From Escherichia coli (GTDB lineage: Bacteria > Pseudomonadota > Gammaproteobacteria > Enterobacterales > Enterobacteriaceae): a stretch of 64,000 bases of DNA. Below the pieces are notes generated by a model. The model was not told the DNA's origin, did no database searches, and saw nothing but the letters and a program-made list of their open reading frames with translations. Positions within the stretch are counted from its first letter, which is position 1. Each line of letters opens with the position of its first letter. The DNA lies in NCBI RefSeq assembly GCF_011045215.1, contig NZ_CP049201.1. One strand, written 5' to 3'. Made by a program: the position numbers and the translations under genes. This document shows positions 1 to 64,000 of the stretch, piece by piece.

Positions 1-399
1 AGATACCGCCGTCAAGTTCGGGACGAATGCGCGTGAGGATCAGCATGGCAAAGGCCAGCAATAAAATGCCAGCGCCAGTAATACCCCAGCCGATGAGCAG
101 TGCTGCCGGGCTGGCAACTGCCGCCATATTTTGCGGCAGACTGAAAACACCCGCGCCCAGCATTGAGCTTAATACCAGCGCGGTGAGTGCGCTCAGTCCC
201 AGTTTCTTTTCCATCGATATCCAGTGATTAAAACGTGATAAGAAGAATAAATATTAGGGCAAAACGCATAAAAATGGAGTTTGCCACTGAAGCGCGGGAT
301 TTTACGAAGAGATGTGTCTGCATGCAATGGTCGCAGGGAAATTTGTGACTAAAAATGCGAAAGGCGGCATCAAGCCGCCTTATAGGAGTAACTGAATAG

Positions 400-1344
400 T
401 TATTTATACAGATCTGCGCTGACGGTCAGGTTATTACCACGTTCCTGCCACTGGCGGGTGATGTGGTAATACTTAGCACCTTTCTTCGCGGCACGTTTCG
501 CAACCTGATAGGAGACTTCGGTCATGTTGCCGTAGTTGCCAGAGAATTTGATGCTGTCGAACGGGACCATCATCGCTGCTGTCGCTTTGTTCAGTTCTTC
601 GACTTTAGTGCCGTCCGGGAGCGTGACGGTGTAACGCCCGCCTTTTGATGACTGGGTTTCAAAGAAGCGACCGACTTCAGAACTTGGTGATGCGGTAGTC
701 GCAACACCCGGGATCTCAACTTTCTTCGCGGCTTCGCCACCGGCAGCCAGAGCTGCACGTCCTGCTTCGGAATCTGCCGGGATCACATCCGGGCTCTGGA
801 CGATACGTTTCTTAGCATCTTTTTTATAGATGAATGCAGTAATACGCTGGTTGCCGCCCTGGTTGGCATCGATTTGACGAACAATGTAGAAAGAGTAGGC
901 ACCTTTCGCTTTTGCCGCTTTGGTGATGGCATCATTGACTTCTGGCTGGCTACGATAGAAGCCCTGGACGGTGACCGTGTCAAACGGTTCAATCAGAACA
1001 GCCTGATCTTTCGGCAGTTCGACAACACCGTTAATTACGCGATTACTTGTTTCTTCTGCTTTTTCAGCATCGGCTTTATAGAGGTCAGCGACCACACGCC
1101 AGTTACCGCTGTTACCAAAATCAGAAGTGTCGACAACATAAAAAGAGGCGGCACCTTCTTTATCTGCGCGACGAGAAACGGCTTTCACCGCTTCGCCAAT
1201 AGCATTAAAACGACCGGTAACCACTACACGGTCAAAAGGTTTAACCGCTGCCGCTTGCTCCGGTGTCAGTTCTGTTGCTGCGTTAACGGAGAATGCCGTA
1301 GCAGAAAGCAGTGCCGACGCCAGGAGGGTGTTCTTAAGCTTCAT
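400..1344 (-). CDS. ydgH: YdgH, periplasmic DUF1471-family protein
   Basis: 314-aa ORF with N-terminal signal peptide (MKLKNTLLASALLSATAFSVNA) and repeated YdgH-type domains; position next to pntA as in E. coli K-12. Confidence 0.85.
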   Translation of the reverse strand: MKLKNTLLASALLSATAFSVNAATELTPEQAAAVKPFDRVVVTGRFNAIGEAVKAVSRRADKEGAASFYVVDTSDFGNSGNWRVVADLYKADAEKAEETSNRVINGVVELPKDQAVLIEPFDTVTVQGFYRSQPEVNDAITKAAKAKGAYSFYIVRQIDANQGGNQRITAFIYKKDAKKRIVQSPDVIPADSEAGRAALAAGGEAAKKVEIPGVATTASPSSEVGRFFETQSSKGGRYTVTLPDGTKVEELNKATAAMMVPFDSIKFSGNYGNMTEVSYQVAKRAAKKGAKYYHITRQWQERGNNLTVSADLYK

Positions 1345-1804
1345 AAAAATAATCCTTCGCCTTGCGCAAACCAGGTACTGGTATTGTTATTAACGAGAAA
1401 CGTGGCTGATTATTGCATTTAAACGGTGTAACTGTCTGCGTCATTTTTCATATCAGATTCCTTAAGCCAATTTTAATCCTGCCCAAATGACCGTCTATGC
1501 TTAAAAAACAGCCGTATCAGCATCAATACTACTGAAGCAACTGAATTGTATAAGTTAATTTAATGTTAAGTAGTGATTCGTGCCGGGGCGATGTCTCGTT
1601 TTACCTGACCGTCGAAGACAATTATCAGTCTTTATCCAGCGTTCTAAGGTGTTTATCCCACTATCACGGCTGAATCGTTAATATTTTGCGAGTTCACGCC
1701 GAAATACTGATTTTTGGCGCTAGATCACAGGCATAATTTTCAGTACGTTATAGGGCGTTTGTTACTAATTTATTTTAACGGAGTAACATTTAGCTCGTAC
1801 ATGA

Positions 1805-3400
<1,596 letters not shown>

Positions 3401-3407
3401 GGGGTAA

Positions 3408-4799
<1,392 letters not shown>

Positions 4800-4805
4800 C
4801 CCTGA

Positions 4806-4823
4806 CGGCCTCTGCGGAGGCCG
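4806..4823. terminator. hairpin between convergent pntB and tqsA
   Basis: inverted repeat cggcctc/gaggccg with 4-nt loop in the 24-bp convergent gap; weak T-run. Confidence 0.45.
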
Positions 4824-5858
4824 TCACTCTTTATTGAGATCGCTTAACAGAACGGCGATGCTTTGACCTCCCGCTGTTTGTTCAAGCGCAATTTTGACAA
4901 TAATTGTCAACGGCACGGAAAGCAGCATACCCACCGGTCCTAACAACCATCCCCAAAAAATCAACGACAAAAATACCACCAATGTCGAAAGCCCCAGCCC
5001 ACGTCCCATGATGCGCGGCTCCAGAATATTGCCGAAGACCAGATTAATCAGCAGATATCCCGCCAGCACCAGCAACGCTTCGTAGAAGCCATTAAACACC
5101 AGTACCTGAGCGATAGGGGGGATTGCCGCGAGAACTGAACCAATATTAGGGATGTAATTAAGCGCAAAGGCCAGCAATCCCCAGACAAAAGCGAAGCGAA
5201 CATCGAGTGCGGCGAGCATCGCCCAGGCGACCAGGCCGGTGATGATGCTGATGGCTGTTTTCAGCACCAGATAATGAGACACACTGTCAATCGCGCGTTG
5301 AATCGCCGCCATCCCTTCAACCGGACGCGCCATCATTTGCTGAAATTTTCCGGGCAATTGTGGCACTTCGAGCAGCATAAACAGCACCGTCAGCAGCAAT
5401 AAAAATATTGATGACATGGCATTAGATAACTGCGTCAATAAGTTGGTGAGCAACGTCATCGCCGCGTTCGGATCAATGTAATGCGCCAGTTGGTCAACTG
5501 AGACGTCAATCCCTACGCGTTGCAACAACGGCTCAAGAGCTTGCAGCGGCGTCATAATAGAGTTGCGATATTGTGGTAACGTCCGCGTCAACTCGTTGAG
5601 CGCGGAACCCAGATAAGCTAACAGCAACACCATAGCCATCACGATGATGGTCATCAAAATCGACACCGCCAGTACACGCGGCACTCGCCAGCGGACCATG
5701 TGTTGCACCAGCGGGTTAAGAATAACAGCAATAAATAATGCGAGAATAAACGGCACGATGATCTCGGCGGCAAAACGGATACCGCAGAGAATAATGACCA
5801 GCATTCCCAACATAATGACGATTTTTAGGCCATTGAGCGTGATGATCGGCTTTGCCAT
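4824..5858 (-). CDS. tqsA: AI-2 exporter family membrane protein TqsA (YdgG)
   Basis: 344-aa polytopic membrane protein; conserved position between pntB and mdtJ. Confidence 0.88.
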
Positions 5859-6266
5859 GCTTGTCCCCGTTTTTTCTTCCTTTGCTAATAATGTCTTTTT
5901 CGCTCCGTCATCATAACGAAAATCAAACCGCTCAGGTAAAGAAGTGAAAATATTTTGAGTTAATTCTTAAGCTATGATACAAATCAGGCGTGTTCAACTA
6001 CCGAGGACAATTATCATCCGCGATGACGAGAAGCAACACTGCGGATAATTGTAATATTATGGACAATTTGTTCAGGACGTTATTTTCTACATTTACCCAT
6101 CTTCGTACCTCATCCACTATCTTGCTCGTAGGTGAGCAGCACTGGCGCAACGCGCTTTAGTCCTTTCTTCTGCCAAAGCTTGCCCTATACGCGGGGCTTG
6201 ACCACTTTACTTTGGTTTCGCTGAATTAAGCGAAAATTAGAATAATTCTCTTGCAGGAGAAGGACA

Positions 6267-6632
6267 ATGTATATTTATTGGGTTTTATTAGGTCTGGCTA
6301 TTGCTACAGAAATTACCGGTACGCTGTCCATGAAATGGGCGAGCGTCAGTGAGGGAAATGGCGGCTTTATTTTAATGCTGGTGATGATTTCTCTGTCGTA
6401 TATATTTCTCTCTTTCGCCGTTAAAAAAATCGCCTTAGGCGTGGCTTATGCACTGTGGGAAGGTATCGGTATTTTATTTATTACCTTGTTTAGCGTTTTG
6501 TTATTCGACGAAAGTTTATCGCTGATGAAAATTGCCGGGTTAACCACCCTGGTCGCCGGGATAGTGTTGATCAAATCAGGTACCCGTAAAGCGCGTAAAC
6601 CTGAACTGGAGGTGAACCATGGCGCAGTTTGA
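6267..6632 (+). CDS. mdtJ: SMR-family spermidine exporter subunit MdtJ
   Basis: 121-aa 4-TM small multidrug resistance fold; overlaps mdtI start. Confidence 0.9.
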
Positions 6633-6948
6633 ATGGGTTCACGCCGCCTGGCTGGCATTGGCAATCGTGCTGGAAATCGTTGCTAACGTCTTTTTGAAAT
6701 TTTCTGACGGCTTTCGTCGCAAAATATTTGGCTTGCTCTCCCTGGCGGCGGTGCTGGCTGCCTTTAGTGCGCTTTCTCAGGCCGTTAAAGGGATCGACTT
6801 GTCTGTCGCTTATGCATTGTGGGGCGGGTTTGGTATTGCCGCCACGTTAGCCGCAGGTTGGATCTTGTTTGGTCAACGGTTAAATCGTAAAGGCTGGATT
6901 GGCCTGGTCTTGCTGTTGGCTGGAATGATCATGGTGAAACTTGCCTGA
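6619..6948 (+). CDS. mdtI: SMR-family spermidine exporter subunit MdtI
   Basis: 109-aa 4-TM SMR protein translationally coupled to mdtJ. Confidence 0.9.
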
Positions 6949-6954
6949 TGAAGA

Positions 6955-6982
6955 CGCTGCCCGCGCTGTCGGGCAGCGTTTG
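6955..6982. terminator. rho-independent terminator, mdtI/ydgD convergent gap
   Basis: 10-bp stem acgctgcccg/cgggcagcgt with 6-nt loop followed by ttt. Confidence 0.6.
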
Positions 6983-6986
6983 AACA

Positions 6987-7808
6987 TTATTTTTGCGACA
7001 GTTGATCCAGCTTGTCGCGAAAACCGGTAACAGAAATGGCCCGGTTATCGGCGCGCCAGCGATCTTTCGCGGCAGGAGCCGAACTTTGCACCCCAATTAA
7101 TTGCCAGCCGTCATCGGTATGCAACATCAGAGGCGAACCGCTGTCACCCGGCAAGGTATCGCACTGATGTGACATCACCGACGTTTGCGCCCAGCCAGTC
7201 ACTTCACAGTTTTGATGACTGTACAACGTATCGAGATGATCTTCAGGGTATCCTGCCTGAGTCACTTTACGACCTGCCGCTTTTAATGCGGCGGTAAGCG
7301 CGGCTTTATCTCCCTCAAATAACGGCAACGGCGTAATGCCAGAAGGGGGATTACGTAGCACAATCAATCCGAAGTCCCACGGCGCGGCTGCGGGAGGTAC
7401 AATCCAACCATCCCCATCTGCTTTTAACCGCTTTCCCAGTGTCGGATCAACGCGGCCTTCTATGTCGTGGATGTCATAGCGCCAAAGACCTTTATTTGAC
7501 ACAAAACGCAGCGCCACTGCTTTATCGGCTTTACCCTTTGGAGGTGTCAATAAACAGTGTCCTGCCGTTAATGCCAGATTGGGTGCAATCAGCGTCGCCG
7601 TACATAAATTGCCGCTGGCCGTTTCCAGTTGCCCAACCGCATCCCACGGTGATTGGGTCGTGTCATTCACTGGCACACGATCATCATGACCAAAAAACAG
7701 GGTGCTGACCTCATCGTTTGCCGATTTGGCAATGTCTGGTTTATCTGCAAACACAAAAGCAGACGTCAAACTAATTGCACCCAACACTACAGCAATGGTT
7801 GTACGCAT
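6987..7808 (-). CDS. ydgD: trypsin-like serine protease YdgD
   Basis: 273 aa with signal peptide and catalytic motifs TAGHC and GDSGSPL. Confidence 0.88.
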
Positions 7809-8083
7809 ATCACACTCTGGTGGGTAATTATGATTATTAAAAGCAAACCCTCATAAATACTATAGACGGGACGGGATGAAAGTGGGAGTAAAATCAGATA
7901 ACTACAGTCAGGAAAGATAAAAACGGGCGGCAATCAGTGCGCATAAAATAAGGATGATCAGAATGAACTCAAAGCGATAACGGCCCACCATACTACCCTC
8001 CGCTAAAGGCGGTGCTAAACGTTACCCGCTTAGCACCGTAATTTTCAGGCGCGAGGGGGCGCGCCAGCATTACTGTTGAAAAC

Positions 8084-8392
8084 TTACGCTGCGGGTTGTG
8101 CAGCAGGTTTTGCCGGTTGCTGATGGCTGTGTTTCTTGGCGTGTTTCTTCGCTGCCTGCGCTTTTTGTTCAGGGGCTTTCTGTTCAGCTTTCGTATTTTT
8201 ATGATGCTTTTTAGCCGCCTGCGCTTTCTGGGCAGGTGCTGCTTTATGCTGTTTTTTATGATGTGTAGTTTTCGCCGGCGCTGCTTTGGTGGTCGTCGCA
8301 GTCGGAGCAGGTGTGGTCGCAGTCTCTGCAGCAAAGGCGGCAGAAGACAGACCCATAGCAGCGGCAACAACCAGAGCTAATACTTTTTTCAT
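8084..8392 (-). CDS. asr: acid shock protein Asr
   Basis: 102-aa product from the internal ATG with GAGGG RBS; signal peptide then low-complexity Lys/Ala/His-rich repeats. Confidence 0.85.
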
Positions 8393-8815
8393 TGTCATAC
8401 CCTCAATTTGTTTTTTCATTTAACCCCACTGCGGGGCCGTTGAAATAACTATATCCCTGGGAATGGCAGACTTCCGTGAGTGGTTGGTTTCAGCGTGTAA
8501 CGATATGTACAAACGCTGAATAAATTACAGCGTTGATAATAACGTATTGTGACTTAAGGGAAATTTAGCTACCAATAATAGTAGTCTTGATCGGGTTAAC
8601 TATTTTACTACTTACAAAGCGGTAGAATAACTGCGCATCAGTAATAAATGACACACAGCAAAATGAATCCGTTTATTTGGGTACTTATAATCCTGATGAC
8701 GCTAGACGCGCTGCGGGAATTGGCTGGCGCTTCGTCTATTTTAGGATGGCTATTAACGTTGGTTTGAGCAGGCAATAAGTCCGGACGGGTATTTACCGCA
8801 GTCCGGACTTATTTT

Positions 8816-10069
8816 TCAGGCGTGCAGACGACGATGCAAACGCGTCCCGACCAGCAGAGCAATGACCAGCATCAGAGCAATAAATGCGCCGACGCCGTTC
8901 CAGCCATAGTTATGCCAGAAAACACCACCCAGCGTCCCGGCAATACTCGACCCCAGATAGTAACTGAACAGATACAGCGAGGAGGCCTGGCCTTTAGCGC
9001 GTTTTGCGCGGGGGCCGATCCAGCTGCTGGCTACTGAGTGGGCTGCGAAGAATCCGGCTGAGAAGAGTAACATTCCGGCAAAGATCAGCCACAGCGAGCT
9101 GAATAAGGTCATCAGTAAACCAAACAGCATAACCCCCGTCGAAAACAACATCACTGGACCACGCCCATAGCGGGTGGTCATGGTTCCGGCTTTGGGTGAG
9201 CTCCATGTACCGGTCAAATAAGCCAGCGATAATAAGCCAACCACGGCCTGACTGACATGCCAGGGGGAGAGCATCAACCGATAGCCGATGTAATTAAACA
9301 GCGTGACGAACGACCCCATCAGCAAAAAGCCTTCTGCGAACAATAACGGTAATCCCCGGTCACGCCAGTGCAGACGAAAGTTGATAAACAACGACTTAGG
9401 TCGCAGCGAAGTCGGGCGAAAATGGCGTGATTCCGGGAGGATTTTCCAGAACATCAACGCCGAGGCTAGCGCGAAACAACCGATTGCCGCCAGCGCAATT
9501 CGCCAGTTGAAAAAGTCCGTGAAGACACCGCTAATTAAGCGTCCGCTCATGCCGCCAATTGAGTTGCCGCTGATATACAACCCCATCGAAAAGGCCACGA
9601 AACTGGGGTGGATTTCCTCGCTAAGATAAGTCATGCCAACAGCTGCCACGCCACTTAACGAAAGCCCAATCAAGGCGCGCATAATCAAAATGCCGTGCCA
9701 GCTGGTCATCATTGTCGAAAGTAACGTACAAATGGAGGCCAACAGTAGCGCCGTGACCATCACTGGTTTGCGACCAATGGCATCGGATAGCGGACCAGTA
9801 AACAGCAAACCGATAGCCAACATCGCCGTGGAAATGGACAGTGAAATACTACTGTTCGCGGGCGTTAAGCCAAACTCCTGCGAAAGCACCGGAAGGATAG
9901 GCTGCACACAATAGAGAAGTGCAAATGTTGCCAGTCCGGCAGAGAACAGCGCCAGGGTGACGCGCATAAATTGCGGCGTACCGCGTTTAATAAATTGATT
10001 TGGCTGAGAAATGCTTTGCTTGTCAGTGTCGCTTGCCGGAGCGCCATCAACAGTTGTAGTACGGCTCAC
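8816..10069 (-). CDS. ynfM: MFS transporter YnfM
   Basis: 417-aa 12-TM major facilitator protein divergent from the LysR gene ynfL. Confidence 0.88.
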   Translation of the reverse strand: MSRTTTVDGAPASDTDKQSISQPNQFIKRGTPQFMRVTLALFSAGLATFALLYCVQPILPVLSQEFGLTPANSSISLSISTAMLAIGLLFTGPLSDAIGRKPVMVTALLLASICTLLSTMMTSWHGILIMRALIGLSLSGVAAVGMTYLSEEIHPSFVAFSMGLYISGNSIGGMSGRLISGVFTDFFNWRIALAAIGCFALASALMFWKILPESRHFRPTSLRPKSLFINFRLHWRDRGLPLLFAEGFLLMGSFVTLFNYIGYRLMLSPWHVSQAVVGLLSLAYLTGTWSSPKAGTMTTRYGRGPVMLFSTGVMLFGLLMTLFSSLWLIFAGMLLFSAGFFAAHSVASSWIGPRAKRAKGQASSLYLFSYYLGSSIAGTLGGVFWHNYGWNGVGAFIALMLVIALLVGTRLHRRLHA

Positions 10070-10175
10070 TTGAAATCCTTGCTAAATATGCCTGTGGATC
10101 AGGCTTATACATAGGGTAGGAAAATCGAATTGTTCTGTCTAATATATTAATAATCTCAAATAAGATGTTTTAAAT

Positions 10176-11069
10176 ATGAATATTGAACTTCGTCATCTGC
10201 GTTACTTTGTTGCTGTTGCGGAAGAGCTGCATTTCGGGCGCGCCGCTGCCCGCCTGAATATTTCGCAACCGCCGCTAAGTCAGCAGATTCAGGCGCTGGA
10301 GCAACAAATTGGTGCCCGACTGCTGGCACGAACCAATCGCAGTGTATTGCTGACGGCAGCAGGAAAACAGTTTCTTGCAGATAGTCGGCAAATCCTGTCT
10401 ATGGTGGATGACGCTGCCGCTCGCGCTGAAAGGCTGCATCAGGGTGAAGCGGGGGAGTTGCGTATTGGTTTTACTTCGTCCGCTCCTTTTATTCGGGCGG
10501 TGTCTGATACGTTATCGCTGTTTCGCCGTGATTATCCTGATGTCCATTTACAAACCCGCGAAATGAACACTCGCGAGCAAATCGCTCCGCTCATTGAAGG
10601 AACGCTGGATATGGGATTGCTGCGTAACACAGCGTTACCGGAGACGCTTGAACACGCAGTCATCGTCCATGAACCGCTTATGGCGATGATCCCGCACGAT
10701 CATCCCCTGGCAAATAATTCGAGTGTAACACTGGCTGAACTGGCTAAAGAACCCTTTGTCTTTTTTGATCCGCACGTCGGGACAGGGCTGTATGACGATA
10801 TTCTCGGGCTGATGCGACGTTACCATTTGACGCCCGTCATCACTCAGGAGGTGGGCGAGGCAATGACCATCATCGGTCTGGTTTCCGCCGGTCTGGGTGT
10901 TTCAATTTTGCCTGCGTCATTTAAACGTGTTCAGCTCAACGAAATGCGCTGGGTGCCGATTGCTGAAGAGGATGCGGTTTCTGAAATGTGGTTGGTCTGG
11001 CCGAAGCATCATGAACAAAGTCCAGCTGCGCGTAACTTTCGTATTCATCTGCTGAATGCTCTCAGGTGA
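10176..11069 (+). CDS. ynfL: LysR-family transcriptional regulator YnfL
   Basis: 297 aa with N-terminal LysR HTH (LRYFVAVAEELHFGRAAARLNISQPPLSQQI). Confidence 0.9.
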   Translation: MNIELRHLRYFVAVAEELHFGRAAARLNISQPPLSQQIQALEQQIGARLLARTNRSVLLTAAGKQFLADSRQILSMVDDAAARAERLHQGEAGELRIGFTSSAPFIRAVSDTLSLFRRDYPDVHLQTREMNTREQIAPLIEGTLDMGLLRNTALPETLEHAVIVHEPLMAMIPHDHPLANNSSVTLAELAKEPFVFFDPHVGTGLYDDILGLMRRYHLTPVITQEVGEAMTIIGLVSAGLGVSILPASFKRVQLNEMRWVPIAEEDAVSEMWLVWPKHHEQSPAARNFRIHLLNALR

Positions 11070-11203
11070 GGGAAATTTCAGCGAAAAAGCCCGAAAAATG
11101 TGCTGTTAATCACATGCCTAAGTAAAAATTTGACGACACGTATTGAAGTGCTTCACCATAGCCTACAGATTATTTCGGAGCGCGAAAATATAGGGAGTAT
11201 GCG

Positions 11204-12424
11204 GTGGTTGCTGAAAACCAGCCTGGGCACATTGATCAAATAAAGCAGACCAACGCGGGCGCGGTTTATCGCCTGATTGATCAGCTTGGTCCAGTCTCGC
11301 GTATCGATCTTTCCCGTCTGGCGCAGCTGGCTCCTGCCAGTATCACTAAAATTGTCCGTGAGATGCTCGAAGCACACCTGGTGCAAGAGCTGGAAATCAA
11401 AGAAGCGGGGAACCGTGGCCGTCCGGCGGTGGGGCTGGTGGTTGAAACTGAAGCCTGGCACTATCTTTCTCTGCGCATTAGTCGCGGGGAGATTTTCCTT
11501 GCTCTGCGCGATCTGAGCAGCAAACTGGTGGTGGAAGAGTCGCAGGAACTGGCGTTAAAAGATGACTCGCCATTGCTGGATCGTATCATTTCCCATATCG
11601 ATCAGTTTTTTATCCGCCACCAGAAAAAACTTGAGCGTCTAACTTCGATTGCCATAACCCTGCCGGGAATTATTGATACGGAAAATGGCATTGTACATCG
11701 CATGCCGTTCTACGAGGATGTAAAAGAGATGCCGCTCGGCGAGGCTCTGGAGCAGCATACCGGCGTTCCGGTTTATATACAGCATGATATCAGCGCATGG
11801 ACGATGGCAGAGGCCTTGTTTGGTGCCTCACGCGGGGCGCGCGATGTGATTCAGGTGGTTATCGATCACAACGTGGGGGCGGGCGTCATTACCGATGGTC
11901 ATCTGCTACACGCAGGCAGCAGTAGCCTCGTGGAAATAGGTCACACACAGGTAGACCCATATGGTAAACGCTGTTATTGCGGGAACCACGGCTGCCTCGA
12001 AACCATCGCCAGTGTGGACAGTATTCTTGAGCTGGCACAGCTGCGTCTCAATCAATCCATGAGCTCGATGTTACATGGGCAACCGTTAACCGTGGACTCA
12101 TTGTGTCAGGCGGCATTGCGCGGCGATCTGCTGGCAAAAGACATCATTACCGGGGTGGGCGCGCATGTAGGGCGCATTCTTGCCATCATGGTGAATTTAT
12201 TTAACCCACAAAAAATACTGATTGGCTCACCGTTAAGTAAAGCGGCAGATATCCTCTTCCCGGTCATCTCAGACAGCATCCGTCAGCAGGCCCTTCCTGC
12301 GTATAGTCAGCACATTAGCGTTGAGAGTACTCAGTTTTCTAACCAGGGCACGATGGCAGGGGCTGCGCTGGTAAAAGACGCGATGTATAACGGTTCTTTG
12401 TTGATTCGTCTGTTGCAGGGTTAA
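11204..12424 (+). CDS. mlc: ROK-family global repressor Mlc (DgsA)
   Basis: 406 aa from a GTG start (MVAENQPGH...); ROK zinc motif CYCGNHGCLE. Confidence 0.92.
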   Translation: MVAENQPGHIDQIKQTNAGAVYRLIDQLGPVSRIDLSRLAQLAPASITKIVREMLEAHLVQELEIKEAGNRGRPAVGLVVETEAWHYLSLRISRGEIFLALRDLSSKLVVEESQELALKDDSPLLDRIISHIDQFFIRHQKKLERLTSIAITLPGIIDTENGIVHRMPFYEDVKEMPLGEALEQHTGVPVYIQHDISAWTMAEALFGASRGARDVIQVVIDHNVGAGVITDGHLLHAGSSSLVEIGHTQVDPYGKRCYCGNHGCLETIASVDSILELAQLRLNQSMSSMLHGQPLTVDSLCQAALRGDLLAKDIITGVGAHVGRILAIMVNLFNPQKILIGSPLSKAADILFPVISDSIRQQALPAYSQHISVESTQFSNQGTMAGAALVKDAMYNGSLLIRLLQG

Positions 12425-12548
12425 CATTTTTTAACTGTTCTACCAAAATTTGCGCTATCTCAATTTGGGCCAGGAAAGCATAACTTAGACTTTCAAGGTT
12501 AATTATTTTCCTGGTTTATATTTGTGAAGCATAACGGTGGAGTTAGTG

Positions 12549-13244
12549 ATGCTGAAGCGTTTCTTTATTACCGGTACAGACACTTCTGTAGGGAAAACGG
12601 TGGTTTCCCGCGCATTGCTACAAGCGTTAGCCTCCCAGGGAAAAACGGTTGCGGGATATAAACCCGTAGCGAAGGGGAGCAAAGAGACACCCGAAGGGCT
12701 GCGTAATAAAGATGCCCTGGTGTTGCAGAGTGTTTCAACCATCGAACTGCCTTATGAAGCAGTTAATCCTATCGCGTTAAGCGAAGAAGAAAGTAGCGTG
12801 GCGCACAGTTGCCCAATCAATTACACCCTCATTTCAAACGGCCTGGCAAACCTGACCGAAAAAGTCGATCATGTCGTGGTAGAAGGGACTGGCGGCTGGC
12901 GCAGTCTGATGAATGATTTGCGTCCACTCTCTGAATGGGTGGTGCAGGAACAACTGCCGGTGTTGATGGTTGTCGGTATTCAGGAAGGTTGCATTAACCA
13001 TGCACTGCTAACAGCTCAGGCGATTGCCAACGACGGGCTGCCGCTCATTGGCTGGGTGGCTAACCGAATCAACCCAGGACTGGCGCATTATGCGGAAATC
13101 ATTGATGTGCTCGGTAAAAAACTTCCGGCACCGCTCATTGGTGAACTGCCTTATCTGCCGCGCGCCGAACAGCGTGAACTGGGGCAATACATCCGCTTAG
13201 CTATGCTGCGCAGTGTGCTGGCGGTAGATAGAGTCACGGTGTAA
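12549..13244 (+). CDS. bioD2: dethiobiotin synthetase paralogue BioD2 (YnfK)
   Basis: 231 aa; P-loop GTDTSVGKT characteristic of dethiobiotin synthetase. Confidence 0.88.
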
Positions 13245-14453
13245 CATCCGCGAGATTACCGACGCAATTACGCAGGCAATCAATAAACCGGGGAGTAGCT
13301 GATACTCCCCGGTCATTTCACATATCATCAACGTCGACATAATCGGTGCGTGCGTGGTTGCCGCCAACAGTGTCGCCATCCCGGTCAATCCGAGTAAAAG
13401 CGTAATTTCTTCGCCGTCAGGGAACCATAATCCCAGGCTACGACCATACAACATGCCAATGGCAAGACCGATAAATAGCGTCGGTGTAAAGACACCACCG
13501 GGCGCGCCGGAACCGCTACTCGCCAGCACGGCACACAGTTTACAAAGGAAGATCCCGGCAATGATCATTAACAGTGGCGGGGCGGTTAAAAAGGATTGTA
13601 CGGTGCTATAGCCGTTGCCCCACACTGCAGGTGTGAACAGGGAAAGCAGACCCACGATCAACCCGCCTAGTGCCAGTTGCCAGGGCGGTGCAAGTTTGAG
13701 ACTCACAAATCCACGATGACAGGCGTTCATTAACGTTAACAACAGTGGTCCGCACAGACCTGCCAGCACACCTGTACTGATAATCAGCGCATAGTCACGA
13801 GCCTGAACCGTCACTGAGAGTTGTACGCTGTAGAGTAACGCGTCGCTATGATTAATCAGATTGCTAACCAGCAATGCCACGACGGCGGAAATAATCACCG
13901 GGCCGAGAGAGGCCAACATCATAGTGCCAAACAGCACTTCGGCTATAAATAAACTGCCAGCAAGCGGGGCACGATAGGCCGCAGCCATTCCCGCCGCGGC
14001 CCCACAGGCGATCCATAATTTCCACTCCTGGCGTGGCGTAAAACGTTGGGCAAAACAGGAGGCGGCAAGGACAGCTAAAAGAATCATCGCACCTTCGCGA
14101 CCAATTGCACTGCCGCTGGTTACTACCAGCAGAGAGGCAAGCGATTTAACCAGGCTTGCTGCGTAATCAAACTGACCCTCGGTTTGCAACGCTTCCATAT
14201 AATCGGTCGGCGCATGAGGGCGTTGCTGGGTAAATTTCTGCCAGCCCATCAGCAACAAACCCGCCGCCAGTCCGCCGAGCGCCGGAGTTAGCAGCCGTCG
14301 CCAGGGGGAAAGGTTTGTCGCTGCATTGACCAGACTGCCGGAGTCATTATTGAGGAACAACCACTCCAGTAGCAGCATCGTATGACGAAACCCGGCAACG
14401 GCAAAGGCCGCGAGAATACCGACGACTGTTGCGATAAGCAGACGGCGGAACAT
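13197..14453 (-). CDS. clcB: voltage-gated ClC chloride channel ClcB
   Basis: 418-aa ClC fold with GREGA and GxFxP motifs; start at internal ATG ([10 protein letters not shown]...). Confidence 0.88.
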
Positions 14454-14646
14454 AGTGCGCAGATCCGGATAGGTGTGTAGATGATGCATGAGCAGAAATG
14501 GGCAATGAAACACGGGCGACTATTTTGCGGCAAAAGAGGCCAGCTGCAAAAGCAGTGCGTGCTTTAAGAGATAAAAAACGTGACACTGTAACCTATTATT
14601 GCCGAATTGCGCGTAATCGCCACTATCCGGCAATATTACGGTGATC

Positions 14647-15261
14647 CTATCGAAAGAGTGGTTTAACCGCGACAGGAATCAACAGTTGTGATTGCCATTG
14701 CGCCAGCGTTAAGCGAGCCAGTTCACCCAGTGCACGGTAGAAAGGGTGTTCTGCTTTTTCGATAAAAACGTCAAGAAAACGTGTTGACCACGGAAAAAGG
14801 TGCCATGCCAGCAATTCTTCGCATTCTGTCTGGCGACCATTCTCCGCCAACCACGCAGCCATCAACAGCAGTGAACCAAAATGATCTTCCGGTTCGTTTT
14901 GCTTCATTTCAAACTGAATGCCTTTCTCGCGCATCCACTGACGAAGTGCCAATGTTGAATCGCCAAACAGCACAGATTCGCGATCCAGCCAGACCGATCC
15001 CCACGGCGGAGACGGCAGTGCCCACGGGCCGACAAACAAACGCTGCCAGGCCTGGGCGTGAGTCTCTTCACACTGTGTCTGAAAAGCCGTCACCAGCGGC
15101 GCTAATGACGCTTCTGGTAGAGGCCACTGAGTTTCCCAGCCGTCACGGGTGAGTACCGCAACCAGAGGTGCGGCTTCCGCACTCTCTGGAGCGTAATAAA
15201 ACAGCGCGCCCAACACGCGCGCCGCGACAGAAAAATTATCTTGCTGTGAAAAATGGGTCAT
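14647..15261 (-). CDS. dmsD: Tat proofreading chaperone DmsD
   Basis: 204 aa TorD/DmsD family, adjacent to the ynfEFGH DMSO-reductase-like operon. Confidence 0.88.
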   Translation of the reverse strand: MTHFSQQDNFSVAARVLGALFYYAPESAEAAPLVAVLTRDGWETQWPLPEASLAPLVTAFQTQCEETHAQAWQRLFVGPWALPSPPWGSVWLDRESVLFGDSTLALRQWMREKGIQFEMKQNEPEDHFGSLLLMAAWLAENGRQTECEELLAWHLFPWSTRFLDVFIEKAEHPFYRALGELARLTLAQWQSQLLIPVAVKPLFR

Positions 15262-15303
15262 TCCTAACATCCTGAAATGTGCGGGTTGCCCCGCACCAAT
15301 TTG

Positions 15304-16158
15304 TTAACCTGCAATAGCCACTCCTACCGTCATGTGCAGGCCATAAAAGAGCACACGCCCGATCATCTCACCGCCAAGAATGAGGATTAACCCCAGAATA
15401 AGTCCGGCAACGTGAGGTTCACGGCGACGTATGAGCGGACAAAGCCAGCATCCTAGACCTGCACATAACAATACCACACGCCAGACCTGTAAGGAGGCGT
15501 AATCTGGTACCAGTGCGCTGGCTTGTTGCACGGATGAGTGAATAGACGACAGAGACAAACCTTGCAGCACAATCACCCCGGCACAAGCGATCAGCGCCAG
15601 AACGCTAATGATGGCAAATGGTGTGGTATTAAATGTAACGCGGGCTGCCCGCAGAATTGCGGCAGCAAGTATTGGACCACTCAACAATACCGTCAGGAAG
15701 AAAGCCAGCGTAGTGTAACCGTTATGCCAGGTTGGCACAGTGTCGATTTGATACACGCAGGTCATCATCCAGACGAAAATGACGCCGAGCGCCATGCTGA
15801 CAAGTAACCAGAGTTTCCCCAACGCTTGCGGCATTTTACCGATGACCGCCACCAGCCACCATAGTCCGCCAACGGCAAAAAATATGGAACCGGCAGCAAT
15901 CTCGTTACTCAGACCAGAAGCTCCGATTCGATTCAGCGAGTTAAACGCCCGCAGTGGCGATCCCAGGTGCATGACAGAGGCAATAAACCCGATGCCCATC
16001 AACAGCCAGAGGAAAAACATGCCACGAACAATGTGCTGACGGTCTGCGTCATTTTTGGCGGCGAACCAGCCAATTCCGCTAACAATCAGCGCGCCTACTA
16101 CGCATTGACCCAATACGGTAAAGATAACCAGTGGCCATTCATGCCATCCATTTCCCAT
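15304..16158 (-). CDS. ynfH: DMSO reductase-type membrane anchor subunit YnfH
   Basis: 284-aa DmsC-family polytopic protein starting MGNGWHEW...; the longer upstream in-frame ORF overlaps ynfG and is rejected. Confidence 0.85.
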   Translation of the reverse strand: MGNGWHEWPLVIFTVLGQCVVGALIVSGIGWFAAKNDADRQHIVRGMFFLWLLMGIGFIASVMHLGSPLRAFNSLNRIGASGLSNEIAAGSIFFAVGGLWWLVAVIGKMPQALGKLWLLVSMALGVIFVWMMTCVYQIDTVPTWHNGYTTLAFFLTVLLSGPILAAAILRAARVTFNTTPFAIISVLALIACAGVIVLQGLSLSSIHSSVQQASALVPDYASLQVWRVVLLCAGLGCWLCPLIRRREPHVAGLILGLILILGGEMIGRVLFYGLHMTVGVAIAG

Positions 16159-16159
16159 T

Positions 16160-16777
16160 TTACACTTCCTCCGGATTAGCCAGATAACCAGTGGTATCGC
16201 CGGTCGGGCGGCTGTTGGCGTTAGGTTTGATAACGATATTGGGTTTTGTGAAATGCGCGCGCGGCAGTGGCGCGACGGCAGCCAGAGTGCCGTGCTTCTG
16301 GCGCAGCTCTTCAATTGGACCGAACTCAAGTGCACGCAGCGGGCAGGATTCGACGCATATGGGTTGTTTCCCCTCGGCGACGCGCGAATAACAACCATCG
16401 CACTTCGTCATGTGCCCTTTTTCAGCATTGTACTGTGGCGCGCCGTACGGACAAGCCATGTGGCAGTAGCGGCAGCCGATACAAACATCTTCATCAACCA
16501 CCACAAAGCCATCTTCACGCTTATGCATTGCGCCGCTGGGGCAGACTTTTGTACATGCGGGGTCATCGCAATGGTTACAGGAGATGGAGAGATAATAAGC
16601 GAACACGTTCTGGTGCCAGACGCCATTATCTTCCTGCCAGTCGCCGCCAGCATATTCATAAATACGGCGGAAACTGACTTCCGGGCCAAGATCTTTAAAA
16701 TCTTTGCACGCCAGTTCGCAGGTTTTACAGCCAGTGCAGCGGCTGGAATCGATAAAAAATCCATATTGTGTGGTCAT
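16160..16777 (-). CDS. ynfG: DMSO reductase-type 4Fe-4S subunit YnfG
   Basis: 205 aa with four CxxCxxCxxxCP ferredoxin motifs. Confidence 0.92.
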   Translation of the reverse strand: MTTQYGFFIDSSRCTGCKTCELACKDFKDLGPEVSFRRIYEYAGGDWQEDNGVWHQNVFAYYLSISCNHCDDPACTKVCPSGAMHKREDGFVVVDEDVCIGCRYCHMACPYGAPQYNAEKGHMTKCDGCYSRVAEGKQPICVESCPLRALEFGPIEELRQKHGTLAAVAPLPRAHFTKPNIVIKPNANSRPTGDTTGYLANPEEV

Positions 16778-16787
16778 GGGCTACTCC

Positions 16788-19214
16788 TTAAACCTTTTCG
16801 ATCTGGACAAGATTGCTGTGCGACGGGTTTCCCTTTGCCAGCGGTGAAGGGCGGTGAGAGGTCAGAATATTAATACTGCCGCCGTGATCGACCCGGTCAC
16901 CAAACATATCCGCTTTAAGCCACGCACCTTGCCCGATGGCGGTAACGCCAGGCAGAATACGCGGAGTCACTTTTGCGGCAATCAGCATTTCTCCATTATT
17001 GTTAAATACCCGCACGGTATCGCCATGACGGATACCGCGAGCCTGAGCATCAATGGGGTTGATCCACACCTCTTGTGGGCAGGCCTGCTGTAACACATCA
17101 ATATTGCCGTAGCTGGAGTGGGTACGCGCTTTGTAGTGGAAGCCCGTTAACTGCAGTGGATAGGTTTTCCGCAGGGGATCGTCCCAGCCATCAAAACCTG
17201 GGGTATACGCAGGAAGGGGATGAATAATTTCATCTTTTTTCAATTCCCAGGTATCTGCAATCTTCGCCAGTCGTTCAGAATAAATTTCGATTTTCCCCGA
17301 AGGTGTTTTCAACGGGTTTGCCTGTGGATCTTCACGGAATGCGCGGAAAGCGACGTAGTGTTCTTCCGGGCATTTTTTCTTAAAGATCCCGGTCGTTTTC
17401 ATCTCCTCGTAGTCGGGCATCTCAGGGTTACGTTCCTTCGTTTTCGCATGGAGATATTTGATCCATTCATGCTGACTGCGACCTTCAGTAAAGGTTTGAT
17501 AAACGTCCGGTCCTAAGCGGTTGGCGACTTCACTCAGCATCCAGTAGATGGGTTTGCGTTCAAATTTTGCTGAGGTTGCGGGTTGGGCGAGGATCACATA
17601 GCCCATATTCCCTGCAGATTCATGAGAGATAAGGTCTTCTTGCTCTGTTGGCATCAGGTCGGGCAACAGGATATCGCAATACTTAGCCGAGGCCGTCATG
17701 AAGTGGTCAATGCCAACAATCATCTCGCACTTGCTGTCATCCTGAAGCACCTCATGGGTGTGATTGATGTCGCCATGTTGATTGATCAATGTGTTACTGG
17801 CGTAGCACCATAAAAACTTGATGGGGACATCCAGTTTTTCTTTTCCACGAACACCATCACGGGTCGCGGTCATTTCCGTACCATGGTCGATGGCATCTGT
17901 CCATGTAAAGACGGAAATCTGCGTTTTAACAGGATTCTCGAGCATCGGGAACCATTCTACCCCCAGATCCCAGCTACCTTCGCGTACGCCTGAGTTGCCG
18001 CCGTTTATGCCGACGTTACCGGTGAGAACGGAAAGCATGGCAATAGCGCGGGATGTTTGTTCGCCGTTGGAGTGTCGTTGTGGCCCCCAACCCTGACAAA
18101 TATAAGCAGGTTTTGCTGAACCGATCTCTCGTGCCAACTGGATAATTTTTTCTGCCGGGATGCTGGTGATTTTTGCTGCCCATTCCGGCGTTTTAGCTAT
18201 GCCGTCAGGCCCTTCGCCCAGAATATAGGCTTTATAATGCGCGTTACGTGGTGCGTTGGCGGGAAGCGTTTTTTCATCGTAACCAACACAATATTTGTCG
18301 AGAAATGGCTGATCGACCATGTTTTCAGTAATCAGTACCCAGGCAATCGCACAGGCCAGTGCGCCATCGGTGCCAGGGCGAATGGGCAGCCATTCATCTT
18401 CACGTCCGGCAGCTGTGTCGTTATAACGTGGATCGATGACGATCATGCGTGCGTTTGAACGTTCGCGGGCTTGCTCGACGTAGTAAGTGACACCACCACC
18501 GCTCATCCGCGTTTCTGCCGGGTTATTTCCGAACATAACGACCAGTTTCGTATTGGCGATATCATCCGGGCTGTTGCCATCATTGGCACCGAACATATAA
18601 CTCATTGCGGCACTGATCTGTGCGGTACTGTAGCTGCCATAGCGACTGAGAAAACCACCGCAAGAGTTCATCAGACGGTACGGGACGTTTGAGTTGGTGA
18701 TGTTTCCGCCATCTACACCTGTTCCGTACAGGACATGTACAGCCTCATTGCCGTAATCTTTTAGGATCTGCCGAAGATTATCACTGATGGTATCCAGGGC
18801 TTCGTCCCAACTTATCCGTTCAAATTTACCTTCACCGCGCTTGCCGACGCGCTTCATGGGATATTTCAACCTATCAGGATGATTCATCCGTCGGCGGATA
18901 GAGCGCCCGCGTAAACACGCTCGAACCTGATGATTACCGTAGACGTCGTCACCTGTCGTATCAGACTCCACCCAGTACACGGTGTCATCTTTCACATGCA
19001 AACGTAACAGACAGCGGCTCCCGCAGTTAACGGTGCAGGAACTCCAGACCGCTTTCTCTTCTACCGGAGCCTCTGCCGCCCGGACCATTTGGGAAAATGG
19101 CAGAGTGAAAGCACTGCTTGCCAGCGCAAGACTGCCAAGTGCGGAGGTTTTCATCAGACTTCTACGGCTGATTTCAGCCTTCATGAGCGCCTCTGTGGTA
19201 TGGATTTTCATCAT
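16788..19214 (-). CDS. ynfF: Tat-exported molybdopterin oxidoreductase catalytic subunit YnfF
   Basis: 808 aa with twin-arginine signal (SRRSLMK) and DmsA-type Cys cluster; paralogue of ynfE. Confidence 0.9.
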   Translation of the reverse strand: MMKIHTTEALMKAEISRRSLMKTSALGSLALASSAFTLPFSQMVRAAEAPVEEKAVWSSCTVNCGSRCLLRLHVKDDTVYWVESDTTGDDVYGNHQVRACLRGRSIRRRMNHPDRLKYPMKRVGKRGEGKFERISWDEALDTISDNLRQILKDYGNEAVHVLYGTGVDGGNITNSNVPYRLMNSCGGFLSRYGSYSTAQISAAMSYMFGANDGNSPDDIANTKLVVMFGNNPAETRMSGGGVTYYVEQARERSNARMIVIDPRYNDTAAGREDEWLPIRPGTDGALACAIAWVLITENMVDQPFLDKYCVGYDEKTLPANAPRNAHYKAYILGEGPDGIAKTPEWAAKITSIPAEKIIQLAREIGSAKPAYICQGWGPQRHSNGEQTSRAIAMLSVLTGNVGINGGNSGVREGSWDLGVEWFPMLENPVKTQISVFTWTDAIDHGTEMTATRDGVRGKEKLDVPIKFLWCYASNTLINQHGDINHTHEVLQDDSKCEMIVGIDHFMTASAKYCDILLPDLMPTEQEDLISHESAGNMGYVILAQPATSAKFERKPIYWMLSEVANRLGPDVYQTFTEGRSQHEWIKYLHAKTKERNPEMPDYEEMKTTGIFKKKCPEEHYVAFRAFREDPQANPLKTPSGKIEIYSERLAKIADTWELKKDEIIHPLPAYTPGFDGWDDPLRKTYPLQLTGFHYKARTHSSYGNIDVLQQACPQEVWINPIDAQARGIRHGDTVRVFNNNGEMLIAAKVTPRILPGVTAIGQGAWLKADMFGDRVDHGGSINILTSHRPSPLAKGNPSHSNLVQIEKV

Positions 19215-19271
19215 TACTCACTTATTGCTTTTCAAACAAAATGTCATGCCAGAATTTATGTTTGTAGTGGG

Positions 19272-21698
19272 TTATATTTTTTCGATCTCGACCAGATTAG
19301 TGTGCTGCGGGTTTCCCTTCGCCAGTGGTGAAGGGCGCAGAGTGGTTAGCGTATTCACACAGCCTCCATGGTCGATTTTATCGCCAGACATATCGGCCTC
19401 GTGCCAGGCTCCCTGGCCCATAGCGCTAACTCCAGGGAGAATACGTGGTGTCACTTTGGCTGGTAGCCGAACTTCGCCACGATGGTTAAACACCCGCACC
19501 ATATCGCCGTTGGCAATCCCACGTTTCTGCGCATCTATAGGGTTGATCCACACCTCCTGACGGCAGGCAGCCTTCAGGAGATCAATATTGCCGTAGGTCG
19601 AGTGAGTACGGGATTTGTAATGGAAACCAAACAGTTGCAGTGGGAAGGTTCTACGTTCAGGGGAGTCCCAGCCTTCAAAGGTTGAGGCATAAACTGGCAG
19701 TGGGCTTATCACTTCATCTTTTTCCAGTTCCCAGGTACGGGCAATTTCCGCCAGCCTGCTGGAATAAATTTCAATCTTACCGGAAGGCGTTTTAAGTGGA
19801 TTTGCCTCGGGGTCGTCACGAAATGCTTTGTAGGCGACAAAATGACCATTGGGATCTTTACGCTTATAGATACCCATTTTTTTCAGTTCGTCGTAAGACG
19901 GTAACGCCGGATCTTTGGCAAGCATTTTGGCGTACAGATGTTGTAACCATTGTTCCTGCGTGCGACCTTCTGTGAACTTTTGATAGACGTCAGGTCCAAG
20001 ACGTTTCGCGACTTCACTCAGGATCCAGTAAATCGGTTTGCGTTCGAATTTTTCGCTGGTGACAGGCTGGAGGAAAATGAGATATCCCATGTTACCGGCG
20101 TAGTCGTTAGGAATAATATCTTCCTGCTCAACGGTCATCAGGTCTGGCAGCAGAATGTCGGCATATTTTGCCGATGAGGTCATAAAGTTTTCGATGACCA
20201 CAATCATTTCGCATTTCGATTCGTCTTGCAGAATTTCATGCGTTTTGTTGATGTCAGAATGCTGATTAACGAGGGTATTTCCCGCGTAGTTCCAGATGAA
20301 CTTAATGGGCACATCCAGTTTATCTTTGCCCCGGACGCCGTCGCGGATTGCCGTCATTTGCGGGCCATGATCGATAGCATCTGTCCAGCTGAAGCAGGAG
20401 ATTGACGTTTTGACCGGATTGTCCAGCACCGGCAGGCGTTCTATGGTAATGGTATAGGTCGATTCACGCGCGCCACTATTTCCGCCGCTGATGCCGACAT
20501 TGCCCGTCAGAATAGGCAACATAGCAATAGCGCGTGCGGTCAGCTCGCCGTTTGCCTGGCGTTGTGGCCCCCAGCCCTGGCAGATATAAGCGGGTTTTGC
20601 TGTGCCAATTTCACGCGCCAGTTTGATGATACGGTCCACCGGGATACCGGTAATTTGCGAAGCCCACTGCGGCGTTTTCGCTGTTTTATCGTCACCTTCA
20701 CCAAGAATATAGGCTTTATAGTGACCATTTTTGGGGGCATCTGCGGGTAAGGTTTTTTCGTCATAGCCGACGCAGTATTTATCGAGAAAAGGTTGATCAA
20801 CGAGATTTTCGTTAATCAATACCCAGGCAATACCCGCAACCAGCGCGGCATCGGTGCCCGGGCGAATAGGAAGCCATTCATCTTCACGACCAGCAGCCGT
20901 ATCGGTATATCGCGGATCGATAACAATCATTTTTGCGTTCGATTTTTCGCGCGCTTTTTCAAGAAGATAAGTGATGCCACCGCCGCTCATGCGGGTTTCT
21001 GCCGGGTTGTTACCAAACATCACGACCAGCTTGCTGTTTTCAATATCCGTGGTGCTGTTGCCATCATTACTGCCGTAGGTGTAGGGCATGGCACAGGAAA
21101 TTTGCGCGGTGCTGTAGGAGCCATACTGATTGAGTGAACCGCCGTAGCAGTTCATCAGGCGTTTGACCGCCGAGGCTGATGGCGAAGAGCGGGTCATATT
21201 GCCGCCAACGATCCCCGAAGAGTACTGAATATATACAGCCTCATTGCCATATTGTTCGACGGTTTTCTTCAGGCTACTGGCGATAGTATCCAGGGCTTCA
21301 TCCCAGCTAATCCGTTCGAATTTGCCTTCGCCGCGTTTGCCCGCGCGTTTCATTGGGTAATTCAAGCGATCGGGATGATTAATACGCCGGCGGATGGAGC
21401 GACCGCGCAAACAGGCGCGTACCTGATGGTTGCCGTACTCATCGCTGCCGGTATTGTCAGTTTCCACCCAGGTCACTTCATTATCTTTAACATGTAGACG
21501 AAGTGCACAGCGGCTACCACAGTTGACGGAACAGGCACCCCAGACCACTTTTTCGCTGGCCTGTTGTACCGCTGCCGCTGCACTGCGCAGGGTGAACGGT
21601 AAAGAAAAACCGCCTGCAGCCAGGGCCAGAGAACCTATCGCGGTAGATTTAACGAGTGTTCTGCGGCTGATGCCCACCATTTGTTCATTTTTGGACAT
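19272..21698 (-). CDS. ynfE: Tat-exported molybdopterin oxidoreductase (selenate reductase) catalytic subunit YnfE
   Basis: 808 aa with twin-arginine signal (SRRTLVK); tandem paralogue of ynfF. Confidence 0.9.
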   Translation of the reverse strand: MSKNEQMVGISRRTLVKSTAIGSLALAAGGFSLPFTLRSAAAAVQQASEKVVWGACSVNCGSRCALRLHVKDNEVTWVETDNTGSDEYGNHQVRACLRGRSIRRRINHPDRLNYPMKRAGKRGEGKFERISWDEALDTIASSLKKTVEQYGNEAVYIQYSSGIVGGNMTRSSPSASAVKRLMNCYGGSLNQYGSYSTAQISCAMPYTYGSNDGNSTTDIENSKLVVMFGNNPAETRMSGGGITYLLEKAREKSNAKMIVIDPRYTDTAAGREDEWLPIRPGTDAALVAGIAWVLINENLVDQPFLDKYCVGYDEKTLPADAPKNGHYKAYILGEGDDKTAKTPQWASQITGIPVDRIIKLAREIGTAKPAYICQGWGPQRQANGELTARAIAMLPILTGNVGISGGNSGARESTYTITIERLPVLDNPVKTSISCFSWTDAIDHGPQMTAIRDGVRGKDKLDVPIKFIWNYAGNTLVNQHSDINKTHEILQDESKCEMIVVIENFMTSSAKYADILLPDLMTVEQEDIIPNDYAGNMGYLIFLQPVTSEKFERKPIYWILSEVAKRLGPDVYQKFTEGRTQEQWLQHLYAKMLAKDPALPSYDELKKMGIYKRKDPNGHFVAYKAFRDDPEANPLKTPSGKIEIYSSRLAEIARTWELEKDEVISPLPVYASTFEGWDSPERRTFPLQLFGFHYKSRTHSTYGNIDLLKAACRQEVWINPIDAQKRGIANGDMVRVFNHRGEVRLPAKVTPRILPGVSAMGQGAWHEADMSGDKIDHGGCVNTLTTLRPSPLAKGNPQHTNLVEIEKI

Positions 21699-21896
21699 AA
21701 CTCACTCCCTGTTCTTTATCGTTATATAAATGTTTATATATTGAATATTTAGCGCGCTAACAATAGAGGGAGTCTACCCATTTTGGGTTAAGAATTATTA
21801 ATCCACATCAATAGAAGGGTATGAGTAATATGGTGGGATTATGTTGTATGTTCAAATCGCCGGATGTGTCATATCCGGCGTTCAGTCGATAATGTG

Positions 21897-22202
21897 TTAC
21901 TGCGGTTCGGCAGGCGCGCCATCCTGGGTAGACTGCGCGGGAGCAGAGACGTTACCGCTGGTGGTGCGGGTGTAGAGAATTTTATGCGTATCATTAGCAC
22001 AATGCCCGACGACCTGGGAATCAGGCTGATCAACCTGGTCATTGGGTACAATACTTAACGTGAAGCTGCTTTCGGGTACGCCATTATTGATAATGCGCTG
22101 TGATATATCGCTCTGTATGCGCTCACAGGATCCCGGCGCGGCGAGTACCGTGGGTGAGGAGAGGGCGAGCAGAAGCGCGGCACAGCAGGCTGAGAGTTTC
22201 AT
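21897..22202 (-). CDS. ynfD: DUF1161-family periplasmic protein YnfD
   Basis: 101 aa from internal ATG (MKLSACCAALLL...) with signal peptide. Confidence 0.8.
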   Translation of the reverse strand: MKLSACCAALLLALSSPTVLAAPGSCERIQSDISQRIINNGVPESSFTLSIVPNDQVDQPDSQVVGHCANDTHKILYTRTTSGNVSAPAQSTQDGAPAEPQ

Positions 22203-22309
22203 CATAAGCTCCTTACGCGAAGATAACTTCTTTAAGCATAGCATTTAACGTGTAAAGTACTGTATTTGCTACTATGATTGAGAATCATCTCTACTCTCTG
22301 GTGACTGAT

Positions 22310-23020
22310 GTGAAATACAAATTACTGCCATGCTTACTCGCGATATTACTCACAGGATGTGACCGCACAGAGGTAACACTTTCATTTACTCCTGAGATGG
22401 CCAGTTTCTCTAATGAATTCGATTTTGATCCGCTGCGTGGTCCGGTAAAAGATTTCACTCAGACATTAATGGATGAGCAAGGTGAAGTGACGAAACGTGT
22501 TTCGGGGACTTTGTCGGAAGAAGGCTGTTTTGATTCACTCGAATTACTGGATCTGGAAAATAATACCGTGGTCGCTCTGGTACTGGACGCCAATTATTAC
22601 CGTGATGCCGAGACGCTGGAGAAGAGAGTACGTTTACAGGGAAAATGCCAGCTAGCGGAATTACCTTCCGCCGGGGTGAGTTGGGAAACCGATGATAATG
22701 GCTTCGTGATTAAAGCCAGCAGCAAACAGATGCAGATGGAATATCGCTATGATGATCAGGGGTATCCGCTGGGTAAAACCACGAAAAGTAACGACAAAAC
22801 ATTATCTGTCAGCGCCACGCCATCAACGGATCCGATCAAAAAATTAGATTACACAGCGGTTACTTTACTGAACAATCAACGGGTTGGTAATGTAAAACAG
22901 AGCTGTGAATATGACAGTCACGCCAATCCGGTGGACTGTCAGCTGATCATTGTTGATGAAGGAGTAAAACCCGCCGTCGAACGGGTTTACACCATCAAAA
23001 ATACAATCGATTATTATTAA
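22310..23020 (+). CDS. ynfC: UPF0257 lipoprotein YnfC
   Basis: 236 aa from a GTG start; lipobox LLTGC. Confidence 0.8.
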   Translation: MKYKLLPCLLAILLTGCDRTEVTLSFTPEMASFSNEFDFDPLRGPVKDFTQTLMDEQGEVTKRVSGTLSEEGCFDSLELLDLENNTVVALVLDANYYRDAETLEKRVRLQGKCQLAELPSAGVSWETDDNGFVIKASSKQMQMEYRYDDQGYPLGKTTKSNDKTLSVSATPSTDPIKKLDYTAVTLLNNQRVGNVKQSCEYDSHANPVDCQLIIVDEGVKPAVERVYTIKNTIDYY

Positions 23021-23022
23021 TG

Positions 23023-23583
23023 CTATTGTGCGGTCGGCTTCAGGAGAGTCTGACCCGGTGTTTTGTGCTCTGCCAGATACTGATGCTGGAATATACACAT
23101 GCGAATGGCATTACGATATTGACCATTAATAAAGAACTCATGCATCAATTCACCTTCAACCGTAAAGCCAAGCTTGCGGTAAATGTGAATCGCTTTTTCA
23201 TTCTCTTTATCGACGATCAGATACAGCTTATAGAGATTGAGAACGGTGAAGCCATAGTCCATTGCTAATTTGGCGGCACGGGTTGCCAGACCTTTCCCCT
23301 GATACTCCGGGGAGATAATTATCTGAAATTCTGCGCGGCGATGAACATGGTTAATTTCCACCAGCTCCACCAGACCGGCTTTTTCGCCGTCACATTCCAC
23401 CACAAAGCGCCGTTCGCTCTGATCGTGAATATGCTTATCATACAGATCAGAGAGTTCAACAAAGGCTTCGTAGGGTTCCTCAAACCAGTAACGCATCACA
23501 CTGGCGTTATTGTCGAGTTGATGTACATAGCGTAAATCTTCACGCTCCAGCGGGCGTAGCTTAACACTGTGGGCGCTTGGCAT
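23023..23583 (-). CDS. speG: spermidine N-acetyltransferase
   Basis: 186-aa GNAT acetyltransferase in conserved position. Confidence 0.92.
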
Positions 23584-23617
23584 AACGTGTCCTTACATTC
23601 CTTAAATCAATAACAGG

Positions 23618-23959
23618 TTAGGGGGTAATAACGCGGCCAGTTCGACGGTCCAGGCAGCGCAAAGTATTGGGCTCCCAGTAGGCATTGATGTTGGCGCTTT
23701 GCTCACATTTATCGCGGTTATCAAAAGCGGCGTCGGCTTTATCCCACTCTTTTTCAGTGCGTTTATTCACTTTCTGGCGCAGATTGCGCGTGTCATTCCA
23801 TTGCTCTTTTTCCATAGCGGCGTGCTGGCGGCTTTGTGCACTGTCGCCAGACTCAATCACCAGTTTGTTAGTTTCGGCATGAACAGTTGTGCTCAATGCC
23901 AGTGCGCAAGGCAGCAGAAAAGCGAGCAGGCCGATTCGTTTGCTGAGAGTGATTTTCAT
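23618..23959 (-). CDS. ynfB: DUF1283 secreted protein YnfB
   Basis: 113 aa with signal peptide. Confidence 0.85.
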
Positions 23960-24093
23960 AATTCATTCCCTGTGTGAATGATTAAAGGTGATTCTACACC
24001 ATCCACTGCGAACGCAAAACGTACCAGGAGGGTGTTTATATTGATGATATTATGTCGCCCTATAACTATACATGATGTCAATAAGTGACAAAG

Positions 24094-24420
24094 ATGATTA
24101 AAACAACGTTACTATTTTTTGCTACTGCGCTGTGTGAAATTATTGGATGCTTTCTGCCCTGGTTGTGGTTAAAACGAAACGCCAGTATCTGGCTGTTGCT
24201 TCCGGCGGGGATTTCTCTGGCGCTGTTTGTCTGGTTGTTAACGTTGCATCCTGCGGCGAGTGGGCGTGTTTACGCCGCTTATGGTGGCGTTTATGTCTGC
24301 ACGGCGTTGATGTGGCTGCGCGTTGTGGATGGCGTGAAACTGAGTCTTTATGACTGGACGGGGGCGTTGATTGCGCTTTGCGGCATGTTGATCATTGTTG
24401 CCGGCTGGGGGCGCACGTAA
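24094..24420 (+). CDS. ynfA: UPF0060 inner membrane protein YnfA
   Basis: 108-aa 4-TM protein. Confidence 0.85.
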
Positions 24421-24625
24421 GGACATAAATCTATTTTATCAATAAGATACGAGGAAGCGTCAGCTGATAAAAGGTACTCTATTTCATCTTTTGTCAACCA
24501 TTCATGGCGAAAATATACGCCTTTTTTTGTGATCACTCCGGCTTTTTTTGATCTTCATACTTGTATGGTAGTAGCTCAGTTGCGTAGATTTCATGCATCA
24601 CGACAAGCGATGCAAGGAATCGAAC

Positions 24626-25840
24626 ATGAAGATCGTAAAGGCTGAAGTTTTTGTTACCTGTCCGGGGCGTAATTTCGTCACATTAAAAATCACCACTAAG
24701 GACGGTATTACGGGCCTTGGGGATGCCACCCTCAATGGACGTGAGCTTTCCGTGGCCTCTTATTTGCAGGATCACCTTTGTCCGCAGCTTATTGGTCGCG
24801 ATGCGCACCGTATCGAAGATATCTGGCAGTTTTTCTATAAAGGTGCTTACTGGCGTCGCGGTCCGGTTACGATGTCGGCCATTTCAGCGGTTGATATGGC
24901 GCTGTGGGATATTAAAGCCAAAGCTGCCAACATGCCGCTTTACCAGTTACTCGGCGGCGCGTCTCGTGAAGGGGTGATGGTTTATTGCCATACCACCGGT
25001 CACAGTATTGATGAAGCTCTGGATGATTATGCCCGTCATCAGGAGCTGGGATTCAAAGCCATCCGCGTGCAGTGCGGCATCCCTGGTATGAAAACCACCT
25101 ACGGCATGTCGAAAGGTAAAGGTCTGGCTTATGAACCCGCAACCAAAGGACAGTGGCCGGAAGAGCAGCTGTGGTCGACGGAGAAATACCTCGATTTCAT
25201 GCCGAAATTGTTTGACGCGGTACGTAACAAGTTTGGTTTTAATGAACATTTGCTGCATGACATGCACCATCGCTTAACGCCTATTGAAGCGGCGCGCTTT
25301 GGTAAAAGCATTGAAGATTATCGCATGTTCTGGATGGAAGACCCGACGCCTGCGGAAAACCAGGAATGCTTCCGTCTCATTCGCCAACATACCGTCACAC
25401 CCATCGCAGTGGGTGAAGTCTTCAACAGCATCTGGGACTGCAAACAACTGATTGAAGAGCAACTCATCGATTATATCCGCACCACGCTGACCCATGCAGG
25501 CGGAATTACCGGTATGCGCCGGATTGCCGATTTTGCTTCGTTGTATCAGGTACGTACTGGCTCACACGGTCCTTCCGATTTGTCACCAGTCTGCATGGCT
25601 GCGGCGCTGCACTTTGATCTGTGGGTCCCCAATTTCGGTGTCCAGGAATACATGGGTTATTCCGAACAAATGCTCGAAGTCTTCCCGCACAACTGGACTT
25701 TCGATAACGGCTATATGCATCCGGGAGACAAACCGGGTCTTGGCATCGAATTAGATGAAAAGCTGGCGGCGAAATATCCCTATGAACCTGCTTATCTACC
25801 AGTCGCACGTCTGGAAGATGGCACGCTGTGGAACTGGTAA
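24626..25840 (+). CDS. rspA: starvation-sensing protein RspA (enolase-superfamily mannonate dehydratase-like)
   Basis: 404 aa from [10 protein letters not shown]...; enolase superfamily. Confidence 0.92.
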
Positions 25841-25851
25841 GGAGTAAGATA

Positions 25852-26871
25852 ATGAAAAGCATATTAATTGAAAAACCGAATCAACTGGCGATTGTCGAAC
25901 GTGAAATACCCACCCCGTCAGCGGGTGAAGTACGAGTAAAAGTGAAACTTGCCGGAATTTGTGGTTCAGATAGCCATATTTATCGTGGGCATAATCCTTT
26001 TGCGAAATATCCGCGCGTCATTGGACATGAATTCTTTGGCGTCATTGATGCGGTGGGTGAAGGTGTGGAAAGCGCCAGAGTCGGTGATCGTGTTGCTGTC
26101 GATCCGGTGGTCAGCTGTGGTCATTGCTATCCGTGCTCAATAGGTAAGCCGAACGTTTGTACGACACTCGCTGTATTAGGTGTGCACGCTGACGGTGGTT
26201 TCAGTGAATATGCTGTGGTTCCGGCAAAAAATGCGTGGAAAATTCCTGAAGCATTGGCCGATCAATATGCGGTAATGATCGAACCTTTTACCATTGCGGC
26301 TAACGTAACCGGTCATGGTCAACCGACTGAAAATGATACCGTTCTGGTTTATGGTGCCGGTCCAATCGGCCTGACGATCGTTCAGGTATTAAAAGGCGTC
26401 TATAACGTTAAAAATGTGATTGTTGCCGATCGCATTGATGAACGACTGGAAAAAGCGAAAGAGAGCGGGGCTGACTGGGTGATTAATAACAGCCAGACAC
26501 CGCTTGGCGAGATTTTCGCTGAAAAAGGCATAAAGCCGACATTAATTATCGATGCGGCTTGTCATCCTTCTATCCTGAAAGAGGCCGTAACGCTGGCTTC
26601 TCCAGCGGCACGTATTGTATTGATGGGCTTCTCCAGTGAACCGTCTGAAGTGATTCAGCAAGGAATTACCGGAAAAGAACTCTCTATTTTCTCTTCACGC
26701 TTAAATGCAAATAAATTCCCGGTCGTTATCGACTGGTTAAGTAAAGGGTTAATTAAACCAGAAAAATTAATTACCCATACGTTTGATTTCCAGCATGTTG
26801 CTGATGCCATTAGTTTATTTGAACAGGATCAAAAACATTGCTGCAAAGTCTTACTCACTTTTTCTGAATAA
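25852..26871 (+). CDS. rspB: zinc-type alcohol dehydrogenase-like starvation-sensing protein RspB
   Basis: 339-aa MDR-family dehydrogenase with GHE zinc motif and NAD-binding GAGPIG. Confidence 0.92.
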   Translation: MKSILIEKPNQLAIVEREIPTPSAGEVRVKVKLAGICGSDSHIYRGHNPFAKYPRVIGHEFFGVIDAVGEGVESARVGDRVAVDPVVSCGHCYPCSIGKPNVCTTLAVLGVHADGGFSEYAVVPAKNAWKIPEALADQYAVMIEPFTIAANVTGHGQPTENDTVLVYGAGPIGLTIVQVLKGVYNVKNVIVADRIDERLEKAKESGADWVINNSQTPLGEIFAEKGIKPTLIIDAACHPSILKEAVTLASPAARIVLMGFSSEPSEVIQQGITGKELSIFSSRLNANKFPVVIDWLSKGLIKPEKLITHTFDFQHVADAISLFEQDQKHCCKVLLTFSE

Positions 26872-26928
26872 TACCAATAACGGCGAGTAAGTAGTACGCA
26901 TCTTACCTCTTTTTTAGAGATAACCATT

Positions 26929-27039
26929 ATGACAATAGAAAAACACGAAAGAAGCACTAAGGATTTGGTGAAAGCAGCGGTATCGGGATGGCTGGGCACT
27001 GCGCTTGAATTTATGGATTTCAAGAGTCATGCGTATTAA
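26929..27039 (+). pseudogene. ydfJ: 5' fragment of MFS transporter gene ydfJ, truncated by prophage insertion
   Basis: encodes MTIEKHERSTKDLVKAAVSGWLGTALEFMDF then runs into a stop after 36 codons where integrase-proximal DNA begins; K-12 ydfJ is known to be split by Qin at this locus. Confidence 0.6.
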
Positions 27040-27058
27040 CTATTTGATAAATATTAAA

Positions 27059-28339
27059 TTAATTTTTCATTGCTTCGTTATGGGGCATGGTTGGGGCAAA
27101 CTCGCTTAACTGTGTATTTAACAAAGCTACCTGTGCATTATTGTTTTCAGACATCCATTTTCCGTATACCTGAAATACCATTTGCGCATCTGCATGGCCC
27201 ATCTGGTTTGCTATAAATGCCGGGTTAGCACCAGCTGTCAGCGACCAGCAGGCATAAGTATGTCTCGACTGATATGATTTTCGATGGCGGAGTCCGGCAC
27301 GTTTTATCGCTGCGTCCCACATCTGCCTTATTGAGTCAACGGTAAAATGGTCACCATAATTTTTTACTCTCGCTGACACTTCAGGTTGAAAAACAAAGGT
27401 GCATTTTTGTTTTTCTGTTCTGCCATACTCTCTGAGGTGAACATCAATGATATGCTCTTTGCTCAGTCTCGTTAATGTCATCTGACTCCGGAGAGCGTCG
27501 ATTGCTGGCTTAATAAGATGAATGACCCGATTGGTTCCCGCCTGTGTTTTTGGTACCGTGAAACGGTCTTTTGCTAAATTTCTCCTGATCATCATTGTTC
27601 CATTTTTCAGATCTATGTCCTCCCATCCAAGTGCACACAGCTCACCAGGGCGAACGCCAGTATAAACAGAAACACACCATAAATTTTTTGCTTGCTGATT
27701 TCTGCACGCATCGATAAGACGGATAAATTCTTCCCGCGAAAGAGGATCCGGAATGGTTCTTGATTCCTTTAATGGCGAGATCCCCTTAAACGGATTATCT
27801 GCCAGGTAACCGTTATCAACACCAAACTGGAACACGGCGTTAAGATTTGTCATGTAATTATTTACAGTTACAGCCGATCTCCCTGGTTGTGTAACAATAT
27901 AGTTACTTTTGGGGGTCTGGTATCCAGTCAGTAGCTCTTTACGAACCTCCAGTAATTTTTCTTTATTAATCGATGAGGCAAGATTTTTTTCACCGATTAT
28001 GCTCAGGATATTTTTGATGACGGCACGGTATGTGTTGAGTGATGTTTTGGCGACTTCAGTTTCTTTCAGTGCCAGAAATTTTTCAGCCAGTTCTTTTATG
28101 GTTAAATCTTGTCGGGCCTCACCAAATTTTTCCAGATTGCGTGAGGAGGGAAACTGTTTTGCATAGTCGAAAACACCAGTTTTTATTGCGTAACAAACAG
28201 AGGAGCGTAGTTCACCTGCAACGCGCCTGTTTTTTGCTGTGTCAGGAACCCCCAGATTTTCCCTGACTCTTACGCCTTTATAAACAAACCAGATACGTAA
28301 TTTCCCTCCATGGTTTTCCACGCCTGTCGGATATTTCAT
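27059..28339 (-). CDS. int: phage integrase, tyrosine recombinase
   Basis: C-terminal catalytic region with R..HxxR..Y arrangement (RHTYACWSL...HADAQMVFQVYGKW); first gene inside the insertion. Confidence 0.9.
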   Translation of the reverse strand: MKYPTGVENHGGKLRIWFVYKGVRVRENLGVPDTAKNRRVAGELRSSVCYAIKTGVFDYAKQFPSSRNLEKFGEARQDLTIKELAEKFLALKETEVAKTSLNTYRAVIKNILSIIGEKNLASSINKEKLLEVRKELLTGYQTPKSNYIVTQPGRSAVTVNNYMTNLNAVFQFGVDNGYLADNPFKGISPLKESRTIPDPLSREEFIRLIDACRNQQAKNLWCVSVYTGVRPGELCALGWEDIDLKNGTMMIRRNLAKDRFTVPKTQAGTNRVIHLIKPAIDALRSQMTLTRLSKEHIIDVHLREYGRTEKQKCTFVFQPEVSARVKNYGDHFTVDSIRQMWDAAIKRAGLRHRKSYQSRHTYACWSLTAGANPAFIANQMGHADAQMVFQVYGKWMSENNNAQVALLNTQLSEFAPTMPHNEAMKN

Positions 28340-28373
28340 TTCAACTTCTCTCATTAGTTAGTGTGGCTTTTAG

Positions 28374-28625
28374 TCAAGTAAGATGACGTCTTGGTCTCGC
28401 TGATGCCTGGCGCTCAATCCAGCGATCAATTTCTTCCAGGTTGTAAAAGCATGGACTGTTATCCCATGGCATACCGTCATGAGCGACATGCTTATATTCC
28501 CTTCCTTCCATAAACGATTTTTCCCGGGCCTTTTTTAACGTACCTTTTTTTATTCCTTTCAGCGCAATTAACTGCTCTTCGGATACCCATTTGCCGGGAG
28601 AGACAATCATGATTACTTCGCTCAT
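28374..28625 (-). CDS. xis: excisionase-like protein
   Basis: 83-aa ORF immediately upstream of int on the same strand; small basic DNA-binding-type protein. Confidence 0.65.
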   Translation of the reverse strand: MSEVIMIVSPGKWVSEEQLIALKGIKKGTLKKAREKSFMEGREYKHVAHDGMPWDNSPCFYNLEEIDRWIERQASARPRRHLT

Positions 28626-28697
28626 CGATTTCTTTATCTCTTACATCAGACGAGCGCCGGTTGCAGAATACCAGTCACAACCGGCGACAGTTGAACA

Positions 28698-31169
28698 TTA
28701 AGAATCAGCCTGACTCGGGATCAGTTTTTGCCAGATAACTGAAACGTATTTTGCCTGGTAACGGGCGTCATCAAGTGCATTATGGCGCTCACCTTCGAAT
28801 GGAATAGCCGTTCTGGGATCGAAGTCTATGGCTTTCCCCAGCTCAACGATTGTGCGTACATCGCGATCGTTGTAGTAACGCCACGGGCAGGGGATCCCCT
28901 GCCGTTCGTATGAACGGCGCAAAATCGTGTTGTCGAAGTTGGCTCCATTTCCCCAGACCTGAACAAAAAATTCACCGGAGTTTTCGTCGATAAATTCCCG
29001 CAATTGTAACAGTGCATCATCTAACGGGATTTCATCGGTCATAATGGCAGATTGCGCTTCGCGTGATTGCTTAAGCCACCATTTAATGGTGTCCCGATCA
29101 ATGACTCCGCCAGCAGTTTCCAGATCGATAGTCTTACTAAATTCCGGTCCCATATCTCCGGTTTGCGGATCGAAAAATATTGCACCTATTGAGATGATCG
29201 GGGCATCAGGATTTTTTCCCATGGTTTCAAGGTCGATCATTAGATGGTCACACGTCCTGCTGGTGGATGTGATTTCGTGATGACCGTTCACCTTAATTGA
29301 GTGATCTGCCGTCTCGCCAGTTTCATTATCGCTATTGTGATGCTGATTGCCGCCAGTGTTCTCCTTGTGTGGATGTTCAGCGCCTTCCATTTCCTCCGGA
29401 TCATCTTCCTGAACTTCAACCTGATACTCTTCATCGAATGTTTCTTGGTATGTTGCGTCGCCCATCACCGCGCCACAATCAGGGCAGTTGCCGCCGCCGG
29501 TCTGACCGCAGGCGGTGCAGACTTTTTCCACTTCCTGTTGCGCCACTGGTTCAGGCTGTTTCGTTTCTGGCTCGTTTTGTAACGCATTTGGGCTGTTTTG
29601 TTCCGCTTTTTGGTAGTTCCGTTCCGATTCATGCTGGTTCTGGTTCACAGAATCGCGGGTCTGGATCCCCTTAACCCATTTCGGATCATTCGGGTCACTA
29701 ATCCCTTCAACAAATTCACCACGTGATGCAGCAAGCAACTTATCGGCGTCAGGCTGGCTGATATTGGCTGCCTGCATAATTTTGTTTACTTCGTCAGCGG
29801 TAACTTTTATCGGCTCTGGTTGTTCTGAATCTTCAGCGGTATCTACATTTTGCGGTAAGCCCGTGTATGTGCCATTTTTTCGGGCAAAATATTCTTCTTT
29901 TGTGATTTCAGTGGCGCCAGCAGCCAGTGCCTTATCCAGACCAGAAAGTTTGTTTGCGCGACCGTATTTTTCTCCGTCCTTATCTGCGAAGAGGAAATAG
30001 AACGGCCCCTCACGCTCTACAGATGGTTCAGCTTCCGGCGCGGTTTCATTTTTTGGGATATCAGATACCTCAGTTTCCACTGCATCAGTTTGTGTTTCTG
30101 ATGACTGGAGAACATCAACAGTGCCCAGGTCTGTTTCTTCATTCTCAAACACGCCCTTTGTCGTCAGGTATTCGCAGATATATTTGTTCAGTGCTACGGG
30201 ATCTTTGTGAATGTCGATCGGACGCTCACGGACAAGGCCAAAAATAGTTTGGCGGTCGTAGCGAAGGGCATCAGGCTGTTTGCGCATTGATGCCGAGATA
30301 CGCTTCCAGTCTTCGCGGTCGTTGTCGATAACTTCTTTTTTTGCCCAGCGATGGATGCTGCCGTCAATGTTTCCGGCATCCACATCACCAGGCCAGAGAG
30401 CGTAGGCCAGTTCGTCATCCAGTGTTTTCCATGTCTGCTTGTATTCGCGATGAATGGCAGCAATGACCGGGCTGATTTTTCCTGTTGAATTTTCAGTGTA
30501 CTGTTGATTGGCTCTGGCGCGGGCGAGATCAACAACAGACGTGTATTTTCCGGTTTCCTTGCGTTCACCTTCGCGACGTTTTTTCCAGATGCGCATCTCT
30601 GTCTGAATTTCGGGCCATTTAGCACCAGGAATACATTTATGCTTAACCCACCCAATGGCGTGCAACTTAAGCTCCGGATACATGGCGTTAACTTCTGGCA
30701 TTTTCATCAACGCTTCAACGATATGTCCGTCGAATGTTGCCATGTCTTCCTGCAACAATTCCTGTGTGCTAATAACCATATCAACGGTGATGTTTTCACA
30801 TGTGTCGAACTTAACCATGACAGCGTTCTGTACTTCAGGGGCCAGCTTGTCAAAAGTGACGTTCATCGGATCGGATTCAGTCTCAACCGGGACAAAAGAA
30901 GCAGACTCCTCATCCCAGCGGTTTTCCTGCATATATTCAGCATCCCATGAATCGAGGGCAGGGCGGGGTATGCCAGGTTTATCCTCGCAGATAATAAATT
31001 TATAAGCGCAGTCCTGAGCAGCCGGATAATGTTCCAGGAACTGCCAGTGAAATTTTGCTCGAGCACGGCGTTCGTCGCCAGCTTCAATGGCTGTGGCTAC
31101 AGCCACCGCGCCTTCTCCCCTTGTTGCCAGTTCGTCAGGAATAGCGGCGCAAATAAAGACTTTACTCAT
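28698..31169 (-). CDS. large phage exonuclease with C-terminal DnaQ/DEDDh-like 3'-5' exonuclease domain
   Basis: 823 aa; C-terminal motifs DLETMG, GNGANFD and HNALDDA consistent with DEDDh; long acidic low-complexity central region. Confidence 0.75.
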   Translation of the reverse strand: MSKVFICAAIPDELATRGEGAVAVATAIEAGDERRARAKFHWQFLEHYPAAQDCAYKFIICEDKPGIPRPALDSWDAEYMQENRWDEESASFVPVETESDPMNVTFDKLAPEVQNAVMVKFDTCENITVDMVISTQELLQEDMATFDGHIVEALMKMPEVNAMYPELKLHAIGWVKHKCIPGAKWPEIQTEMRIWKKRREGERKETGKYTSVVDLARARANQQYTENSTGKISPVIAAIHREYKQTWKTLDDELAYALWPGDVDAGNIDGSIHRWAKKEVIDNDREDWKRISASMRKQPDALRYDRQTIFGLVRERPIDIHKDPVALNKYICEYLTTKGVFENEETDLGTVDVLQSSETQTDAVETEVSDIPKNETAPEAEPSVEREGPFYFLFADKDGEKYGRANKLSGLDKALAAGATEITKEEYFARKNGTYTGLPQNVDTAEDSEQPEPIKVTADEVNKIMQAANISQPDADKLLAASRGEFVEGISDPNDPKWVKGIQTRDSVNQNQHESERNYQKAEQNSPNALQNEPETKQPEPVAQQEVEKVCTACGQTGGGNCPDCGAVMGDATYQETFDEEYQVEVQEDDPEEMEGAEHPHKENTGGNQHHNSDNETGETADHSIKVNGHHEITSTSRTCDHLMIDLETMGKNPDAPIISIGAIFFDPQTGDMGPEFSKTIDLETAGGVIDRDTIKWWLKQSREAQSAIMTDEIPLDDALLQLREFIDENSGEFFVQVWGNGANFDNTILRRSYERQGIPCPWRYYNDRDVRTIVELGKAIDFDPRTAIPFEGERHNALDDARYQAKYVSVIWQKLIPSQADS

Positions 31170-31262
31170 TTTGTTTGAACCTCATGACAGATTTAAGGAT
31201 GAACAAATCCCTGCCATTGCTGGCATATAAGAATGAAACCGGATATTTATTACGGAACTGTT

Positions 31263-31454
31263 TTAAAGACCTGCCGGGATTTCGATATTATCCTGGTGAA
31301 TAACTTTATCGACCGGGTAACAGTTACCGGGAATTTTCTGTTCGGTTGCTGCAGTCATACACTCCTGCATTGTCCTGTGAACACTGACTGCAATATCAAC
31401 TGGCTCTCCGGAAACAAGAAAAACTGTCAGAACAAGCGCAAATGCTGAATTCAT
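31263..31454 (-). CDS. ydfD: YdfD (63-aa Qin-type small lysis-associated protein)
   Basis: 63 aa from internal ATG with AAGGA RBS; N-terminal hydrophobic segment; overlaps dicB stop. Confidence 0.75.
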   Translation of the reverse strand: MNSAFALVLTVFLVSGEPVDIAVSVHRTMQECMTAATEQKIPGNCYPVDKVIHQDNIEIPAGL

Positions 31455-31639
31455 TGTGCACATCCTTTTGGCATCAGACGTAAACGAGCCAGCATTGAAA
31501 CAATGCATATTTTATTTAATAGCTCCCGTTCTTGTTTTCTCTTGTTAATGGCATCTTCAGTAAATACAGGGTTACTGATAGTGACACCAATTTCAAAACA
31601 ACCTTCAGACGTATTAACGTTTGGTAATAACGTTTTCAT
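31451..31639 (-). CDS. dicB: cell division inhibitor DicB
   Basis: 62 aa (MKTLLPNVNTSEGCFEIGV...LMPKGCAQ) with GAGGA RBS; directly downstream of dicF. Confidence 0.85.
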   Translation of the reverse strand: MKTLLPNVNTSEGCFEIGVTISNPVFTEDAINKRKQERELLNKICIVSMLARLRLMPKGCAQ

Positions 31640-31807
31640 TATCGCGTCCTCAACAATGAATTTTGTGATGCAGTGCCTGGTGCCTCCAGGTGACGTTAAC
31701 CAGTTAACAATTAACGCCGGATACAGAGAATCCACCCATAACACTGTTTTTGGTTTTAACTGTTCCGCGTGCGCTTAGCCGCATTCACCGCATCACAAAA
31801 TTCACTT

Positions 31808-31865
31808 TAAAAACGGCGGCAGAGCAGTCACGGAGTAAAACTGATACCGCCAAACGTCACCAGAA
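31808..31865 (-). ncRNA. dicF: DicF small regulatory RNA
   Basis: minus-strand sequence UUUCUGGUGACGUUUGGCGGUAUCAGUUUUACUCCGUGACUGCUCUGCCGCC followed by a U-run matches DicF (53 nt plus terminator tail). Confidence 0.88.
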
Positions 31866-32125
31866 AATTGATAACAGAGGGCGTTGCAGCGGGGTTGTCA
31901 CTTAAGCGTATGGTCAACCTGACAACTCGGTGTCCTCAACGGGGAAGGAATAACCCCGCCATACTTACCGCCGCGCCATTTCGCGGATTGCCACAACCGG
32001 AAGCGCACGGTCGAATTAAATTTACCGACACCGTACAGTTAGACGAATTTCGCCGTGCGCTTTCGTGTTGTGTGCCTGCTTTTAACCACGTCAGGCGAGG
32101 TGGTATCCTTAAAATCACCACAGTT

Positions 32126-32701
32126 TTAAGGATTCATTAAGCAATGTCGCAACCACCAATAAATCCGCTTAAGAACATGAAAATTGATTACTGGTATAAA
32201 GCGCTTACAGTTGTTGGCGCTGCGTTGTTTGTCTTTAATGGAACGTCTTTTTTTGACAGATATCCCGTTGTTCCATTGGGTTTTTTGTCCTCCGGCATCT
32301 TTTTTATTGGTTTGGGGGAGTGGATTAATCACCCTCTCAAAGTGAGATTTATTGGTCCTGGGGTTTGGACTCGTGGATATAATCGTTCTTCGTGCGCACT
32401 CGGCATCATCTTCGACATACTTGGTTGTTTCCTGATTGTTACAGGAGTCGTCAAGTTCTTCTGATGTAAAACCGCAAATGGGGCACGTAACGGGAATTTT
32501 GAAAAGCGTTTCTCCGGGTTCCAGAACAAAATTTTCTGCGGTCTGATTTTGCTTCTCATATTTGTGCTCCGCGTCATTGTGAGAGCACATTCTTATTCTG
32601 AGTGCCTGTTTAAACTCACTGAAGCTGAGAGCTTCTTCGCCTTCGGCAAGGCCTTCGAAGTATTCTTCGTAAGCCTTTTCCATGATTGTGTCGAAATCCA
32701 T
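32126..32701 (-). CDS. hypothetical protein in the ydfB/ydfC position, possible zinc-ribbon
   Basis: 191-aa ORF translationally coupled to ydfA (AGGTGA RBS, 1-nt gap); CPICGF...C motif; C-terminal third is low-complexity and overlaps an antisense 106-aa ORF, so the true extent is uncertain. Confidence 0.5.
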   Translation of the reverse strand: MDFDTIMEKAYEEYFEGLAEGEEALSFSEFKQALRIRMCSHNDAEHKYEKQNQTAENFVLEPGETLFKIPVTCPICGFTSEELDDSCNNQETTKYVEDDAECARRTIISTSPNPRTNKSHFERVINPLPQTNKKDAGGQKTQWNNGISVKKRRSIKDKQRSANNCKRFIPVINFHVLKRIYWWLRHCLMNP

Positions 32702-32702
32702 A

Positions 32703-32858
32703 TCACTCACCTGAGTTTCTTTCCAGCCAGCGACGGGCACCATTTTCGGTTTTAAACGTTTTGCTTTTGGTATACGTCATCGCGGTGAACGTGCCGTCCT
32801 GGTTGGGGAACACGCCACATACCAGAGATTCGCTGTTGCCAAGATCGATAGTATCCAT
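32703..32858 (-). CDS. ydfA: YdfA (51-aa DicA-operon protein)
   Basis: 51 aa from internal ATG with GAGG RBS; first gene downstream of dicA. Confidence 0.75.
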   Translation of the reverse strand: MDTIDLGNSESLVCGVFPNQDGTFTAMTYTKSKTFKTENGARRWLERNSGE

Positions 32859-33026
32859 GCTGACCTCATTTCCCCTTAACGCCTGGGTAGCGGAACTGTT
32901 TGCTGAGAACACCGTGCGGTGTCTTGATGGAAATTAATTTAGAATAATCTAACATGATAGGCAAGTGTTTTTTGTTAGGTTAGTCTAACAAAAAGAGTGA
33001 GCGCAACTAATCACTTGAAAAGAATG

Positions 33027-33434
33027 TTATTTTATTGATTTATTTTTACGCGCTTTAAGCATTTCTTCGAAGAGTTTGTTGAAGTTTTCTACTCTTGCGC
33101 GCATTTCAGACAGCAAGGCTTCCTGCTCGGAAGATGGAAGAGCATCGAATAATTCGATCAATTCTTTGTGGTTGGGAGTTAGCTCTGTTTCCACATGAAG
33201 TTCTTGTGCAGGCACTGGTGCCTTGTCTTCATCACCAAACATTAGCCATGTAGGTGAGCACTTCAGAGCATCCGCTAAAGCAAACAATCGTTTTCCGACT
33301 GGCTGGGTTTCGTCTCTTTCCCATTGTGAAATTGTGACGTGAGCAACTCCAGCGAGGCGCGCAGCTTCTCGTTGTGTTAAGCGTAATTCTTTTCGTCGCG
33401 CCAGAACTCGCTGGCCTAGGGTTCTTGTATCCAT
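33027..33434 (-). CDS. dicA: HTH XRE-family repressor DicA
   Basis: 135 aa with N-terminal HTH (LTQREAARLAGVAHVTISQWERDETQP); divergent from dicC. Confidence 0.88.
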   Translation of the reverse strand: MDTRTLGQRVLARRKELRLTQREAARLAGVAHVTISQWERDETQPVGKRLFALADALKCSPTWLMFGDEDKAPVPAQELHVETELTPNHKELIELFDALPSSEQEALLSEMRARVENFNKLFEEMLKARKNKSIK

Positions 33435-33511
33435 AGTTAGGTAATTCTAATTTTTCTTGACTTAGGTATCCCGCGCACAATAATGTTAGAAAAGTCTAAC
33501 AAGAGGGGGCT

Positions 33512-33742
33512 TTGATGCTTAAAGTTGACGCAATTACTTTTTTTGGCAGCAAAACAAAGCTTGCCAATGCCGCAGGAGTGAGACTGGCAAGTGTTGCTGC
33601 TTGGGGGATACTGGTTCCTGAAGGTCGCGCGATGCGTCTACAGGAGGCATCTGGCGGGGAGCTTCAGTATGATCCCAAAGTTTATGACGAATATCGTAAG
33701 ACGAAGCGGACGGGGCGGTTGAACAATGAAAATCACTCCTGA
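33512..33742 (+). CDS. dicC: Cro-like regulator DicC
   Basis: 76 aa transcribed divergently from dicA across a short operator-containing gap. Confidence 0.85.
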   Translation: MMLKVDAITFFGSKTKLANAAGVRLASVAAWGILVPEGRAMRLQEASGGELQYDPKVYDEYRKTKRTGRLNNENHS

Positions 33743-34247
33743 ACAGGCTCGTGAGGCTCTGGATGCCTGGATATGTCGACCAGGAATGACACAGGAGCAG
33801 GCGACGATATTAATCACTGAAGCATTCTGGGCTTTGAAAGAGCGCCCGAACATCGATGTTCAGCGTGTCACATATGAAGGTGGCGCGGTTGATCAGCGAG
33901 CGCTTAGCGTTAATCGAGTGAAGATATTCGAACGCTGGAAGGCTATCGACACCAGGGATAAGCGTGAAAAGTTCACAGCGCTAGTGCCTGCAATTATGGA
34001 GGCTATCCGGATTAGTGATTTCAGGTTGTATCGTGAGATCAGTGATGGAAAAAGTATTACGTACATGATCGCCGGGTTAAATAAAGAATATGGCGATGTG
34101 GTGGAATCTGGACTGCTTTTTGCAGATCCTGCCGTTGTAGATCGTGAAACTGACGAACTTATAGAAAAAGCAATTGCTTTCAAGCTTGCGTATCGACAGC
34201 AATACCAACAAAAAGCTGGATGGAATTATGAGTCTTCTTTTTGCTGA
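33726..34247 (+). CDS. hypothetical early-region protein (YdaT-like position)
   Basis: 173-aa ORF overlapping the dicC stop; no recognisable catalytic motif. Confidence 0.65.
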   Translation: MKITPEQAREALDAWICRPGMTQEQATILITEAFWALKERPNIDVQRVTYEGGAVDQRALSVNRVKIFERWKAIDTRDKREKFTALVPAIMEAIRISDFRLYREISDGKSITYMIAGLNKEYGDVVESGLLFADPAVVDRETDELIEKAIAFKLAYRQQYQQKAGWNYESSFC

Positions 34248-35193
34248 ACGCCCACTGGTTATAAACACGCAGCTGGCAATGAAAATCGGCTTAAACGAAG
34301 CCATTGTTTTGCAACAACTGCACTACTGGTTGAGAGATACCAACTCCGGTATGGAATGTGATGGTGTTCGCTGGATTTATAACACAACGGAACAATGGCT
34401 GGAACAGTTCCCATTCTGGTCAGAGTCAACGTTAAAACGCGCGTTTGCAAGTCTGAAAACGCTGGGGCTTTTGCGTTGTGAAAAGCTCAATAAATCAAAG
34501 CGCGATATGACCAATTTCTACACGATCAACTATGGGAGCGAGCTTTTAGATGGTGGCAAATTGAACGAATCCATCGGTTCAAAATGCGCCGCTCCATCAG
34601 GTCAAAATGACACGATGGAAGAGGTCAAAATGAAACGCTCCATTGGTTCAAAACGACCCAATGTCATCGGGTCAAAATGGCCTGATGATCTTACAGAGAA
34701 TACAACAGAGATTACTACAGAGAATAAAAACACTTTTCGTCCGGAAGCTTCGCAACCGGACCCGCAGACGACTGAACAGGATTTTTTAACCCGGAACCCC
34801 GACGCGGTTGTGTTTAGTGTGAAAAAACGCCAGTGGGGTAGCAGGGAGGATTTGGCGTGTGCGCAGTGGATTTGGGGGCGGATCGTGAACCTTTACGAAC
34901 AGGCTGCCAGCGACGATGGAGAGATCATGCGACCAAAAGAGCCTAACTGGACAGCCTGGGCCAATGACGTGCGCACAATGCGGATGCTGGATGGCAGAAG
35001 CCACAGACAAATTTGCGAAATGTTTGGTCGGGTACAGCGGGATCCATTCTGGGTAAAAAACATCATGAGCCCGTCAAAACTCCGCGAAAAATGGGACGAA
35101 CTGGTCATCCGCCTGGGACGTTCACCTGTACAGCGTTGTGTGAATCATATTTCTGAACCGGATACAGAAATTCCGCCTGGTTTCAGAGGATAA
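34228..35193 (+). CDS. replication initiator, lambda O-like
   Basis: 321 aa with N-terminal DNA-binding-type region; gene contains five regularly spaced iterons, as in lambda O/ori. Confidence 0.75.
   Translation: MSLLFAERPLVINTQLAMKIGLNEAIVLQQLHYWLRDTNSGMECDGVRWIYNTTEQWLEQFPFWSESTLKRAFASLKTLGLLRCEKLNKSKRDMTNFYTINYGSELLDGGKLNESIGSKCAAPSGQNDTMEEVKMKRSIGSKRPNVIGSKWPDDLTENTTEITTENKNTFRPEASQPDPQTTEQDFLTRNPDAVVFSVKKRQWGSREDLACAQWIWGRIVNLYEQAASDDGEIMRPKEPNWTAWANDVRTMRMLDGRSHRQICEMFGRVQRDPFWVKNIMSPSKLREKWDELVIRLGRSPVQRCVNHISEPDTEIPPGFRG
34575..34680. repeat. phage replication origin iterons (5 direct repeats of GGTCAAAATG-like motif, about 23-bp period)
   Basis: copies at about 34576, 34600, 34623, 34645 and 34669 inside the O-like gene, producing repeated IGSK peptide motifs. 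Confidence 0.75.
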
Positions 35194-35233
35194 GTTTTGA
35201 TTTCAGGTCATGAGGTAATTTTAAGGGGGACTT

Positions 35234-35635
35234 GTGGCAAAAGTTTTTACACAAGAAGAGCGGGAAAAAATTAAAGGGCAGGTGGTGGAACTCGTGCGCC
35301 AGAGCGGTCGTGAGACGTTACGGCAACTGGAAGCTAAAACAGGTGCGACTAGATATCTGATGAGCGTTCTTGCCAGAGAGCTGGTAGCCAGTGGCGATGT
35401 ATACAACTCCGGCTACGGGTTATTCCCGTCTGAACAGGCGCGTAAGGACTGGCAAAACGCCCGCAAAAAACTATCGAGGGCAAAGGTGAAGAAAACAGCT
35501 GTGGTTGATCCGGACCTTATCTGGTCGTTACCTGATGGAGAAATACGTCGCTACGACAGTCGCCTAAACATAATCTGTCGCGAGTGCCGGATGAGTGAAG
35601 TTATGCAGCGCATACTGGCATTTTATCAGGGATAA
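35234..35635 (+). CDS. hypothetical phage protein
   Basis: 133-aa ORF with GTG start preceded by AAGGGGGA RBS; follows the O-like gene. Confidence 0.65.
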   Translation: MAKVFTQEEREKIKGQVVELVRQSGRETLRQLEAKTGATRYLMSVLARELVASGDVYNSGYGLFPSEQARKDWQNARKKLSRAKVKKTAVVDPDLIWSLPDGEIRRYDSRLNIICRECRMSEVMQRILAFYQG

Positions 35636-35831
35636 TGTTAGGTATTTTAGACGTTACTAGATTAAAAAGCATTAGTTCAGGAGTGAATTGACATTCTCAT
35701 TTTTCATGGCACAGGGTAGATCTGGCGTGGTTGTCCGCTTTGTGCCAGAAGCGGACATAGCAGGTGCCAGATGCATTTGTTATTCTTCATTGAATTGAGC
35801 AGTATCCTTAACAGGAACTCTGAATACATAA

Positions 35832-36470
35832 ATGAAGATGAAAAACATGTCTGAAGTGTTGACCCAAGAAAAGCTTATTTTTGTTGCCCAGAGACTAAAG
35901 GCCCTCGCGCAGTCAGGCCTGACCTATTCAAAAGACGTCTTTGACAAGGAACGCTATGAAGCCTTGCGTGAAATTGCCGCTGGACTGCTGAGTTCGCAGT
36001 TTGATATTAGCCGCAATGATTTGTTTCATGTATCGGAAACGGGTTACGCGACGCCCAAAACAGATGTGCGTGCGTTTATCCTGCGTAATAATCGTATTCT
36101 GATGGTGAAAGAGGCTGCAGATGGATTATGGAGTCTTCCTGGCGGATGGGCAGATGTTGGAGATACACCTTCTGAAGCTGTGCGTCGAGAGGTCGAAGAA
36201 GAAACCGGATTAAAAGTCAGAGTGACTAAACTATTGGGAGTTTGGGATCGTAATCTTCACGGCCATCCGCCTTTACCCTGGCATGTTTACAAGCTGATTT
36301 TTCTCTGTGAAGAAGTAGGTGGCAGCCTGTCAATCAGCCATGAGTCACTCGATGCTGATTTTTTTGATGTCAACGACCTGCCTGAATTGTCGCTTTCAAG
36401 AATTGTGCCTGAGCAGATTGCTGTCAGCCTGAGAGTAGCGAAAGGTGATGAAAAAACATGGTTTGATTAA
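35832..36470 (+). CDS. Nudix hydrolase with N-terminal extension domain
   Basis: 212 aa; Nudix-box core GGWADVGDTPSEAVRREVEEETGL. Confidence 0.85.
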   Translation: MKMKNMSEVLTQEKLIFVAQRLKALAQSGLTYSKDVFDKERYEALREIAAGLLSSQFDISRNDLFHVSETGYATPKTDVRAFILRNNRILMVKEAADGLWSLPGGWADVGDTPSEAVRREVEEETGLKVRVTKLLGVWDRNLHGHPPLPWHVYKLIFLCEEVGGSLSISHESLDADFFDVNDLPELSLSRIVPEQIAVSLRVAKGDEKTWFD

Positions 36471-36493
36471 CTTTCTTCTGCAACCATTAAGGA

Positions 36494-37138
36494 ATGGCAA
36501 TGATATTCAACGCTAAGGGTTTTTTATTCGATATGGACGGTACGCTGGTTGATTCAACAGCCGTAGTGGAAAACGTCTGGAGAGATTTTTGTGCAGAATA
36601 CGGTCTTGATTCTCAGGCTGTGATTGCTTACGCACACGGGCGGCAAACGATTGATACACTAACGCATTTTATTGGTGCAGGTGAGAAAACCAATAAAATC
36701 GCGGCCTCACTCGAAGAGGTTGAAATCAACACGACAGAAGGCGTTACTGAAGTAAAAGGGGCCGCTGCACTCTTATCAAAACTGCCACCGGATAGCTGGG
36801 CACTTGTCACTTCTGCAGGCAGAATGCTTGCCGAAAACAGGATGAAAGCGGCTAATCTCCCCTTACCCAGAGTAATGGTGTGTGCAGAAGATGTAATGAC
36901 GGGAAAACCAAGTCCCGAGGGTTACATCAAAGCAGCTTTGGCTTTGGGCCTTGAGCCTGGTGAATGCGTGGTATTTGAGGATGCATCTGCGGGTATAAAA
37001 GCAGGGCTGGCAAGTGGAGCTTCGGTAATAGCTGTTCAGCCTGACGCTCTGGGATCATCTGAAGCCCATGCCGTCAGCGAACTGTCTGACATTATGGTCA
37101 AGATTTCCGGAGAACGTTTCAATATCATCTGTGGTTAA
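36494..37138 (+). CDS. HAD-superfamily phosphatase (beta-phosphoglucomutase-like subfamily)
   Basis: 214 aa; motif I FDMDGTLVDS, motif III lysine region and downstream acidic motif (EDASAG); 24 bp after the Nudix gene. Confidence 0.85.
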   Translation: MAMIFNAKGFLFDMDGTLVDSTAVVENVWRDFCAEYGLDSQAVIAYAHGRQTIDTLTHFIGAGEKTNKIAASLEEVEINTTEGVTEVKGAAALLSKLPPDSWALVTSAGRMLAENRMKAANLPLPRVMVCAEDVMTGKPSPEGYIKAALALGLEPGECVVFEDASAGIKAGLASGASVIAVQPDALGSSEAHAVSELSDIMVKISGERFNIICG

Positions 37139-37386
37139 TCACGTTACACAATACGCATCAATGGACGCTGAGTAGTTCGCGAGTTTTAAACTTCCAACGT
37201 CCGCTTTTCGCTCAAAGCGGACTAGAAGGTTAGCTTGTATCGGACTTTGCGTATTAAATGACTAGTGGTTGAGCCCCATTTCCACAGAAAAAATCAGAGA
37301 AACTATACCCAATAGTTGTATTGAATCACTGACGAGACAGCCTCATATTCATCAGGACTGGTGTACGTCCAATACAGGAGGTTGTG

Positions 37387-37476
37387 GTGCTGGTTCTCAA
37401 ATGTGCGCTGGCTATTACGGCTGTAATGGCGATTTATTGTCTTGCTATTGTTCTTATGGATCGCCTTTCTGACTGA
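37387..37476 (+). CDS. candidate small hydrophobic membrane peptide (about 29 aa), possible type I toxin
   Basis: consensus AGGAGG at 37376-37381, 5 nt before GTG; encodes (M)LVLKCALAITAVMAIYCLAIVLMDRLSD, one TM helix with charged tail; a different frame of the same region gives the 67-aa Cys/Gly-rich ORF in the track. Confidence 0.3.
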   Translation: MLVLKCALAITAVMAIYCLAIVLMDRLSD

Positions 37477-37687
37477 TTTCATATTGGCGAGGTAACGGTA
37501 GTTAAGTAGAATGGCTGCGGGTGCTTGAGGCTATCTGCCTCGGGCATGAACACCAACGGCAGATAGAGAAAAGCCCCAGTTAACATTACGCGTCCTGCAA
37601 GACGCTTAACATTAATCTGAGGCCAATTTCATGCTAGACACATGTAGGTTAGCCTCTTACGTGCCGAAAGGCAAGGAGAAGCAGGCT

Positions 37688-37843
37688 ATGAAGCAGCAAA
37701 AGGCGATGTTAATCGCCCTGATCGTCATCTGTTTAACCGTCATAGTGACGGCACTGGTAACGAGGAAAGACCTCTGCGAGGTACGAATCCGAACCGGCCA
37801 GACGGAGGTCGCTGTCTTCACAGCTTACGAACCTGAGGAGTAA
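37688..37843 (+). CDS. hok: Hok/Gef-family type I toxin
   Basis: 51 aa MKQQKAMLIALIVICLTVIVTALVTRKDLCEVRIRTGQTEVAVFTAYEPEE, typical Hok; in-frame upstream ATG at 37631 could act as a mok-like leader. Confidence 0.88.
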   Translation: MKQQKAMLIALIVICLTVIVTALVTRKDLCEVRIRTGQTEVAVFTAYEPEE

Positions 37844-37911
37844 GAGACCCGGCGAGGGATAAATCCCTCGCCACCTCTGATGTGGCAGGCATCCTCAACG
37901 CACCCGCACTT

Positions 37912-37940
37912 AACCCGCTTCGGCGGGTTTTTGTTTTTAT
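37912..37940 (+). terminator. rho-independent terminator of hok transcript
   Basis: stem cccgc/gcggg with ttcg loop followed by tttttgttttt. Confidence 0.75.
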
Positions 37941-38059
37941 TTTCAACGCGTTTGAAGTTCTGGACGGTGCCGGAATAGAATCAAAAATACTTAAGTAGCG
38001 CGCAGGGATAAGAGGGATGGTCCCTTAAAGGGGAGAGCTAATTATCCGGAAGGATTCTG

Positions 38060-38311
38060 ATGATGAACATCGAAGAACTGCGTAAAATTTTTTGTGAAGA
38101 TGGCCTCTATGCTGTGTGCGTTGAAAATGGAAACATTGTTAGTCATTACCGCATTCTGTGTTTGCGAAAGAATGGGGCTGCGTTAATTAATTTTATGGAT
38201 GCTCGGGTCACGGACGGATTTATCTTGCGCGAAGGTGAGTTTGTCACTTCATTACAGGCACTGAAAGAGATCGGAATAAAAGCAGGCTTTTCAGCTTTTG
38301 CAGAAGAATAA
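38060..38311 (+). CDS. small phage protein in the Rem position (83 aa)
   Basis: 83-aa ORF between hok and the DUF968 gene, same order as hokD-rem-ydfU in Qin. Confidence 0.6.
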   Translation: MMNIEELRKIFCEDGLYAVCVENGNIVSHYRILCLRKNGAALINFMDARVTDGFILREGEFVTSLQALKEIGIKAGFSAFAEE

Positions 38312-38377
38312 ACTCATCTACAATCTTGCGCGGGGCTGAACTCCCGCTGAGTAACACCGTGCCACCGGAGAAAACCG

Positions 38378-38656
38378 ATGGCACGCAACGTAAAATATTA
38401 CAATTCTGATAATTCGCCCGTTCTTGCCTGCACGCACGAGCGGTATTCTCACGCATTCAAGTCTGAATGGTTCCAGCACCCTCCATGCACTGAAGAGCAG
38501 GCTGAATGGATAATTCAGTGTTACCGCAGGCGCGGATACGAGGTTAAGAAAGCCCTTAGTCTCGACTACCGTCACTGGATAATCTCAGTCAGATTGCCTT
38601 ACTCCGAACGCCCACCGCGTCCGTCCCGTACATTCCAGCAACGCATCTGGAGGTAA
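38378..38656 (+). CDS. hypothetical phage protein
   Basis: 92-aa ORF abutting the start of the DUF968 gene. Confidence 0.55.
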   Translation: MARNVKYYNSDNSPVLACTHERYSHAFKSEWFQHPPCTEEQAEWIIQCYRRRGYEVKKALSLDYRHWIISVRLPYSERPPRPSRTFQQRIWR

Positions 38657-38657
38657 C

Positions 38658-39707
38658 GTGCGGGTATTACTTCGACCTGTTCTGGTACCGGAACTCGGGC
38701 TGGTGGTCGTTAAGCCGGGCCGTGAATCCATGCCGGTATTCCACAATACCCGGGTACTGGTGGAGCCGGAACCGAAAAGCATGCGTAATCTGCCGTCCGG
38801 GATCGTTCCTGCCGTTCGCCAGCCGCTGGTGGAAGACAAAACATTGCTGCCGTTTTTCAGTAATGCACGGGTAATTCGTGCTGCTGGTGGTGCTGGTGCA
38901 TTGTCTGACTGGCTGTTGCGCCATATTAAATCCTGCCAGTGGCCACACGGCGATTATCATCACAGCGAAACCGTTATTCACCGTTATGGTACCGGCGCAA
39001 TGGTGTTGTGCTGGCACTGCGACAACCAGCTGCGTGACCAGACATCCGAATCACTCGAGCAACTTGCTCATCAAAACCTGTCAGCATGGATGATTGACGT
39101 CATCGGTCACGCAATAAGCGGTACGCAGGAGCGTGAATTATCTCTGGCTGAATTATCCTGGTGGGCGGTCCGCAATCAGGTGGCGGACGCGCTACCGGAA
39201 GCGGTATTACGTCGTTCGCTGGGGTTGCGTGCGGAAAAAATCCGCTCCATGTACCGTGAAAGCGACATCGTACCGGGAGAGCAGACCGCCACCAGCATAC
39301 TGAAACAGCGCACAAAAAATCTTGCGCCGCTGCCTCACGCCCACCAGCAACAGAACCCACCACAGGAAAAGACGGTGGTCAGCATTGCCGTTGATCCTGA
39401 GTCTCCGGAATCTTTCATGAAACGACCTAAACGTCGCCGCTGGGTTAATGAAAAGTACACGCGCTGGGTTAAGACACAGCCGTGTGCATGTTGTGGAAAG
39501 CCCGCTGATGATCCCCACCACCTGATAGGCCACGGTCAGGGGGGAATGGGTACAAAAGCGCATGACCTCTTTGTGTTGCCTTTGTGCAGAAAGCATCACG
39601 ACGAGCTGCATGCGGATACCGTGGCATTTGAAGAGAAGTATGGCTCCCAGCTGGAGCTGATATTTCGTTTTATCGATCGTGCGCTGGCAATTGGCGTGCT
39701 GGCCTGA
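38658..39707 (+). CDS. ydfU: YdfU-like DUF968 protein with C-terminal HNH-like zinc motif
   Basis: 349 aa; C-terminal CACCGK...HHLIGHGQGG...CRKHHDELH; immediately upstream of Q as in Qin. Confidence 0.8.
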   Translation: MRVLLRPVLVPELGLVVVKPGRESMPVFHNTRVLVEPEPKSMRNLPSGIVPAVRQPLVEDKTLLPFFSNARVIRAAGGAGALSDWLLRHIKSCQWPHGDYHHSETVIHRYGTGAMVLCWHCDNQLRDQTSESLEQLAHQNLSAWMIDVIGHAISGTQERELSLAELSWWAVRNQVADALPEAVLRRSLGLRAEKIRSMYRESDIVPGEQTATSILKQRTKNLAPLPHAHQQQNPPQEKTVVSIAVDPESPESFMKRPKRRRWVNEKYTRWVKTQPCACCGKPADDPHHLIGHGQGGMGTKAHDLFVLPLCRKHHDELHADTVAFEEKYGSQLELIFRFIDRALAIGVLA

Positions 39708-39724
39708 TTTTGTGGAGAAAGTTG

Positions 39725-40069
39725 ATGCGTGATATGTATGAAGTTTTAGACCGCTGGGGAGCGTGGGCTGCAGCAGATAACAGTGGTGTGGACTGGCAGC
39801 CGATAGCAGCAGGCTTTAAGGGGCTTTTACCTCATGGTAAAAAAATACGCCTTCAGTGTGATGATGATGAAGGCATCATGATAGACGGCTGTGTTGCCCG
39901 CCTGTGTAAGTATAAACCAGACGAATATGAGCTGATCATTGCTCACTTCGTTATAGGTATTTCACTGCGTTCTATTGCGAAGAGACGCAGATGCTCAGAT
40001 GGAACAATCCGGAAGCAATTGCAGACTGCGTTAGGTTTCATTAATGGGGTTATGTACATGCTCAAGTAA
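39725..40069 (+). CDS. Q: late-gene antiterminator Q (933W/82-type)
   Basis: 114 aa from ATG with GGAG RBS (MRDMYEVLDRWGAWAA...), N-terminus resembles small Q antiterminators. Confidence 0.8.
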   Translation: MRDMYEVLDRWGAWAAADNSGVDWQPIAAGFKGLLPHGKKIRLQCDDDEGIMIDGCVARLCKYKPDEYELIIAHFVIGISLRSIAKRRRCSDGTIRKQLQTALGFINGVMYMLK

Positions 40070-41288
40070 TATTTGGCATTAATTTAAATAAAATACCGAT
40101 GATGCCTATGAATGTAGGCATCCATGCTAGTGATAATAAACTGTCAAGCACCTTATGACAAAAATCCTCATTGTCATTTAATTTTTTAATAGCCTCTTCT
40201 AAGCTCTCTTTAAGATCGCTGGTGTCATCCTTTATTCTATATCTTAATTGTCCAAAAAGTATTTCTTTAGAGTGTGAAATACGAGCAAGTTGTTTTTTTT
40301 GTGACACAATCATTGCAGATGTTATTATTGCTGTGATAATCAATCCAATTAAAGCAATAATCCAATCAGCTTTTGTTGTTAATTTGAAAATAGCAATTGA
40401 ACCAGCTAGTGAAATAGGTATTGCAAGAGCTTTGTTAGAAATTTCTGAAATTATTTTTGACAGTTTTTCTGAGTAATCGAGTTCAGCATCAACAACTTCT
40501 TTCCTTGCTTTATGAAAAGAAAATGCCGATATATAAGCAGCTAAGTTGTTCGTATAAAGTTCGCATATGAAATCCCACTTGTTAATTAACTCGACAAAGG
40601 AATTTCCATTTTTATTAACATACTCAATAACTGTGTTTCTGAAAGTGTTAATCTTTTCAATGTGATGGGCATCAGTAGTAGCTTCACTACTTACTAATGT
40701 TTTAACTAACTGAGTATTTACTGTTTTATCATTAAAAATTTCTTCTGTAATATTTGTTTCAATTACAGCAGAAGAAGATTTAGACTCTGAGTTTAAAATA
40801 AAGACTAAACGATAAAATGTACCTTTGCTATCTTTTTTTATATCATGGAAATGAGCAAGCATGGAAAGAGCATTGATTAGCTCACAAATGTCCTCAATTT
40901 TTTGGATATAAGAAGGTTTTGGTGTTTCTAATGAATAGAAATCATCCTCTATAATATAGAAATACTCTGGCATTATGCCTTTCTTGAGCGTGTTTATTTT
41001 TACAAACTCGTTTTTATTTTTATAAAAACGATTCGCACTTCCTTGTGAAATTTTAAACGAGTATGTAAGAAAATTTCCCTTTTCAGGAAAGTCTTCATAA
41101 TCATAAATTAAATGACCATCCACCTCTATTTCGTCAGCTGTACCAGCTTGAAAAGTAGGGTTCAAAATTCTTTTGAACAATGATTTTACGTCTGCATTAT
41201 AAGCTATACGCGCAGAAAACTTAGCCCCGTCAAAATGAGGATAGCTTGATAATCTATACAGATTAACTATTATACTAAAATCATTCAT
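40062..41288 (-). CDS. candidate defence effector: protein with soluble N-terminal domain and C-terminal transmembrane helices
   Basis: 408 aa, AT-rich; hydrophobic segments ALAIPISLAGSIAIFKL, WIIALIGLIITAIITSAMIVS and WMPTFIGIIGILFKL; start overlaps upstream gene stop (ATGA). Confidence 0.75.
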   Translation of the reverse strand: MNDFSIIVNLYRLSSYPHFDGAKFSARIAYNADVKSLFKRILNPTFQAGTADEIEVDGHLIYDYEDFPEKGNFLTYSFKISQGSANRFYKNKNEFVKINTLKKGIMPEYFYIIEDDFYSLETPKPSYIQKIEDICELINALSMLAHFHDIKKDSKGTFYRLVFILNSESKSSSAVIETNITEEIFNDKTVNTQLVKTLVSSEATTDAHHIEKINTFRNTVIEYVNKNGNSFVELINKWDFICELYTNNLAAYISAFSFHKARKEVVDAELDYSEKLSKIISEISNKALAIPISLAGSIAIFKLTTKADWIIALIGLIITAIITSAMIVSQKKQLARISHSKEILFGQLRYRIKDDTSDLKESLEEAIKKLNDNEDFCHKVLDSLLSLAWMPTFIGIIGILFKLMPNIT

Positions 41289-42451
41289 TCTTTATCTTCT
41301 TCATTACTCGGGTTATCAGTTTCTTTCAACGCTCTTCTTATCTTAGTTAATGCTTCAACAGGCAAATTATTAAATGTTAGGCTTTGGTTTTCGTCATCAT
41401 AATATATTTTAGCATCAGTTGTGACACCGAGTAAATCCTTGTCGAAGTGAAAGCTCAATGATGGGGTTTTATATATCACATTGCGGATTTTATCTAAGGA
41501 GTTTTTATTGATTACGAACTCTGATGGGATTCTGACTTCCTCACTATTGAGGTGTTTCATTAATTTATCAACAAGTTCTGTTTTTTCTTCCTCTTTTAAA
41601 TAGGACATATGGCCTGAAGCAAGCGATTCGATATCAGAAAGCCTTGCAGAGTGCTCGTTGTCAAATTGCTTTTCTAAGTATTTGATAACATCATTTCTAA
41701 ATGACTCTGCTTGATTTTTTAAAAGAGGTTCTTTCTTAAAGAAACGCCTTATTTCATCTGGTAACTTACGGGTTGCGCCTGCTGAAGCAATCCCCTTGTC
41801 ACATCCTAATGCTGCTATAAAATATGCTGCCGCTGACTGTCCCGTAGTTTTGCTTATAAAGCTTAGATAACTTAAGTCTGTTTTTTTTAAATCATCTGCT
41901 TTTTGGTATTCTTCATAATATCTGAAATTTATTTTTGCTGCTTGGTTAATATTACCAAGTTCTAAGTGAATCATTTCCTCTGGCTCTAAATTTTCACTAA
42001 TAGTTACGCCATTAGTTTTTTTGATCATTGTAACCAATAGATAACGGAAACCAGATAAAATATAATCAGTAAAAACAACATATCCTCCAGAAGCCCAAAT
42101 CTGCTCTTGAGCAGATTTATACATTTGTTTCATAACTTCCTTCGATAATTCAATGAAATCATTTGAAACAGATTGTTGAACTAAAGAGTATTTATGAAAT
42201 AGTTCTGGTATAGGGCCTTGTTTTGTTTTATTTTTAATAAAAACACCATAATGCGCTGAGTTCCCTTTTGAACCATACAAATCAATAACACCGTCTACTA
42301 ATTTTTTTACTATATCATTTGTTTTATCTAGTTCTGTATCACGAAGATTGTATGGTTTGGAGTGATCGAAGTCTTTATTAGATTCTTTTAAGAGCTCATG
42401 AACGATTACGTGGCGTATGCTTGCTTTGCTCATTTTTTTGGTCAATTCCAT
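41285..42451 (-). CDS. YejK/NdpA-like (NA37 family) nucleoid-associated-type protein
   Basis: 388 aa, AT-rich; blocks resembling E. coli YejK (IRHVIVHELLK; SGGYVVFTDY..FRYLLVTMIK...ISENL; YLSFISKTTG..AAYFIAALG); start may be the internal ATG at 42433. Confidence 0.75.
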   Translation of the reverse strand: MELTKKMSKASIRHVIVHELLKESNKDFDHSKPYNLRDTELDKTNDIVKKLVDGVIDLYGSKGNSAHYGVFIKNKTKQGPIPELFHKYSLVQQSVSNDFIELSKEVMKQMYKSAQEQIWASGGYVVFTDYILSGFRYLLVTMIKKTNGVTISENLEPEEMIHLELGNINQAAKINFRYYEEYQKADDLKKTDLSYLSFISKTTGQSAAAYFIAALGCDKGIASAGATRKLPDEIRRFFKKEPLLKNQAESFRNDVIKYLEKQFDNEHSARLSDIESLASGHMSYLKEEEKTELVDKLMKHLNSEEVRIPSEFVINKNSLDKIRNVIYKTPSLSFHFDKDLLGVTTDAKIYYDDENQSLTFNNLPVEALTKIRRALKETDNPSNEEDKE

Positions 42452-42550
42452 GCGGTTAAGCTAACAATTGTAAAGAGCATAATAAATTACTAACGCGTAC
42501 GCAAAAACTATCATAATCTGTTAAGAGTGGTTACTTCGCCACACAGCTTA

Positions 42551-42577
42551 AACCCGCCGTCGAGCGGTTTTTTTGTA
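42551..42577. terminator. hairpin plus T-run upstream of the AT-rich operon
   Basis: aaacccgccgtcgagcggttttttt: bulged stem flanked by A-run and T-run, possibly bidirectional. Confidence 0.4.
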
Positions 42578-42672
42578 CCTGTAAAACTGGTGCAGTACAG
42601 TAAACACGCTGGTGGTCGTGAATACTGACTTTTTATCTTGCTGGCTTTTTAGACAAGAGTTATTGGTATGTC

Positions 42673-42900
42673 ATGTTAACCAGAAGGGAAAAAGACATGC
42701 TAAAACAGCAAGATATGACAGAAACCGCCGCCGCAGTCCTTCATTTCTTACCTGCTGACAAGTGGGTAACGCCACGCATGATGACGAGAACTACCGGAGT
42801 AAGCGAAGCCCGGTGCCAGTTAATACTGACTCAGTTAGTTCTGGCGGGTCTGGCGAAGGATAACGGCGGGTACGGGAATAAATTCAGACGCTGCCAGTAA
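42673..42900 (+). CDS. small hypothetical protein, possible winged-helix DNA binding
   Basis: 75-aa ORF upstream of the methyltransferase gene. Confidence 0.5.
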   Translation: MLTRREKDMLKQQDMTETAAAVLHFLPADKWVTPRMMTRTTGVSEARCQLILTQLVLAGLAKDNGGYGNKFRRCQ

Positions 42901-43050
42901 TGGCGGTTTCCTGCTGTGAAAATGGGCGGCTGGTGGGTGTTGGTAGCACCTGCCAGCCATTCGCTCATGCTTACTGGTCACAAGCGAACCACGGCCCACT
43001 GCTTTAGCGCAAAAGCAGAGTGAGCCTACCAGAGTTACGCTTACTGATCC

Positions 43051-44103
43051 ATGAAAAATACTGTAAAAATAAACAGTGTTGATTTAATCAACGCTGATTG
43101 CCTGCATTTTATTCAGTCCTTGCCTGATGATTCCATTGATCTGATTGTTACCGATCCGCCGTACTTCAAAGTGAAGCCCAACGGCTGGGACAATCAGTGG
43201 AAAGGGGACGAAGATTACCTGAAGTGGCTGGACTACTGTCTGGCCCAGTTCTGGCGGGTACTGAAACCAGCCGGAAGCCTTTACCTGTTCTGTGGACATC
43301 GCCTGGCATCTGATATTGAGATCATGATGCGTGAACGTTTCAACGTGCTTAACCATATCATCTGGGCGAAGCCGTCCGGACGTTGGAATGGGTGTAATAA
43401 AGAAAGTCTGCGCGCATATTTTCCTGCCACAGAGCGCGTTCTGTTTGCTGAACATTACCAGGGGCCATATCGCGGCAAAAGTGACGGCTATGCGGCAAAA
43501 GAAAGGGAACTCAAACAGCACATAATGGCACCGCTGATATCGTATTTCAGGGATGCTCGTGCCGAACTGGGTATAACGGCAAAACAAATTGCCGAAGCCA
43601 CAGGTAAGAAAAATATGGTTTCCCACTGGTTTGGTGCCAGTCAGTGGCAGTTGCCGAATGAGGCTGACTATCGGAAGTTACAGGCACTGTTTTCCCGTAT
43701 AGCGGCAGAGAAGTTTCAGGAACAACAACTGGAACAACCACACCACCAGCTGGTGGCATCTTATGATTCACTGAATCGCAAATATTCTGAATTGCTGGAT
43801 GAGTTTAAATCTCTCCGGCGCTATTTCTCCGTATCAGTCTCCGTGCCTTATACCGATGTCTGGATGCATAAACCCGTTCAGTTCTACCCGGGTAAACATC
43901 CGTGTGAGAAACCTGCGGATATGCTCCGGCAAATAATCAATGCCAGTAGTCGACCTGGTGATCTGGTTGCTGATTTTTTTATGGGATCCGGTTCCACAAT
44001 AAAAGCAGCAATGGCGCTGGGGCGTCGGGCCTTAGGTGTTGAGCTTGAGTCAGAGCGGTTTAACCAGACAGTGAAAGAGATATACGAGCTGGTGGGGAAA
44101 TAA
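43051..44103 (+). CDS. DNA N6-adenine/N4-cytosine methyltransferase
   Basis: 350 aa with DPPY catalytic motif near N-terminus and AdoMet motif FFMGSGST near C-terminus (beta-class arrangement). Confidence 0.88.
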   Translation: MKNTVKINSVDLINADCLHFIQSLPDDSIDLIVTDPPYFKVKPNGWDNQWKGDEDYLKWLDYCLAQFWRVLKPAGSLYLFCGHRLASDIEIMMRERFNVLNHIIWAKPSGRWNGCNKESLRAYFPATERVLFAEHYQGPYRGKSDGYAAKERELKQHIMAPLISYFRDARAELGITAKQIAEATGKKNMVSHWFGASQWQLPNEADYRKLQALFSRIAAEKFQEQQLEQPHHQLVASYDSLNRKYSELLDEFKSLRRYFSVSVSVPYTDVWMHKPVQFYPGKHPCEKPADMLRQIINASSRPGDLVADFFMGSGSTIKAAMALGRRALGVELESERFNQTVKEIYELVGK

Positions 44104-44109
44104 TCTGGT

Positions 44110-44130
44110 GGCCACGTAGGTGGCCTTTTT
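44110..44130 (+). terminator. rho-independent terminator after methyltransferase gene
   Basis: stem ggccac/gtggcc, loop gtag, followed by ttttt. Confidence 0.7.
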
Positions 44131-44169
44131 ATTTCCATTACACAGCACCCGCATCTGCGAGGTGGGGTT

Positions 44170-44385
44170 ATGAAATCCATGGATAAGTTAACAACGGGTG
44201 TCGCCTATGGCACCTCAGCAGGTAGTGCCGGGTACTGGTTTTTACAGTTGCTCGATAAAGTCACGCCCTCACAGTGGGCGGCAATAGGTGTGCTGGGTAG
44301 TCTGGTATTTGGCTTGCTGACGTATCTGACAAACCTTTATTTCAAGATTAAAGAAGATAAGCGTAAGGCTGCGAGAGGTGAATAA
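44170..44385 (+). CDS. phage holin
   Basis: 71-aa two-TM protein with charged C-terminus, directly upstream of lysozyme. Confidence 0.85.
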
Positions 44386-44882
44386 TGTCGCCATCATTAC
44401 GCAAGGCTGTTGCTGCTGCTATTGGTGGTGGGGCTGTTGCCATAGCGTCTGTGCTCATCACTGGTCCGAGTGGTGACGATGGCCTGGAAGGTGTCAGCTA
44501 CATACCATACAAAGATATCGTTGGCGTATGGACTGTATGTCACGGACACACCGGAAAAGACATCATGCTAGGTAAAACGTATACCGAAGCAGAATGCAAA
44601 GCCCTCCTGAATAAAGACCTTGCCACGGTCGCCAGACAAATTAACCCGTACATCAAAGTCGATATACCGGAAACAACGCGCGGCGCTCTTTACTCGTTCG
44701 TCTACAACGTGGGTGCTGGCAATTTCAGAACATCGACGCTTCTTCGCAAAATAAACCAGGGCGATATCAAAGGCGCATGTGACCAGCTACGTCGCTGGAC
44801 ATACGCTGGCGGTAAGCAATGGAAAGGCCTGATGACTCGTCGTGAGATTGAGCGTGAAGTCTGTTTGTGGGGGCAACAATGA
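44385..44882 (+). CDS. phage lysozyme (T4 lysozyme/GH24 family) with N-terminal signal-anchor
   Basis: 165 aa; hydrophobic N-terminus ([18 protein letters not shown]) then lysozyme core with catalytic E-D-T spacing; ATG overlaps holin stop. Confidence 0.88.
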
Positions 44883-45346
44883 GCAGAGTAACCGCGATTA
44901 TCTCCGCTCTGGTTATCTGCATCATCGTCTGCCTGTCGTGGGCGGTCAATCATTACCGTGATAACGCCATCGCCTACAAAGAACAGCGAGATAAAAAAGT
45001 CAGTGAGCTGAAGCAGGCGACCGCCACCATCGCTGACATGCAGCAGCGTCAGCGTGATGTTGCTGCGATCGATGCAAAATACACGAAGGAGTTAGCCGAT
45101 GCGAAAACTGAAAATGAAACTCTGCGCGCTGATGTTGCCGCTGGTCGTAAGCGCCTGCGGGTCAATGCCAGTTGCTCCGCAGCCGTGCGTGAAGCCACCG
45201 GACCCACCAGCATGGATAATGCAACCAGCCCCCGACTGGCAGACACCGCTGAACGGGATTATTTCATCCTCAGAGAACGGTTGATGACGATGCAGAAGCA
45301 ACTGGAAGGGGCGCAGGAATATATCCGCACCCAGCGCATTAAGTAG
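44879..45346 (+). CDS. Rz: i-spanin Rz
   Basis: 155 aa with N-terminal TM and coiled-coil periplasmic domain; overlaps lysozyme stop. Confidence 0.85.
45099..45284 (+). CDS. Rz1: o-spanin Rz1 lipoprotein, embedded in Rz
   Basis: 61 aa in +1 frame inside Rz; lipobox LVVSAC; proline-rich. Confidence 0.8.
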
Positions 45347-45367
45347 CTGGAGAAAAAACACGAATCT

Positions 45368-45730
45368 GTGGTTTTTACTGAGCGCGGTGTACACGGTGGA
45401 ACATATGGCGGGAAGTTTGTTGCTTATGATTATGCAGCATGGCTAAACCCCGGATTTAAATATGCAGCCTATAAAGTCCTGGATGACTACTTCACCGGAG
45501 AACTTCAGCATCGCAACAGCTTAAGTGCGCAGCTCAATATGAAGTGTCATGAGTTTGATCAGAAAAAAGATATGGCGAGCTTCTGTGGACAAGGGCTGGC
45601 GGCATGGCGCTATACGAAGCCAGTGTTGGTCGCTGAGATTAACTCCCTGGCTAACCAGCTGCAGATAACGATCCCCGGGCTGTCCGGTATTTGCCGGTAT
45701 GAAATTACCGGAAGGCGCGGTCGTTACTGA
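45368..45730 (+). CDS. hypothetical phage protein
   Basis: 120-aa ORF after the lysis cassette. Confidence 0.55.
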   Translation: MVFTERGVHGGTYGGKFVAYDYAAWLNPGFKYAAYKVLDDYFTGELQHRNSLSAQLNMKCHEFDQKKDMASFCGQGLAAWRYTKPVLVAEINSLANQLQITIPGLSGICRYEITGRRGRY

Positions 45731-46184
45731 GTAACAGCAGGCATTACAGCAGCCCTTCACTGAGGGGCTGCGATAATGTGAGGAATAAAAAACCGGCAGG
45801 GGAAATCCATTGAAGATTTGCCGGTGGCAAAAGATGGCCATGCTTTTAACCTTAGTAGCAGAGTTACGGAGTTCAACAACGACCGTCGCCGTTATCTTGC
45901 TGAAAGGCGTTTCAATGATTTTCATCAATTTATTCATCAGCAATGGTGATAATCACTCTCATTTTGGCGGGTCCTTCCGGTGGGGTGGCCTGCCACGGGG
46001 CGGGAGCGTCGCGGAAAAAGGCTAGTTTTTGAAATTTCATTCGTCATCACCACCACTGTAATAGATTGATATTACAGTGGTTTTATTTTTATGGTGTCGA
46101 TTTTGATTGTTTTTTTGTTCACCACTAACACCGTTTGCCTAAAGTTGTTCGCAAGATGCATGTTTAAAACATTCTGGAGCGGGT

Positions 46185-46679
46185 ATGGATCGAGAGTTAA
46201 AAAATCTGACGCTGAATATCAGTCAACTGGCGGCACTGTCAGGTGTACATCGCCAGACTGCTGCGGCAAGGCTGCAAAATCTACCCGTTGCAGGGGGGCA
46301 TGAAAGCAACCTCAAGCTTTATCGGGTGGTTGATATTGTGTCGGCATTTCTGGCATTGCCACCGCCGGTTGCAGAAGGCGAAATGGACGCGCATGAGCGC
46401 AAAGCCTGGTATCAGTCTGAACGTGAGCGTCTTAAGTTCGAACAGGAAACGGCACAACTCATTCCGGCCAGTGATGTCAGACGGGAGTTTGCCATCTGGG
46501 CAAAAGCGGTCGTGCAGGTGCTGGAGACATTACCGGATATTCTGGAACGTGACTGCGGTCTGCAGCCTGCCGCTGTGAGCCGTGTTCAGTCCATTATTGA
46601 TGATCTGCGCGATCAGATAGCCCTGCGGGTGACTGAAGCAGGTGCGGATGATGAGGAGGAATTACAGCAGGAGGAGTAA
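46185..46679 (+). CDS. terminase small subunit
   Basis: 164 aa with N-terminal HTH-like segment (LNISQLAALSGVHRQTAAARL) and acidic C-terminus; directly precedes large terminase. Confidence 0.8.
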   Translation: MDRELKNLTLNISQLAALSGVHRQTAAARLQNLPVAGGHESNLKLYRVVDIVSAFLALPPPVAEGEMDAHERKAWYQSERERLKFEQETAQLIPASDVRREFAIWAKAVVQVLETLPDILERDCGLQPAAVSRVQSIIDDLRDQIALRVTEAGADDEEELQQEE

Positions 46680-48781
46680 TGCTGAATCAGGAAACCGCAA
46701 AGGCAGCACGAACCGATTCAGGTTATATCCTTCGCGCACCGAGACGAATGCGGGTTGCTGATGCCGTTGCTCAGTATATGCGGGTGCCCATGGGGGCAGG
46801 GAACTCAGTCCCGTGGGATCCGCTGGTGGCACCGTATGTTATTGAGCCGATGAACTGCCTGGCCTCGCGTGAATACGACGCAGTGATATTTGTTGGCCCG
46901 GCACGAACCGGCAAGACTATCGGCCTGATTGACGGCTGGGTGATTTACAACGTGATTTGCGATCCTGCTGATATGCTGATCATTCAGATGACGGAGGAAA
47001 AAGCCCGCGAACACTCCAAAAAACGACTCGCCAGAACGTTTCGCGTCAGCCCGGAAGTGGTCAGTCGCCTGAGTCCGAACAAAAATGACAACAACGTTTA
47101 TGACAGAACATTCCTTGCTGGTAACTACCTGAAAATCGGCTGGCCGTCAGTCAATATCATGTCCTCATCAGATTATAAATGCGTCGCGCTGACGGATTAT
47201 GACCGTTTTCCGGAAGATATTGATGGCGAGGGGGATGCTTTCTCTCTTGCCTCAAAACGTACCACCACATTTATGTCCAGCGGTATGACGCTGGTGGAGA
47301 GTTCCCCCGGCAGGGATGTGAAGGATGTGAAATGGCGACGGACTTCACCGCATGAGGCTCCACCAACCACGGGGATCCTGTCGCTCTATAACCGTGGTGA
47401 TCGCCGTCGCTGGTACTGGCCCTGTCCACACTGTGGTGAGTATTTTCAGCCCTGCGGCGATGTGGTTGCTGGTTTCCGTGATATTGCCGATCCCGTGCTG
47501 GCAAGTGAGGCGGCTTATATTCAGTGTCCTTCCTGTTCAGGACGGATTATGCCTGAACAAAAACGTGAGCTGAACGGACGTGGGGTCTGGTTGCGGGATG
47601 GTGAATCCATCAATGCGGATGGCAGTCGTTATGGTGATCCCCGACGCTCACGTATTGCGTCATTCTGGATGGAGGGTCCGGCAGCTGCTTACCAGACACT
47701 CTCGCAACTCGTTTACAAACTGCTTACTGCAGAACAGGAATACGAGACAACCGGAAGTGAAGAAACACTCAAGACGGTTATCAATACCGACTGGGGATTA
47801 CCTTATCTTCCCCGCGCCAGCATGGAGCAACGAAAAAGTGAACTGCTTGAGCAGCGGGCAGAGCCAGTTCCTTCCCGCAGTGTGCCGGATGGCGTTAATT
47901 TCCTTGTGGCGACAGTGGATGTGCAGGCGGGACGTCATCGCCGTTTTGTGGTTCAGGTAACGGGCTATGGCAGCCGTGGCGAACGCTGGATTATTGATCG
48001 TTACAACATCACGCAGTCATTGCGCGGTGACAGCGACGGGGAGAGCCAGCGAATTGATCCGGCCAGCTATCCGGAAGACTGGGATGTCCTGCTGACGGAT
48101 GTTTTTCATAAAAGCTGGCCGCTGGCCTCCGATCCTTCTCAACAAATGCGACTGATGGCAATGGCGGTGGACTCCGGCGGTGAAGACGGGGTCACTGATA
48201 ATGCCTATAAATTCTGGCGTCGTTGCCGTCGTGATGGCCTTGGTAAACGTATTTACCTGTTTAAGGGCGACAGCATCCGGCGCGCAAAACTGATCACCCG
48301 TACATTCCCTGATAACACCGGACGAACGGGCCGACGGGCGCAGGCCGCAGGTGATGTGCCGCTCTGGCTTCTTCAGACGGATGCACTGAAAGACCGGGTG
48401 AATAACGCGTTATGGCGTGACTCGCCAGGTCCCGGCTATGTGCATTTCCCTGACTGGCTGGGGAGCTGGTTTTACGACGAACTGACGTATGAAGAGCGGA
48501 GCAGTGACGGGAAATGGAGTAAGCCGGGTCGCGGTGCCAACGAAGCTTTTGACCTGATGGTGTATGCCGAGGCTCTGGTCATTCTGCATGGATACGAAAA
48601 GATCCGCTGGCCGGATGCACCGGAGTGGGCGAGCCGGGAAACCTGGCTGGAGTGTGTCCCGGACAGTACCGAACCGTCATCCTCACCGGAACCGGTATCC
48701 ACGCCTGTTAAAAAACAAAAACGGAAGAAAACAGTAACTGACGATGTTAACCCCTGGCTGACTTCCGGAGGATGGTTATGA
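46679..48781 (+). CDS. terminase large subunit (lambda gpA family)
   Basis: 700 aa; Walker A-like VGPARTGKT; ATG overlaps small-subunit stop. Confidence 0.9.
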   Translation: MLNQETAKAARTDSGYILRAPRRMRVADAVAQYMRVPMGAGNSVPWDPLVAPYVIEPMNCLASREYDAVIFVGPARTGKTIGLIDGWVIYNVICDPADMLIIQMTEEKAREHSKKRLARTFRVSPEVVSRLSPNKNDNNVYDRTFLAGNYLKIGWPSVNIMSSSDYKCVALTDYDRFPEDIDGEGDAFSLASKRTTTFMSSGMTLVESSPGRDVKDVKWRRTSPHEAPPTTGILSLYNRGDRRRWYWPCPHCGEYFQPCGDVVAGFRDIADPVLASEAAYIQCPSCSGRIMPEQKRELNGRGVWLRDGESINADGSRYGDPRRSRIASFWMEGPAAAYQTLSQLVYKLLTAEQEYETTGSEETLKTVINTDWGLPYLPRASMEQRKSELLEQRAEPVPSRSVPDGVNFLVATVDVQAGRHRRFVVQVTGYGSRGERWIIDRYNITQSLRGDSDGESQRIDPASYPEDWDVLLTDVFHKSWPLASDPSQQMRLMAMAVDSGGEDGVTDNAYKFWRRCRRDGLGKRIYLFKGDSIRRAKLITRTFPDNTGRTGRRAQAAGDVPLWLLQTDALKDRVNNALWRDSPGPGYVHFPDWLGSWFYDELTYEERSSDGKWSKPGRGANEAFDLMVYAEALVILHGYEKIRWPDAPEWASRETWLECVPDSTEPSSSPEPVSTPVKKQKRKKTVTDDVNPWLTSGGWL

Positions 48782-48990
48782 ACCAGAATGATATCGAAGC
48801 CATGATTCAGCGTTATACGGAAGCTGAAATGGCGGTGCTGGACGGAAAATCCGTCACCTTTAATGGTCAGCAGATGACCATGGAAAACTTATCTGAGATC
48901 CGGCAGGGACGGCAGGAGTGGGAGCGCCGCCTTGCGGCTCTGATTACACGACGACGGGGGCATCCCGGGTATCGGCTGGCGAGGTTCTGA
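48772..48990 (+). CDS. W: head-tail joining protein, gpW-like
   Basis: 72 aa with gpW-type pattern and C-terminal RRRGHPG. Confidence 0.75.
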   Translation: MVMNQNDIEAMIQRYTEAEMAVLDGKSVTFNGQQMTMENLSEIRQGRQEWERRLAALITRRRGHPGYRLARF

Positions 48991-50498
48991 TGGCAATTCT
49001 TGATGATGTGATTGGCGTTTTTTCACCAGGATGGAAAGCGGCAAGGCTGCGTTCCCGTGCGGTGATCCAGGCTTATGAGGCCGTAAAAACGACGCGGACA
49101 CACAAAGCCCGACGGGAGAACCGAACTGCCGACCAGTTAAGCCAGTACGGGGCCGTGTCGTTACGTGAGCAGGCCCGTTACCTTGATAACAACCACGATC
49201 TGGTTATTGGTGTATTTGACAAGCTGGAAGAACGGGTGGTGGGGAAAAACGGGATTATTGTCGAGCCACATCCGGTATTACGCAATGGGGCCATTGCCCG
49301 TGACCTGGCTGCGGAGATTCGCACCCGATGGAGTGAATGGTCTGTCAGCCCGGAAGTCACCGGGCAGTTTACCCGTCCGATGCTGGAACGTCTGATGCTT
49401 CGTACCTGGCTGCGCGATGGTGAGGTGTTTGCCCAGATGGTTTCCGGGCGCATAAACAGCCTGACGCCTTCTGCCGGTGTTCATTTCTGGCTGGAGGCGC
49501 TCGAGCCGGACTTTATTCCCATGACCAGTGATGAGAGCAACAGGCTGAATCAGGGCGTGTTTGTTGATGACTGGGGGCGTCCCGAAAAATATCTGGTGTA
49601 TAAAAGCCGTCCCGTATCCGGACGGCAGATGGAAACCAAAGAAGTGGATGCAGAGCGAATGCTGCATCTTAAATTTGTTCGCCGTCTGCACCAGATGCGC
49701 GGGACGTCTTTATTGTCCGGTGTGCTGATCCGCCTCAGTGCCCTGAAAGAGTATGAAGATTCTGAGCTGACTGCAGCAAGGATCGCCGCCGCTCTGGGGA
49801 TGTACATCCGGAAAGGCGACGGGCAGAGCTATGAAGCGGATGGTAATGGCAGCAAGGATAAGGAACGCGAGCTTACCATTCAGCCAGGCATTATTTACGA
49901 TGATCTGAAACCCGGCGAAGAAATCGGAATGGTGAAGTCGGATCGCCCAAATCCTAACCTTGAAACTTTTCGTAATGGTCAGTTGCGTGCCGTGGCGGCG
50001 GGCAGTCGTCTGAGTTTTTCCAGTACAGCGCGCAACTATAACGGCACTTACAGCGCCCAGCGTCAGGAGCTGGTTGAATCCACTGATGGCTACCTGATCC
50101 TGCAGGACTGGTTTATTGGTGCCGTCACCCGTCCGATGTATCGTGCCTGGCTGAAACAGGCTGTGGCATCCGGTGTTATCAGGCTACCCCGCGATCTTGA
50201 CCTTTCTTCACTGTATACCGCGGTGTATTCCGGACCGGTGATGCCGTGGATTGACCCTGTTAAGGAGGCTGAGGCCTGGAAAATCCAGATTCGTGGTGGA
50301 GCGGCGACAGAATCAGACTGGGTACGTGCTGGTGGTCGTAATCCGGATGATGTCAAACGTCGGCGCAAGGCCGAAATTGATGAAAACCGCAAGCTGGATC
50401 TGGTATTTGATACCGATCCGGCCAGTGATAAAGGAGGCAGCAGTGCCGCAACGAAACGACAGGAGCCGCAGCACACCGACGACCAGTCCGAAGAATAA
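48990..50498 (+). CDS. portal protein (lambda gpB family)
   Basis: 502 aa from ATG overlapping W stop (TGATG); position after terminase and W. Confidence 0.85.
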   Translation: MAILDDVIGVFSPGWKAARLRSRAVIQAYEAVKTTRTHKARRENRTADQLSQYGAVSLREQARYLDNNHDLVIGVFDKLEERVVGKNGIIVEPHPVLRNGAIARDLAAEIRTRWSEWSVSPEVTGQFTRPMLERLMLRTWLRDGEVFAQMVSGRINSLTPSAGVHFWLEALEPDFIPMTSDESNRLNQGVFVDDWGRPEKYLVYKSRPVSGRQMETKEVDAERMLHLKFVRRLHQMRGTSLLSGVLIRLSALKEYEDSELTAARIAAALGMYIRKGDGQSYEADGNGSKDKERELTIQPGIIYDDLKPGEEIGMVKSDRPNPNLETFRNGQLRAVAAGSRLSFSSTARNYNGTYSAQRQELVESTDGYLILQDWFIGAVTRPMYRAWLKQAVASGVIRLPRDLDLSSLYTAVYSGPVMPWIDPVKEAEAWKIQIRGGAATESDWVRAGGRNPDDVKRRRKAEIDENRKLDLVFDTDPASDKGGSSAATKRQEPQHTDDQSEE

Positions 50499-50511
50499 TT
50501 CCTGGTTCAGG

Positions 50512-52470
50512 ATGCAGGCTGGTCACCAGAGTGACGCGGATATTTATATTTATGACGAGATTGGTTTCTGGGGTGTTACAGCGAAGCAGTTTATCAGTGA
50601 TCTGAATGCACTGGGCGATATCACCCATATTAATCTCCATATTAATTCACCGGGTGGCGATGTCTTTGAAGGCATCGCCATTTTTAATGCACTGAAAACA
50701 CATGGTGCGTCCATTACCGTTTATGTCGACGGTGTGGCGGCGTCAATGGCGTCGGTCATTGCGATGGTGGGAAACCCGGTCATTATGCCGGAAAACACCT
50801 TCATGATGATTCATAAACCATTTGGCTTTACGGGCGGTGATGCGGAGGACATGCGCACCTATGCCGACCTGCTCGATAAAGTTGAGGCGGTTCTGTTACC
50901 CGCTTATGCACAGAAAACCGGGAAAACCACCGATGAAATTGCTGCCATGCTGGCGGATGAGACCTGGATGTCCGGTGCCGAATGTCTGGCACATGGATTT
51001 GCTGATCAGGTAACGCCAGCCGTTAAGGCAATGGCATGTATTCAGTCAAAACGTACAGAGGAATTTAAAAAGATGCCGGAATCCATTCGAAACATGATTA
51101 CTCCGCCACGCAACAGTGCTCCACGCGTACAGGATAATGAACCTGAAGCCTCCCGGACGCCAGTGCAGGCAGCAGCACCCGTGGTGGATGAAAACAGCAT
51201 CCGTGCGCAGGTACTGGCAGAGCAAAAAGCGCGTGTAAACGGTATTAATGATCTGTTTGCCATGTTTGGCGGGCGTTATCAGACGCTGCAGGCTCAGTGT
51301 CTTGCCGATCCTGAATGTTCGCTGGAGCAGGCCCGCGAAAAGCTGTTGAACGAGATGGGGCGCGAGTCCACGCCATCCAATAAAAATACCCCGGCTCATA
51401 TTTATGCCGGTAACGGTAATTTTGTGGGGGACGGGATCCGCCAGGCGCTGATGGCGCGTGCCGGATTTGAAAAAACCGAACGTGATAATGTCTACAACGG
51501 GATGACCCTGCGTGAATATGCCCGTATGTCACTGACTGAACGGGGTATTGGGGTTTCCAGTTATAACCCGATGCAGATGGTCGGTGCGGCGTTCACACAC
51601 AGTACGTCTGACTTCGGTAATATTCTGCTGGATGTTGCGAACAAAGCCATTCTGCAGGGCTGGGAAGATGCCCCTGAAACCTATGAACAGTGGACGCGGA
51701 AAGGTCAGTTGTCTGATTTTAAAATTGCCCATCGTGTGGGTATGGGGGGCTTCAGTGCTCTGCGTCAGGTGCGTGAAGGGGCGGAATATAAATACGTCAC
51801 CACCGGAGATAAACAGGCCACTATTGCACTGGCGACCTATGGCGAGCTGTTCAGTATCACCCGTCAGGCCATTATCAATGATGATCTGAATATGCTGACC
51901 GATGTCCCGATGAAACTGGGCCGTGCGGCGAAATCCACTATTGCCGATCTGGTTTATGCCATTCTGACGTCTAACCCGAAAATCTCCACAGATAATGTAA
52001 GTCTGTTCGATAAAGCGAAACATGCAAACGTACTGGAGAGCGCTGCAATGGACGTGGCATCGCTGGATAAAGCCCGCCAGTTGATGCGCGTTCAGAAAGA
52101 GGGGGAGCGTCATCTGAATATTCGTCCTGCGTTCGTACTGGTACCGACGGCGATGGAGTCTGTTGCTAACCAGGTCATTCGCTCCTCAAGTGTCAAGGGG
52201 GCTGACATTAACGCCGGTATTATTAACCCGGTGAAAGATTTTGCGACCGTTATTGCAGAGCCTCGTCTTGATGATAACAGCCAGACCACCTTCTACCTGG
52301 CTGCGTCAAAAGGCTCCGATACGATTGAAGTGGCTTATCTCAACGGTGTGGATACGCCATATATTGATCAGATGGAGGGCTTCAGTGTGGATGGCGTGAC
52401 AACGAAAGTGCGTATTGACGCCGGTGTCGCGCCAGTTGATCACCGCGGTCTGGTGAAATGTACGGCGTAA
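50512..52470 (+). CDS. prohead protease (ClpP/S14-like) fused to major capsid protein
   Basis: 652 aa; N-terminal ClpP-like region (NSPGGDVFEGIAIFNAL...GVAASMASVIAM) and C-terminal capsid-like domain; upstream in-frame extension overlaps portal and is rejected. Confidence 0.8.
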   Translation: MQAGHQSDADIYIYDEIGFWGVTAKQFISDLNALGDITHINLHINSPGGDVFEGIAIFNALKTHGASITVYVDGVAASMASVIAMVGNPVIMPENTFMMIHKPFGFTGGDAEDMRTYADLLDKVEAVLLPAYAQKTGKTTDEIAAMLADETWMSGAECLAHGFADQVTPAVKAMACIQSKRTEEFKKMPESIRNMITPPRNSAPRVQDNEPEASRTPVQAAAPVVDENSIRAQVLAEQKARVNGINDLFAMFGGRYQTLQAQCLADPECSLEQAREKLLNEMGRESTPSNKNTPAHIYAGNGNFVGDGIRQALMARAGFEKTERDNVYNGMTLREYARMSLTERGIGVSSYNPMQMVGAAFTHSTSDFGNILLDVANKAILQGWEDAPETYEQWTRKGQLSDFKIAHRVGMGGFSALRQVREGAEYKYVTTGDKQATIALATYGELFSITRQAIINDDLNMLTDVPMKLGRAAKSTIADLVYAILTSNPKISTDNVSLFDKAKHANVLESAAMDVASLDKARQLMRVQKEGERHLNIRPAFVLVPTAMESVANQVIRSSSVKGADINAGIINPVKDFATVIAEPRLDDNSQTTFYLAASKGSDTIEVAYLNGVDTPYIDQMEGFSVDGVTTKVRIDAGVAPVDHRGLVKCTA

Positions 52471-52493
52471 ACGTCGCAGACAACAACTCTGAT

Positions 52494-52513
52494 GGCCCGT
52501 AAGGGCTTTTTTT
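52494..52513 (+). terminator. terminator-like hairpin after capsid gene
   Basis: short stem gccc/gggc with 7-T run. Confidence 0.5.
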
Positions 52514-52556
52514 GTACCTGAAATCAGCCCCTGAACGGGGCTGTGCGGAGACAGTT

Positions 52557-52880
52557 ATGGCAAAGAATTTTGTAGAAGAAGGAAAAACGGTGGCGATTGT
52601 TGCCAGTGCAGCCATCAGCAGCGGAGATCTGGTGCAGGTGGGTGATGTTTTTGCGGTGGCGCTGACCGATATTCCACAGGGTGAAACAGGCGACGGCATG
52701 ACCGAAGGTGTGTTTATCCTGCCTAAACTGAAAACGGATGACATGAAAACGGGTAAGAAGGTTTATCTGAAGTCCGGAAAAGTTCAGCTGACTAACAGCG
52801 GCTCTGATCCGCTGGTCGGGGTTGTCTGGGCAGATGCCGGAACCAGTGCAGAAGAAGTGCCGGTAAAACTCAATGTCTGA
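52557..52880 (+). CDS. small head structural/decoration-type protein
   Basis: 107 aa directly after the capsid gene. Confidence 0.6.
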   Translation: MAKNFVEEGKTVAIVASAAISSGDLVQVGDVFAVALTDIPQGETGDGMTEGVFILPKLKTDDMKTGKKVYLKSGKVQLTNSGSDPLVGVVWADAGTSAEEVPVKLNV

Positions 52881-53148
52881 TCCCTTTTCCCGGCTGGCAG
52901 CGCGTATGGATGCGATCACGGTCAGAAAGATGGGAAAGACAGCCTCGATTAATGATGTCGATATGACTGTGATCCCGGGAGAAACACTGGCAGAGCTGAA
53001 TGCTCTGTCCGGACCTGCGGTCTCTCTGGTGGTGTTTTCTTCGGGATACCGCCCACGGCGCGGGGATCGCGTTGTTTATGACGGACAACATTGGACGGTC
53101 ACACGGCATGAACGCTTTAACGGTAAGCCAATGATCTTTATTGAGTAA
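52873..53148 (+). CDS. head-tail connector protein (FII-like position)
   Basis: 91-aa ORF overlapping previous stop, immediately before Z. Confidence 0.6.
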   Translation: MSDPFSRLAARMDAITVRKMGKTASINDVDMTVIPGETLAELNALSGPAVSLVVFSSGYRPRRGDRVVYDGQHWTVTRHERFNGKPMIFIE

Positions 53149-53159
53149 AGAGGTGTGGG

Positions 53160-53738
53160 ATGAAGGGGCTTGAGAATGCCATCCGCAATCTGAACAGCCT
53201 TGATACCCGTATGGTGCCACAGGCCAGCGCATGGGCGATAAACCGTGTGGCACAGAAAGCGGTCTCGGTTGCCACCCGGCAGGTTGCCGGGAATACCGTT
53301 GCGGGAGATAACCAGGTGAAAGGGATACCCCTGAAACTGGTACGTCAGCGTGTCCGGGTGTTTAAAGCCAGTCCGTCAGGAAAAATGACGGCCAGGATCC
53401 GCGTTAACCGGGGCAATCTGCCTGCCATTAAGCTGGGGACCGCCCGGGTCAGACTGACCCGACGTGGTGGAAAACTGCAGTACCGTGGCAGCGTGCTGAA
53501 GGTGGGTAAATATCTTTTCCGGGATGCGTTTATTCAGCAACTGGCGAATGGTCGCTGGCATGTGATGCGGCGTATTGATGGCAAAAATCGTTACCCCATT
53601 GATGTGGTGAAAATCCCTCTGTCCGGACCGCTGACACAGGCATTTGAAGATGCCCGCGACCGCATCATTGCTGCGGAAATGCCGAAACAGCTGGGGTATG
53701 CACTGAAACAACAACTGAGGTTATGGCTGACCCGATGA
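53160..53738 (+). CDS. Z: tail completion protein Z
   Basis: 192 aa, same length and position as lambda gpZ. Confidence 0.8.
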   Translation: MKGLENAIRNLNSLDTRMVPQASAWAINRVAQKAVSVATRQVAGNTVAGDNQVKGIPLKLVRQRVRVFKASPSGKMTARIRVNRGNLPAIKLGTARVRLTRRGGKLQYRGSVLKVGKYLFRDAFIQQLANGRWHVMRRIDGKNRYPIDVVKIPLSGPLTQAFEDARDRIIAAEMPKQLGYALKQQLRLWLTR

Positions 53739-54136
53739 ACCGACATACACAAATCCGCCAGGTCGTACTGGCACGCCTTCGGGAACAGTGTGGAGACAGC
53801 GCCACGTTTTTTGACGGGCTTCCGGCATTTGTTGATGCGCAGGAACTGCCTGCCGTGGCGGTGTGGCTGAGTGATGCTCAGTACACCGGAAAAATGACGG
53901 ATGACGATGACTGGCAGGCTGTTCTGCATATTGCTGTCTTCATCCGGGCACAGGCACCGGATTCAGAGCTGGATATGTGGATGGAGAGCACCATTTTCCC
54001 GGCCCTGAATGATGTACCGGCACTTTCCGGACTCATCGACACCCTGATCCCACTCGGTTTTAACTATCAACGTGATAATGAGATGGCCACCTGGGCGATG
54101 GCGGAAATCACGTACCAGATCACGTACACGAATTAA
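53735..54136 (+). CDS. U: tail terminator protein U
   Basis: 133 aa from ATG overlapping Z stop (ATGA). Confidence 0.8.
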   Translation: MNRHTQIRQVVLARLREQCGDSATFFDGLPAFVDAQELPAVAVWLSDAQYTGKMTDDDDWQAVLHIAVFIRAQAPDSELDMWMESTIFPALNDVPALSGLIDTLIPLGFNYQRDNEMATWAMAEITYQITYTN

Positions 54137-54146
54137 GGAGGTGGCA

Positions 54147-54890
54147 ATGACCACACCAAATCCACTGGCAAAAACGAAAGGTGCGGGAACGACGTTCTGG
54201 ATGTACACCGGCAAGGGCGATGCGTTTGCGAACCCTTTATCGGACACTGACTGGCTGCGTCTTGCGATGGTGAAGGATCTGCAGCCTGGCGAAATGACCG
54301 CTGATGCAGAAGATGACACTTATCTCGATGATGAAGATGCAGACTGGAAAACGACAACCCAGGGGCAGAAATCCGTCGGTGATACTTCGGCGACGCTGGC
54401 CTGGCGTCCGGGTGACAGCGGGCAGAAAAAACTGGTTCAGTTGTTCGACGCCGGTGAAGTCTGCGCGTTTCGTATCAAATATCCCAACGGTACTGTTGAT
54501 GTTTTCCGTGGCTGGCTGAGTTCACTGGGTAAAACCATTGCCTCAAAAGACGTGATGACCCGCACAGTGAAAATCAGCGGTGTGGGGCGTCCGTATCTGG
54601 CAGAAGAAGGTACTGAAACCGTGGGCGTTACCGGGCTGACGGTGGCACCGGCATCTGCCAGTGTAAAAGTGGGAGCAACCACCACGCTGACCTTTACAGT
54701 AAAACCTGACGGAGCCAGTGACAAAGCGATCAGTGTGCATTCGACAGATCCACAGACTGCCACGGTGACCCTGAACGGGCTTGTGGCCACGGTGAAAGGC
54801 GTGAAGCAGGGCAGTGTCAGCATTGTGGGCATGACTTCTGACGGCGATTTTGTGGCAGTGGCTGCGGTGGCTGTCAGCGCAGCAGGTTAA
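54147..54890 (+). CDS. V: major tail protein V with C-terminal Ig-like domain
   Basis: 247 aa with strong RBS TAAGGAGG; C-terminal Thr/Val-rich Big_2-like segment. Confidence 0.85.
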   Translation: MTTPNPLAKTKGAGTTFWMYTGKGDAFANPLSDTDWLRLAMVKDLQPGEMTADAEDDTYLDDEDADWKTTTQGQKSVGDTSATLAWRPGDSGQKKLVQLFDAGEVCAFRIKYPNGTVDVFRGWLSSLGKTIASKDVMTRTVKISGVGRPYLAEEGTETVGVTGLTVAPASASVKVGATTTLTFTVKPDGASDKAISVHSTDPQTATVTLNGLVATVKGVKQGSVSIVGMTSDGDFVAVAAVAVSAAG

Positions 54891-54910
54891 CAGGACGATA
54901 CTCATCATTT

Positions 54911-54934
54911 GCCCCGGTTATCCGGGGCTTTTTT
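54911..54934 (+). terminator. rho-independent terminator after V
   Basis: stem gccccgg/ccggggc, loop ttat, then tttttt. Confidence 0.7.
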
Positions 54935-54947
54935 GCAGGTGGAGAAC

Positions 54948-55337
54948 ATGATGTTTCTGAAACAGGGCACGTTTAATTATGAAAAGCAGTCCGTGGTGCT
55001 CAGTGAGCTGTCCGGGCTGCAGAGAATTGAATATCTGGCGTTTGTTCAGCAGCGAACGGCAAAGTTTGATGCCGAAGAGGGAGAACTGCCGGAGGCTGAA
55101 CGACAGATTGCTTTTCTGCGGATGGGGATGGATATCAATGCCTGGCTGGTTTCCCGCTCACTGTGGAATGCGGATCAGTCTAAGGATGTTGAGACGCTTT
55201 GCGCATCCGTTATTACAACATGGTCGTATGATGCCCTGGGAGCGGGGGCGGAGATGGTTCTGTCGCTGAGCGGTATGGGAGCCATTGAGAATGCCGGGGA
55301 TTTGGAGCATGAGGTGCTGACGCCGGAAAAGTCCTGA
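54948..55337 (+). CDS. G: tail assembly chaperone G
   Basis: 129 aa preceding the tape measure gene. Confidence 0.8.
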   Translation: MMFLKQGTFNYEKQSVVLSELSGLQRIEYLAFVQQRTAKFDAEEGELPEAERQIAFLRMGMDINAWLVSRSLWNADQSKDVETLCASVITTWSYDALGAGAEMVLSLSGMGAIENAGDLEHEVLTPEKS

Positions 55338-55345
55338 CGCGGGAA

Positions 55346-55675
55346 ATGCAGTTTGTCATGCGGCTTGCCCGGGAGTTCCGGCGGGCAGACTGGCGGCGGA
55401 TGCTGTCGGAAATGTCGGCCACTGAGCTTGGTGAGTGGGGCGATTATTTCCGGATGCAGAGCTTCAGTGATGTGTGGATGGATGCGCAGTTTGCCTCGCT
55501 GAAGGCATTGATCGTGAGAATGGTGTCCGGTAGCAGTGATGCTGCGGTGGCTGATTTCAGCCTTTTACCGGAAGAGAACGGGATACCGGAGCGAACGGAC
55601 GAAGAACTGATGCATCTTGGGGAAGGTATTTCCGGAGGTGTGCGTTATGGACCAGATAGCCAACCTGGTCATTGA
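55346..55675 (+). CDS. T: T segment of tail assembly chaperone GT (expressed by -1 frameshift from G)
   Basis: ORF in -1 frame relative to G, open upstream into the G 3' end around an A-rich slippery site (GGAAAAG, 55325-55331). Confidence 0.65.
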   Translation: MQFVMRLAREFRRADWRRMLSEMSATELGEWGDYFRMQSFSDVWMDAQFASLKALIVRMVSGSSDAAVADFSLLPEENGIPERTDEELMHLGEGISGGVRYGPDSQPGH

Positions 55676-58600
55676 TTTGGGGATTGATGCGGCAGAGTTT
55701 AAAAATGAAATTCCCCGTATCAAAAACCTTCTGAATGGTGCAGCCAGCGATGCAGAACGGTCTTCTGCCCGTATGCAGCGTTTTATGGAGCGTCAGACTC
55801 AGGCCGCCCGGCAGACAATGCAGGCGGCTTCTTCGGCTGCAACAGCCGCATCCGTCCATGCGCAGACGGTGGAGAAGAGCGCACAGGCTCATGAACGCAT
55901 GGCCCGCGAGGTGGAGCAAACCCGCCAGCGTATGGAGGCACTGAGCCAGAAAATGCGCGAGGAACAGGCGCAGGCCATGGCTCTGGCGGAGGCTCAGGAT
56001 AAAGCGGCTGCTGCGTTTTATCGTCAGATTGACAGTGTGAAACAGGCCAGTGCGGGGCTGCAGGAATTACAGCGTATTCAGCAGCAGATCCGACAGGCCA
56101 GAAACAGTGGCGGGATTGGTCAGCAGGATTATCTGGCGCTGATTTCTGAGGTTACTGCGAAAACTCGAGTTCTTACACAGGCTGAGGAAGAGGCTACCCG
56201 ACAGAAAGTGGCGTTTATCCGTCAGCTTAAAGAGCAGGCAACCCGCCAGAATCTTTCATCTTCTGAGTTGCTTCGTGCTAAGGCAGCCCAGCTGGGGGTA
56301 AGCAGTGCTGCAGAAGTGTATATCCGCAAAATGGAGCAGGCAGGAAAAGCCACGCATTCGCTGGGGCTGAAAAGTGCAGCGGCCCGCCAGGAGATAGGCG
56401 TTCTGATAGGTGAACTGGCCCGCGGCAATTTAGGGGCGCTGAGAGGATCCGGGATAACGCTGGCTAACCGTGCCGGATGGATAGACACACTGATGTCACC
56501 GAAAGGCATGATGCTGGGCGGGGTTATTGGCGGTATTACCGCGGCCGTCTATGGTCTGGGTAAAGCCTGGTATGACGGTCAGAAGGAGGGGGAAGAATTT
56601 AACCGCCAGCTGTCGCTGACGGGGCACTATGCCGGAGTCACTGCCGGGCAACTGTGGACGCTCAGTCGTGCTATTTCCGGGAATGGTATCACGCAACATG
56701 CTGCAGCCGGTGCGCTGGCTCAGGTGGTGGGGAGTGGCGCATTTCGTGGAAACGATATCGGTATGGTGGCGAGAGCTGCCGCACAGATGGAGCGATCGGT
56801 TGGCCAGTCGGTCAGCGATACCATAAATCAGTTTAAGCGGCTGAAGGATGATCCTGTAAATGCCGCGAAGGCTCTGGACAATGAGCTGCATTTTCTTACT
56901 GCCACTCAGCTTGAGCAGATACGCGTCCTTGGGGAGCAGGGGCGGTCCAGTGATGCTGCACGGATAGCCATGTCTGCACTGGCAGAGGAAACCGGTCGGC
57001 GTACTGCGGATATTGATAATAACCTCAATGCGCTTGGCAGTACGCTGAAGTATCTGTCTGATTTGTGGAGTCGTTTCTGGGATGCGGCCATGAATATTGG
57101 TCGTGAAGACTCGCTGGATGAACAGATTGCCGCTTTACAGGAGAAAGTGTCGCGGGCGAAAAGACTCCCCTGGACGGCATCATCTTCTCAGGTTGAATAC
57201 GATCAGCAGCGTCTTAACGATCTTCAGGAGAAAAAACGCCAGAAGGATTTGCAGGATGCAAAAGAGCAGGCAGAGCGGAATTATCAGGAGCAACAGAAAC
57301 GACGTAATGCTGAAAATGCTGCACTGAACCGGATGAATGAAACGGAAGCAGCACGACATCAGCGTGAAATTGCGCGTATTAATGCCATGCAGTACGCCGA
57401 TCAGGCTGTCAGGGATGCGGCGATACAACGTGAAAATGAACGTTACGAGAAAGCCCTGGCATCCGGTAAGAAAAAAACACGCGAACCCCGTAATGATGAG
57501 GCCACCCGGTTATTGCTGCAGTACAGTCAGCAACAGGCACAGGTGGAAGGGCAGATTGCTGCTGCCAGACAGTCAGCAGGCATTGCCACGGAAAGGATGA
57601 CAGAAGCGCATAAACAGCTTCTGGCTCTGCAGCAGCGCATCAGCGACCTGGACGGGAAAAAACTGACGGCAGATGAAAAGAGTGTGCTGGCCCGTAAAGA
57701 TGAACTGATTCAGGCACTGACGCTGCTGGATGTAAAACAGCAGGAGCTTCAGAAACAGACGGCACTCAACGAGCTGAAGAAAAAAACAATTCAGCTGACC
57801 AGTCAACTGGCTGAAGAAGAGCGCGCTCAGCGTCAGCAACATGACCTGGATATCGCCACGGTGGGTATGGGTGATCAGCAGCGGCAGCGATATCAGGTAC
57901 AACTGAGTCTTCGCCAGAAATACCAGCAACAGCTGGAGCAGTTGAGGCGGGATAGTGAGCAGAAAGGAACATATAACACGGATGACTACAGAAAGGCCGA
58001 GCAGGCGCTGACGGAGAGCCTGAACCGACAACTGAATGAGAATCGCCGTTATTGGCAACAGCTTGAAATTGCTCAGGGTGACTGGAAAAACGGAGTCCTG
58101 CGTGCACTCCAGAATGTCACTGAGAAAGCGGATAACACAGCCGGGACAGTGGAACAGTTGTTCACGTCTGCGTTCAGTAGCATGAGTGACTGGCTGGCGA
58201 CATTCTGTACTACAGGCAAACTCAATTTCAAATCCTTCACCTCTTCTGTGCTGTCAGATATGTCCAGAATCATGGCTCAGATAGCTTTAATGAAAGCGGT
58301 AAAAGGTATTGCTTCCGCGCTGCCTTTTGATTTTGTAGCCAATGCTGATGGCGGTGTTTATCAGTCGGCTGATTTGAGTCGCTACAGTGGCACGGTGGTT
58401 AACCGTCCGACGTTTTTTGCTTTTGCAAAAGGCGCGGGTGTGATGGGGGAAGCTGGACCTGAAGCCATTCTGCCACTGCGTCGTGGTGCTGACGGTAAGC
58501 TGGGGGTTGTGGCGGATATTGGTGGTTCAGGTATGGCGATGTTTGCCCCGCAGTACAACATTGAGATCAATAACGATGGCACGAACGGGCAGATAGGTCC

Positions 58601-58703
58601 GGCTGCCCTGAAGGTGGTTTATGACCTTGGGAAAAAAGCGGCAGCGGACTTTATGCAACAGCAGGCCCGTGATGGTGGTCGGTTAAGTGGAGCATATCGG
58701 TAA
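55647..58703 (+). CDS. H: tail tape measure protein H
   Basis: about 1018 aa, highly alpha-helical Ala/Gln/Arg-rich with glycine-rich segments. Confidence 0.88.
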   Translation: MDQIANLVIDLGIDAAEFKNEIPRIKNLLNGAASDAERSSARMQRFMERQTQAARQTMQAASSAATAASVHAQTVEKSAQAHERMAREVEQTRQRMEALSQKMREEQAQAMALAEAQDKAAAAFYRQIDSVKQASAGLQELQRIQQQIRQARNSGGIGQQDYLALISEVTAKTRVLTQAEEEATRQKVAFIRQLKEQATRQNLSSSELLRAKAAQLGVSSAAEVYIRKMEQAGKATHSLGLKSAAARQEIGVLIGELARGNLGALRGSGITLANRAGWIDTLMSPKGMMLGGVIGGITAAVYGLGKAWYDGQKEGEEFNRQLSLTGHYAGVTAGQLWTLSRAISGNGITQHAAAGALAQVVGSGAFRGNDIGMVARAAAQMERSVGQSVSDTINQFKRLKDDPVNAAKALDNELHFLTATQLEQIRVLGEQGRSSDAARIAMSALAEETGRRTADIDNNLNALGSTLKYLSDLWSRFWDAAMNIGREDSLDEQIAALQEKVSRAKRLPWTASSSQVEYDQQRLNDLQEKKRQKDLQDAKEQAERNYQEQQKRRNAENAALNRMNETEAARHQREIARINAMQYADQAVRDAAIQRENERYEKALASGKKKTREPRNDEATRLLLQYSQQQAQVEGQIAAARQSAGIATERMTEAHKQLLALQQRISDLDGKKLTADEKSVLARKDELIQALTLLDVKQQELQKQTALNELKKKTIQLTSQLAEEERAQRQQHDLDIATVGMGDQQRQRYQVQLSLRQKYQQQLEQLRRDSEQKGTYNTDDYRKAEQALTESLNRQLNENRRYWQQLEIAQGDWKNGVLRALQNVTEKADNTAGTVEQLFTSAFSSMSDWLATFCTTGKLNFKSFTSSVLSDMSRIMAQIALMKAVKGIASALPFDFVANADGGVYQSADLSRYSGTVVNRPTFFAFAKGAGVMGEAGPEAILPLRRGADGKLGVVADIGGSGMAMFAPQYNIEINNDGTNGQIGPAALKVVYDLGKKAAADFMQQQARDGGRLSGAYR

Positions 58704-59032
58704 TGGAGACGTTTCACTGGAAAGTGCGCCCGGATATGAATGTGGTATCAGAGCCGAAAGTGGTGACAGTGAAGCTGGGCGATGGTTATGAACAGCGTCG
58801 TGCGGCGGGACTGAATAACCAGTTGTCGACTTACAGCGTGACGATACGTGTTCGTAAATGTGAACACCCATCTTTAAAAGCCTTTCTGGAACGGCACGGT
58901 GGCGTCCGCGCATTTCAGTGGACGCCACCTTATGACTGGAAACCGATTAGGGTGGTTTGTCGTAAATGGTCGGCAAGCGTGGGGGCGCTGTGGGTAACCA
59001 TAACGGCAGATTTTGAACAGGTCGTGGCATAG
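58703..59032 (+). CDS. M: minor tail protein M
   Basis: 109 aa, as lambda gpM; ATG overlaps H stop. Confidence 0.85.
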   Translation: METFHWKVRPDMNVVSEPKVVTVKLGDGYEQRRAAGLNNQLSTYSVTIRVRKCEHPSLKAFLERHGGVRAFQWTPPYDWKPIRVVCRKWSASVGALWVTITADFEQVVA

Positions 59033-59041
59033 GAGGCTCTG

Positions 59042-59740
59042 ATGCAGGATATTCCACAGGAAACACATCATGAGACGACACGCCTCACTCAGTCAGCCCA
59101 GGTGGTGCTCTGGGAAATCGATCTGACAGAGGTCGGTGGTGAACGTTATTTTTTCTGTAATGAGCAGAACGAAAAAGGTGAGCCGGTTACCTGGCAGGGG
59201 CGGCAGTATCAGGCATACCCCATTCAGGGGACGGGATTTGAACTGAACGGCAAGGGCAGTGCTGCCCGTCCGACACTGACGGTTTCTAACCTGCACGGCA
59301 TGGTCACGGGGATGGCGGAAGACCTGCAGAGTCTGGTCGGCGGAACGGTGGTCAGGCGTAAGGTTTACGCCCGTTTTCTGGATGCGGTGAACTTCGTCAA
59401 CGGAAACAGCGACGCCGATCCGGAGCAGGAGGTGATCAGCCGCTGGCGCATAGAGCAGTGCAGCGAACTGAGTGCGGTCAGTGCCTCCTTTGTGTTGTCC
59501 ACACCGACGGAAACGGATGGTGCCGTTTTTCCGGGGCGCATCATGCTGGCTAATACCTGCACCTGGACCTATCGCGGCGATGAGTGCGGTTATCACGGTC
59601 CGGCGGTCGCGGATGAATATGACCAGCCAACGTCCGATATCACGAAGGATAAATGCAGCAAATGCCTGAGCGGCTGTAAGTTTCGCAATAACGTCGGCAA
59701 CTTTGGCGGCTTCCTTTCCATTAACAAACTTTCGCAGTAA
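59042..59740 (+). CDS. L: minor tail protein L
   Basis: 232 aa, as lambda gpL; C-terminal Cys cluster. Confidence 0.85.
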   Translation: MQDIPQETHHETTRLTQSAQVVLWEIDLTEVGGERYFFCNEQNEKGEPVTWQGRQYQAYPIQGTGFELNGKGSAARPTLTVSNLHGMVTGMAEDLQSLVGGTVVRRKVYARFLDAVNFVNGNSDADPEQEVISRWRIEQCSELSAVSASFVLSTPTETDGAVFPGRIMLANTCTWTYRGDECGYHGPAVADEYDQPTSDITKDKCSKCLSGCKFRNNVGNFGGFLSINKLSQ

Positions 59741-59745
59741 ATCCC

Positions 59746-60489
59746 ATGACAGAGACAGAATCAGCGATTCTGGCGCACGCCCGGCGATGTGCGCCAGCGG
59801 AGTCGTGCGGCTTCGTGGTGAGAACGCCGGAAGGGGAAAGATATTTTCCCTGCGTGAATATCTCCGGTGAGCCGGAGGAGTATTTCCGGATGTCGCCGGA
59901 GGACTGGCTGCGGGCAGAGATGCAGGGTGAGATTGTGGCGCTGGTCCACAGCCACCCCGGTGGTCTGCCCTGGCTGAGTGAGGCTGACCGGCGGCTGCAG
60001 GTGCAGAGTGATTTGCCGTGGTGGCTGGTCTGCCGGGGTGAGATTCATAAATTCCGCTGTGTGCCGCATCTCACCGGGCGGCGCTTTGAGCACGGGGTGA
60101 CGGACTGTTACACGCTGTTCCGGGATGCTTATCATCTGGCGGGGATTGAGATGCCGGATTTTCATCGTGAGGATGACTGGTGGCGTCACGGTCAGAATCT
60201 CTATCTGGATAATCTGGAGGCAACGGGGCTATATCAGGTGCCGTTGTCAGCGGCGCAGCCGGGCGATGTGCTGCTGTGCTGTTTTGGTTCATCGGTGCCG
60301 AATCATGCCGCTATTTACTGCGGCGACGGCGAGCTGCTGCACCATATTCCTGAACAACTGAGCAAACGAGAGAGGTATACCGACAAATGGCAGCGACGCA
60401 CACACTCCCTCTGGCATCACCGGGCATGGCACGCATCTGCCTTTACGGGGATTTGCAACGATTTGGCCGCCGCATCGACCTTCGTGTGA
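59746..60489 (+). CDS. K: tail assembly protein K (JAMM/MPN plus NlpC/P60-like)
   Basis: 247 aa; HSHP JAMM-type motif and Cys/His peptidase residues. Confidence 0.85.
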   Translation: MTETESAILAHARRCAPAESCGFVVRTPEGERYFPCVNISGEPEEYFRMSPEDWLRAEMQGEIVALVHSHPGGLPWLSEADRRLQVQSDLPWWLVCRGEIHKFRCVPHLTGRRFEHGVTDCYTLFRDAYHLAGIEMPDFHREDDWWRHGQNLYLDNLEATGLYQVPLSAAQPGDVLLCCFGSSVPNHAAIYCGDGELLHHIPEQLSKRERYTDKWQRRTHSLWHHRAWHASAFTGICNDLAAASTFV

Positions 60490-61034
60490 AAACGGGGGCC
60501 GAAGCCATCCGGGCGCTGGCCACACAGCTCCCGGTGTTTCGTCAGAAACTGAATGAGGGCTGGTATCAGGTGCGCATTGCCGGGCGTGATGCAGGCGAAA
60601 ATGAATTATCTGCCCGTCTTAATGAGCCGCTGGCAAATGGTGCCGTGATCCACATCGTGCCGCGTCTGGCGGGAGCTAAAAGTGGCGGTGTGTTTCAGGT
60701 GGTGCTTGGGGCGGCGCTGATTGCGGTGGCATGGTGGAATCCTGTGGGTTGGCTGGGTGCCGCGGCTGTATCGGGCATGTATGCGGCAGGGGCCAGTATG
60801 ATCCTGGGCGGAGTGGCGCAGATGCTGGCACCGAAAGCCAGGACGCCCACGGCAGCCAGTACAGATAACGGCAAACAGAACACGTATTTCTCCTCACTGG
60901 ATAACATGGTTGCCCAGGGCAATGTTCTGCCTGTTCTGTACGGTGAAATGCGCGTGGGGTCACGTGTGGTTTCTCAGGAGATCAGCACGGCAGACGAAGG
61001 GGATGGTGGTCAGGTTGTGGTGATTGGTCGCTGA
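60426..61034 (+). CDS. I: tail assembly protein I
   Basis: about 202 aa overlapping K 3' end, as in lambda. Confidence 0.75.
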   Translation: MARICLYGDLQRFGRRIDLRVKTGAEAIRALATQLPVFRQKLNEGWYQVRIAGRDAGENELSARLNEPLANGAVIHIVPRLAGAKSGGVFQVVLGAALIAVAWWNPVGWLGAAAVSGMYAAGASMILGGVAQMLAPKARTPTAASTDNGKQNTYFSSLDNMVAQGNVLPVLYGEMRVGSRVVSQEISTADEGDGGQVVVIGR

Positions 61035-61094
61035 TGCAAAACATTTTATGTGAAACCGCCTGCGGGCGGTTTTGTCATTTATGGAGCGTGAGGA

Positions 61095-64000
61095 ATGGGT
61101 AAAGGCAGCAGTAAGGGGCATACCCCGCGCGAAGCGAAGGACAACCTGAAGTCCACGCAGCTGCTGAGTGTGATCGATGCCATCAGCGAAGGGCCGGTTG
61201 AAGGTCCGGTGGATGGATTAAAAAGCGTGCTGCTGAACAGTACGCCGGTGCTGGACACTGAGGGGAATACCAACATCTCCGGTGTCACGGTGGTGTTCCG
61301 TGCCGGTGAGCAGGAGCAGACACCGCCGGAGGGGTTTGAATCCTCCGGCTCCGAGACGGTGCTGGGTACGGAAGTGAAATATGACACGCCGATCACCCGC
61401 ACCATTACGTCTGCAAACATCGACCGTCTGCGCTTTACCTTCGGCGTGCAGGCACTGGTGGAAACCACCTCAAAGGGGGACCGGAATCCGTCGGAAGTCC
61501 GCCTGCTGGTTCAGATCCAGCGTAATGGTGGCTGGGTGACGGAAAAAGACATCACCATTAAGGGCAAAACCACCTCGCAGTATCTGGCCTCGGTGGTGGT
61601 GGGTAACCTGCCGCCGCGCCCGTTCAATATACGGATGCGCAGGATGACGCCGGACAGCACCACAGACCAGCTGCAGAACAAAACGCTCTGGTCGTCATAC
61701 ACCGAAATCATCGATGTGAAACAGTGCTACCCGAACACGGCACTGGTCGGCGTGCAGGTGGATTCGGAGCAGTTCGGCAGCCAGCAGGTGAGCCGTAATT
61801 ATCATCTGCGCGGGCGCATTCTGCAGGTGCCGTCGAACTATAACCCGCAGACGCGGCAATACAGCGGTATCTGGGACGGAACGTTTAAGCCAGCATACAG
61901 CAACAACATGGCCTGGTGTCTGTGGGATATGCTGACCCATCCGCGCTACGGCATGGGGAAACGTCTTGGTGCGGCGGATGTGGACAAATGGGCGCTGTAT
62001 GTCATCGGCCAGCATTGCGATCAGTCGGTGCCGGACGGTTTTGGCGGCACGGAGCCGCGCATCACCTGTAATGCGTACCTGACCACACAGCGCAAGGCGT
62101 GGGATGTGCTCAGTGATTTCTGCTCTGCGATGCGCTGTATGCCGGTATGGAACGGGCAGACGCTGACGTTCGTGCAGGACCGACCGTCGGATAAGGTGTG
62201 GACCTATAACCGCAGTAATGTGGTGATGCCGGATGATGGTGCGCCGTTCCGCTACAGCTTCAGCGCCCTGAAGGACCGCCATAATGCCGTTGAGGTGAAC
62301 TGGATTGACCCGAATAACGGCTGGGAGACGGCGACAGAGCTTGTGGAGGACACGCAGGCCATTGCCCGTTACGGTCGTAACGTCACGAAGATGGATGCTT
62401 TTGGCTGTACCAGCCGGGGGCAGGCACACCGCGCCGGGCTGTGGCTGATTAAAACAGAACTGCTGGAAACGCAGACCGTGGACTTCAGCGTGGGTGCCGA
62501 AGGGCTTCGCCATGTACCGGGCGATGTCATTGAAATCTGCGATGATGACTATGCCGGTATCCGCACCGGCGGGCGCGTGCTGGCGGTAAACAGCCAGACC
62601 CGGACGCTGACGCTCGACCGTGAAATCACGCTGCCATCTTCCGGCACCACGCTGATAAGCCTGGTTGACGGGCAGGGGAGTCCGGTCAGCGTGGAGGTTC
62701 AGTCCGTCACCGACGGCGTGAAGGTGAAAGTGAGCCGTGTTCCTGACGGCGTTGCTGAATACAGCGTATGGGGGCTGAAGCTGCCGACGTTGCGCCAGCG
62801 CCTGTTCCGCTGCGTGAGTATCCGTGAGAACGACGACGGCACGTATGCCATCACCGCCGTGCAGCATGTACCGGAAAAAGAGGCCATCGTGGATAACGGG
62901 GCGCACTTTGACGGCGACCAGAGCGGCACGGTAAATGGTGTCACGCCGCCAGCGGTGCAGCACCTGACCGCAGAAGTCACCGCAGACAGCGGGGAATACC
63001 AGGTGCTGGCGCGCTGGGACACGCCGAAGGTGGTGAAGGGCGTGAGCTTCCTGCTTCGCCTGACCGTGGCAGCGGATGACGGCCGTGAGCGGCTGGTCAG
63101 CACGGCCCGGACGACGGAAACCACTTACCGCTTCACACAACTGGCTCTGGGGAACTACAGGCTGACAGTCCGGGCAGTAAATGCGTGGGGGCAGCAGGGC
63201 GATCCGGCGTCGGTATCGTTCCGGATTGCCGCACCGGCAGCGCCGTCGCGGATTGAGCTGACGCCGGGCTATTTTCAGATAACCGCCACGCCGCATCTTG
63301 CGGTTTATGACCCGACGGTACAGTTTGAGTTCTGGTTCTCGGAAAAACGGATTGCGGATATCAGGCAGGTTGAAACCAGCGCGCGTTATCTTGGTACGGC
63401 ACTGTACTGGATAGCCGCCAGTATCAATATCAAACCGGGCCATGATTATTATTTTTACGTTCGCAGTGTGAACACCGTTGGCAAATCGGCATTCGTGGAG
63501 GCTGTCGGTCAGCCGAGTGATGATGCATCAGGCTATCTGGATTTTTTCAAAGGCGAGATAGGGAAAACCCATCTGGCTCAGGAGCTGTGGACGCAGATTG
63601 ATAACGGTCAGCTTGCGCCTGACCTGACTGAAATCAGGACGTCCATAACGGATGTCAGCAATGAAATAACACAGACCGTCAATAAGAAACTGGAAGACCA
63701 GAGTGCAGCGATCCAGCAGATACAGAAGGTTCAGGTTGATACAAATAATAACCTGAACAGCATGTGGGCAGTGAAGCTGCAGCAGATGCAGGACGGACGC
63801 CTTTATATTGCGGGTATCGGTGCCGGTATTGAGAACACCCCTGACGGCATGCAGAGTCAGGTGCTGCTGGCAGCAGACAGGATTGCGATGATTAATCCTG
63901 CGAATGGCAACACAAAGCCGATGTTTGTTGGTCAGGGCGATCAGATATTCATGAATGAAGTGTTCCTGAAACGCCTGACGGCCCCCACCATTACCAGCGG
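61095..64000 (+). CDS. J: host specificity/central tail fibre protein J (5' partial in window, continues beyond end)
   Basis: begins [41 protein letters not shown]..., near-identical to lambda J N-terminus; open to window end; absent from ORF track because it is truncated. Confidence 0.9.

What the first reader, a model, noticed from the sequence alone, without database searches (positions are those of the whole stretch)
34575..34680. Replication origin iterons embedded in the O-like initiator gene
Five copies of a GGTCAAAATG-like motif recur at about 23-bp spacing (34576, 34600, 34623, 34645, 34669), giving repeated IGSK peptide motifs in the encoded protein. This mirrors the lambda arrangement where ori iterons lie inside gene O, and pins down the prophage origin.
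Basis: seen in the sequence. Interest (0 to 1): 0.45.

Follow-up and report, generated by a model that had tools for sequence, protein, structure and literature searches.

The report
Prophage replication origin inside initiator gene
Five regularly spaced 23-bp repeats followed by an A+T-rich stretch, all inside the replication-initiator gene of an E. coli lambda-like prophage, are almost certainly the phage's replication origin: a textbook arrangement, here in an initiator family that has been little studied.

Summary
GKTCAAAAYG occurs five times at 34577, 34600, 34623, 34646 and 34670 (spacing 23, 23, 23, 24). The whole 64-kb window has six matches against 0.94 expected.

The copies are cores of contiguous 23-bp near-palindromic units (consensus CATCGGGTCAAAATGACCCGATG). 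They lie in the middle of a 321-aa O-like initiator gene (34228-35193), at the same gene-relative position as lambda's annotated iterons. Three ACAGAGAnTAC 12-mers follow, in a 28% GC tract.

The units sit in three reading frames (IGSK appears only three times). Third-codon-position diversity among relatives falls from about 0.28 to 0.04 in the cores. The encoded segment is predicted to be a disordered linker. The repeats are therefore conserved as DNA.

The same cassette (N-domain, 23-bp-period repeats, CAGAGAnTAC repeats) recurs in phages of Klebsiella, Erwinia, Pseudomonas, Bacillus and Staphylococcus, joined to many different C-domains.

This is a new member of a known kind. Side leads: no helicase-loader gene follows, and the protein ends in a DnaT-like tail.

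The parts
34228..35193 (+). O-like replication initiator gene (321 aa plus stop). The ATG at 34228 is the start annotated in phages and RefSeq.
   Evidence: ORF. PHROG 391 E 2e-92. Annotated 'replication initiation O-like protein', 'DNA replication protein O' or 'phage replication protein O' in HannyBb, PhiR42_1 and E. coli RefSeq.
34228..34557 (+). Codes for the N-terminal domain (aa 1-110), a predicted winged-helix DNA-binding domain of RepA_N / DnaD-NTD type; the presumed iteron binder.
34549..34571 (+). Degenerate 'iteron 0' (GATGGTGGCAAATTGAACGAATC). A good copy sits at this position in the 69%-identity clade, in a Klebsiella phage and in mEp460_4F5.
34572..34594 (+). Iteron 1: CATCGGTTCAAAATGCGCCGCTC
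34595..34617 (+). Iteron 2: CATCAGGTCAAAATGACACGATG (8 of 11 palindromic pairs)
34618..34640 (+). Iteron 3: GAAGAGGTCAAAATGAAACGCTC
34641..34663 (+). Iteron 4: CATTGGTTCAAAACGACCCAATG (8 of 11 palindromic pairs)
34665..34687 (+). Iteron 5: CATCGGGTCAAAATGGCCTGATG (8 of 11 palindromic pairs)
34688..34737 (+). A+T-rich tract (GC 0.28) with three 12-mers ACAGAGAnTAC at 34693-34728; the presumed DNA-unwinding element.
   Evidence: 97.5% identical to the matching stretch of Stx-phage O genes. Lowest diversity in the gene.
34558..34761 (+). Codes for aa 111-178, a predicted disordered linker between the two domains. The origin DNA lies here.
   Evidence: AF2 pLDDT 24-42
34774..35118 (+). Codes for the C-terminal helical domain (aa 183-297), homologous to the lambda O C-terminal domain.
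   Evidence: BLASTP 34% identity, E 1e-27 over aa 147-294. pLDDT 70-91.
35128..35190 (+). C-terminal 21-aa tail, VQRCVNHISEPDTEIPPGFRG, resembling the last 21 residues of host DnaT.
33457..33484 (+). pR-like promoter match (TTGACT-16-AATAAT) upstream of cro. Rightward transcription from here would pass through the origin.
   Evidence: consensus match only
33027..33434 (-). cI-like repressor (HTH_3)
33512..33742 (+). Cro-like regulator (P22_Cro)
33726..34247 (+). YdaT / cII-like gene; overlaps the initiator start by 20 nt.
35234..35635 (+). DUF977 / Ren-like gene directly downstream, in the slot where lambda has P.

Best explanation
This is the replication origin of a lambdoid prophage, embedded in the linker-coding middle of its own initiator gene.

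Proposed mechanism, by analogy with lambda O at ori-lambda and pSK41 Rep at its Rep boxes:
1. Transcription from the pR-like promoter produces the O-like protein.
2. Dimers of its N-terminal winged-helix domain bind the five (perhaps six) 23-bp near-palindromic iterons at 34572-34687. Each iteron has a central A-tract, TCAAAAYG.
3. The protein-DNA array bends or wraps the DNA. With negative supercoiling, it opens the adjacent 28%-GC tract that carries the three ACAGAGAnTAC repeats (34688-34737).
4. The lambda-O-like C-terminal domain, together with a DnaT-like C-terminal tail, brings the host DnaB helicase to the opened DNA. No phage loader gene is present, so recruitment probably goes through host DnaC or restart-primosome proteins.

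Shown here: the anatomy, DNA-level conservation of the repeats, the domain homologies, and recurrence of the cassette in other phages. Inferred: binding, unwinding and helicase loading.
For: - Repeat statistics and regular spacing.
- Dyad symmetry of the units, with a perfectly palindromic 10+3+10 consensus.
- Same position in the gene as lambda's annotated iterons. Those also share a central TCAAAAYG. P22's annotated rep_origin in gene 18 has the same layout.
- The units fall in three reading frames.
- Among 56 unique relatives, third-codon-position diversity is 0.27 (N-domain) and 0.30 (C-domain). It is 0.043 in the iteron cores, 0.088 in the spacers and 0.023 in the 12-mer tract. The normal excess at third positions is lost, and 0 of 20000 random site sets are as low.
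- The segment encoded by the repeats is predicted disordered, so protein function constrains it little.
- The C-domain is homologous to lambda O's.
- Phages with a homologous N-domain carry 3-7 repeats at 22-24-bp period at the same gene position, with cores that are identical, similar or different: S. aureus fPfSau02 AGGTCAAAATG x3, Bacillus TP21-L TGTCAAAATG x5, Erwinia PEp14 GGGCAAATTGCCC, BcepMigl TTCGCCGAAT.
- Of 106 loci picked only by the downstream CAGAGAnTAC motif, 89 have at least 3 repeats at 20-25-nt period just upstream. Control segments of the same genes give 7 of 106 and 1 of 104. The modal spacing is 23 nt.
- The same gene, 96-98% identical, is in isolated phages HannyBb, mEp460_ev081 and PhiR42_1.
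- Lambda literature: the origin lies in the middle of O and consists of iterons plus an AT-rich tract; two iterons plus the AT-rich tract suffice for unwinding (PMC7466680).
Against: - There is no experimental evidence for binding or firing in this family. None was found in the literature searches.
- The N-domain has no Pfam family and no detectable sequence similarity to lambda O's N-domain.
- No P-, DnaC- or DnaB-like gene follows, so the helicase-loading step is unexplained.
- The fold assignment rests on a predicted model (pTM 0.40). Foldseek E-values were weak, best 0.049.
- The low diversity could partly reflect recent recombinational spread of the segment.
- Iterons 1 and 3 are poor palindromes (6 and 5 of 11 pairs).
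Confidence: 0.85

Rival explanations
1. The repeats are real initiator-binding sites, but their role is autoregulation, copy control or exclusion (titration or handcuffing) rather than the start of replication. Alternatively, they are a relic origin that no longer fires in this prophage.
For: Iteron arrays in plasmids also serve copy control (general knowledge). Ectopic lambda ori copies inhibit phage growth (titles of PMC3349717 and PMC4488673). No loader gene is present. Natural in-frame deletion variants that lack four iterons exist in E. coli (P0016-P0021).
Against: The adjacent conserved A+T-rich repeat tract and the lambda-like position fit an origin. The gene and array are intact and nearly identical in phages isolated as viable particles. 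No second iteron cluster that could serve as the true origin exists in the window.
Confidence: 0.07
2. The repeats arose by tandem duplication of a peptide-coding segment (the IGSK motif). They persist for the protein's sake, or neutrally in a disordered linker, with no role as DNA.
For: IGSK occurs three times. The segment is a predicted disordered linker that would tolerate duplications.
Against: A 23-nt period is not a multiple of 3, so the copies are read in three frames. Synonymous sites are the most conserved in the gene, and the codon-position pattern is lost. Each unit is a DNA palindrome. The DNA core is conserved in S. aureus and Bacillus phages while the encoded peptide differs.
Confidence: 0.03
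3. The region is mainly a recombination junction. Conserved linker DNA between exchangeable N- and C-terminal modules is kept because it promotes modular shuffling, not because it is bound or unwound.
For: The CAGAGAnTAC tract is shared at 97.5% identity with otherwise different Stx-phage O genes. It joins two N-domain clusters to more than 20 C-domain clusters. The 12-mer copy number varies from 3 to 5.
Against: This does not explain the palindromic 23-bp periodic array upstream, or why its core differs among N-domain homologs while the periodic architecture is retained. It also does not explain retention of the motif in high-GC Pseudomonas and Erwinia phages and in Firmicute phages, where recent exchange with E. 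coli phages is implausible. The two roles are not exclusive.
Confidence: 0.05

Closest known systems
Bacteriophage lambda ori-lambda within gene O (also Stx phages 933W and P27)
   Same: The iteron array lies in the middle of the initiator gene at the same gene-relative position (lambda nt 349-433, here 345-460). Spacing is 20-24 bp. The iterons are imperfect inverted repeats with a central TCAAAAYG. An A+T-rich purine-skewed tract follows directly. The C-terminal domain is homologous (34% identity, E 1e-27). The gene order is cI / cro / cII-like / O.
   Different: The N-terminal DNA-binding domain is unrelated at sequence level, with no Pfam Phage_rep_O hit. The units are 23 bp and contiguous, not 18-19 bp with spacers. 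There are five or six copies, not four. No P gene follows; DUF977 occupies that slot. A DnaT-like C-terminal tail is present that lambda O lacks.
pSK41 Rep and other RepA_N plasmid initiators (structures 4PTA, 4PQL, 5KBJ)
   Different: There is no sequence membership in Pfam RepA_N. This is a phage, not a plasmid. The CTD is of lambda-O type, not DnaD-like. The match rests on a predicted model.
Salmonella phage P22 gene 18 origin (annotated rep_origin 32840-32984)
   Same: Direct repeats of TCGGTAAAAC type lie inside the initiator gene. They are followed by A-rich 12-14-mer repeats, ACAAAAGACAATA.
   Different: There is no detectable protein similarity to gene 18. P22 carries its own DnaB-like helicase gene, gene 12.
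'DnaD-like' initiators of S. aureus and Bacillus temperate phages (fPfSau02, phiIPLA88, TP21-L, vB_BhaS-171)
   Same: The N-domain is homologous (46-52% identity). The iteron cores (A/T)GGTCAAAATG are nearly identical, at 22-23-bp period and at the same gene position. CAGAGAnTAC repeats follow.
   Different: The C-terminal domains differ. A phage loader and/or DnaB-type helicase gene follows. There are three to five iterons. The downstream repeat has a 10-11-nt period in some. To my knowledge, and in the literature searched, these origins are also uncharacterised.
E. coli DnaT (primosomal protein I)
   Same: The last 21 residues are similar: VNHISEPDTEIPPGFRG here, VNTVSEPDSQIPPGFRG in DnaT.
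   Different: Nothing else matches. The NCBIfam DnaT score is 16 bits against a cutoff of 201. The 'Primosomal protein I' label in the mEp460 records reflects only this tail.

Membership tests
Lambda-type origin embedded in an O-type initiator gene | Array of at least 4 direct repeats of about 18-23 bp, each an imperfect inverted repeat, spaced about two helical turns apart | tested here: met
   Five units at spacings 23, 23, 23, 24. Each has 5-8 of 11 palindromic pairs against a background of 2.76; the consensus is perfectly palindromic.
Lambda-type origin embedded in an O-type initiator gene | Array lies in the middle of the initiator gene, between the N- and C-terminal domains | tested here: met
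   Gene-relative nt 345-460, compared with lambda's annotated iterons at nt 349-433. The array encodes aa 111-178, predicted disordered.
Lambda-type origin embedded in an O-type initiator gene | A+T-rich tract immediately promoter-distal to the iterons | tested here: met
   34688-34737 has GC 0.28 against 0.48 for the gene. It contains three 12-mer repeats.
Lambda-type origin embedded in an O-type initiator gene | Initiator C-terminal domain homologous to the lambda O C-terminal domain | tested here: met
   BLASTP 34% identity over 148 aa, E 1e-27.
Lambda-type origin embedded in an O-type initiator gene | Initiator N-terminal domain homologous to the lambda O iteron-binding domain | tested here: not met
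   No Pfam family at E <= 0.01. BLASTP finds no N-terminal alignment to lambda O or P22 gp18.
Lambda-type origin embedded in an O-type initiator gene | Partner helicase-loader or helicase gene (P, DnaC-like or DnaB-like) directly downstream | tested here: not met
   The next gene is DUF977 / Ren-like. No such gene is annotated anywhere in the near-identical prophage of strain SCU-125. Some close relatives do carry a DnaC-like gene.
Lambda-type origin embedded in an O-type initiator gene | Initiator binds the iterons; replication starts here; mutations in the array are cis-acting | not testable with these tools
   Needs EMSA or footprinting, an ori-plasmid assay, and marker-frequency or 2D-gel analysis.
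PHROG 391 'replication initiation O-like' | Full-length profile match | tested here: met
   E 2.1e-92, 310.9 bits; profile positions 11-298 of 298.
RepA_N / DnaD-NTD-type winged-helix initiators with the origin inside their own gene | Winged-helix N-terminal domain of this fold | tested here: inconclusive
RepA_N / DnaD-NTD-type winged-helix initiators with the origin inside their own gene | Sequence membership in Pfam RepA_N (PF06970) | tested here: not met
   No Pfam hit.
DnaT (primosomal protein I), as annotated in the mEp460 records | Full-length match to the DnaT equivalog model | tested here: not met
   NF002770 scores 16.2 bits against a cutoff of 201. Only residues 320-339 of the long ORF match. 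PDB DnaT chains match only aa 301-321.

The most novel reading that the evidence does not exclude
The N-domain, the 23-bp iterons and the CAGAGAnTAC repeats form one portable origin cassette that is conserved from Proteobacteria phages to Firmicutes phages. On this reading:
- The CAGAGAnTAC repeats (10-12-nt period) are not just A+T-rich DNA. They are a sequence-specific unwinding or loading element read by the initiator, analogous to DnaA-trios at oriC.
- The interchangeable C-terminal domain sets the route to the helicase.
- In initiators with no loader gene, like this one, a short DnaT-like tail (P-x-G-F-R-G) recruits host restart-primosome or DnaC-DnaB machinery in place of a phage loader.
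Probability: 0.25. Interest if true: 0.6.

Novelty: new member of a known kind. Interest (0 to 1): 0.3.

Why it matters
It places the origin of a common family of E. coli lambdoid prophages and phages (mEp460, HannyBb, PhiR42_1 type) at base-pair resolution. Many databases label this initiator 'hypothetical protein', and Pfam does not cover it.

The practical uses are modest. The result allows better annotation, gives a defined origin and initiator pair for vectors or incompatibility tests, and helps judge whether a prophage can still replicate; natural variants with four iterons deleted exist.

The comparative results may interest phage-replication specialists:
- The same cassette occurs across Gram-negative and Gram-positive phages.
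- A specific short repeat is conserved where lambda has its AT-rich tract.
- A DnaT-like tail is found on initiators that mostly lack a neighbouring loader gene.
These offer a testable handle on how an initiator with no loader gene recruits DnaB.

The core finding itself, iterons inside an O-like gene, is textbook.

Tried and rejected
- Pfam scan of the initiator: no family.
- NCBIfam: only a sub-threshold DnaT tail hit.
- PDB sequence search: only the DnaT tail.
- Literature searches (iterons / lambdoid / protein O; mEp460; iterons / DnaD / Staphylococcus phage; replication modules / DnaT) found the lambda and Stx background and the pSK41 review. Nothing covered this family's origin.
- Searching papers for the sequence strings GGTCAAAATG, ACAGAGAATAC, CAGAGACTAC and TENTTEITTENK returned only unrelated primer matches.
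- The 2026 preprimosome paper was read for a function of DnaT's extreme C-terminus. None is stated.
- DnaA boxes TTWTNCACA: 5 in the window against 6.1 expected. The one at 34818-34826 has no statistical support.
- Other iteron-like sites in the window: only scattered chance-level hits with 2-3 mismatches.
- Rfam scan of 32500-36500: nothing.
- Promoter scan: only the pR-like site. No promoter-like site lies inside the array, and the terminator-like hits are weak.
- I considered that the 12-bp length difference in the closest E. coli genomes lay in the 12-mer tract. It lies in the ydaT-like gene instead (510 vs 522 nt).

Full report
**1. The observation**

GKTCAAAAYG occurs at 34577, 34600, 34623, 34646 and 34670 on the + strand. 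The only other match in the 64-kb window is at 20406 on the other strand. Dinucleotide-preserving shuffles give 0.94 +/- 0.94 matches, and none of 100 reaches 6. The repeat finder reports five copies in register with spacings 23, 23, 23, 24. Tandem Repeats Finder reports a period-23 array.

The 10-mers are the cores of contiguous 23-bp units spanning 34572-34687. Their consensus is CATCGGGTCAAAATGACCCGATG, two perfectly complementary 10-nt arms around AAA. Individual units have 5-8 of 11 self-complementary pairs. Window 23-mers average 2.76 +/- 1.47, and only 0.18% reach 8. A degenerate sixth unit sits at 34549-34571.

Immediately downstream, 34688-34737 has GC 0.28 against 0.48 for the gene. 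It contains three tandem 12-mers ACAGAGAnTAC at 34693-34728.

One detail needs correcting. IGSK is encoded by only three of the five copies. The 23-nt period rotates the frame, so the other two copies read SGQN and EVKM.

**2. Context**

The repeats lie in an ORF whose annotated form is 34228-35193 (321 aa). It has no Pfam family. It matches PHROG 391 'replication initiation O-like' at E 2e-92.

Its neighbours are:
- a cI-like repressor (33027-33434, minus strand);
- a P22_Cro-like gene (33512-33742), preceded by a TTGACT-16-AATAAT promoter match (33457-33484);
- a YdaT / cII-like gene (33726-34247);
- downstream, a DUF977 / Ren-like gene (35234-35635).

The window is an E. coli chromosome. 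In the 99.5%-identical strain SCU-125, the region is a lambdoid prophage beside rspB. It carries integrase, excisionase, exonuclease, kil, Q, lysis, terminase, head and tail genes, but no P-, DnaC- or DnaB-like gene. Its tape-measure gene is annotated as frameshifted there.

The initiator gene is 96-98% identical in the sequenced phages PhiR42_1, mEp460_ev081 and HannyBb. There it is annotated as protein O, O-like, or 'Primosomal protein I'.

**3. The repeats are conserved as DNA, not as peptide**

Three independent lines support this.

(a) The copies occupy all three reading frames.

(b) I compared 56 unique homologous genes of 68-100% protein identity from IMG/VR. Pairwise diversity at third codon positions is 0.27 in the N-domain and 0.30 in the C-domain. 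It is 0.043 in the iteron cores, 0.088 in the inter-core spacers and 0.023 in the 12-mer tract. Within the array the usual excess at third positions disappears (0.043 against 0.049 at first and second positions). None of 20000 random sets of third positions is as conserved. Relatedness and recombination could lower overall diversity, but they would not remove the codon-position pattern.

(c) An AlphaFold2 model built on a 26-sequence alignment gives confident N- and C-terminal domains (pLDDT 72-91). It gives pLDDT 24-42 for aa 111-178, which is exactly the segment encoded by the iterons and 12-mers. The protein therefore constrains this DNA very little.

**4. The protein**

aa 147-294 align to lambda O aa 135-270 at 34% identity, E 1e-27. 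This is lambda O's C-terminal domain. From my own knowledge, that domain contacts P.

The N-terminal 110 aa show no sequence similarity to lambda O or to P22 gp18. The model has a helix-helix / strand / helix-helix / wing pattern.

- Many winged-helix regulators follow.
- Foldseek ranks the same RepA domain first, but weakly (4pql, E 0.049).

pSK41 Rep is described as a 120-aa winged-HTH NTD that binds four Rep boxes located centrally within its own gene. It has a central linker encoded by the ori, and a host-specific CTD (PMC5703833). That is the same three-part architecture.

**5. Comparison with known origins**

The lambda RefSeq record annotates its four iterons at gene-relative nt 349-433 of O, with spacings 20, 24, 23. 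The array here occupies nt 345-460. Lambda's iterons (TCCCTCAAAACGAGGGA) share the central TCAAAAYG. They are followed by ACACAAAAGACACTATTACAAAAGAAAAAAGA.

P22's annotated rep_origin inside gene 18 shows TCGGTAAAAC repeats followed by ACAAAAGACAATA repeats.

The lambda literature states that the origin lies in the middle of O and consists of iterons plus an AT-rich tract. [quoted passage not shown] Two iterons plus the AT-rich tract suffice for unwinding (PMC7466680).

**6. Relatives elsewhere**

tblastn with the N-domain finds 139 phage records. They include phages of Klebsiella, Erwinia, Pseudomonas, Vibrio, Staphylococcus, Bacillus, Listeria, Lactobacillus, Flavobacterium and Burkholderia.

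At the same gene position (nt about 315-450), many of these carry 3-7 repeats at 22-24-bp period:
- S. aureus fPfSau02: AGGTCAAAATG x3. Its N-domain is 46% identical, and the nucleotide match to the E. coli array is 85%.
- Bacillus TP21-L: TGTCAAAATGAATCAA x5.
- Klebsiella Kp4882-3 and mEp460_4F5: six to seven copies.
- Erwinia PEp14 (GAGGGCAAATTGCCCT), SopranoGao (GGGGCAAAATGCMCC) and BcepMigl (TTCGCCGAAT): different cores at the same period.

I then ran the reverse test. Viral contigs were selected only by the downstream motif CAGAGAnTAC-N1-2-CAGAGAnTAC.
- Nearly all 122 hits lie 380-640 nt into ORFs of 250-350 aa.
- Their N-terminal parts fall into two clusters (101 and 20 members). Their C-terminal parts fall into more than 20 clusters.
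- 89 of 106 unique loci have at least 3 repeats at 20-25-nt period in the 185 nt upstream. Control segments of the same genes give 7 of 106 and 1 of 104. Spacing peaks sharply at 23 nt (221 of 305).

The window's feature is therefore one instance of a widespread cassette made of an N-domain, 23-bp-period iterons and short CAGAGAnTAC repeats, fused to interchangeable C-domains.

**7. The CAGAGAnTAC tract**

This tract is the least variable part of the gene. It is shared at 97.5% identity with otherwise different Stx-phage O genes. Among relatives it varies in copy number from 3 to 5.

In an N-domain-selected set that is unbiased for the motif, 12 of 18 genes have at least 2 CAGA[G/T]A copies just after the iteron region, spaced 10-13 nt apart in 11 genes and 24 nt in one (BcepMigl). 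These include 54-60% GC Pseudomonas and Erwinia phage genes and AT-rich Lactobacillus and Flavobacterium phage genes.

Most copies (281 of 295) are read as T-E-x-T. In 14 of 106 loci, however, the period is 10, 11 or 13 nt, so the DNA motif persists while the peptide changes (for example QRLPETT, TREYTENT). I read the tract as the counterpart of lambda's AT-rich unwinding region, possibly with sequence-specific content. A constraint on the peptide is not excluded.

**8. Mechanism and its weak step**

Binding, bending and unwinding are inferred by analogy with lambda O and pSK41 Rep. Helicase recruitment is the open step, because no loader or helicase gene is present.

The protein ends in VNHISEPDTEIPPGFRG. 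This is close to the last residues of E. coli DnaT, VNTVSEPDSQIPPGFRG. The same P-x-G-F-R-[GS] tail occurs on 34 of 110 unique initiators from the motif-selected set and on two different C-domain clusters.

Initiators with the tail are followed by an IstB/DnaC-like or DnaB-like gene in 4 of 34 cases. Initiators without it are so followed in 34 of 76 cases (Fisher p = 0.0009, not corrected for phylogeny). This suggests the tail substitutes for a phage loader by docking onto host machinery. Against a strict either/or, three close relatives of this very gene have both the tail and a DnaC-like neighbour. The recent preprimosome structure paper assigns no role to DnaT's extreme C-terminus.

**9. 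Verdict**

The interpretation (an origin with iterons inside an O-like initiator gene) is supported by anatomy, DNA-level conservation, domain homology and recurrence across phages. There is no experimental evidence.

It is a new member of a known kind: a lambda-type and RepA_N-type gene-embedded origin. Its N-domain family lacks a Pfam model. Interest is modest. The leads worth following are the cassette shared across bacterial phyla, the conserved CAGAGAnTAC element, and the DnaT-like tail.

Noticed in passing
window 35128-35190: The initiator ends in a 21-aa tail (VQRCVNHISEPDTEIPPGFRG) close to the C-terminus of host DnaT. The P-x-G-F-R-[GS] tail sits on two different C-domain clusters. 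It is less often followed by a DnaC/DnaB-like gene (4 of 34 with the tail, 34 of 76 without; p = 0.0009, uncorrected). Its partner is unknown.
   Followed up: partly
window 34693-34728; loci L103-L222: The ACAGAGAnTAC repeat (10-12-nt period) after the iterons is conserved across two N-domain clusters and more than 20 C-domain clusters. It occurs in phages of Gram-negative and Gram-positive hosts, including high-GC genomes. It may be more than generic AT-rich DNA.
   Followed up: partly
L003 1492-1567 (S. aureus phage fPfSau02); L013 (Bacillus phage TP21-L): The iteron cores are nearly identical to the E. coli ones (AGGTCAAAATG / TGTCAAAATG), in phages of Firmicutes whose initiator N-domains are only 46-52% identical.
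   Followed up: yes
proteins P0016-P0021 (290 aa): Natural E. coli variants lack exactly 31 aa (93 bp = 23+23+23+24). This is an in-frame recombination between iterons 1 and 5 that leaves one iteron. It resembles, from memory, the classical lambda ori-minus in-frame deletions, and these are probably replication-dead prophages.
   Followed up: partly
L054, L061, L081, L082 (five 12-mers); L083 (four): The 12-mer copy number is polymorphic (3, 4 or 5) among close relatives, which suggests slippage in the tract.
   Followed up: no
window 35832-37138: NUDIX hydrolase and HAD hydrolase genes sit between the replication genes and hokD. The phages HannyBb and PhiR42_1 have other genes at this position. 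Only 14 of 5426 complete E. coli genomes cover at least 80% of 33000-37200. These are likely cargo ('moron') genes.
   Followed up: no
window 37631-37843: A Hok-family toxin ORF (MKQQKAMLIALIVICLTVIVTALVTRKDLCEVRIRTGQTEVAVFTAYEPEE), annotated hokD in the near-identical strain. The prophage sits beside rspB, which from memory is the Qin prophage position in K-12.
   Followed up: no
proteins P0001, P0003, P0004 (448 aa); mEp460 records: Annotation problems. Some records fuse the YdaT-like and O-like ORFs into one 448-aa protein. Others call the initiator 'Primosomal protein I' or 'hypothetical protein'. In four E. coli genomes with 98.5-98.6% identity the gene is labelled hypothetical.
   Followed up: no
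L034 (IMG/VR contig 2531839441_000013): One relative has an in-frame stop codon in the initiator gene while all five iterons and the 12-mers are intact.
   Followed up: no
window 34818-34826 (- strand) and 35245-35253 (+ strand): Two DnaA-box-like 9-mers (TTTTTCACA, TTTTACACA) lie within 100-500 bp downstream of the origin. The window-wide count is at chance level (5 against 6.1 expected).
   Followed up: yes

Follow-up and report, generated by a model that had tools for sequence, protein, structure and literature searches.

What do a Nudix hydrolase gene and the HAD phosphatase gene that follows it do in a lambdoid prophage, and how did the two come to be there? The pair lies between a DUF977 gene and hokD in a Qin-like lambdoid prophage beside rspB/ynfA in E. 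coli, within a 64,000-nucleotide stretch of DNA that was analysed as a whole (the window). A first-pass annotation had described it as a cargo operon that might serve phage counter-defence by degrading a nucleotide-derived molecule. On its own, the enzyme pair is a modest addition to uncharacterised prophage cargo, and it matters for what it reveals about movement: a single unit with at least 99% identity is caught in five hotspots with its limits on two short palindromes, and this site-bounded exchange is a more interesting lead than the enzymes themselves.

The operon and its predicted enzymes

The genes themselves are as first described. ORFs 35832..36470 (+; Nudix hydrolase, 212 aa) and 36494..37138 (+; HAD-IA phosphatase, 214 aa) are adjacent on the same strand, and the motifs quoted for them are present: the first ORF has the Nudix box REVEEETG (residues 119-126), and the second has DMDGT (motif I, HAD DxDGT; residues 13-17). 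Both family assignments are far beyond chance, with Pfam matches to NUDIX (1.1e-18, residues 77-184) and Nudix_N (1.2e-17, residues 14-61) in the first ORF and a full-length match to HAD_2 (2.3e-22) in the second. The true Nudix start is probably the ATG at 35847, a little downstream of the ORF start (207 aa); the Nudix orthologues are 207 aa long and all align on this codon. The HAD start in RefSeq is 36500 (212 aa), six bases past the Shine-Dalgarno AGGA. The gap between the genes is only 23-29 nt, and this short intergenic region (36471..36499, +) contains an AAGGA Shine-Dalgarno sequence, which bears out the proposed operon layout.

The first protein belongs to the CDP-Chase / UDP-X diphosphatase subfamily of Nudix hydrolases, the motifs of which we took from Duong-Ly et al. 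2013 (PMC3655063). Its length falls in the subfamily range of 200-210 aa and, as in the subfamily, a helical domain at the N-terminus precedes the Nudix domain. The HLH motif (consensus G-U-X-Xar-X2-D-X-Xar-D-X-[E/D]-R-Xar; PMC3655063) is found as GLTYSKDVFDKERY at residues 29-42, the hinge motif YXTP as YATP at residues 72-75 and the C-terminal motif LPXLS as LPELS at residues 183-187, and both YATP and LPELS are invariant across 13 enterobacterial relatives. The Nudix signature GWADVGDTPSEAVRREVEEETGL (residues 105-127) fits the subfamily pattern G-Xar-Xsm-[E/D]-U-X2-[S/T]-X2-E-X3-K-E-U-X-E-E-X-G-U (PMC3655063) with Arg in place of the consensus Lys, although the strict pattern fails. Arg at this position is the residue of the general Nudix box.

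The protein matches PDB 3q1p (3Q1P) at 7e-50 with about 50% identity over residues 19-204, and a CDP-Chase fold is therefore likely. CDP-Chase of B. cereus (3Q1P/3Q4I) and the UDP-X diphosphatase SP_1669 of S. pneumoniae (4HFQ) share with it the combination of PF12535 and PF00293 and a length of 207-212 aa but, unlike them, the protein here is paired with a HAD phosphatase and is phage-borne. The subfamily was described as Gram-positive-only (PMC3655063), whereas we find an E. coli member and thousands of Enterobacterales relatives, which places it in E. coli phages. Characterised subfamily members are asymmetric homodimers that act both as NDP-X diphosphatases and as 3'-5' RNA exonucleases (PMC3655063).

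The second protein is a HAD-IA phosphatase of the sugar/polyol-phosphate type, resembling YfbT/HxpA and Gpp1. It scores 61.3 bits against TIGR01509 (HAD-SF-IA-v3; cut-off 29.4), which places it in subfamily IA, and the remaining catalytic motifs are found as ALVTS at residue 103 (II), GKPSP at 137 (III) and FEDASAG at 161 (IV). Its top NCBIfam match is NF008610 (YfbT/HxpA sugar phosphatase) with 191.2 bits over residues 6-185; this is under the curated equivalog cut-off of 282, and the protein is thus a paralogue rather than YfbT itself. The top PDB match is yeast glycerol-3-phosphatase Gpp1 (2QLT, 1.6e-22), and YfbT/HxpA, Gpp1 and the protein here have in common the HAD-IA fold and all four catalytic motifs. 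Beyond the mobile-cassette group, the nearest named relatives are actinobacterial 'sugar phosphatases' with 50-55% identity.

By analogy with these relatives, we consider it rather likely that the two enzymes hydrolyse a nucleotide-linked sugar or alcohol in two steps. The Nudix enzyme would split a nucleoside-diphosphate-X into NMP and X-phosphate, and the HAD enzyme would take the phosphate off X-phosphate; since the second enzyme would act on the product of the first, the activated precursor would be irreversibly destroyed. The generic order of a diphosphatase followed by a phosphatase had already been suggested in the annotation and seems reasonable, and we adopt it here. The compound would most probably be a pyrimidine-nucleotide-linked sugar or alcohol (UDP- or CDP-X). 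Characterised Nudix relatives hydrolyse CDP-choline and UDP-sugars or UDP-MurNAc (PMC3655063), but the UDP-X activity within the subfamily is weak, with a kcat/Km of 400-2,900 per M per s (PMC3655063), and a 74-compound screen that included ADP-ribose gave no good substrate for the S. suis relative 3O8S (PMC5158307), so that a UDP- or CDP-X substrate is an analogy only. The two-step model leaves out the 3'-5' RNA exonuclease activity that Nudix relatives also have (PMC3655063).

The annotation had instead named ADP-ribose, NAD-derived signals and modified nucleotides as possible substrates, with cyclic-nucleotide signals among those to assay, as part of a reading in which both enzymes, early in infection, would break down an immune signal derived from nucleotides, or the precursor of one (ADP-ribose derivatives, NAD-derived Thoeris signals, cyclic nucleotides). 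YfbT-type HAD enzymes are reported in E. coli HAD surveys to accept ribose-5-phosphate, and Nudix relatives carry the JGI name 'ADP-ribose pyrophosphatase YjhB', both of which would suit such a role. The JGI label, however, is a generic COG name, and neither the preference of characterised relatives for CDP-choline or UDP-X (PMC3655063) nor the 3O8S screen (PMC5158307) favours these substrates. An NAD/ADP-ribose Nudix identity also fails by profile, since the equivalog scores are far under cut-off for NudE (19 bits against 169) and NAD(+) diphosphatase (27.9 against 158) as well as for the NudF-type families; the bifunctional NMNAT/Nudix equivalogs gave 23-28 bits against cut-offs of 354-449.

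The cassette, its slot and its distribution

The operon occupies part of a segment, 35733-37222 (1,490 bp), in the early-right region of the prophage, and this segment is a discrete exchangeable cargo cassette, or 'moron'. The account given here as a whole, which joins the cassette to the chemistry, role and exchange proposed for its cargo, has in our view about an even chance. Four parts make up the cassette, from left to right a type A palindromic site, a leader of 90 nt, the two-gene operon and a type B palindromic site. Prophages with five other cargos have phage flanks of 86-98% identity, and the reference P2 lacks the cassette at the same locus at which P2-like phages carry it. The pair had been described as cargo, and its status as non-essential cargo is borne out: otherwise homologous prophages have other genes at exactly this slot. 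The leader (35757..35846, +), upstream of Nudix, travels with the cassette, and about 40 nt past the A site are common to this cassette and one that carries a solo Nudix gene (L007).

Non-coding spacers flank the pair, as stated in the annotation, at 35636-35831 and 37139-37630. The left phage-backbone spacer (35636..35732) is homologous in prophages with other cargo, where homology runs to 35756, and is missing where the cassette occurs in a P2-like, island or other context. Within this spacer is the TTGACA that had been noted, at 35688-35693, but the hexamer finds no support as a promoter of the operon: it lies in the backbone outside the cassette and has no matching -10 hexamer, and a promoter scan of 35636..35732 called nothing. 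Within the cassette, the consensus scan called no sigma-70 promoter upstream of Nudix and no terminator after HAD, where the B-site hairpin lacks a T run; because neither element was detected in the cassette, its expression in the lysogen is assumed. The right phage-backbone spacer (37223..37518) holds a 30-codon hydrophobic ORF behind AGGAGG (37384-37476), for which no NCBIfam family was found. It is followed by the right neighbour in the backbone, a hokD/sok type I toxin-antitoxin locus (37519..37843, +; Rfam sok, 115 bits), of which hokD is annotated in a near-identical prophage. In Qin of K-12, relBE lies immediately upstream of hokD, so the comparison of the slot with the position of relBE was accurate to within a few hundred bases. 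One step on in K-12 Qin, flxA is framed by degenerate copies of both palindromes.

The cassette was found in only 21 of the 5,426 complete E. coli genomes, with every copy at least 99% identical. Its five mobile contexts are the Qin-like slot, the G|FI and A|Q loci of P2-like phages, a lambdoid prophage end and an integrase island, and the sequences indicate that it moved recently and nearly unchanged among at least these five. The pairing of the two genes extends to diverged versions: one in an integrase island (L005; 80/72% identity) has an equally short junction, and another is chromosomal (L269; 89/85%). Compared with the cassette, the L269 and L005 pairs gave dN values of 0.13 and 0.21 with dS saturated. 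On this comparison the Nudix-HAD pair is an old operon with both genes intact and under purifying selection as a pair.

Solo chromosomal orthologues of each gene occur in other Enterobacterales with 60-84% identity. They and the L269 pair have LysR, GST, SDR, MFS, GGACT and sugar-uptake genes as chromosomal neighbours, and on a Pantoea plasmid the Nudix gene adjoins one gene of the GGACT family and another that carries the annotation of a pyrimidine deaminase. The annotation had allowed that its reading would fall if both genes proved to be widespread housekeeping orthologues with known metabolic substrates; chromosomal orthologues of 60-89% identity do exist in other Enterobacterales, but known metabolic substrates did not emerge. 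A profile scan of viral contigs for distant phage-borne Nudix relatives returned only the cassette at 100% identity, and the cassette was absent from virulent phages in the phage collections searched.

Slot-mates and the possible role of the cargo

At the Qin-like slot, the A site precedes at least six different cargos. Slot-mates of the Nudix-HAD pair include retron III-A, DarTG, an NsnA-like system, PDC-S39 and PDC-S49, and a SIR2/ThsA-like system with an adenosine deaminase and an XTP/dITP diphosphatase. Slot-sharing is nevertheless weak evidence for a defence function, because other cassettes bounded by the same sites carry GNAT, VOC, SDR, NmrA and LysR genes.

P2 fun(Z), which blocks T5, is flanked by an A site on one side and a degenerate copy of the B site on the other. 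Phages P24C9 and 10W carry the cassette precisely where P2 has fun(Z) (G|FI), and another P2-like contig has it at the A|Q (TO) locus. The cassette thus occupies both P2-like moron hotspots, the Z-region and the TO-region, while the same unit is also found in lambdoid prophages and islands. These are the loci of the P2 lysogenic-conversion and exclusion genes fun(Z), tin and old, and the P2 variable loci are reported to contain horizontally acquired, non-essential genes and anti-phage systems (PMC3091744; PMC9122126; 10.64898/2026.02.27.708500). The Nudix-HAD pair had no match among the curated P2/P4 hotspot systems in the portion of the Rousset 2022 supplementary text that was searched. In PADLOC-DB 2.0, the Nudix domain reached only 36.8 bits to the candidate PDC-S07 and HAD had no match. 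This miss says little, since PADLOC also had no match for P2 Fun(Z), a proven exclusion protein.

It is possible, at somewhat less than an even chance, that the prophage expresses the enzymes as a drain that alters the host and excludes other phages. A possible route would be the loss of a nucleotide-sugar on which the modification of phage DNA, or a surface receptor, depends, and a role of this kind matches the other occupants of the slots of the cassette.

The same enzymes could instead form a plain house-cleaning or salvage module on mobile cassettes, of metabolic benefit to the lysogen and with no part in phage conflict. Nudix enzymes are reportedly treated as house-cleaning enzymes in a 1996 review by Bessman, and the chromosomal surroundings of the solo orthologues and of the L269 pair, the Pantoea plasmid arrangement, the many same-site cassettes with GNAT, VOC, SDR, NmrA or LysR genes and the lack of a PADLOC match to any known defence system are all in keeping with such accessory metabolism. 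We consider it fairly unlikely, however, since a near-unchanged copy in five phage and island hotspots of a species otherwise without it is a pattern typical of conflict cargo, and the phage slot-mates are largely defence systems. In addition, metabolic-looking integron cassettes (GNAT, NUDIX) are known to protect against phages; one of them, brc167.2, described as a NUDIX hydrolase/nucleotidase, confers P1 resistance (10.1101/2024.07.02.601719) and sets a precedent for the phage-excluding role.

The contexts of the cassette also bear on the destruction of immune signals. In lambdoid hosts the cassette lies in the rightward early region in the orientation of the replication genes, so its early transcription would be expected, a point in favour of counter-defence. 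Against this stand the absence of the cassette from the virulent phages searched, the placement of the P2-like copies in lysogenic-conversion and exclusion loci, the sharing of the slot with defence systems, and the persistence of the cassette or the pair in islands and chromosomes outside phages. Anti-defence genes are moreover rare in P2 hotspots (28 of 1,511 elements; 10.64898/2026.02.27.708500). Together with the substrate evidence, this leads us to regard counter-defence, the reading proposed in the first-pass annotation, as very improbable.

The boundary palindromes and cassette exchange

The type A site (35733..35756, +; GTCCGCTT-TGTGCCAG-AAGCGGAC) and the type B site (37199..37222, +; GTCCGCTT-TTCGCTCA-AAGCGGAC) are 24 nt each, with identical 8-bp inverted arms around different 6-bp cores, the asymmetric GTGCCA in A and TCGCTC in B. 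As single-stranded DNA the A site folds at -14.9 kcal/mol (z = -4.85); the B-site fold is -9.6 kcal/mol (z = -3.17). The block of 99% identity begins on the left at the A site in four other contexts and ends on the right at the B site, and at both the inner arm is invariant and the outer arms are polymorphic. Where the same cargo sits in different backbones, homology spans 35733-37223. Where the backbone is shared and the cargo differs, homology stops at 35756 and resumes at 37184-37199; the homology breaks fall within the two palindromes. The outer arms and the outer loop base track the backbone, while the inner loop base tracks the cargo. At all informative junctions, of which there are a handful, exchange took place on the inner side of the outer arm, which stays with the backbone; since the inner arms are identical, the sequences resolve the exchange point no further.

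Searches for empty single-site slots found none, either in viral contigs with the Qin-like and P2 G|FI backbones, where the patterns were strict and variants may have been missed, or in the 5,426 E. coli genomes. This fits replacement rather than insertion. The layout of arms GTCCGCTT and AAGCGGAC around a 6-bp asymmetric core is that of a tyrosine-recombinase-type core site, and shared arms with different cores make a layout that permits replacement and not excision. Cassettes would be replaced through a double exchange within the A and B sites, and we find the evidence evenly poised as to whether their exchange is such a site-directed process.

The sites extend well beyond this prophage. A pattern with 22 specified bases was found exactly in alpha-, beta- and gammaproteobacteria, at no fewer than 120 loci against about 0.03 expected by chance in 298 Gb. 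A few classes of core account for the sites, chiefly GTGCCA and TCGCTC, and have the pattern G-N-G-C-N-A in common; there are no more than about five copies per genome among the matches listed. Within 35000-38500, no Rfam family matched the palindromes at E <= 1, and in the whole window sok and DicF alone reached the gathering score. We found no paper on the palindrome sequence, although the structure of the Z-region site may be partly in Nilsson et al. 2004. When 859 ORFs neighbouring the sites were clustered, no recombinase was recurrent, and LysR, SDR, GNAT, MFS and TetR were.

The lack of a recombinase gene consistently nearby would also be expected if the palindromes were REP/BIME-like units, perhaps mRNA stabilisers or insulators, and the swaps were made by Red/RecET or RecA through short homology in the 24-nt repeats. 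Lambdoid and Rac/Qin-type phages encode short-homology recombination systems, and breakpoints in identical sequence look the same as homology-driven exchange. The sites, like the REP/BIME units of enterobacteria, are short intergenic imperfect palindromes and often occur in inverted pairs, here 11-31 nt apart. An IS110-family element is inserted into one A site, and some elements of that family target repeated palindromes. REP families, however, are normally species- or genus-specific, whereas the A/B pattern is exact across three proteobacterial classes and coincides exactly with the limits of horizontally exchanged blocks; few core classes with a shared pattern, two different cores on the same arms in each cassette, and an outer arm that stays with the backbone at every informative junction also argue against this origin, to which we give a substantial but less than even chance.

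A site-directed process would have parallels elsewhere. In Acinetobacter pdif modules and in heterospecific lox cassette exchange, inverted arms surround an asymmetric core of 6-8 bp, and incompatible cores flank a replaceable unit. The A/B sites share this anatomy, and the finding of no empty slot is a further likeness. The resemblance is in layout only: the arms bear no relation in sequence to those of dif, lox or FRT, and no recombinase was found beside the sites. On the fullest version of the site-directed reading, the palindromes would serve as core sites for a trans-acting recombination system that swaps cassettes among temperate phages (both P2 variable regions and the lambdoid slots), islands and chromosomes of Proteobacteria, amounting to natural cassette exchange with two heterospecific sites, and the Nudix-HAD cargo would shield lysogens from incoming phages by breaking down a nucleotide-activated precursor on which these depend. 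As a whole, this is an improbable combination. The same palindromes do delimit retron, DarTG and SIR2 systems and P2 fun(Z), and they are a concrete candidate for the process at P2/P4 hotspots, where the recombination that swaps defence systems 'still need[s] to be elucidated' (10.64898/2026.02.27.708500). They also provide a sequence handle for new cargo, including defence systems, in the phages and chromosomes of many Proteobacteria.

Integron gene cassettes such as brc167 offer a further comparison. Like the same-site cassettes, they are small, mostly one- to four-gene units bounded by structured sites, and carry much the same range of cargo (GNAT, VOC, Nudix, toxin-antitoxin and defence genes). 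In both, units lie head to tail at some places, and any mobilisation would be in trans. No attC (R''/R' boxes, GTTRRRY) and no intI recurring nearby were found, however, and of 121 A sites only 63 have [A/G]TT after them. Sequences outside B|A doublets, checked by eye for attC-like pairing, are not complementary. In attC only the structure is conserved, whereas the 24-nt A and B sites are conserved in sequence; unlike integron cassettes, the units here have two sites with different cores and a cargo orientation that is not fixed relative to the sites.

Identity of the two enzymes

The window runs from the E. coli chromosome (pntAB to rspB) into a Qin-like lambdoid prophage, in which the two same-strand ORFs claimed in the first-pass annotation are both present, together with the Nudix box and HAD motif quoted for them. 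The first ORF (35832..36470, + strand) matches the Pfam families Nudix_N and NUDIX, and the second (36494..37138, + strand) matches HAD_2/Hydrolase. Nudix translation probably begins at the ATG at 35847, since the orthologues are 207 aa long and all align there, while the RefSeq start of the HAD gene is at 36500; the gap between the genes is less than 30 nt and contains a Shine-Dalgarno sequence.

The Nudix protein shares approximately 50% identity with the B. cereus CDP-Chase (PDB 3Q1P) and is also clearly related to 3O8S from S. suis and 4HFQ, the S. pneumoniae UDP-X diphosphatase. Four sequence motifs define the CDP-Chase/UDP-X diphosphatase subfamily (PMC3655063). A scripted motif search found HLH, YXTP and LPXLS in our protein, and the subfamily Nudix signature also fits once Arg is allowed for one consensus Lys. 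The identity to 3Q1P and these motifs assign the protein, whose Nudix subfamily the earlier annotation had left to be settled, to this group. The subfamily was termed Gram-positive-only (PMC3655063), whereas the relatives found here number thousands and belong mostly to Enterobacterales. Members are known to hydrolyse CDP-choline and, weakly, UDP-sugars/UDP-MurNAc, and to act as a 3′-5′ RNA exonuclease (PMC3655063); of 74 compounds screened with the S. suis member, none proved a convincing substrate (PMC5158307). For these reasons the database label 'ADP-ribose pyrophosphatase', and with it the earlier suggestion of ADP-ribose as a substrate, is without experimental backing.

The HAD protein has four of four HAD catalytic motifs and is matched best by the YfbT/HxpA model and by yeast glycerol-3-phosphatase; on sequence grounds it is a sugar/polyol-phosphate-type paralogue. 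YfbT itself was rejected, since the score of 191 bits is below the 282-bit cut-off.

An old gene pair in a mobile cassette

Solo chromosomal orthologues of either gene, with 60-84% identity, occur in other Enterobacterales in unrelated neighbourhoods, and paired versions were found in a chromosomal context (L269; 89/85% identity) and in an integrase island adjoining mutY-yggX-mltC (L005; 80/72% identity). Between the window and L005, dN is 0.13 and 0.21 for the two genes and dS is saturated. The low dN and saturated dS, together with the paired versions, indicate that both genes have long been kept intact, side by side. The window copy is, by comparison, a recent traveller from this old module: of 5,426 complete E. 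coli genomes, just 21 have its cassette, in every case with at least 99% identity, and it occupies five contexts. One is the Qin-like slot, flanked by the DUF977 gene and hokD; a second is G|FI in the P2-like phages P24C9 and 10W, the locus that holds fun(Z) in P2; a third is A|Q in a further P2-like contig, the site of tin and old in P2; the fourth is the far end of a lambdoid prophage, past the tail-fibre genes; and the fifth is an integrase island in which the HAD gene is internally deleted. Decayed copies include that of phage 11W and one truncated by IS3 that retains the HAD gene alone. In a P2-like A|Q locus within a P2 defence hotspot (L141), three uncharacterised genes (6724-8945; 377, 142 and 215 aa) lie directly 3′ of the cassette, and none has a match in PADLOC.

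Alignment with four foreign contexts revealed that identity begins and ends inside two 24-nt palindromes, type A at 35733-35756 (GTCCGCTT-TGTGCCAG-AAGCGGAC) and type B at 37199-37222 (GTCCGCTT-TTCGCTCA-AAGCGGAC). In prophages that share the backbone and differ in cargo, homology to the window extends to 35756 and resumes at 37184-37199; the two sites are the only sequence common to both comparisons. Across contexts the outer arms are polymorphic and the inner arms invariant. Within the loop, the base adjoining the outer arm tracks the backbone and the base adjoining the inner arm tracks the cargo; from this, on the basis of a handful of junctions, the exchange is placed in either the 6-bp core or the inner arm. 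Compared with shuffled controls, both sites fold better, and neither is followed by a T run. These findings show a two-gene diphosphatase and phosphatase operon that is held together by selection and has moved as a unit ending at the two sites.

The same sites around other cargo

A scan of viral contigs for the site arms with any 8-nt loop, which is not a random sample, matched at least 120 loci with non-random loops; among the matches listed, about 41 belonged to type A, 22 to type B and 11 to a third, GC-rich type. Pairing each A site with the next B site gave at least 29 distinct cassettes, with cargo in no fixed orientation to the sites. Defence-like cargo included a type III-A retron, DarTG, an NsnA-like DUF262 protein, the SIR2/ThsA-like cassette described below and the candidates PDC-S39 and PDC-S49, and other cassettes carried GNAT, VOC, SDR, NmrA or LysR genes or unknown proteins. 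The window's own slot holds at least six different cargos. One (L059 and L085) is a four-gene cargo in which a TetR-like regulator is joined by an adenosine deaminase, a HAM1/RdgB-like XTP/dITP diphosphatase and a SIR2/ThsA-like protein; it has the look of a candidate defence system centred on nucleotides and, to our knowledge, is not any named one. A solo Nudix orthologue (L007) is also framed by such sites.

The gene fun(Z) is a classic P2 lysogenic-conversion gene that blocks T5. In P2 (NC_001895) it is framed by a type A site with two mismatches (15335-15358, GTCCACTC-TGTGCCAA-AAGCGGAC) on one side and, on the other, by a type B site in degenerate form (17432-17455). The backbone past this B site is shared with P24C9, in which Nudix-HAD stands in place of fun(Z). 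In K-12 Qin, degenerate A-like (5982-6005) and B-like (6973-6996) sites frame flxA and part of ydfV, adjoining relBE-hokD, in the opposite orientation to hokD compared to the window. In two Qin-like slots (L064 and L086), the A site (GTCCGCTTTGTGCCAA|ATATAGTC) is interrupted by the gene for an IS110-family RNA-guided transposase (171 bits against a cut-off of 140), which lies upstream of an XRE-cupin and GNAT cassette; this suggests that the palindrome is itself an IS target.

A second scan, of one genome per species and likewise not a random sample, required the exact type A pattern and is therefore uninformative on arm variation. It gave at least 120 matches against approximately 0.03 expected by chance (our arithmetic), in many Enterobacterales and in Bradyrhizobium, Rhizobium, Microvirga, Rhodospirillum, Hyphomicrobiales, Nitrosospira, Amphritea and others, some genomes having several copies each. 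Among the matches listed, 33 of 121 had a second palindrome 11-31 nt upstream with the same arms and another core, TCGCTC-type in Enterobacterales and ACCCCC- or GGGTCA-type in Alphaproteobacteria. On its opposite strand the B core reads GAGCGA, which is similar to the A core, GTGCCA. In Mixta and Candidatus Pantoea deserta (L164, L166, L184, L185), type A sites repeatedly have on their 5′ side a further conserved sequence, approximately 45 nt long (gac gac ccg gca rcg ccg ggg agc cgg agg ... cca tca g), that may belong to a larger repeated element.

The cassette would be replaced by a double exchange within the A and B sites. No empty single-site version of the Qin-like or P2 G|FI slot was found in the viral contigs (strict patterns) or in any of the 5,426 E. 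coli genomes, and common arms, two unlike cores and no empty sites are the layout one would design for cassette exchange. Such exchange could be carried out by a dedicated recombinase, or could be merely short-homology recombination at REP/BIME-like palindromes; among the matches listed, LysR, SDR, GNAT, MFS and TetR genes recur beside the sites, and no recombinase does. The variable Z and TO regions of P2, with their acquired genes, are established (PMC9122126, 10.64898/2026.02.27.708500, PMC3091744). According to the latest P2/P4 hotspot analysis, in which hairpins, palindromes and inverted repeats go unmentioned, the way the swapping works has yet to be explained (10.64898/2026.02.27.708500), and our text search found no paper with the site sequence. 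The Nudix-HAD cargo is a phage moron, new within that class. Site-bounded exchange, common to lambdoid and P2-like phages and to distant Proteobacteria, would, if it holds up, at the least add a form of its own to the known cassette systems.

Possible role and neighbouring features

The Nudix enzyme would split a nucleoside-diphosphate-X into NMP and X-phosphate, from which the HAD enzyme would then strip the phosphate, making the loss irreversible. By analogy, our best guess at the substrate is UDP- or CDP-linked sugars or alcohols; this guess is a weak one, since the subfamily itself has no settled physiological substrates. A GGACT (gamma-glutamylcyclotransferase-like) gene lies directly upstream of Nudix in two unrelated contexts, a Pantoea sp. 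At-9b plasmid (L003, 5340-7169) and L269 (4982-6639), and on the plasmid a gene annotated 'diaminohydroxyphosphoribosylaminopyrimidine deaminase' follows next after Nudix; these neighbours may point to a pathway related to pyrimidines.

A NUDIX integron cassette was shown to protect against P1 (10.1101/2024.07.02.601719). Since, in addition, the P2-like loci are lysogenic-conversion/exclusion loci and the slot-mates are largely defence genes, we rank a role in excluding other phages from the lysogen slightly above plain house-cleaning. The latter is a close rival, favoured by the chromosomal orthologues of both genes and by the metabolic cargo of other A-B cassettes. For the counter-defence role first proposed for the pair, no positive evidence emerged.

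Between the B site and hok/sok, a 30-codon ORF (37384-37476, +) directly preceded by a consensus AGGAGG encodes a very hydrophobic peptide (VVLVLKCALAITAVMAIYCLAIVLMDRLSD) resembling a small membrane toxin. The near-identical prophage in RefSeq has no annotation for it, and NCBIfam gave no match; a related frame occurs in locus L029. DicF sRNA (31814-31865, -; 72.5 bits) and sok, the antitoxin RNA of hokD (37519-37693, +; 115 bits), were the only Rfam matches at gathering score across the window. ARAGORN found no tRNA genes in the window, and the near-identical SCU-125 prophage has tRNA-Ile and tRNA-Arg past the antiterminator gene. Past the DUF968 gene of the prophage, just 3′ of the ORF at 39710-40069, GC content falls to 0.28-0.32 at 40100-41000, which looks like a further foreign insert.

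What the first reader, a model, noticed from the sequence alone, without database searches (positions are those of the whole stretch)
37356..37476. Possible unannotated small hydrophobic peptide with consensus Shine-Dalgarno upstream of hok
A perfect AGGAGG sits 5 nt before a GTG that opens a 29-codon frame encoding one TM helix with a short charged tail (LVLKCALAITAVMAIYCLAIVLMDRLSD). A plausible sigma70 promoter (TTGAAT, 17 bp, CATATT) lies about 40 bp upstream. The composition resembles type I toxins and small phage membrane peptides, and it lies next to a hok locus. The frame is not in the ORF track; the track instead shows a 67-aa Cys/Gly-rich ORF in another frame of the same DNA.
Basis: seen in the sequence. 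Interest (0 to 1): 0.55.

Follow-up and report, generated by a model that had tools for sequence, protein, structure and literature searches.

The report
Conserved 29-residue prophage membrane peptide gene
The short frame next to the hok toxin gene is very likely a real gene for a 29-residue membrane-spanning peptide, carried by about a third of complete E. coli genomes and the Shigella virulence plasmid, left out of RefSeq, and of unknown function.

Summary
AGGAGG (37376-37381) lies 5 nt before GTG 37387, which opens a 29-codon frame ending at TGA 37474-37476, 8 nt before the hokD promoter.

Evidence that the frame is coding:
- All alleles keep the Shine-Dalgarno site.
- Starts are GTG or ATG, and stops are TGA or TAA, at the same positions.
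- The three length variants among nine compared alleles are all in frame (+3, +6 and +15 nt); one metagenome contig (L147) carries a 1-nt insertion.
- Pairwise pN/pS is mostly 0.1-0.5 in this frame only.
- The 67-aa frame and the antisense frame are not conserved.

A published re-analysis of retapamulin ribosome profiling lists the BL21 allele with a weak initiation signal (cluster Escherichia_98807, dN/dS 0.46). The ORF's existence is therefore already catalogued.

TTGAxx-17-CATATT is kept in 35 of 44 distinct upstream sequences, some with unrelated spacers. It is absent or broken in the rest, and no start site was mapped there in Shigella.

Divergent alleles also sit directly upstream of hok, but about 12% of copies lack hok.

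I found no antisense RNA, no structured mRNA and no match to any known family. The type I toxin reading stays a resemblance only.

Verdict: a real but uncharacterised prophage microprotein of moderate interest.

The parts
37199..37222 (.). Perfect 9-bp stem hairpin (GTCCGCTTT-TCGCTC-AAAGCGGAC) at the left edge of the conserved about 300-bp module. Variable cargo genes lie to its left.
   Evidence: Inverted repeat I2. The left end of similarity falls at 37190-37209 in 99 of 128 related loci. Alignments.
37301..37317 (.). 17-bp palindrome AACTAT-N5-ATAGTT, 3 nt upstream of the -35 hexamer. It may be a protein-binding site; function unknown.
   Evidence: Unique perfect match in the window, and near-matches are not above chance. 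Mostly conserved in E. coli copies. Degraded in pWR100 and absent in HannyBb.
37321..37326 (+). Putative -35 hexamer TTGAAT of the peptide gene's own sigma-70 promoter.
   Evidence: TTGAxx lies exactly 17 nt upstream of CATATT in 35 of 44 distinct upstream sequences, including alleles with unrelated spacers. It is replaced by TCTCAT or ATGCGA in 5.
37344..37349 (+). Putative -10 hexamer CATATT. The predicted transcription start is near 37356.
   Evidence: Nearly invariant across alleles. No experimental start site exists for it: none was mapped at the equivalent pWR100 position.
37376..37381 (+). Shine-Dalgarno sequence AGGAGG, 5 nt before the start codon.
   Evidence: A GGAG(G) core or near variant (GGGGG, TGAGG) is kept 4-6 nt before the start in all alleles examined, including divergent ones.
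37387..37476 (+). Small ORF of 29 codons plus TGA: MLVLKCALAITAVMAIYCLAIVLMDRLSD. One transmembrane helix with a short charged tail.
   Evidence: Frame-specific purifying selection. ATG replaces GTG in pWR100. In-frame +3, +6 and +15 nt length variants and a TAA stop at the same place. Frame end conserved in 80 of 81 unique copies. Helix over residues 2-29 of the 30-residue model, pLDDT 92.6. Kyte-Doolittle 2.58 over 19 residues. Ribo-RET signal for the BL21 allele.
37484..37512 (+). hokD promoter (TTGGCG, 17 nt, TAGAAT). It begins 8 nt after the small ORF's stop codon.
   Evidence: The only promoter-like site reported by the scan. It lies just upstream of the hok mRNA 5' end, which aligns to position 1 of the Rfam model.
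37519..37693 (+). hok mRNA leader / sok region.
   Evidence: Rfam RF01794, 115.3 bits, E = 1.2e-26, full-length match.
37688..37843 (+). hokD toxin CDS. The overlapping mok-like frame starts at 37631.
   Evidence: RefSeq annotation of the 99.8%-identical locus L001. ORF list.
37912..37939 (+). Intrinsic terminator after hok. It is the first strong terminator downstream of the small ORF.
   Evidence: The only other plus-strand candidate is a weak hairpin inside the ORF itself, at 37411-37430 with 3 GC pairs.

Best explanation
Positions 37387-37476 are a genuine, translated gene for a 29-residue single-helix inner-membrane microprotein. It belongs to a compact cassette: a putative sigma-70 promoter (TTGAAT-17-CATATT), AGGAGG, a GTG start and a TGA stop. 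The cassette sits in the early-right (ren-to-Q) region of lambdoid prophages, between a variable cargo slot and the hokD/sok locus.

Shown here:
- The frame is conserved as a protein.
- Its start, stop and ribosome-binding site are maintained across alleles down to about 50% amino-acid identity.
- Ribosomes initiate on the BL21 allele at a low level in growing cells.
- The gene persists without hok in some lineages.

Inferred:
- The peptide inserts into the inner membrane as one helix.
- In most copies it is transcribed from its own weak constitutive promoter. In all copies it can also be transcribed by read-through of the phage early-right operon.
- With no terminator before hok, its transcript probably continues into the hok locus.
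- The invariant Tyr-Cys-Leu core and the (D/E)-(R/H) boundary suggest a specific protein partner in the membrane. That would make it a small modulator or exclusion-type accessory protein of the lysogen rather than a generic pore-forming toxin.

My confidence that it is a real translated membrane peptide is about 0.85. My confidence in the non-toxic modulator or accessory role is only about 0.35. The confidence value given for this explanation as a whole (0.72) is dominated by the gene-level claim.
For: Coding signature:
- Minimum-spanning-tree counts over 26 haplotypes give S = 27 and N = 30 against an expected synonymous fraction of 0.30 (p = 0.005). This holds in this frame only; the other five frames are not significant.
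- Pairwise pN/pS is mostly 0.1-0.5 among nine alleles. For window versus L146, Sd = 12 and Nd = 5.
- The start is GTG in E. coli and ATG at the same position in pWR100, with AGGAGG kept.
- Length variants among the nine alleles are +3, +6 and +15 nt, all in frame, and TAA replaces TGA at the same codon.
- The frame's end is fixed in 80 of 81 unique copies.

Translation:
- PMC11188072 Table S4 lists NC_012971.2 1591437-1591524(-) in the retapamulin dataset for BL21. It gives TIS counts 13, RPF counts 38, RPFfraction 0.90 (which I read as coverage), cluster Escherichia_98807 and dN/dS 0.46.
- BL21 carries that allele.

Membrane helix:
-.

Promoter:
- The hexamers and the 17-nt spacing are kept in 35 of 44 distinct upstream sequences, despite unrelated spacers in HannyBb, pWR100, L145, L146 and L147.

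Prevalence:
- 1834 of 5426 complete E. coli genomes carry at least 80% of the promoter-plus-ORF segment.
- The gene is on Shigella/EIEC pINV plasmids: 135 of the 143 matching plasmid records fall in the 60-80% identity band.

Independence from hok:
- 15 of 128 loci, and the whole ..LMERLSD allele lineage, lack hok.
- The pWR100 copy keeps an intact ORF beside a truncated hok leader.
Against: - The translation signal is weak (13 initiation reads). The source paper itself warns that many such signals may be spurious.
- dN/dS of about 0.46 is only moderate constraint.
- No transcription start site was reported at the predicted position (about 91027, minus strand) in the M90T pWR100 dRNA-seq table.
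- The -35 is disrupted in 5 of 44 distinct upstream sequences. The promoter is absent in BL21, L142 and L143.
- The ORF is dispensable. In O157:H7 and ST131 JJ1886, cargo insertions removed all but its last 8-9 codons.
- Nothing tested here bears on what the peptide does. No partner, phenotype or family match was found.
- One metagenome contig (L147) has a 1-nt insertion that shifts the start region out of frame.
Confidence: 0.72

Rival explanations
1. It is a type I toxin: a membrane-damaging peptide held in check by an RNA antitoxin not detected here, or simply by repression of the prophage early operon. It would act as a second killer or abortive-infection peptide beside Hok.
For: It has the size, single hydrophobic helix and short charged tail typical of short type I toxins. 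It sits in a slot rich in toxin-antitoxin cargo: hok/sok next door, RelBE in K-12 and HigBA in L145. Divergent alleles keep their position immediately upstream of hok. The promoter scan I used also missed the known sok promoter, so its negative result is weak.
Against: No antisense promoter was found, and there is no direct or inverted complementarity of 8 nt or more between the conserved upstream segment and the mRNA. No Rfam hit covers the segment. The mRNA fold is no better than shuffles (z = -0.5). A consensus SD at ideal spacing, with no conserved sequestering structure, is unlike most type I toxin mRNAs. Initiating ribosomes are seen on it in growing BL21. The helix has no charged or polar face. 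It occurs in a third of E. coli genomes, often with a constitutive-looking promoter.
Confidence: 0.15
2. It is a cis-acting upstream ORF or leader for hok. Transcripts starting at its promoter, or arriving from the phage early operon, run through the hok promoter. Translation of the small frame would then tune transcription, stability or Sok titration of the 5'-extended hok mRNA, and the peptide itself would be unimportant.
For: The stop codon lies 8 nt before the hok -35, and there is no terminator between the two. The synteny with hok holds in divergent alleles. About 88% of sampled copies are followed by hok.
Against: The amino-acid sequence is under selection, not only the reading frame: the YCL core, the (D/E)-(R/H) boundary and conservative replacements are all kept. 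The gene is retained intact where hok is absent or truncated. Many hok loci work without it (O157:H7, JJ1886, K-12). Different peptide alleles pair with the same Hok protein.
Confidence: 0.07
3. The segment is non-coding regulatory DNA or RNA, such as an upstream element of the hok promoter or a mosaic boundary sequence, and the open frame is incidental.
For: The flanking non-coding 185 nt (37199-37383) is also well conserved among close E. coli copies. Truncated versions in O157:H7 and JJ1886 keep just the last 30-35 nt next to the hok -35, which fits an UP-element role for that end.
Against: Substitutions are codon-structured in one frame only. All length variants among the nine compared alleles are in frame. 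The start and stop codon types change while their positions stay fixed. The 70 nt upstream accumulate about 4 times more changes per site than the ORF once divergent alleles are included: 184 over 70 nt against 57 over 87 nt. There is also a ribosome initiation signal.
Confidence: 0.04
4. The real gene is in another frame. Candidates are the 67-aa Cys/Gly-rich ORF (37269-37472, +) or the antisense 59-aa ORF (37303-37482, -). The antisense frame is the one annotated in phage HannyBb and by RAST in pWR100.
For: Both are open in the window. Annotators have called the antisense frame.
Against: 67-aa frame: S = 8 and N = 47, and its upstream limit differs in almost every allele because of indels. 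Antisense frame: S = 17 and N = 40 (p = 0.27). It has stops in 7 of 26 haplotypes and is truncated in at least 20 of 81 unique copies.
Confidence: 0.02

Closest known systems
Entero67K microprotein cluster Escherichia_98807 (Fesenko et al. 2024, 'The Cryptic Bacterial Microproteome', PMC11188072, Table S4)
   Same: Same gene family. The listed BL21 member, VLVLKCTLAIVAVMAIYCLVIVLMDHLSD, is the allele found in phage HannyBb and BL21 and differs from the window peptide at 4 of 29 residues. Its reported dN/dS of 0.46 matches my estimate of about 0.48.
   Different: That entry is one line in a catalogue of 67,297 clusters. I found no description of its hok synteny, promoter, divergent alleles, pINV copy or function. 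I saw it only in the parts of the supplement that are held as text.
Short type I toxins of enterobacteria (TisB and ZorO at 29 aa, DinQ, ShoB, Ibs, Ldr; Fst-type architecture). Named from my own knowledge, not compared by sequence here.
   Same: About 30 residues, one hydrophobic helix, a short polar tail, and location on mobile or prophage DNA next to another type I system.
   Different: No antitoxin RNA, no long structured 5' UTR and no charged residues along the helix. It has a strong accessible SD, and an initiation signal in growing cells. No sequence family match was found.
Hok/Gef family (Pfam PF01848), the neighbouring gene
   Same: Small inner-membrane peptide with a Cys-containing N-terminal helix, in the same prophage module and syntenic in most copies.
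   Different: No Pfam hit even at E <= 10 and no BLASTP alignment to HokD. At 29 rather than 51 residues, it has no room for a Hok-length C-terminal region. There is no mok-like overlapping frame or sok-like RNA.
Small single-pass inner-membrane proteins of E. coli that modulate larger membrane proteins (AcrZ, CydX, and the Qin prophage protein YnfT; MgtS and KdpF from my own knowledge)
   Same: Size class, a single helix, a conventional SD-led ORF, translation detectable by initiation profiling, and modest purifying selection. AcrZ, CydX and YnfT appear in the same Ribo-seq table.
   Different: No partner is known or predicted. There is no similarity to YnfT. It is prophage-borne and patchily distributed rather than a core gene.

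Membership tests
Translated small protein gene (sORF) by the usual criteria | Open frame conserved among homologues, with excess synonymous change in that frame only | tested here: met
   S = 27 and N = 30 against an expected synonymous fraction of 0.30 (p = 0.005). Pairwise pN/pS is mostly 0.1-0.5. The other five frames are not significant.
Translated small protein gene (sORF) by the usual criteria | Conserved ribosome-binding site and start codon | tested here: met
   A GGAG(G) core or near variant lies 4-6 nt before GTG or ATG in all alleles examined.
Translated small protein gene (sORF) by the usual criteria | Ribosome-profiling initiation peak at the start codon | tested here: met
   From the literature, for the BL21 allele only, and weak: TIS counts 13, RPF counts 38, RPFfraction 0.90 (PMC11188072 Table S4). 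I did not inspect the raw reads.
Translated small protein gene (sORF) by the usual criteria | Peptide detected directly by epitope tag or mass spectrometry | not testable with these tools
   No such data were found. Peptide strings are absent from searchable full texts.
Type I toxin-antitoxin system (toxin component) | Small hydrophobic peptide with one predicted transmembrane helix | tested here: met
   Kyte-Doolittle 2.58 over CALAITAVMAIYCLAIVLM. AlphaFold helix over residues 2-29 of the 30-residue model, pLDDT 92.6.
Type I toxin-antitoxin system (toxin component) | Cognate antisense or partly complementary small RNA antitoxin | tested here: inconclusive
   No minus-strand promoter was found, no complementarity of 8 nt or more to the mRNA, and no Rfam hit over 37199-37500. 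The promoter scan also missed the known sok promoter, so this absence is weak evidence.
Type I toxin-antitoxin system (toxin component) | Toxin mRNA held translationally inert by stable structure or a long 5' UTR | tested here: not met
   The predicted 5' UTR is about 30 nt. The fold energy z-score is -0.5 against shuffles. The small 5' hairpin is not conserved in pWR100. Initiating ribosomes are seen in growing BL21.
Type I toxin-antitoxin system (toxin component) | Growth arrest or membrane damage on expression | not testable with these tools
   Needs an induction experiment.
Hok/Gef family (PF01848) | Match to the HOK_GEF profile or to a Hok protein | tested here: not met
   No Pfam match at E <= 10. 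No BLASTP alignment to HokD at E <= 100.
Prophage moron (autonomous cassette expressed in the lysogen) | Own promoter | tested here: inconclusive
   For: TTGAxx-17-CATATT occurs in 35 of 44 distinct upstream sequences, across unrelated spacers. Against: the hexamers match 8 of 12 consensus positions, below the scan threshold. The -35 is broken in 5 of 44 and the promoter is absent in 4 of 44, including BL21. No start site was mapped at the pWR100 equivalent.
Prophage moron (autonomous cassette expressed in the lysogen) | Own terminator | tested here: not met
   There is no terminator between the stop codon (37476) and the hok promoter or leader. The first strong one is at 37912-37929, after hok.
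Entero67K cluster Escherichia_98807 | Sequence identity with the listed member | tested here: met
   The listed sequence is identical to the BL21 and HannyBb allele and is 86% identical to the window peptide.

The most novel reading that the evidence does not exclude
The peptide and Hok form a conserved two-peptide membrane module of lambdoid prophages. The 29-residue helix would bind Hok or Hok's membrane target and set the threshold for Hok killing, either as a protein-level partner or immunity factor, or as a co-toxin. Its retention on the Shigella virulence plasmid beside a decayed hok would reflect a second, Hok-independent role at the envelope near icsP. That would add a protein component to the textbook RNA-only hok/sok system.
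Probability: 0.12. Interest if true: 0.7.

Novelty: new member of a known kind. Interest (0 to 1): 0.38.

Why it matters
This is a concrete, well-supported example of a conserved microprotein gene that standard annotation omits. RefSeq lacks it in every record I sampled, although about a third of complete E. coli genomes carry it, as do BL21, four sequenced temperate phages and the Shigella/EIEC invasion plasmid.

Its fixed place between a cargo hot spot and hok/sok makes it a cheap experimental target. One could ask whether it changes Hok toxicity, phage exclusion, prophage induction or envelope physiology.

In Shigella the intact copy lies about 200-290 bp upstream of the icsP start site. 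Constructs of the icsP regulatory region that extend that far upstream would therefore carry a translatable gene.

If it proves to be only a weakly expressed accessory peptide, the main value is a corrected annotation.

Tried and rejected
The exact-sequence cluster look-up and a profile search of 1.84 billion representatives replaced it.
- NCBIfam, PHROGs, PADLOC and Pfam gave no meaningful hit. The only hit was a chance ATP-synthase subunit c match at E = 0.07.
- Rfam found nothing over the cassette at E <= 1.
- RNA folding of the mRNA and of both strands of the upstream conserved segment gave z-scores of -0.5, -0.9 and -1.3, which is no structural signal.
- The antitoxin search found no antisense promoter and no complementarity.
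- The 11-nt complementarity between 37335-37345 and the hok 5' end (37526-37536) lies upstream of the predicted start site and is not kept in pWR100, so I treat it as chance.
- The 17-bp palindrome has no second copy in the window, so I found no link to the immunity operators.
- The degenerate pattern scan of 100,044 species genomes recovered only E. albertii and two short MAG contigs (labelled Haemophilus sp. and Candidatus Scatousia) that are probably misbinned E. coli-type sequence. The other 8 hits were chance, as expected.
- Peptide strings are absent from searchable full texts. The supplements of Meydan et al. 2019 are not held.
- The Shigella M90T start-site table has no site for the cassette.
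- K-12 Qin has no remnant, because relE abuts a truncated hokD.
- I found no covariation between peptide alleles and Hok protein alleles.
- There is no similarity to HokD or YnfT.
- The base-composition profile across 35500-39000 is unremarkable.
Full report
**1. What is in the sequence**

The region reads as the first-stage reader said. AGGAGG lies at 37376-37381 and is followed by five bases (TTGTG). GTG at 37387 then opens 29 sense codons, (M)LVLKCALAITAVMAIYCLAIVLMDRLSD, ending at TGA 37474-37476.

TTGAAT (37321-37326) and CATATT (37344-37349) are 17 nt apart. This pair matches 8 of 12 consensus positions, one short of the scan tool's threshold.

Eight bases after the stop codon begins the only promoter the scan reported, TTGGCG-17-TAGAAT (37484-37512). 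It feeds the hok mRNA. The Rfam sok/hok-leader model matches full length at 37519-37693 with 115 bits. hokD is at 37688-37843 and its terminator is at 37912-37929.

The ORF tool lists a 30-codon version starting at GTG 37384. That codon is GTC, GTT or ATC in most relatives, so 37387 is the conserved start.

The arrangement is not a chance pattern. Of 20 AGGAGG sites in the window, six are followed at 4-9 nt by a start codon and an ORF of at least 20 codons. Four of those ORFs are long (232-700 codons), one is a doubtful TTG at 9-nt spacing, and one is this ORF. Fifty shuffles gave no small hydrophobic ORF behind a perfect SD.

**2. Where else it occurs**

- The promoter-plus-ORF segment (37318-37480) is at least 80% covered in 1834 of 5426 complete E. 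coli genomes. No feature was annotated under it in any row sampled.
- It is in four temperate phages: mEp460_ev081, Evi, Tritos and HannyBb. It is unannotated on this strand in all four, and HannyBb's annotators called two antisense ORFs instead.
- A scan of one genome per species found it only in E. albertii, plus two short MAG contigs that are probably misbinned E. coli-type sequence.
- tblastn found a 72%-identical copy on 135 Shigella/EIEC invasion plasmids, including pWR100 of M90T. There it lies about 290 bp upstream of the icsP coding start.
- Exact-sequence look-up shows that some GenBank submitters did call it, as 'hypothetical protein' or 'membrane protein' (for example OSK45992.1, EGI50483.1, APJ77383.1, CDU35968.1; UniRef A0A0M1UIT1). 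The Prokka annotation of pWR100 has it as CDS complement(90908..90997).

**3. Is it coding?**

- Among 128 copies there are 26 haplotypes of the 87-nt frame. A minimum-spanning-tree count gives 27 synonymous and 30 non-synonymous changes, against an expected synonymous fraction of 0.30 (p = 0.005).
- The five other frames show no excess. The 67-aa frame has S = 8 and N = 47. The antisense frame has S = 17 and N = 40, with stops in 7 of 26 haplotypes.
- The end of the 29-codon frame is fixed in 80 of 81 unique copies. The upstream limit of the 67-aa frame differs in nearly every allele, and the antisense frame is cut short in at least 20 of 81.
- The pWR100 copy has ATG exactly where E. coli has GTG, still five bases after AGGAGG. 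I counted 11 synonymous and 9 non-synonymous differences from the window across the frame.
- A profile search of 1.84 billion representative proteins found 18 relatives at E <= 0.001. They include alleles such as MLAALKGFVAILAVVAIYCLVVVLMDRLSD, MLVLVLKGALAIAAVAVIYCLVIVLMDRIFE and MSDDISLAMEGALAVVAVVGVYCLVVFLMDRLGN.
- Their DNA shows in-frame length variants only (+3, +6 and +15 nt). It also shows a TAA stop at the same codon, retained GGAG(G) sites, and many silent differences.
- Pairwise pN/pS over the last 24 codons is mostly 0.1-0.5. For window versus L146, Sd = 12 and Nd = 5, giving 0.15.
- One metagenome contig (L147) has a 1-nt insertion and a decayed hok, and looks like a pseudogene or a sequencing error.
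- Invariant positions across the nine alleles include the central Tyr-Cys-Leu. The tail begins (D/E)-(R/H) in all nine.

**4. Experimental evidence from the literature**

Fesenko et al. ('The Cryptic Bacterial Microproteome', PMC11188072) re-analysed the retapamulin initiation profiling of Meydan et al. 2019. Their Table S4 lists NC_012971.2 1591437-1591524(-) with the sequence VLVLKCTLAIVAVMAIYCLVIVLMDHLSD, from dataset RET and strain BL21. It gives TIS counts 13, TIS fraction 1, RPF counts 38 and RPFfraction 0.90, which I read as coverage. The class is Entero67K, the cluster is Escherichia_98807, and dN/dS is 0.46.

I confirmed that a BL21 genome carries exactly this allele. There it overlaps the 3' end of a DUF977 gene and has no promoter of its own.

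The signal is weak, and the authors caution that low signals can be spurious. It is nevertheless independent of my comparative analysis and agrees with it.

It also means that the ORF's existence and its selection signature are already catalogued. I found no description of its context or function.

**5. The promoter**

In 35 of 44 distinct upstream sequences a TTGAxx hexamer lies exactly 17 nt before CATATT. This includes HannyBb, pWR100, L145, L146 and L147, whose spacer sequences are unrelated to the window's. That pattern is what a functional sigma-70 promoter predicts.

Against it:
- Five sequences have TCTCAT or ATGCGA in place of the -35.
- Four lack the promoter altogether. In these the ORF directly follows a same-strand gene.
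- The M90T dRNA-seq table reports only the icsP start sites (90709 and 90726, minus strand) and nothing near the predicted 91027.

I conclude that most copies probably have a weak promoter of their own. All copies can also be read from the phage early-right operon, since the flanking genes are on the same strand.

No terminator separates the ORF from hok, so its transcripts probably continue into the hok locus. This step is inferred.

**6. Context**

The cassette is the right-hand part of a conserved module of about 300 bp (37199 to about 37495). Its left edge is a perfect 9-bp-stem hairpin and coincides with the end of similarity in 99 of 128 loci.

The genes to the left are variable:
- Here, a probable NUDIX gene (my reading of its Nudix-box motif) plus a HAD hydrolase.
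- Elsewhere, an MFS/GGCT/LysR set, adenosine deaminase with a SIR2-family gene, uncharacterised 1.3-kb genes, HigBA, ORF6N, DUF551, an alpha/beta hydrolase and QueH.

To the right, 113 of 128 copies continue into hok and 15 end at about 37490. The whole ..LMERLSD allele lineage lacks hok.

All four divergent alleles whose contigs extend far enough downstream sit directly upstream of a HOK_GEF gene, and that gene's leader is nearly identical to the window's. The synteny is therefore old, but the peptide has diverged far more than hok. Different peptide alleles pair with the same Hok protein.

In O157:H7 and ST131 JJ1886, cargo insertions removed all but the last 8-9 codons while keeping the hok promoter. 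In K-12, relBE abuts a truncated hokD. The gene is thus optional.

**7. What it is like, and what it is not**

- The peptide is predicted to be a single helix: residues 2-29 of the 30-residue model, pLDDT 92.6. It has a 19-residue hydrophobic core (Kyte-Doolittle 2.58).
- It matches no Pfam, NCBIfam, PHROG or PADLOC family.
- It has no detectable similarity to HokD or to the Qin small protein YnfT.
- For the type I toxin idea, the size and hydrophobicity criterion is met.
- However, I found no antisense promoter, no complementary segment, no Rfam RNA and no stable mRNA structure. The promoter scan also missed the known sok promoter, so the antisense result is inconclusive rather than negative.
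- A consensus SD at ideal spacing on an unstructured leader argues against a potent toxin. So does a constitutive-looking promoter in a third of E. coli genomes.
- The initiating ribosomes seen in growing BL21, and a helix without a polar face, point the same way.
- The conserved Tyr-Cys-Leu core and (D/E)-(R/H) boundary fit a specific membrane-protein partner better. This is inference only.

**8. Verdict**

This is a real small membrane-peptide gene missed by RefSeq annotation.

It is a new, uncharacterised member of a familiar class: prophage-borne single-helix microproteins. A large-scale catalogue already lists it.

| Reading | Confidence |
|---|---|
| Translated membrane peptide | about 0.85 |
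| Non-toxic modulator or accessory role | about 0.35 |
| Type I-like toxin | about 0.15 |
| Cis-acting leader for hok | about 0.07 |
| Incidental non-coding conservation | about 0.04 |
| A gene in another frame | about 0.02 |

Interest is moderate (0.38). It is not surprising in kind, but it is widespread and cleanly delimited. It sits next to the classic hok/sok system and upstream of a Shigella virulence gene, and it is easy to test.

Noticed in passing
window 35832-37138 and the equivalent slot in L002, L003, L005, L006, L140, L141, L142, L143, L145, L149: The slot just left of the conserved module is a cargo hot spot. Here it holds a probable NUDIX gene (my reading of the Nudix-box motif) plus a HAD hydrolase. 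Elsewhere it holds RelBE (K-12), HigBA, SIR2 with adenosine deaminase, QueH, an alpha/beta hydrolase, an MFS/GGCT/LysR set, ORF6N, DUF551 or uncharacterised 1.3-kb genes.
   Followed up: partly
window 37199-37222: A perfect 9-bp-stem hairpin with no U-tract sits exactly where similarity between prophages begins (99 of 128 loci). It could be a recombination boundary or an insulator. The 100 nt after it contain short direct repeats (CGGACT and GACTAG motifs) of unknown meaning.
   Followed up: partly
window 37301-37317: A 17-bp perfect palindrome, AACTAT-N5-ATAGTT, lies 3 nt upstream of the putative -35. It is conserved in most E. coli copies but not in HannyBb, and is degraded in pWR100. There is no second copy in the window. 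It may be an operator for an unknown regulator.
   Followed up: partly
L127 (pWR100, NZ_CP037924.1) 2900-3200, record 90797-91097: The Shigella invasion plasmid carries a lambdoid prophage fragment 200-290 bp upstream of the icsP start site (90709). The fragment consists of the promoter, the intact small ORF with an ATG start, the hok promoter and the first 80 nt or so of the hok leader. After that, AT-rich icsP upstream sequence takes over. Constructs of the icsP regulatory region that reach this far upstream would include a translatable ORF.
   Followed up: partly
L140 2486-2560 (O157:H7) and L141 2495-2545 (JJ1886): In these pathogen lineages, cargo insertions (an alpha/beta hydrolase and QueH) cut into the small ORF. 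Only its last 8-9 codons remain, fused to the hok promoter region. This suggests that about 30-35 nt upstream of the hok -35 is needed for hok, as an UP-like element. RefSeq marks a separate 84-nt pseudo 'hypothetical protein' just upstream in O157:H7.
   Followed up: partly
window 37852-37933: A weak Rfam match to the Salmonella prophage sRNA IsrK (27.4 bits against a gathering score of 50, E = 0.005) covers the hok 3' UTR and terminator. It may reflect only the shared terminator hairpin.
   Followed up: no
window 37335-37345 versus 37526-37536: There is an 11-nt, 91% complementarity between the spacer of the small-ORF promoter and the extreme 5' end of the hok mRNA. It is not conserved in pWR100 and lies upstream of the predicted start site, so it is probably chance.
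   Followed up: partly
L148 2204-2615 (BL21-RIPL): In BL21 the small ORF's start overlaps the 3' end of the DUF977 (ren-region) gene, with no cargo and no promoter of its own. Even so, this is the allele with the published initiation signal, which implies some transcription of the cryptic prophage's early-right region in growing cells.
   Followed up: partly
L143 2985-3030: One divergent allele has a 34-nt insertion between the small ORF's stop codon and the hok -35. The insertion contains a perfect 22-nt palindrome (CGATATGGGAATTCCCATATCG).
   Followed up: no

Follow-up and report, generated by a model that had tools for sequence, protein, structure and literature searches.

We identify positions 37484-37938 of the window (the 64,000-nt stretch of the Escherichia coli contig NZ_CP049201.1, assembly GCF_011045215.1, that was analysed here), with high confidence, as an intact type I toxin-antitoxin locus of the hok/mok/sok kind (hokD/hokW subtype) that resides in a complete-looking lambdoid prophage, between its replication genes and the gene for the Q antiterminator. 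This is an ordinary and already known kind of RNA-controlled suicide module, which consists of the Hok toxin, the Mok leader and the Sok antisense RNA; the module is textbook material, is found in most E. coli genomes, and a close homolog has been characterized experimentally. As delineated here, from the hok promoter to the end of the terminator T-run, the locus is larger than the segment in the original prediction, the start of which (37560) omits 41 nt at the 5' end of the hok mRNA, with the tac element and the metastable hairpin, as well as the hok promoter. Apart from these boundaries and the exact location of the antisense RNA, the original prediction is confirmed in its observations and supported in its interpretation.

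The alignment to covariance models that had been suggested as a check yielded a match of Rfam RF01794 to 37519-37693 over the full length of the model (positions 1-157), with 115.3 bits (gathering score 59, E=1.6e-25), and this match proves that the leader belongs to the family. A chance ORF is ruled out by the Pfam and Rfam E-values. A 541-bp query (37450-37990) found matches in 4721 of the 5426 complete E. coli genomes, with a median of 2 and a maximum of 9 copies per genome; copies that contain the leader were present in 3727 of the 5426 when at least 80% coverage of the query, a criterion that requires the leader, was demanded. The elements of the locus are as follows.

37484-37512, plus strand: hok promoter (-35 TTGGCG at 37484-37489, 17-nt spacer, -10 TAGAAT at 37507-37512; promoter scan, 9 of 12 matches)
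37519 to about 37936, plus strand: hok mRNA of about 418 nt, with an inferred 5' end and the 3' end within the terminator T-run
37519-37530, plus strand: tac element GGGUGCUUGAGG, predicted by folding to pair with fbi as long as the mRNA is full-length, with ucb after processing and with 37538-37547 in the metastable 5' hairpin
37571-37577, plus strand: ucb (anti-SD) AAGCCCC, whose partner in the MFE structures is the mok SD when the mRNA is closed and tac when it is open
37619-37622, plus strand: mok Shine-Dalgarno sequence GAGG, seen by inspection 8 nt ahead of the mok ATG, pairing with ucb (closed) or dcb (open)
37626-37649, plus strand: sokT target stem-loop of the processed mRNA (stem 37626-37634/37641-37649, loop about 37635-37640; MFE structure of the mRNA ending at 37885)
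37631-37843, plus strand: mok ORF of 70 aa (ORF list), in frame with hok and hence an N-terminally extended Hok, like K-12 mokC
37653-37656, plus strand: dcb CCUC, predicted by folding to pair with the mok SD in the open conformation
37673-37678, plus strand: hok Shine-Dalgarno sequence AAGGAG, read from the sequence and kept in K-12 hokD, hokC and the R1-type loci
37688-37843, plus strand: hok coding sequence for the 51-aa HokD toxin (Pfam PF01848, E=3e-23; annotated as hokD in E. coli RefSeq genomes)
37826-37829, plus strand: UACG at the Tyr47 codon, a candidate TadA A-to-I editing site (A37827, Tyr to Cys)
37851-37872, plus strand: 3' UTR hairpin with a 9-bp GC-rich stem, GGCGAGGGA-UAAA-UCCCUCGCC (folding)
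37893-37905, plus strand: fbi element CCUCAACGCACCC, complementary to tac and paired with 37519-37530 in the MFE structure
37912-37938, plus strand: hok intrinsic terminator (stem 37912-37929, loop UUCG, T-run; terminator scan)
37646-37674, minus strand: sok promoter (-35 TTGCCT at 37674-37669, 17-nt spacer, -10 TAACCT at 37651-37646), located by identity to the sokW promoter
37639 to about 37563, minus strand: Sok antisense RNA of about 71-77 nt, with a single-stranded 5' tail (37639-37625), a long hairpin (37624-37574) and a U-rich 3' end CUUUUCUCUAU at about 37563-37569

The toxin gene had been recognized as hok-type from the sequence, and the profile search bears this out: the 51-aa peptide (MKQQKAMLIALIVICLTVIVTALVTRKDLCEVRIRTGQTEVAVFTAYEPEE) matches the Hok/Gef family PF01848 with 81.6 bits against a cut-off of 22, and the NCBIfam Hok models match with significant E-values at scores below their curated cut-offs. 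The PGAP label of this coding sequence in E. coli RefSeq genomes is hokD, and the HokD peptide is toxic when overexpressed (bioRxiv 10.1101/2025.08.07.668861). The in-frame ATG 19 codons upstream that had been described as mok-like is the codon at 37631 that opens the 70-aa mok ORF, and it is invariant in the 66 homologs. In K-12, mokC and hokC have a common stop codon, and mokW is annotated at the position equivalent to mok of the window. By analogy with R1 and Sp5, hok translation is probably coupled to mok translation. Three mok arrangements occur among hokD-type alleles, namely the in-frame 70-aa ORF, a 19-codon ORF whose stop codon and the hok start codon overlap as ATGA, and an ORF of 68 aa that uses the third frame, a variety that fits the established view that it is the translation of mok that matters rather than the sequence of the Mok peptide. 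The UACG motif at Tyr47 is invariant in the 66 sequences. The K-12 hokD mRNA undergoes low-level A-to-I editing (6%) that changes Tyr to Cys (PMC12214031), and editing as an additional regulatory layer is plausible, by analogy, for the locus in the window.

The predicted transcription start of the hok mRNA (37519) is located 7 nt downstream of the -10 element; position 1 of the RF01794 model falls at 37519, and this start aligns with the +1 of the R1-type mRNA (GGCGCUUGAGG). The full-length mRNA is predicted to be highly structured (MFE -172.2 kcal/mol, z=-6.9). When RNAs with different 3' ends were folded in silico, three distinct states were obtained. In the RNA that ends at 37936 (full length), tac pairs with fbi and the mok SD pairs with ucb (37574-37577); in the RNA that ends at 37892, the 5' end forms a metastable hairpin with 37538-37547; and in the RNA that ends at 37885, tac pairs with ucb (37571-37577), the mok SD pairs with dcb (37653-37656), and the sokT loop, which is complementary to the 5' tail of Sok, is exposed. 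Thus, folding reproduces a predicted processing-dependent switch from a closed form (tac/fbi) to an open form (tac/ucb and mok SD/dcb), which is the folding pathway given for R1 hok, as summarized in PMC9841398. The two hairpins noted previously downstream of the coding sequence correspond to 37851-37872 and to the rho-independent terminator, with its stem at 37912-37929 and T-run to 37938. The former shows a compensatory pair at alignment columns 342/355 and, judging from the R1 data in PMC9841398, probably shields the processed mRNA at its 3' end.

All of these sequence elements, their conservation and the predicted alternative pairings are present at the locus. In particular, the fold-back elements to which the original prediction pointed as a touchstone, tac and fbi, are both there and are kept in 66 unique homologous mRNAs. 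The tac element is nearly invariant across this set, and the 11 tac/fbi pairs are conserved in the RNAalifold consensus of the 66 sequences, but these pairs never vary and hence carry no covariation evidence. The ucb pairs (alignment columns 56-62/100-106) are conserved as well, with compensatory changes at 62/100. Altogether, double changes were observed in only 5 of the 111 predicted pairs among the 66 unique full-length mRNAs, and covariation support is limited because the sequences are 95% identical. In the sokT region, all 15 alleles tested keep the SD:dcb stem and the upper stem, that is, a two-tier hairpin, despite differing stem sequences; shuffling of the variable insert of each allele revealed a modest excess of hairpin stability (z from -0.9 to -2.6).

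The antisense gene was expected on the minus strand by analogy with other hok/sok loci, and it can now be placed there by homology with sokC and sokW. Through alignment, the curated K-12 sokC ncRNA (NC_000913, 16952-17010) maps to the window from 37639 (5' end, minus strand) to 37563; the GenBank record AP000422 (phage VT2-Sakai), in which mokW, hokW and a 71-nt sokW misc_RNA are annotated, places sokW at 37639-37569; and window positions 37646-37674 are 100% identical to the sokW promoter. The putative location of sok is therefore supported by three independent lines of sequence comparison that agree with each other, and it differs from the range of 37600-37690 given previously for the antisense transcript, the predicted RNA extending from 37639 to about 37563 and its promoter occupying 37646-37674. 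The predicted Sok RNA (GUCUAGCAUGAAAUUGGCCUCAGAUUAAUGUUAAGCGUCUUGCAGGACGCGUAAUGUUAACUGGGGCUUUUCUCUAU) has a fold z-score of -4.3, starts with G in all 11 alleles examined, and is longer than SokC (59 nt) owing to an apical GCGUC...GACGC extension that is common to SokW. A generic sigma-70 consensus scan found the hok promoter and called no minus-strand promoter; the sok promoter was missed because TAACCT matches the consensus at only 3 of 6 positions. For sokW, replacement of the -10 element (TAGGTTA>CCGGCTC, primer YO-421) abolished the antitoxin activity of SokW (Takada et al., PMC8621323). Furthermore, SokW was detected by Northern blot, the -10 mutant was rescued by sokW in trans, and partial dependence on RNase III and Hfq was reported (PMC8621323).

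These assignments bear on annotation. The RF01794 model, although named 'sok', matches the strand opposite to both the annotated sokC of K-12 and the annotated sokW of VT2-Sakai and is therefore a model of the hok-sense leader rather than of the Sok strand, so that Rfam-driven annotation from this model would put sok on the wrong strand. The statement that sok is not annotated holds for the two RefSeq/PGAP records inspected, neither of which includes a sok RNA and for which exact coordinates can now be offered, but does not extend to AP000422 with its annotated homologous sokW. In the record of phage mEp460_ev081 (LR597641, 1439-1749), which is 99.4% identical to the window, the hok coding sequence is labelled 'MokW protein'. 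A hypothetical protein is also called in this record across the fbi and terminator sequences (window equivalent 37882-37998); the ORF in question is probably spurious.

Among loci that encode identical HokD, sequence variation is concentrated in a patch of about 20 nt (37625-37645) that comprises the Sok 5' tail, the sokT loop with the upper stem, and mok codons 2-5. Nucleotide diversity (pi) is 0.384 in this patch vs 0.016 at hok third-codon positions and 0.05-0.07 in other UTR segments, and column entropy peaks at the same positions. At least 20-21 patch alleles were found among 186 locus fetches, with allele counts inflated by some contigs that were fetched twice. The predicted 16-nt duplexes between tail and target have a mean energy of -25.3 kcal/mol for cognate combinations vs -8.7 kcal/mol for non-cognate ones. 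The SokW tail allele is also found linked to HokD coding sequences, which implies recombination.

It is possible, if on balance doubtful, that this patch is a specificity module kept diverse by selection. Should this be the case, the hok/sok loci of prophages would be divided among many Sok 'immunity types', and the Sok of one prophage would not neutralize the hok of another. There is no evidence that co-resident prophages avoid the same Sok allele: among 12 genomes with two or more loci, the alleles differ in 9 and are identical in 3, two of these three having three identical copies that are possibly assembly duplicates, and the random expectation of allele identity is about 0.12 per pair (a hand calculation from the allele counts). 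A recent Hok census left the Sok and Mok elements unanalyzed, and the patch represents a modest, mildly novel lead on antitoxin specificity among co-resident prophages.

The prophage that carries the locus includes the following genes.

27059-28354, minus strand: integrase
28698-31169, minus strand: RecE-like exonuclease
31814-31865, minus strand: DicF sRNA in the early-left region (Rfam RF00039, 72.5 bits)
from 33027: repressor/Cro module
34174-35193: replication gene O
35832-36470, plus strand: NUDIX hydrolase, cargo
36494-37138, plus strand: HAD hydrolase, cargo
37484-37938: hok locus
38060-38311: rem
38658-39707: ydfU (DUF968)
39710-40069: Q antiterminator
43051-44103: methyltransferase
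44385-44882: endolysin
46679-48781: terminase large subunit

The presence of DicF in the early-left region marks this prophage as Qin/Rac-like; no tRNA genes were found within the window. The slot between the replication genes and hok, here filled by the NUDIX and HAD genes, encodes a HEPN-domain protein in another strain, so that a variable 'moron' slot adjoins hok. The NUDIX protein shows a weak PADLOC match to PDC-S07 (E=6.6e-10). Immediately upstream of hok, 37384-37476 (plus strand) contains an ORF for a strongly hydrophobic peptide of 30 aa, with a GTG start, an AGGAGG SD and a stop codon 8 nt upstream of the hok -35 element. In 29 related loci the reading frame is likewise uninterrupted, and the distinct codon changes among them (7 synonymous, 9 non-synonymous) go with 6 protein variants that differ conservatively. 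Pfam, PHROG and NCBIfam gave no match for this ORF, and none of the inspected records annotates it; it may encode a genuine small membrane protein. A promoter-like site (37952-37981, plus strand, TTGAAG-18-TAGAAT) closely follows the hok terminator, about 80 nt ahead of rem, and may be the rem promoter. Directly after the Q antiterminator gene, two overlapping cargo genes are located on the minus strand (40062-41288 and 41285-42451). They score below the NCBIfam thresholds for the DS1 anti-phage pair, a two-gene system (DS1_2, 100.7 bits vs a cut-off of 315; DS1_1/YejK-like nucleoid-associated protein, 98-133 bits vs cut-offs of 330-341), match PHROG 5023 and 3767, and have no PADLOC match; this pair may be a divergent prophage-borne defence system.

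A mechanism for the locus can be proposed by homology with R1 hok/sok and Sp5 hokW-sokW. The hok promoter would produce a stable mRNA of about 418 nt, in which the 5' tac pairs with the 3' fbi and ucb hides the mok SD, so that this form would be neither translated nor bound by Sok. Slow trimming of the 3' end would remove fbi, whereupon tac would switch to ucb and the mok SD to dcb, and the sokT stem-loop would form. The short-lived Sok, made from the constitutive minus-strand promoter, would bind sokT via its 5' tail and block the translation of mok, and hence the coupled translation of hok, with RNase III cutting the duplex. Once Sok synthesis stops or Sok is depleted, be it through loss of the element, transcription arrest or SOS/prophage induction, the processed mRNA would be translated, and Hok would insert into the inner membrane and kill or lyse the cell. 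Transcription, mRNA processing, Sok instability and toxicity in this strain would accordingly be those of the homologs: the experimental data on Sok expression, RNase III cleavage of the duplex and killing by Hok come only from sokW (PMC8621323) and R1 (PMC9841398). For the chromosomal hokA, hokB and hokC, neither post-segregational killing nor activation by rifampicin is reportedly observed (summarized in bioRxiv 10.1101/2025.08.07.668861). Within the prophage, the candidate roles that we infer are addiction, that is, killing of cells that lose the prophage, or faster lysis on induction.

Several alternatives to a functional antisense-controlled locus have to be considered. The locus might be a hok gene without a working antisense partner, controlled only by the mRNA fold-back or by upstream transcription, as would be the case for K-12 hokD, which lacks sok, mok and tac, with relBE replacing the leader. 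Of the 81 loci with identical HokD (80 from IMG/VR and the window), 6 are truncated, 4 with the relE junction and 2 with another truncation, and no minus-strand promoter appears in the consensus scan. However, the window has the full leader, as do 75 of the 81 loci, its sok promoter does not differ in a single base from that of the functional sokW, and the 5' end of Sok agrees with two independent annotations, so that this explanation appears extremely improbable. A structurally intact but physiologically silent locus, namely a domesticated or inactive chromosomal hok copy that never kills for want of mRNA processing or activation, as reported for other chromosomal hok loci, is less far-fetched but still unlikely. 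All K-12 hok copies other than hokB have been suggested to be inactivated (PMC12214031), and plasmid hok/Sok gave no protection against T4 in a re-evaluation that calls phage defence by hok/Sok into question (PMC13047441). Against this stand the lack of any disrupted element in the window, the fact that tac, fbi, the SDs and the promoters are strongly conserved in the 66 unique sequences, which argues for selection, and the activity of the near-identical hokW-sokW, for which the toxin is made after MMC treatment and phage release is halved in a deletion mutant (PMC8621323).

The remaining alternative pertains to the role rather than the mechanism and is compatible with our best explanation, an intact, Sok-controlled hok/mok/sok locus. 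It is quite possible, if somewhat short of probable, that the main function is assistance with host lysis and phage release on induction, not addiction, with Sok being lost after SOS and Hok supplementing holin and endolysin. Such a role has been demonstrated directly for the 94%-identical Sp5 hokW-sokW, where MMC- and RecA-dependent loss of SokW, production of HokW and, in the deletion mutant, a two-fold drop in phage release were reported (PMC8621323). The prophage in the window, with its endolysin, terminase, integrase and Q, looks inducible, and hok is co-oriented with the early-right operon, such that read-through on induction could oppose sok transcription. However, the effect in Sp5 is only about two-fold, and hokW sits at a different position in Sp5.

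Comparison with known hok systems places the locus among its closest relatives and explains its relationship to the K-12 gene of the same name. The most similar characterized system is hokW-sokW (with mokW) of the Stx2 prophage Sp5/VT2-Sakai/933W of E. coli O157:H7, which shows about 94% nucleotide identity over window positions 37500-37915. The two share the sok promoter, the sok 5' end, the Sok apical extension, tac/fbi, and the mok and hok starts (equivalent to window 37631 and 37688), and both are located on lambdoid prophages. They differ in 4 of the 51 residues of the toxin (C-terminus ...VFVDYESEK in HokW vs ...VFTAYEPEE in the window), in the allele of the Sok 5' tail (GUCUAGCAUGAAAUUG in the window vs GUUCAGCAUGGAUUGA in SokW), in the terminator, and in the position within the prophage, which in the window is between the replication genes and Q.

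The hokD gene (relF) of the K-12 cryptic prophage Qin matches the hok coding sequence and hok SD of the window without mismatch, with a few substitutions in the 3' UTR, and has the same downstream neighbors (rem, ydfU and a Q-like gene). Upstream of the hok SD, K-12 contains the 3' end of relE and has neither the hok promoter, tac, ucb, mok nor sok. The relE junction corresponds to about window 37672, inside the sok -35 element, and because the K-12 sequence upstream of this point is replaced by relE, K-12 hokD is a copy that is missing its 5' part. The relBE-hokD arrangement is absent from the window, where the leader is native and the upstream gene encodes the HAD hydrolase, without relBE; the locus thus represents the hokD allele of K-12 in its untruncated form. 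The leader of K-12 hokC/mokC/sokC (gef) aligns throughout with that of the window, with mok in frame with hok and the same Rfam match, whereas the 59-nt SokC lacks the apical hairpin extension of about 18 nt present in Sok of the window, the sokC promoter has the -35 element TTGACC and a -10 element weaker than that of the window, and hokC is flanked by IS186.

The archetype of the family, R1 hok/mok/sok (parB), for which we used an R1-type sequence that is 100% identical over 433 nt to plasmid records, has the same order of elements (tac, ucb, mok SD, sokT, dcb, hok SD, fbi, terminator) but only about 50% nucleotide identity to the window. Conserved islands are located at tac, at both SDs (mok and hok) and at dcb; GCTTGAGGCT.TCTGCCTC, TAGCCTCTTAC and GCAAGGAGAAG are examples of such islands. 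Sok of R1 is 64 nt long. The mok gene of R1 is in the +1 frame relative to hok and starts 58 nt upstream, whereas that of the window is in frame and starts 57 nt upstream, as in mokC and mokW. Finally, R1 hok/sok is plasmid-borne and has a proven role in post-segregational killing, whereas the locus described here is carried by a prophage.
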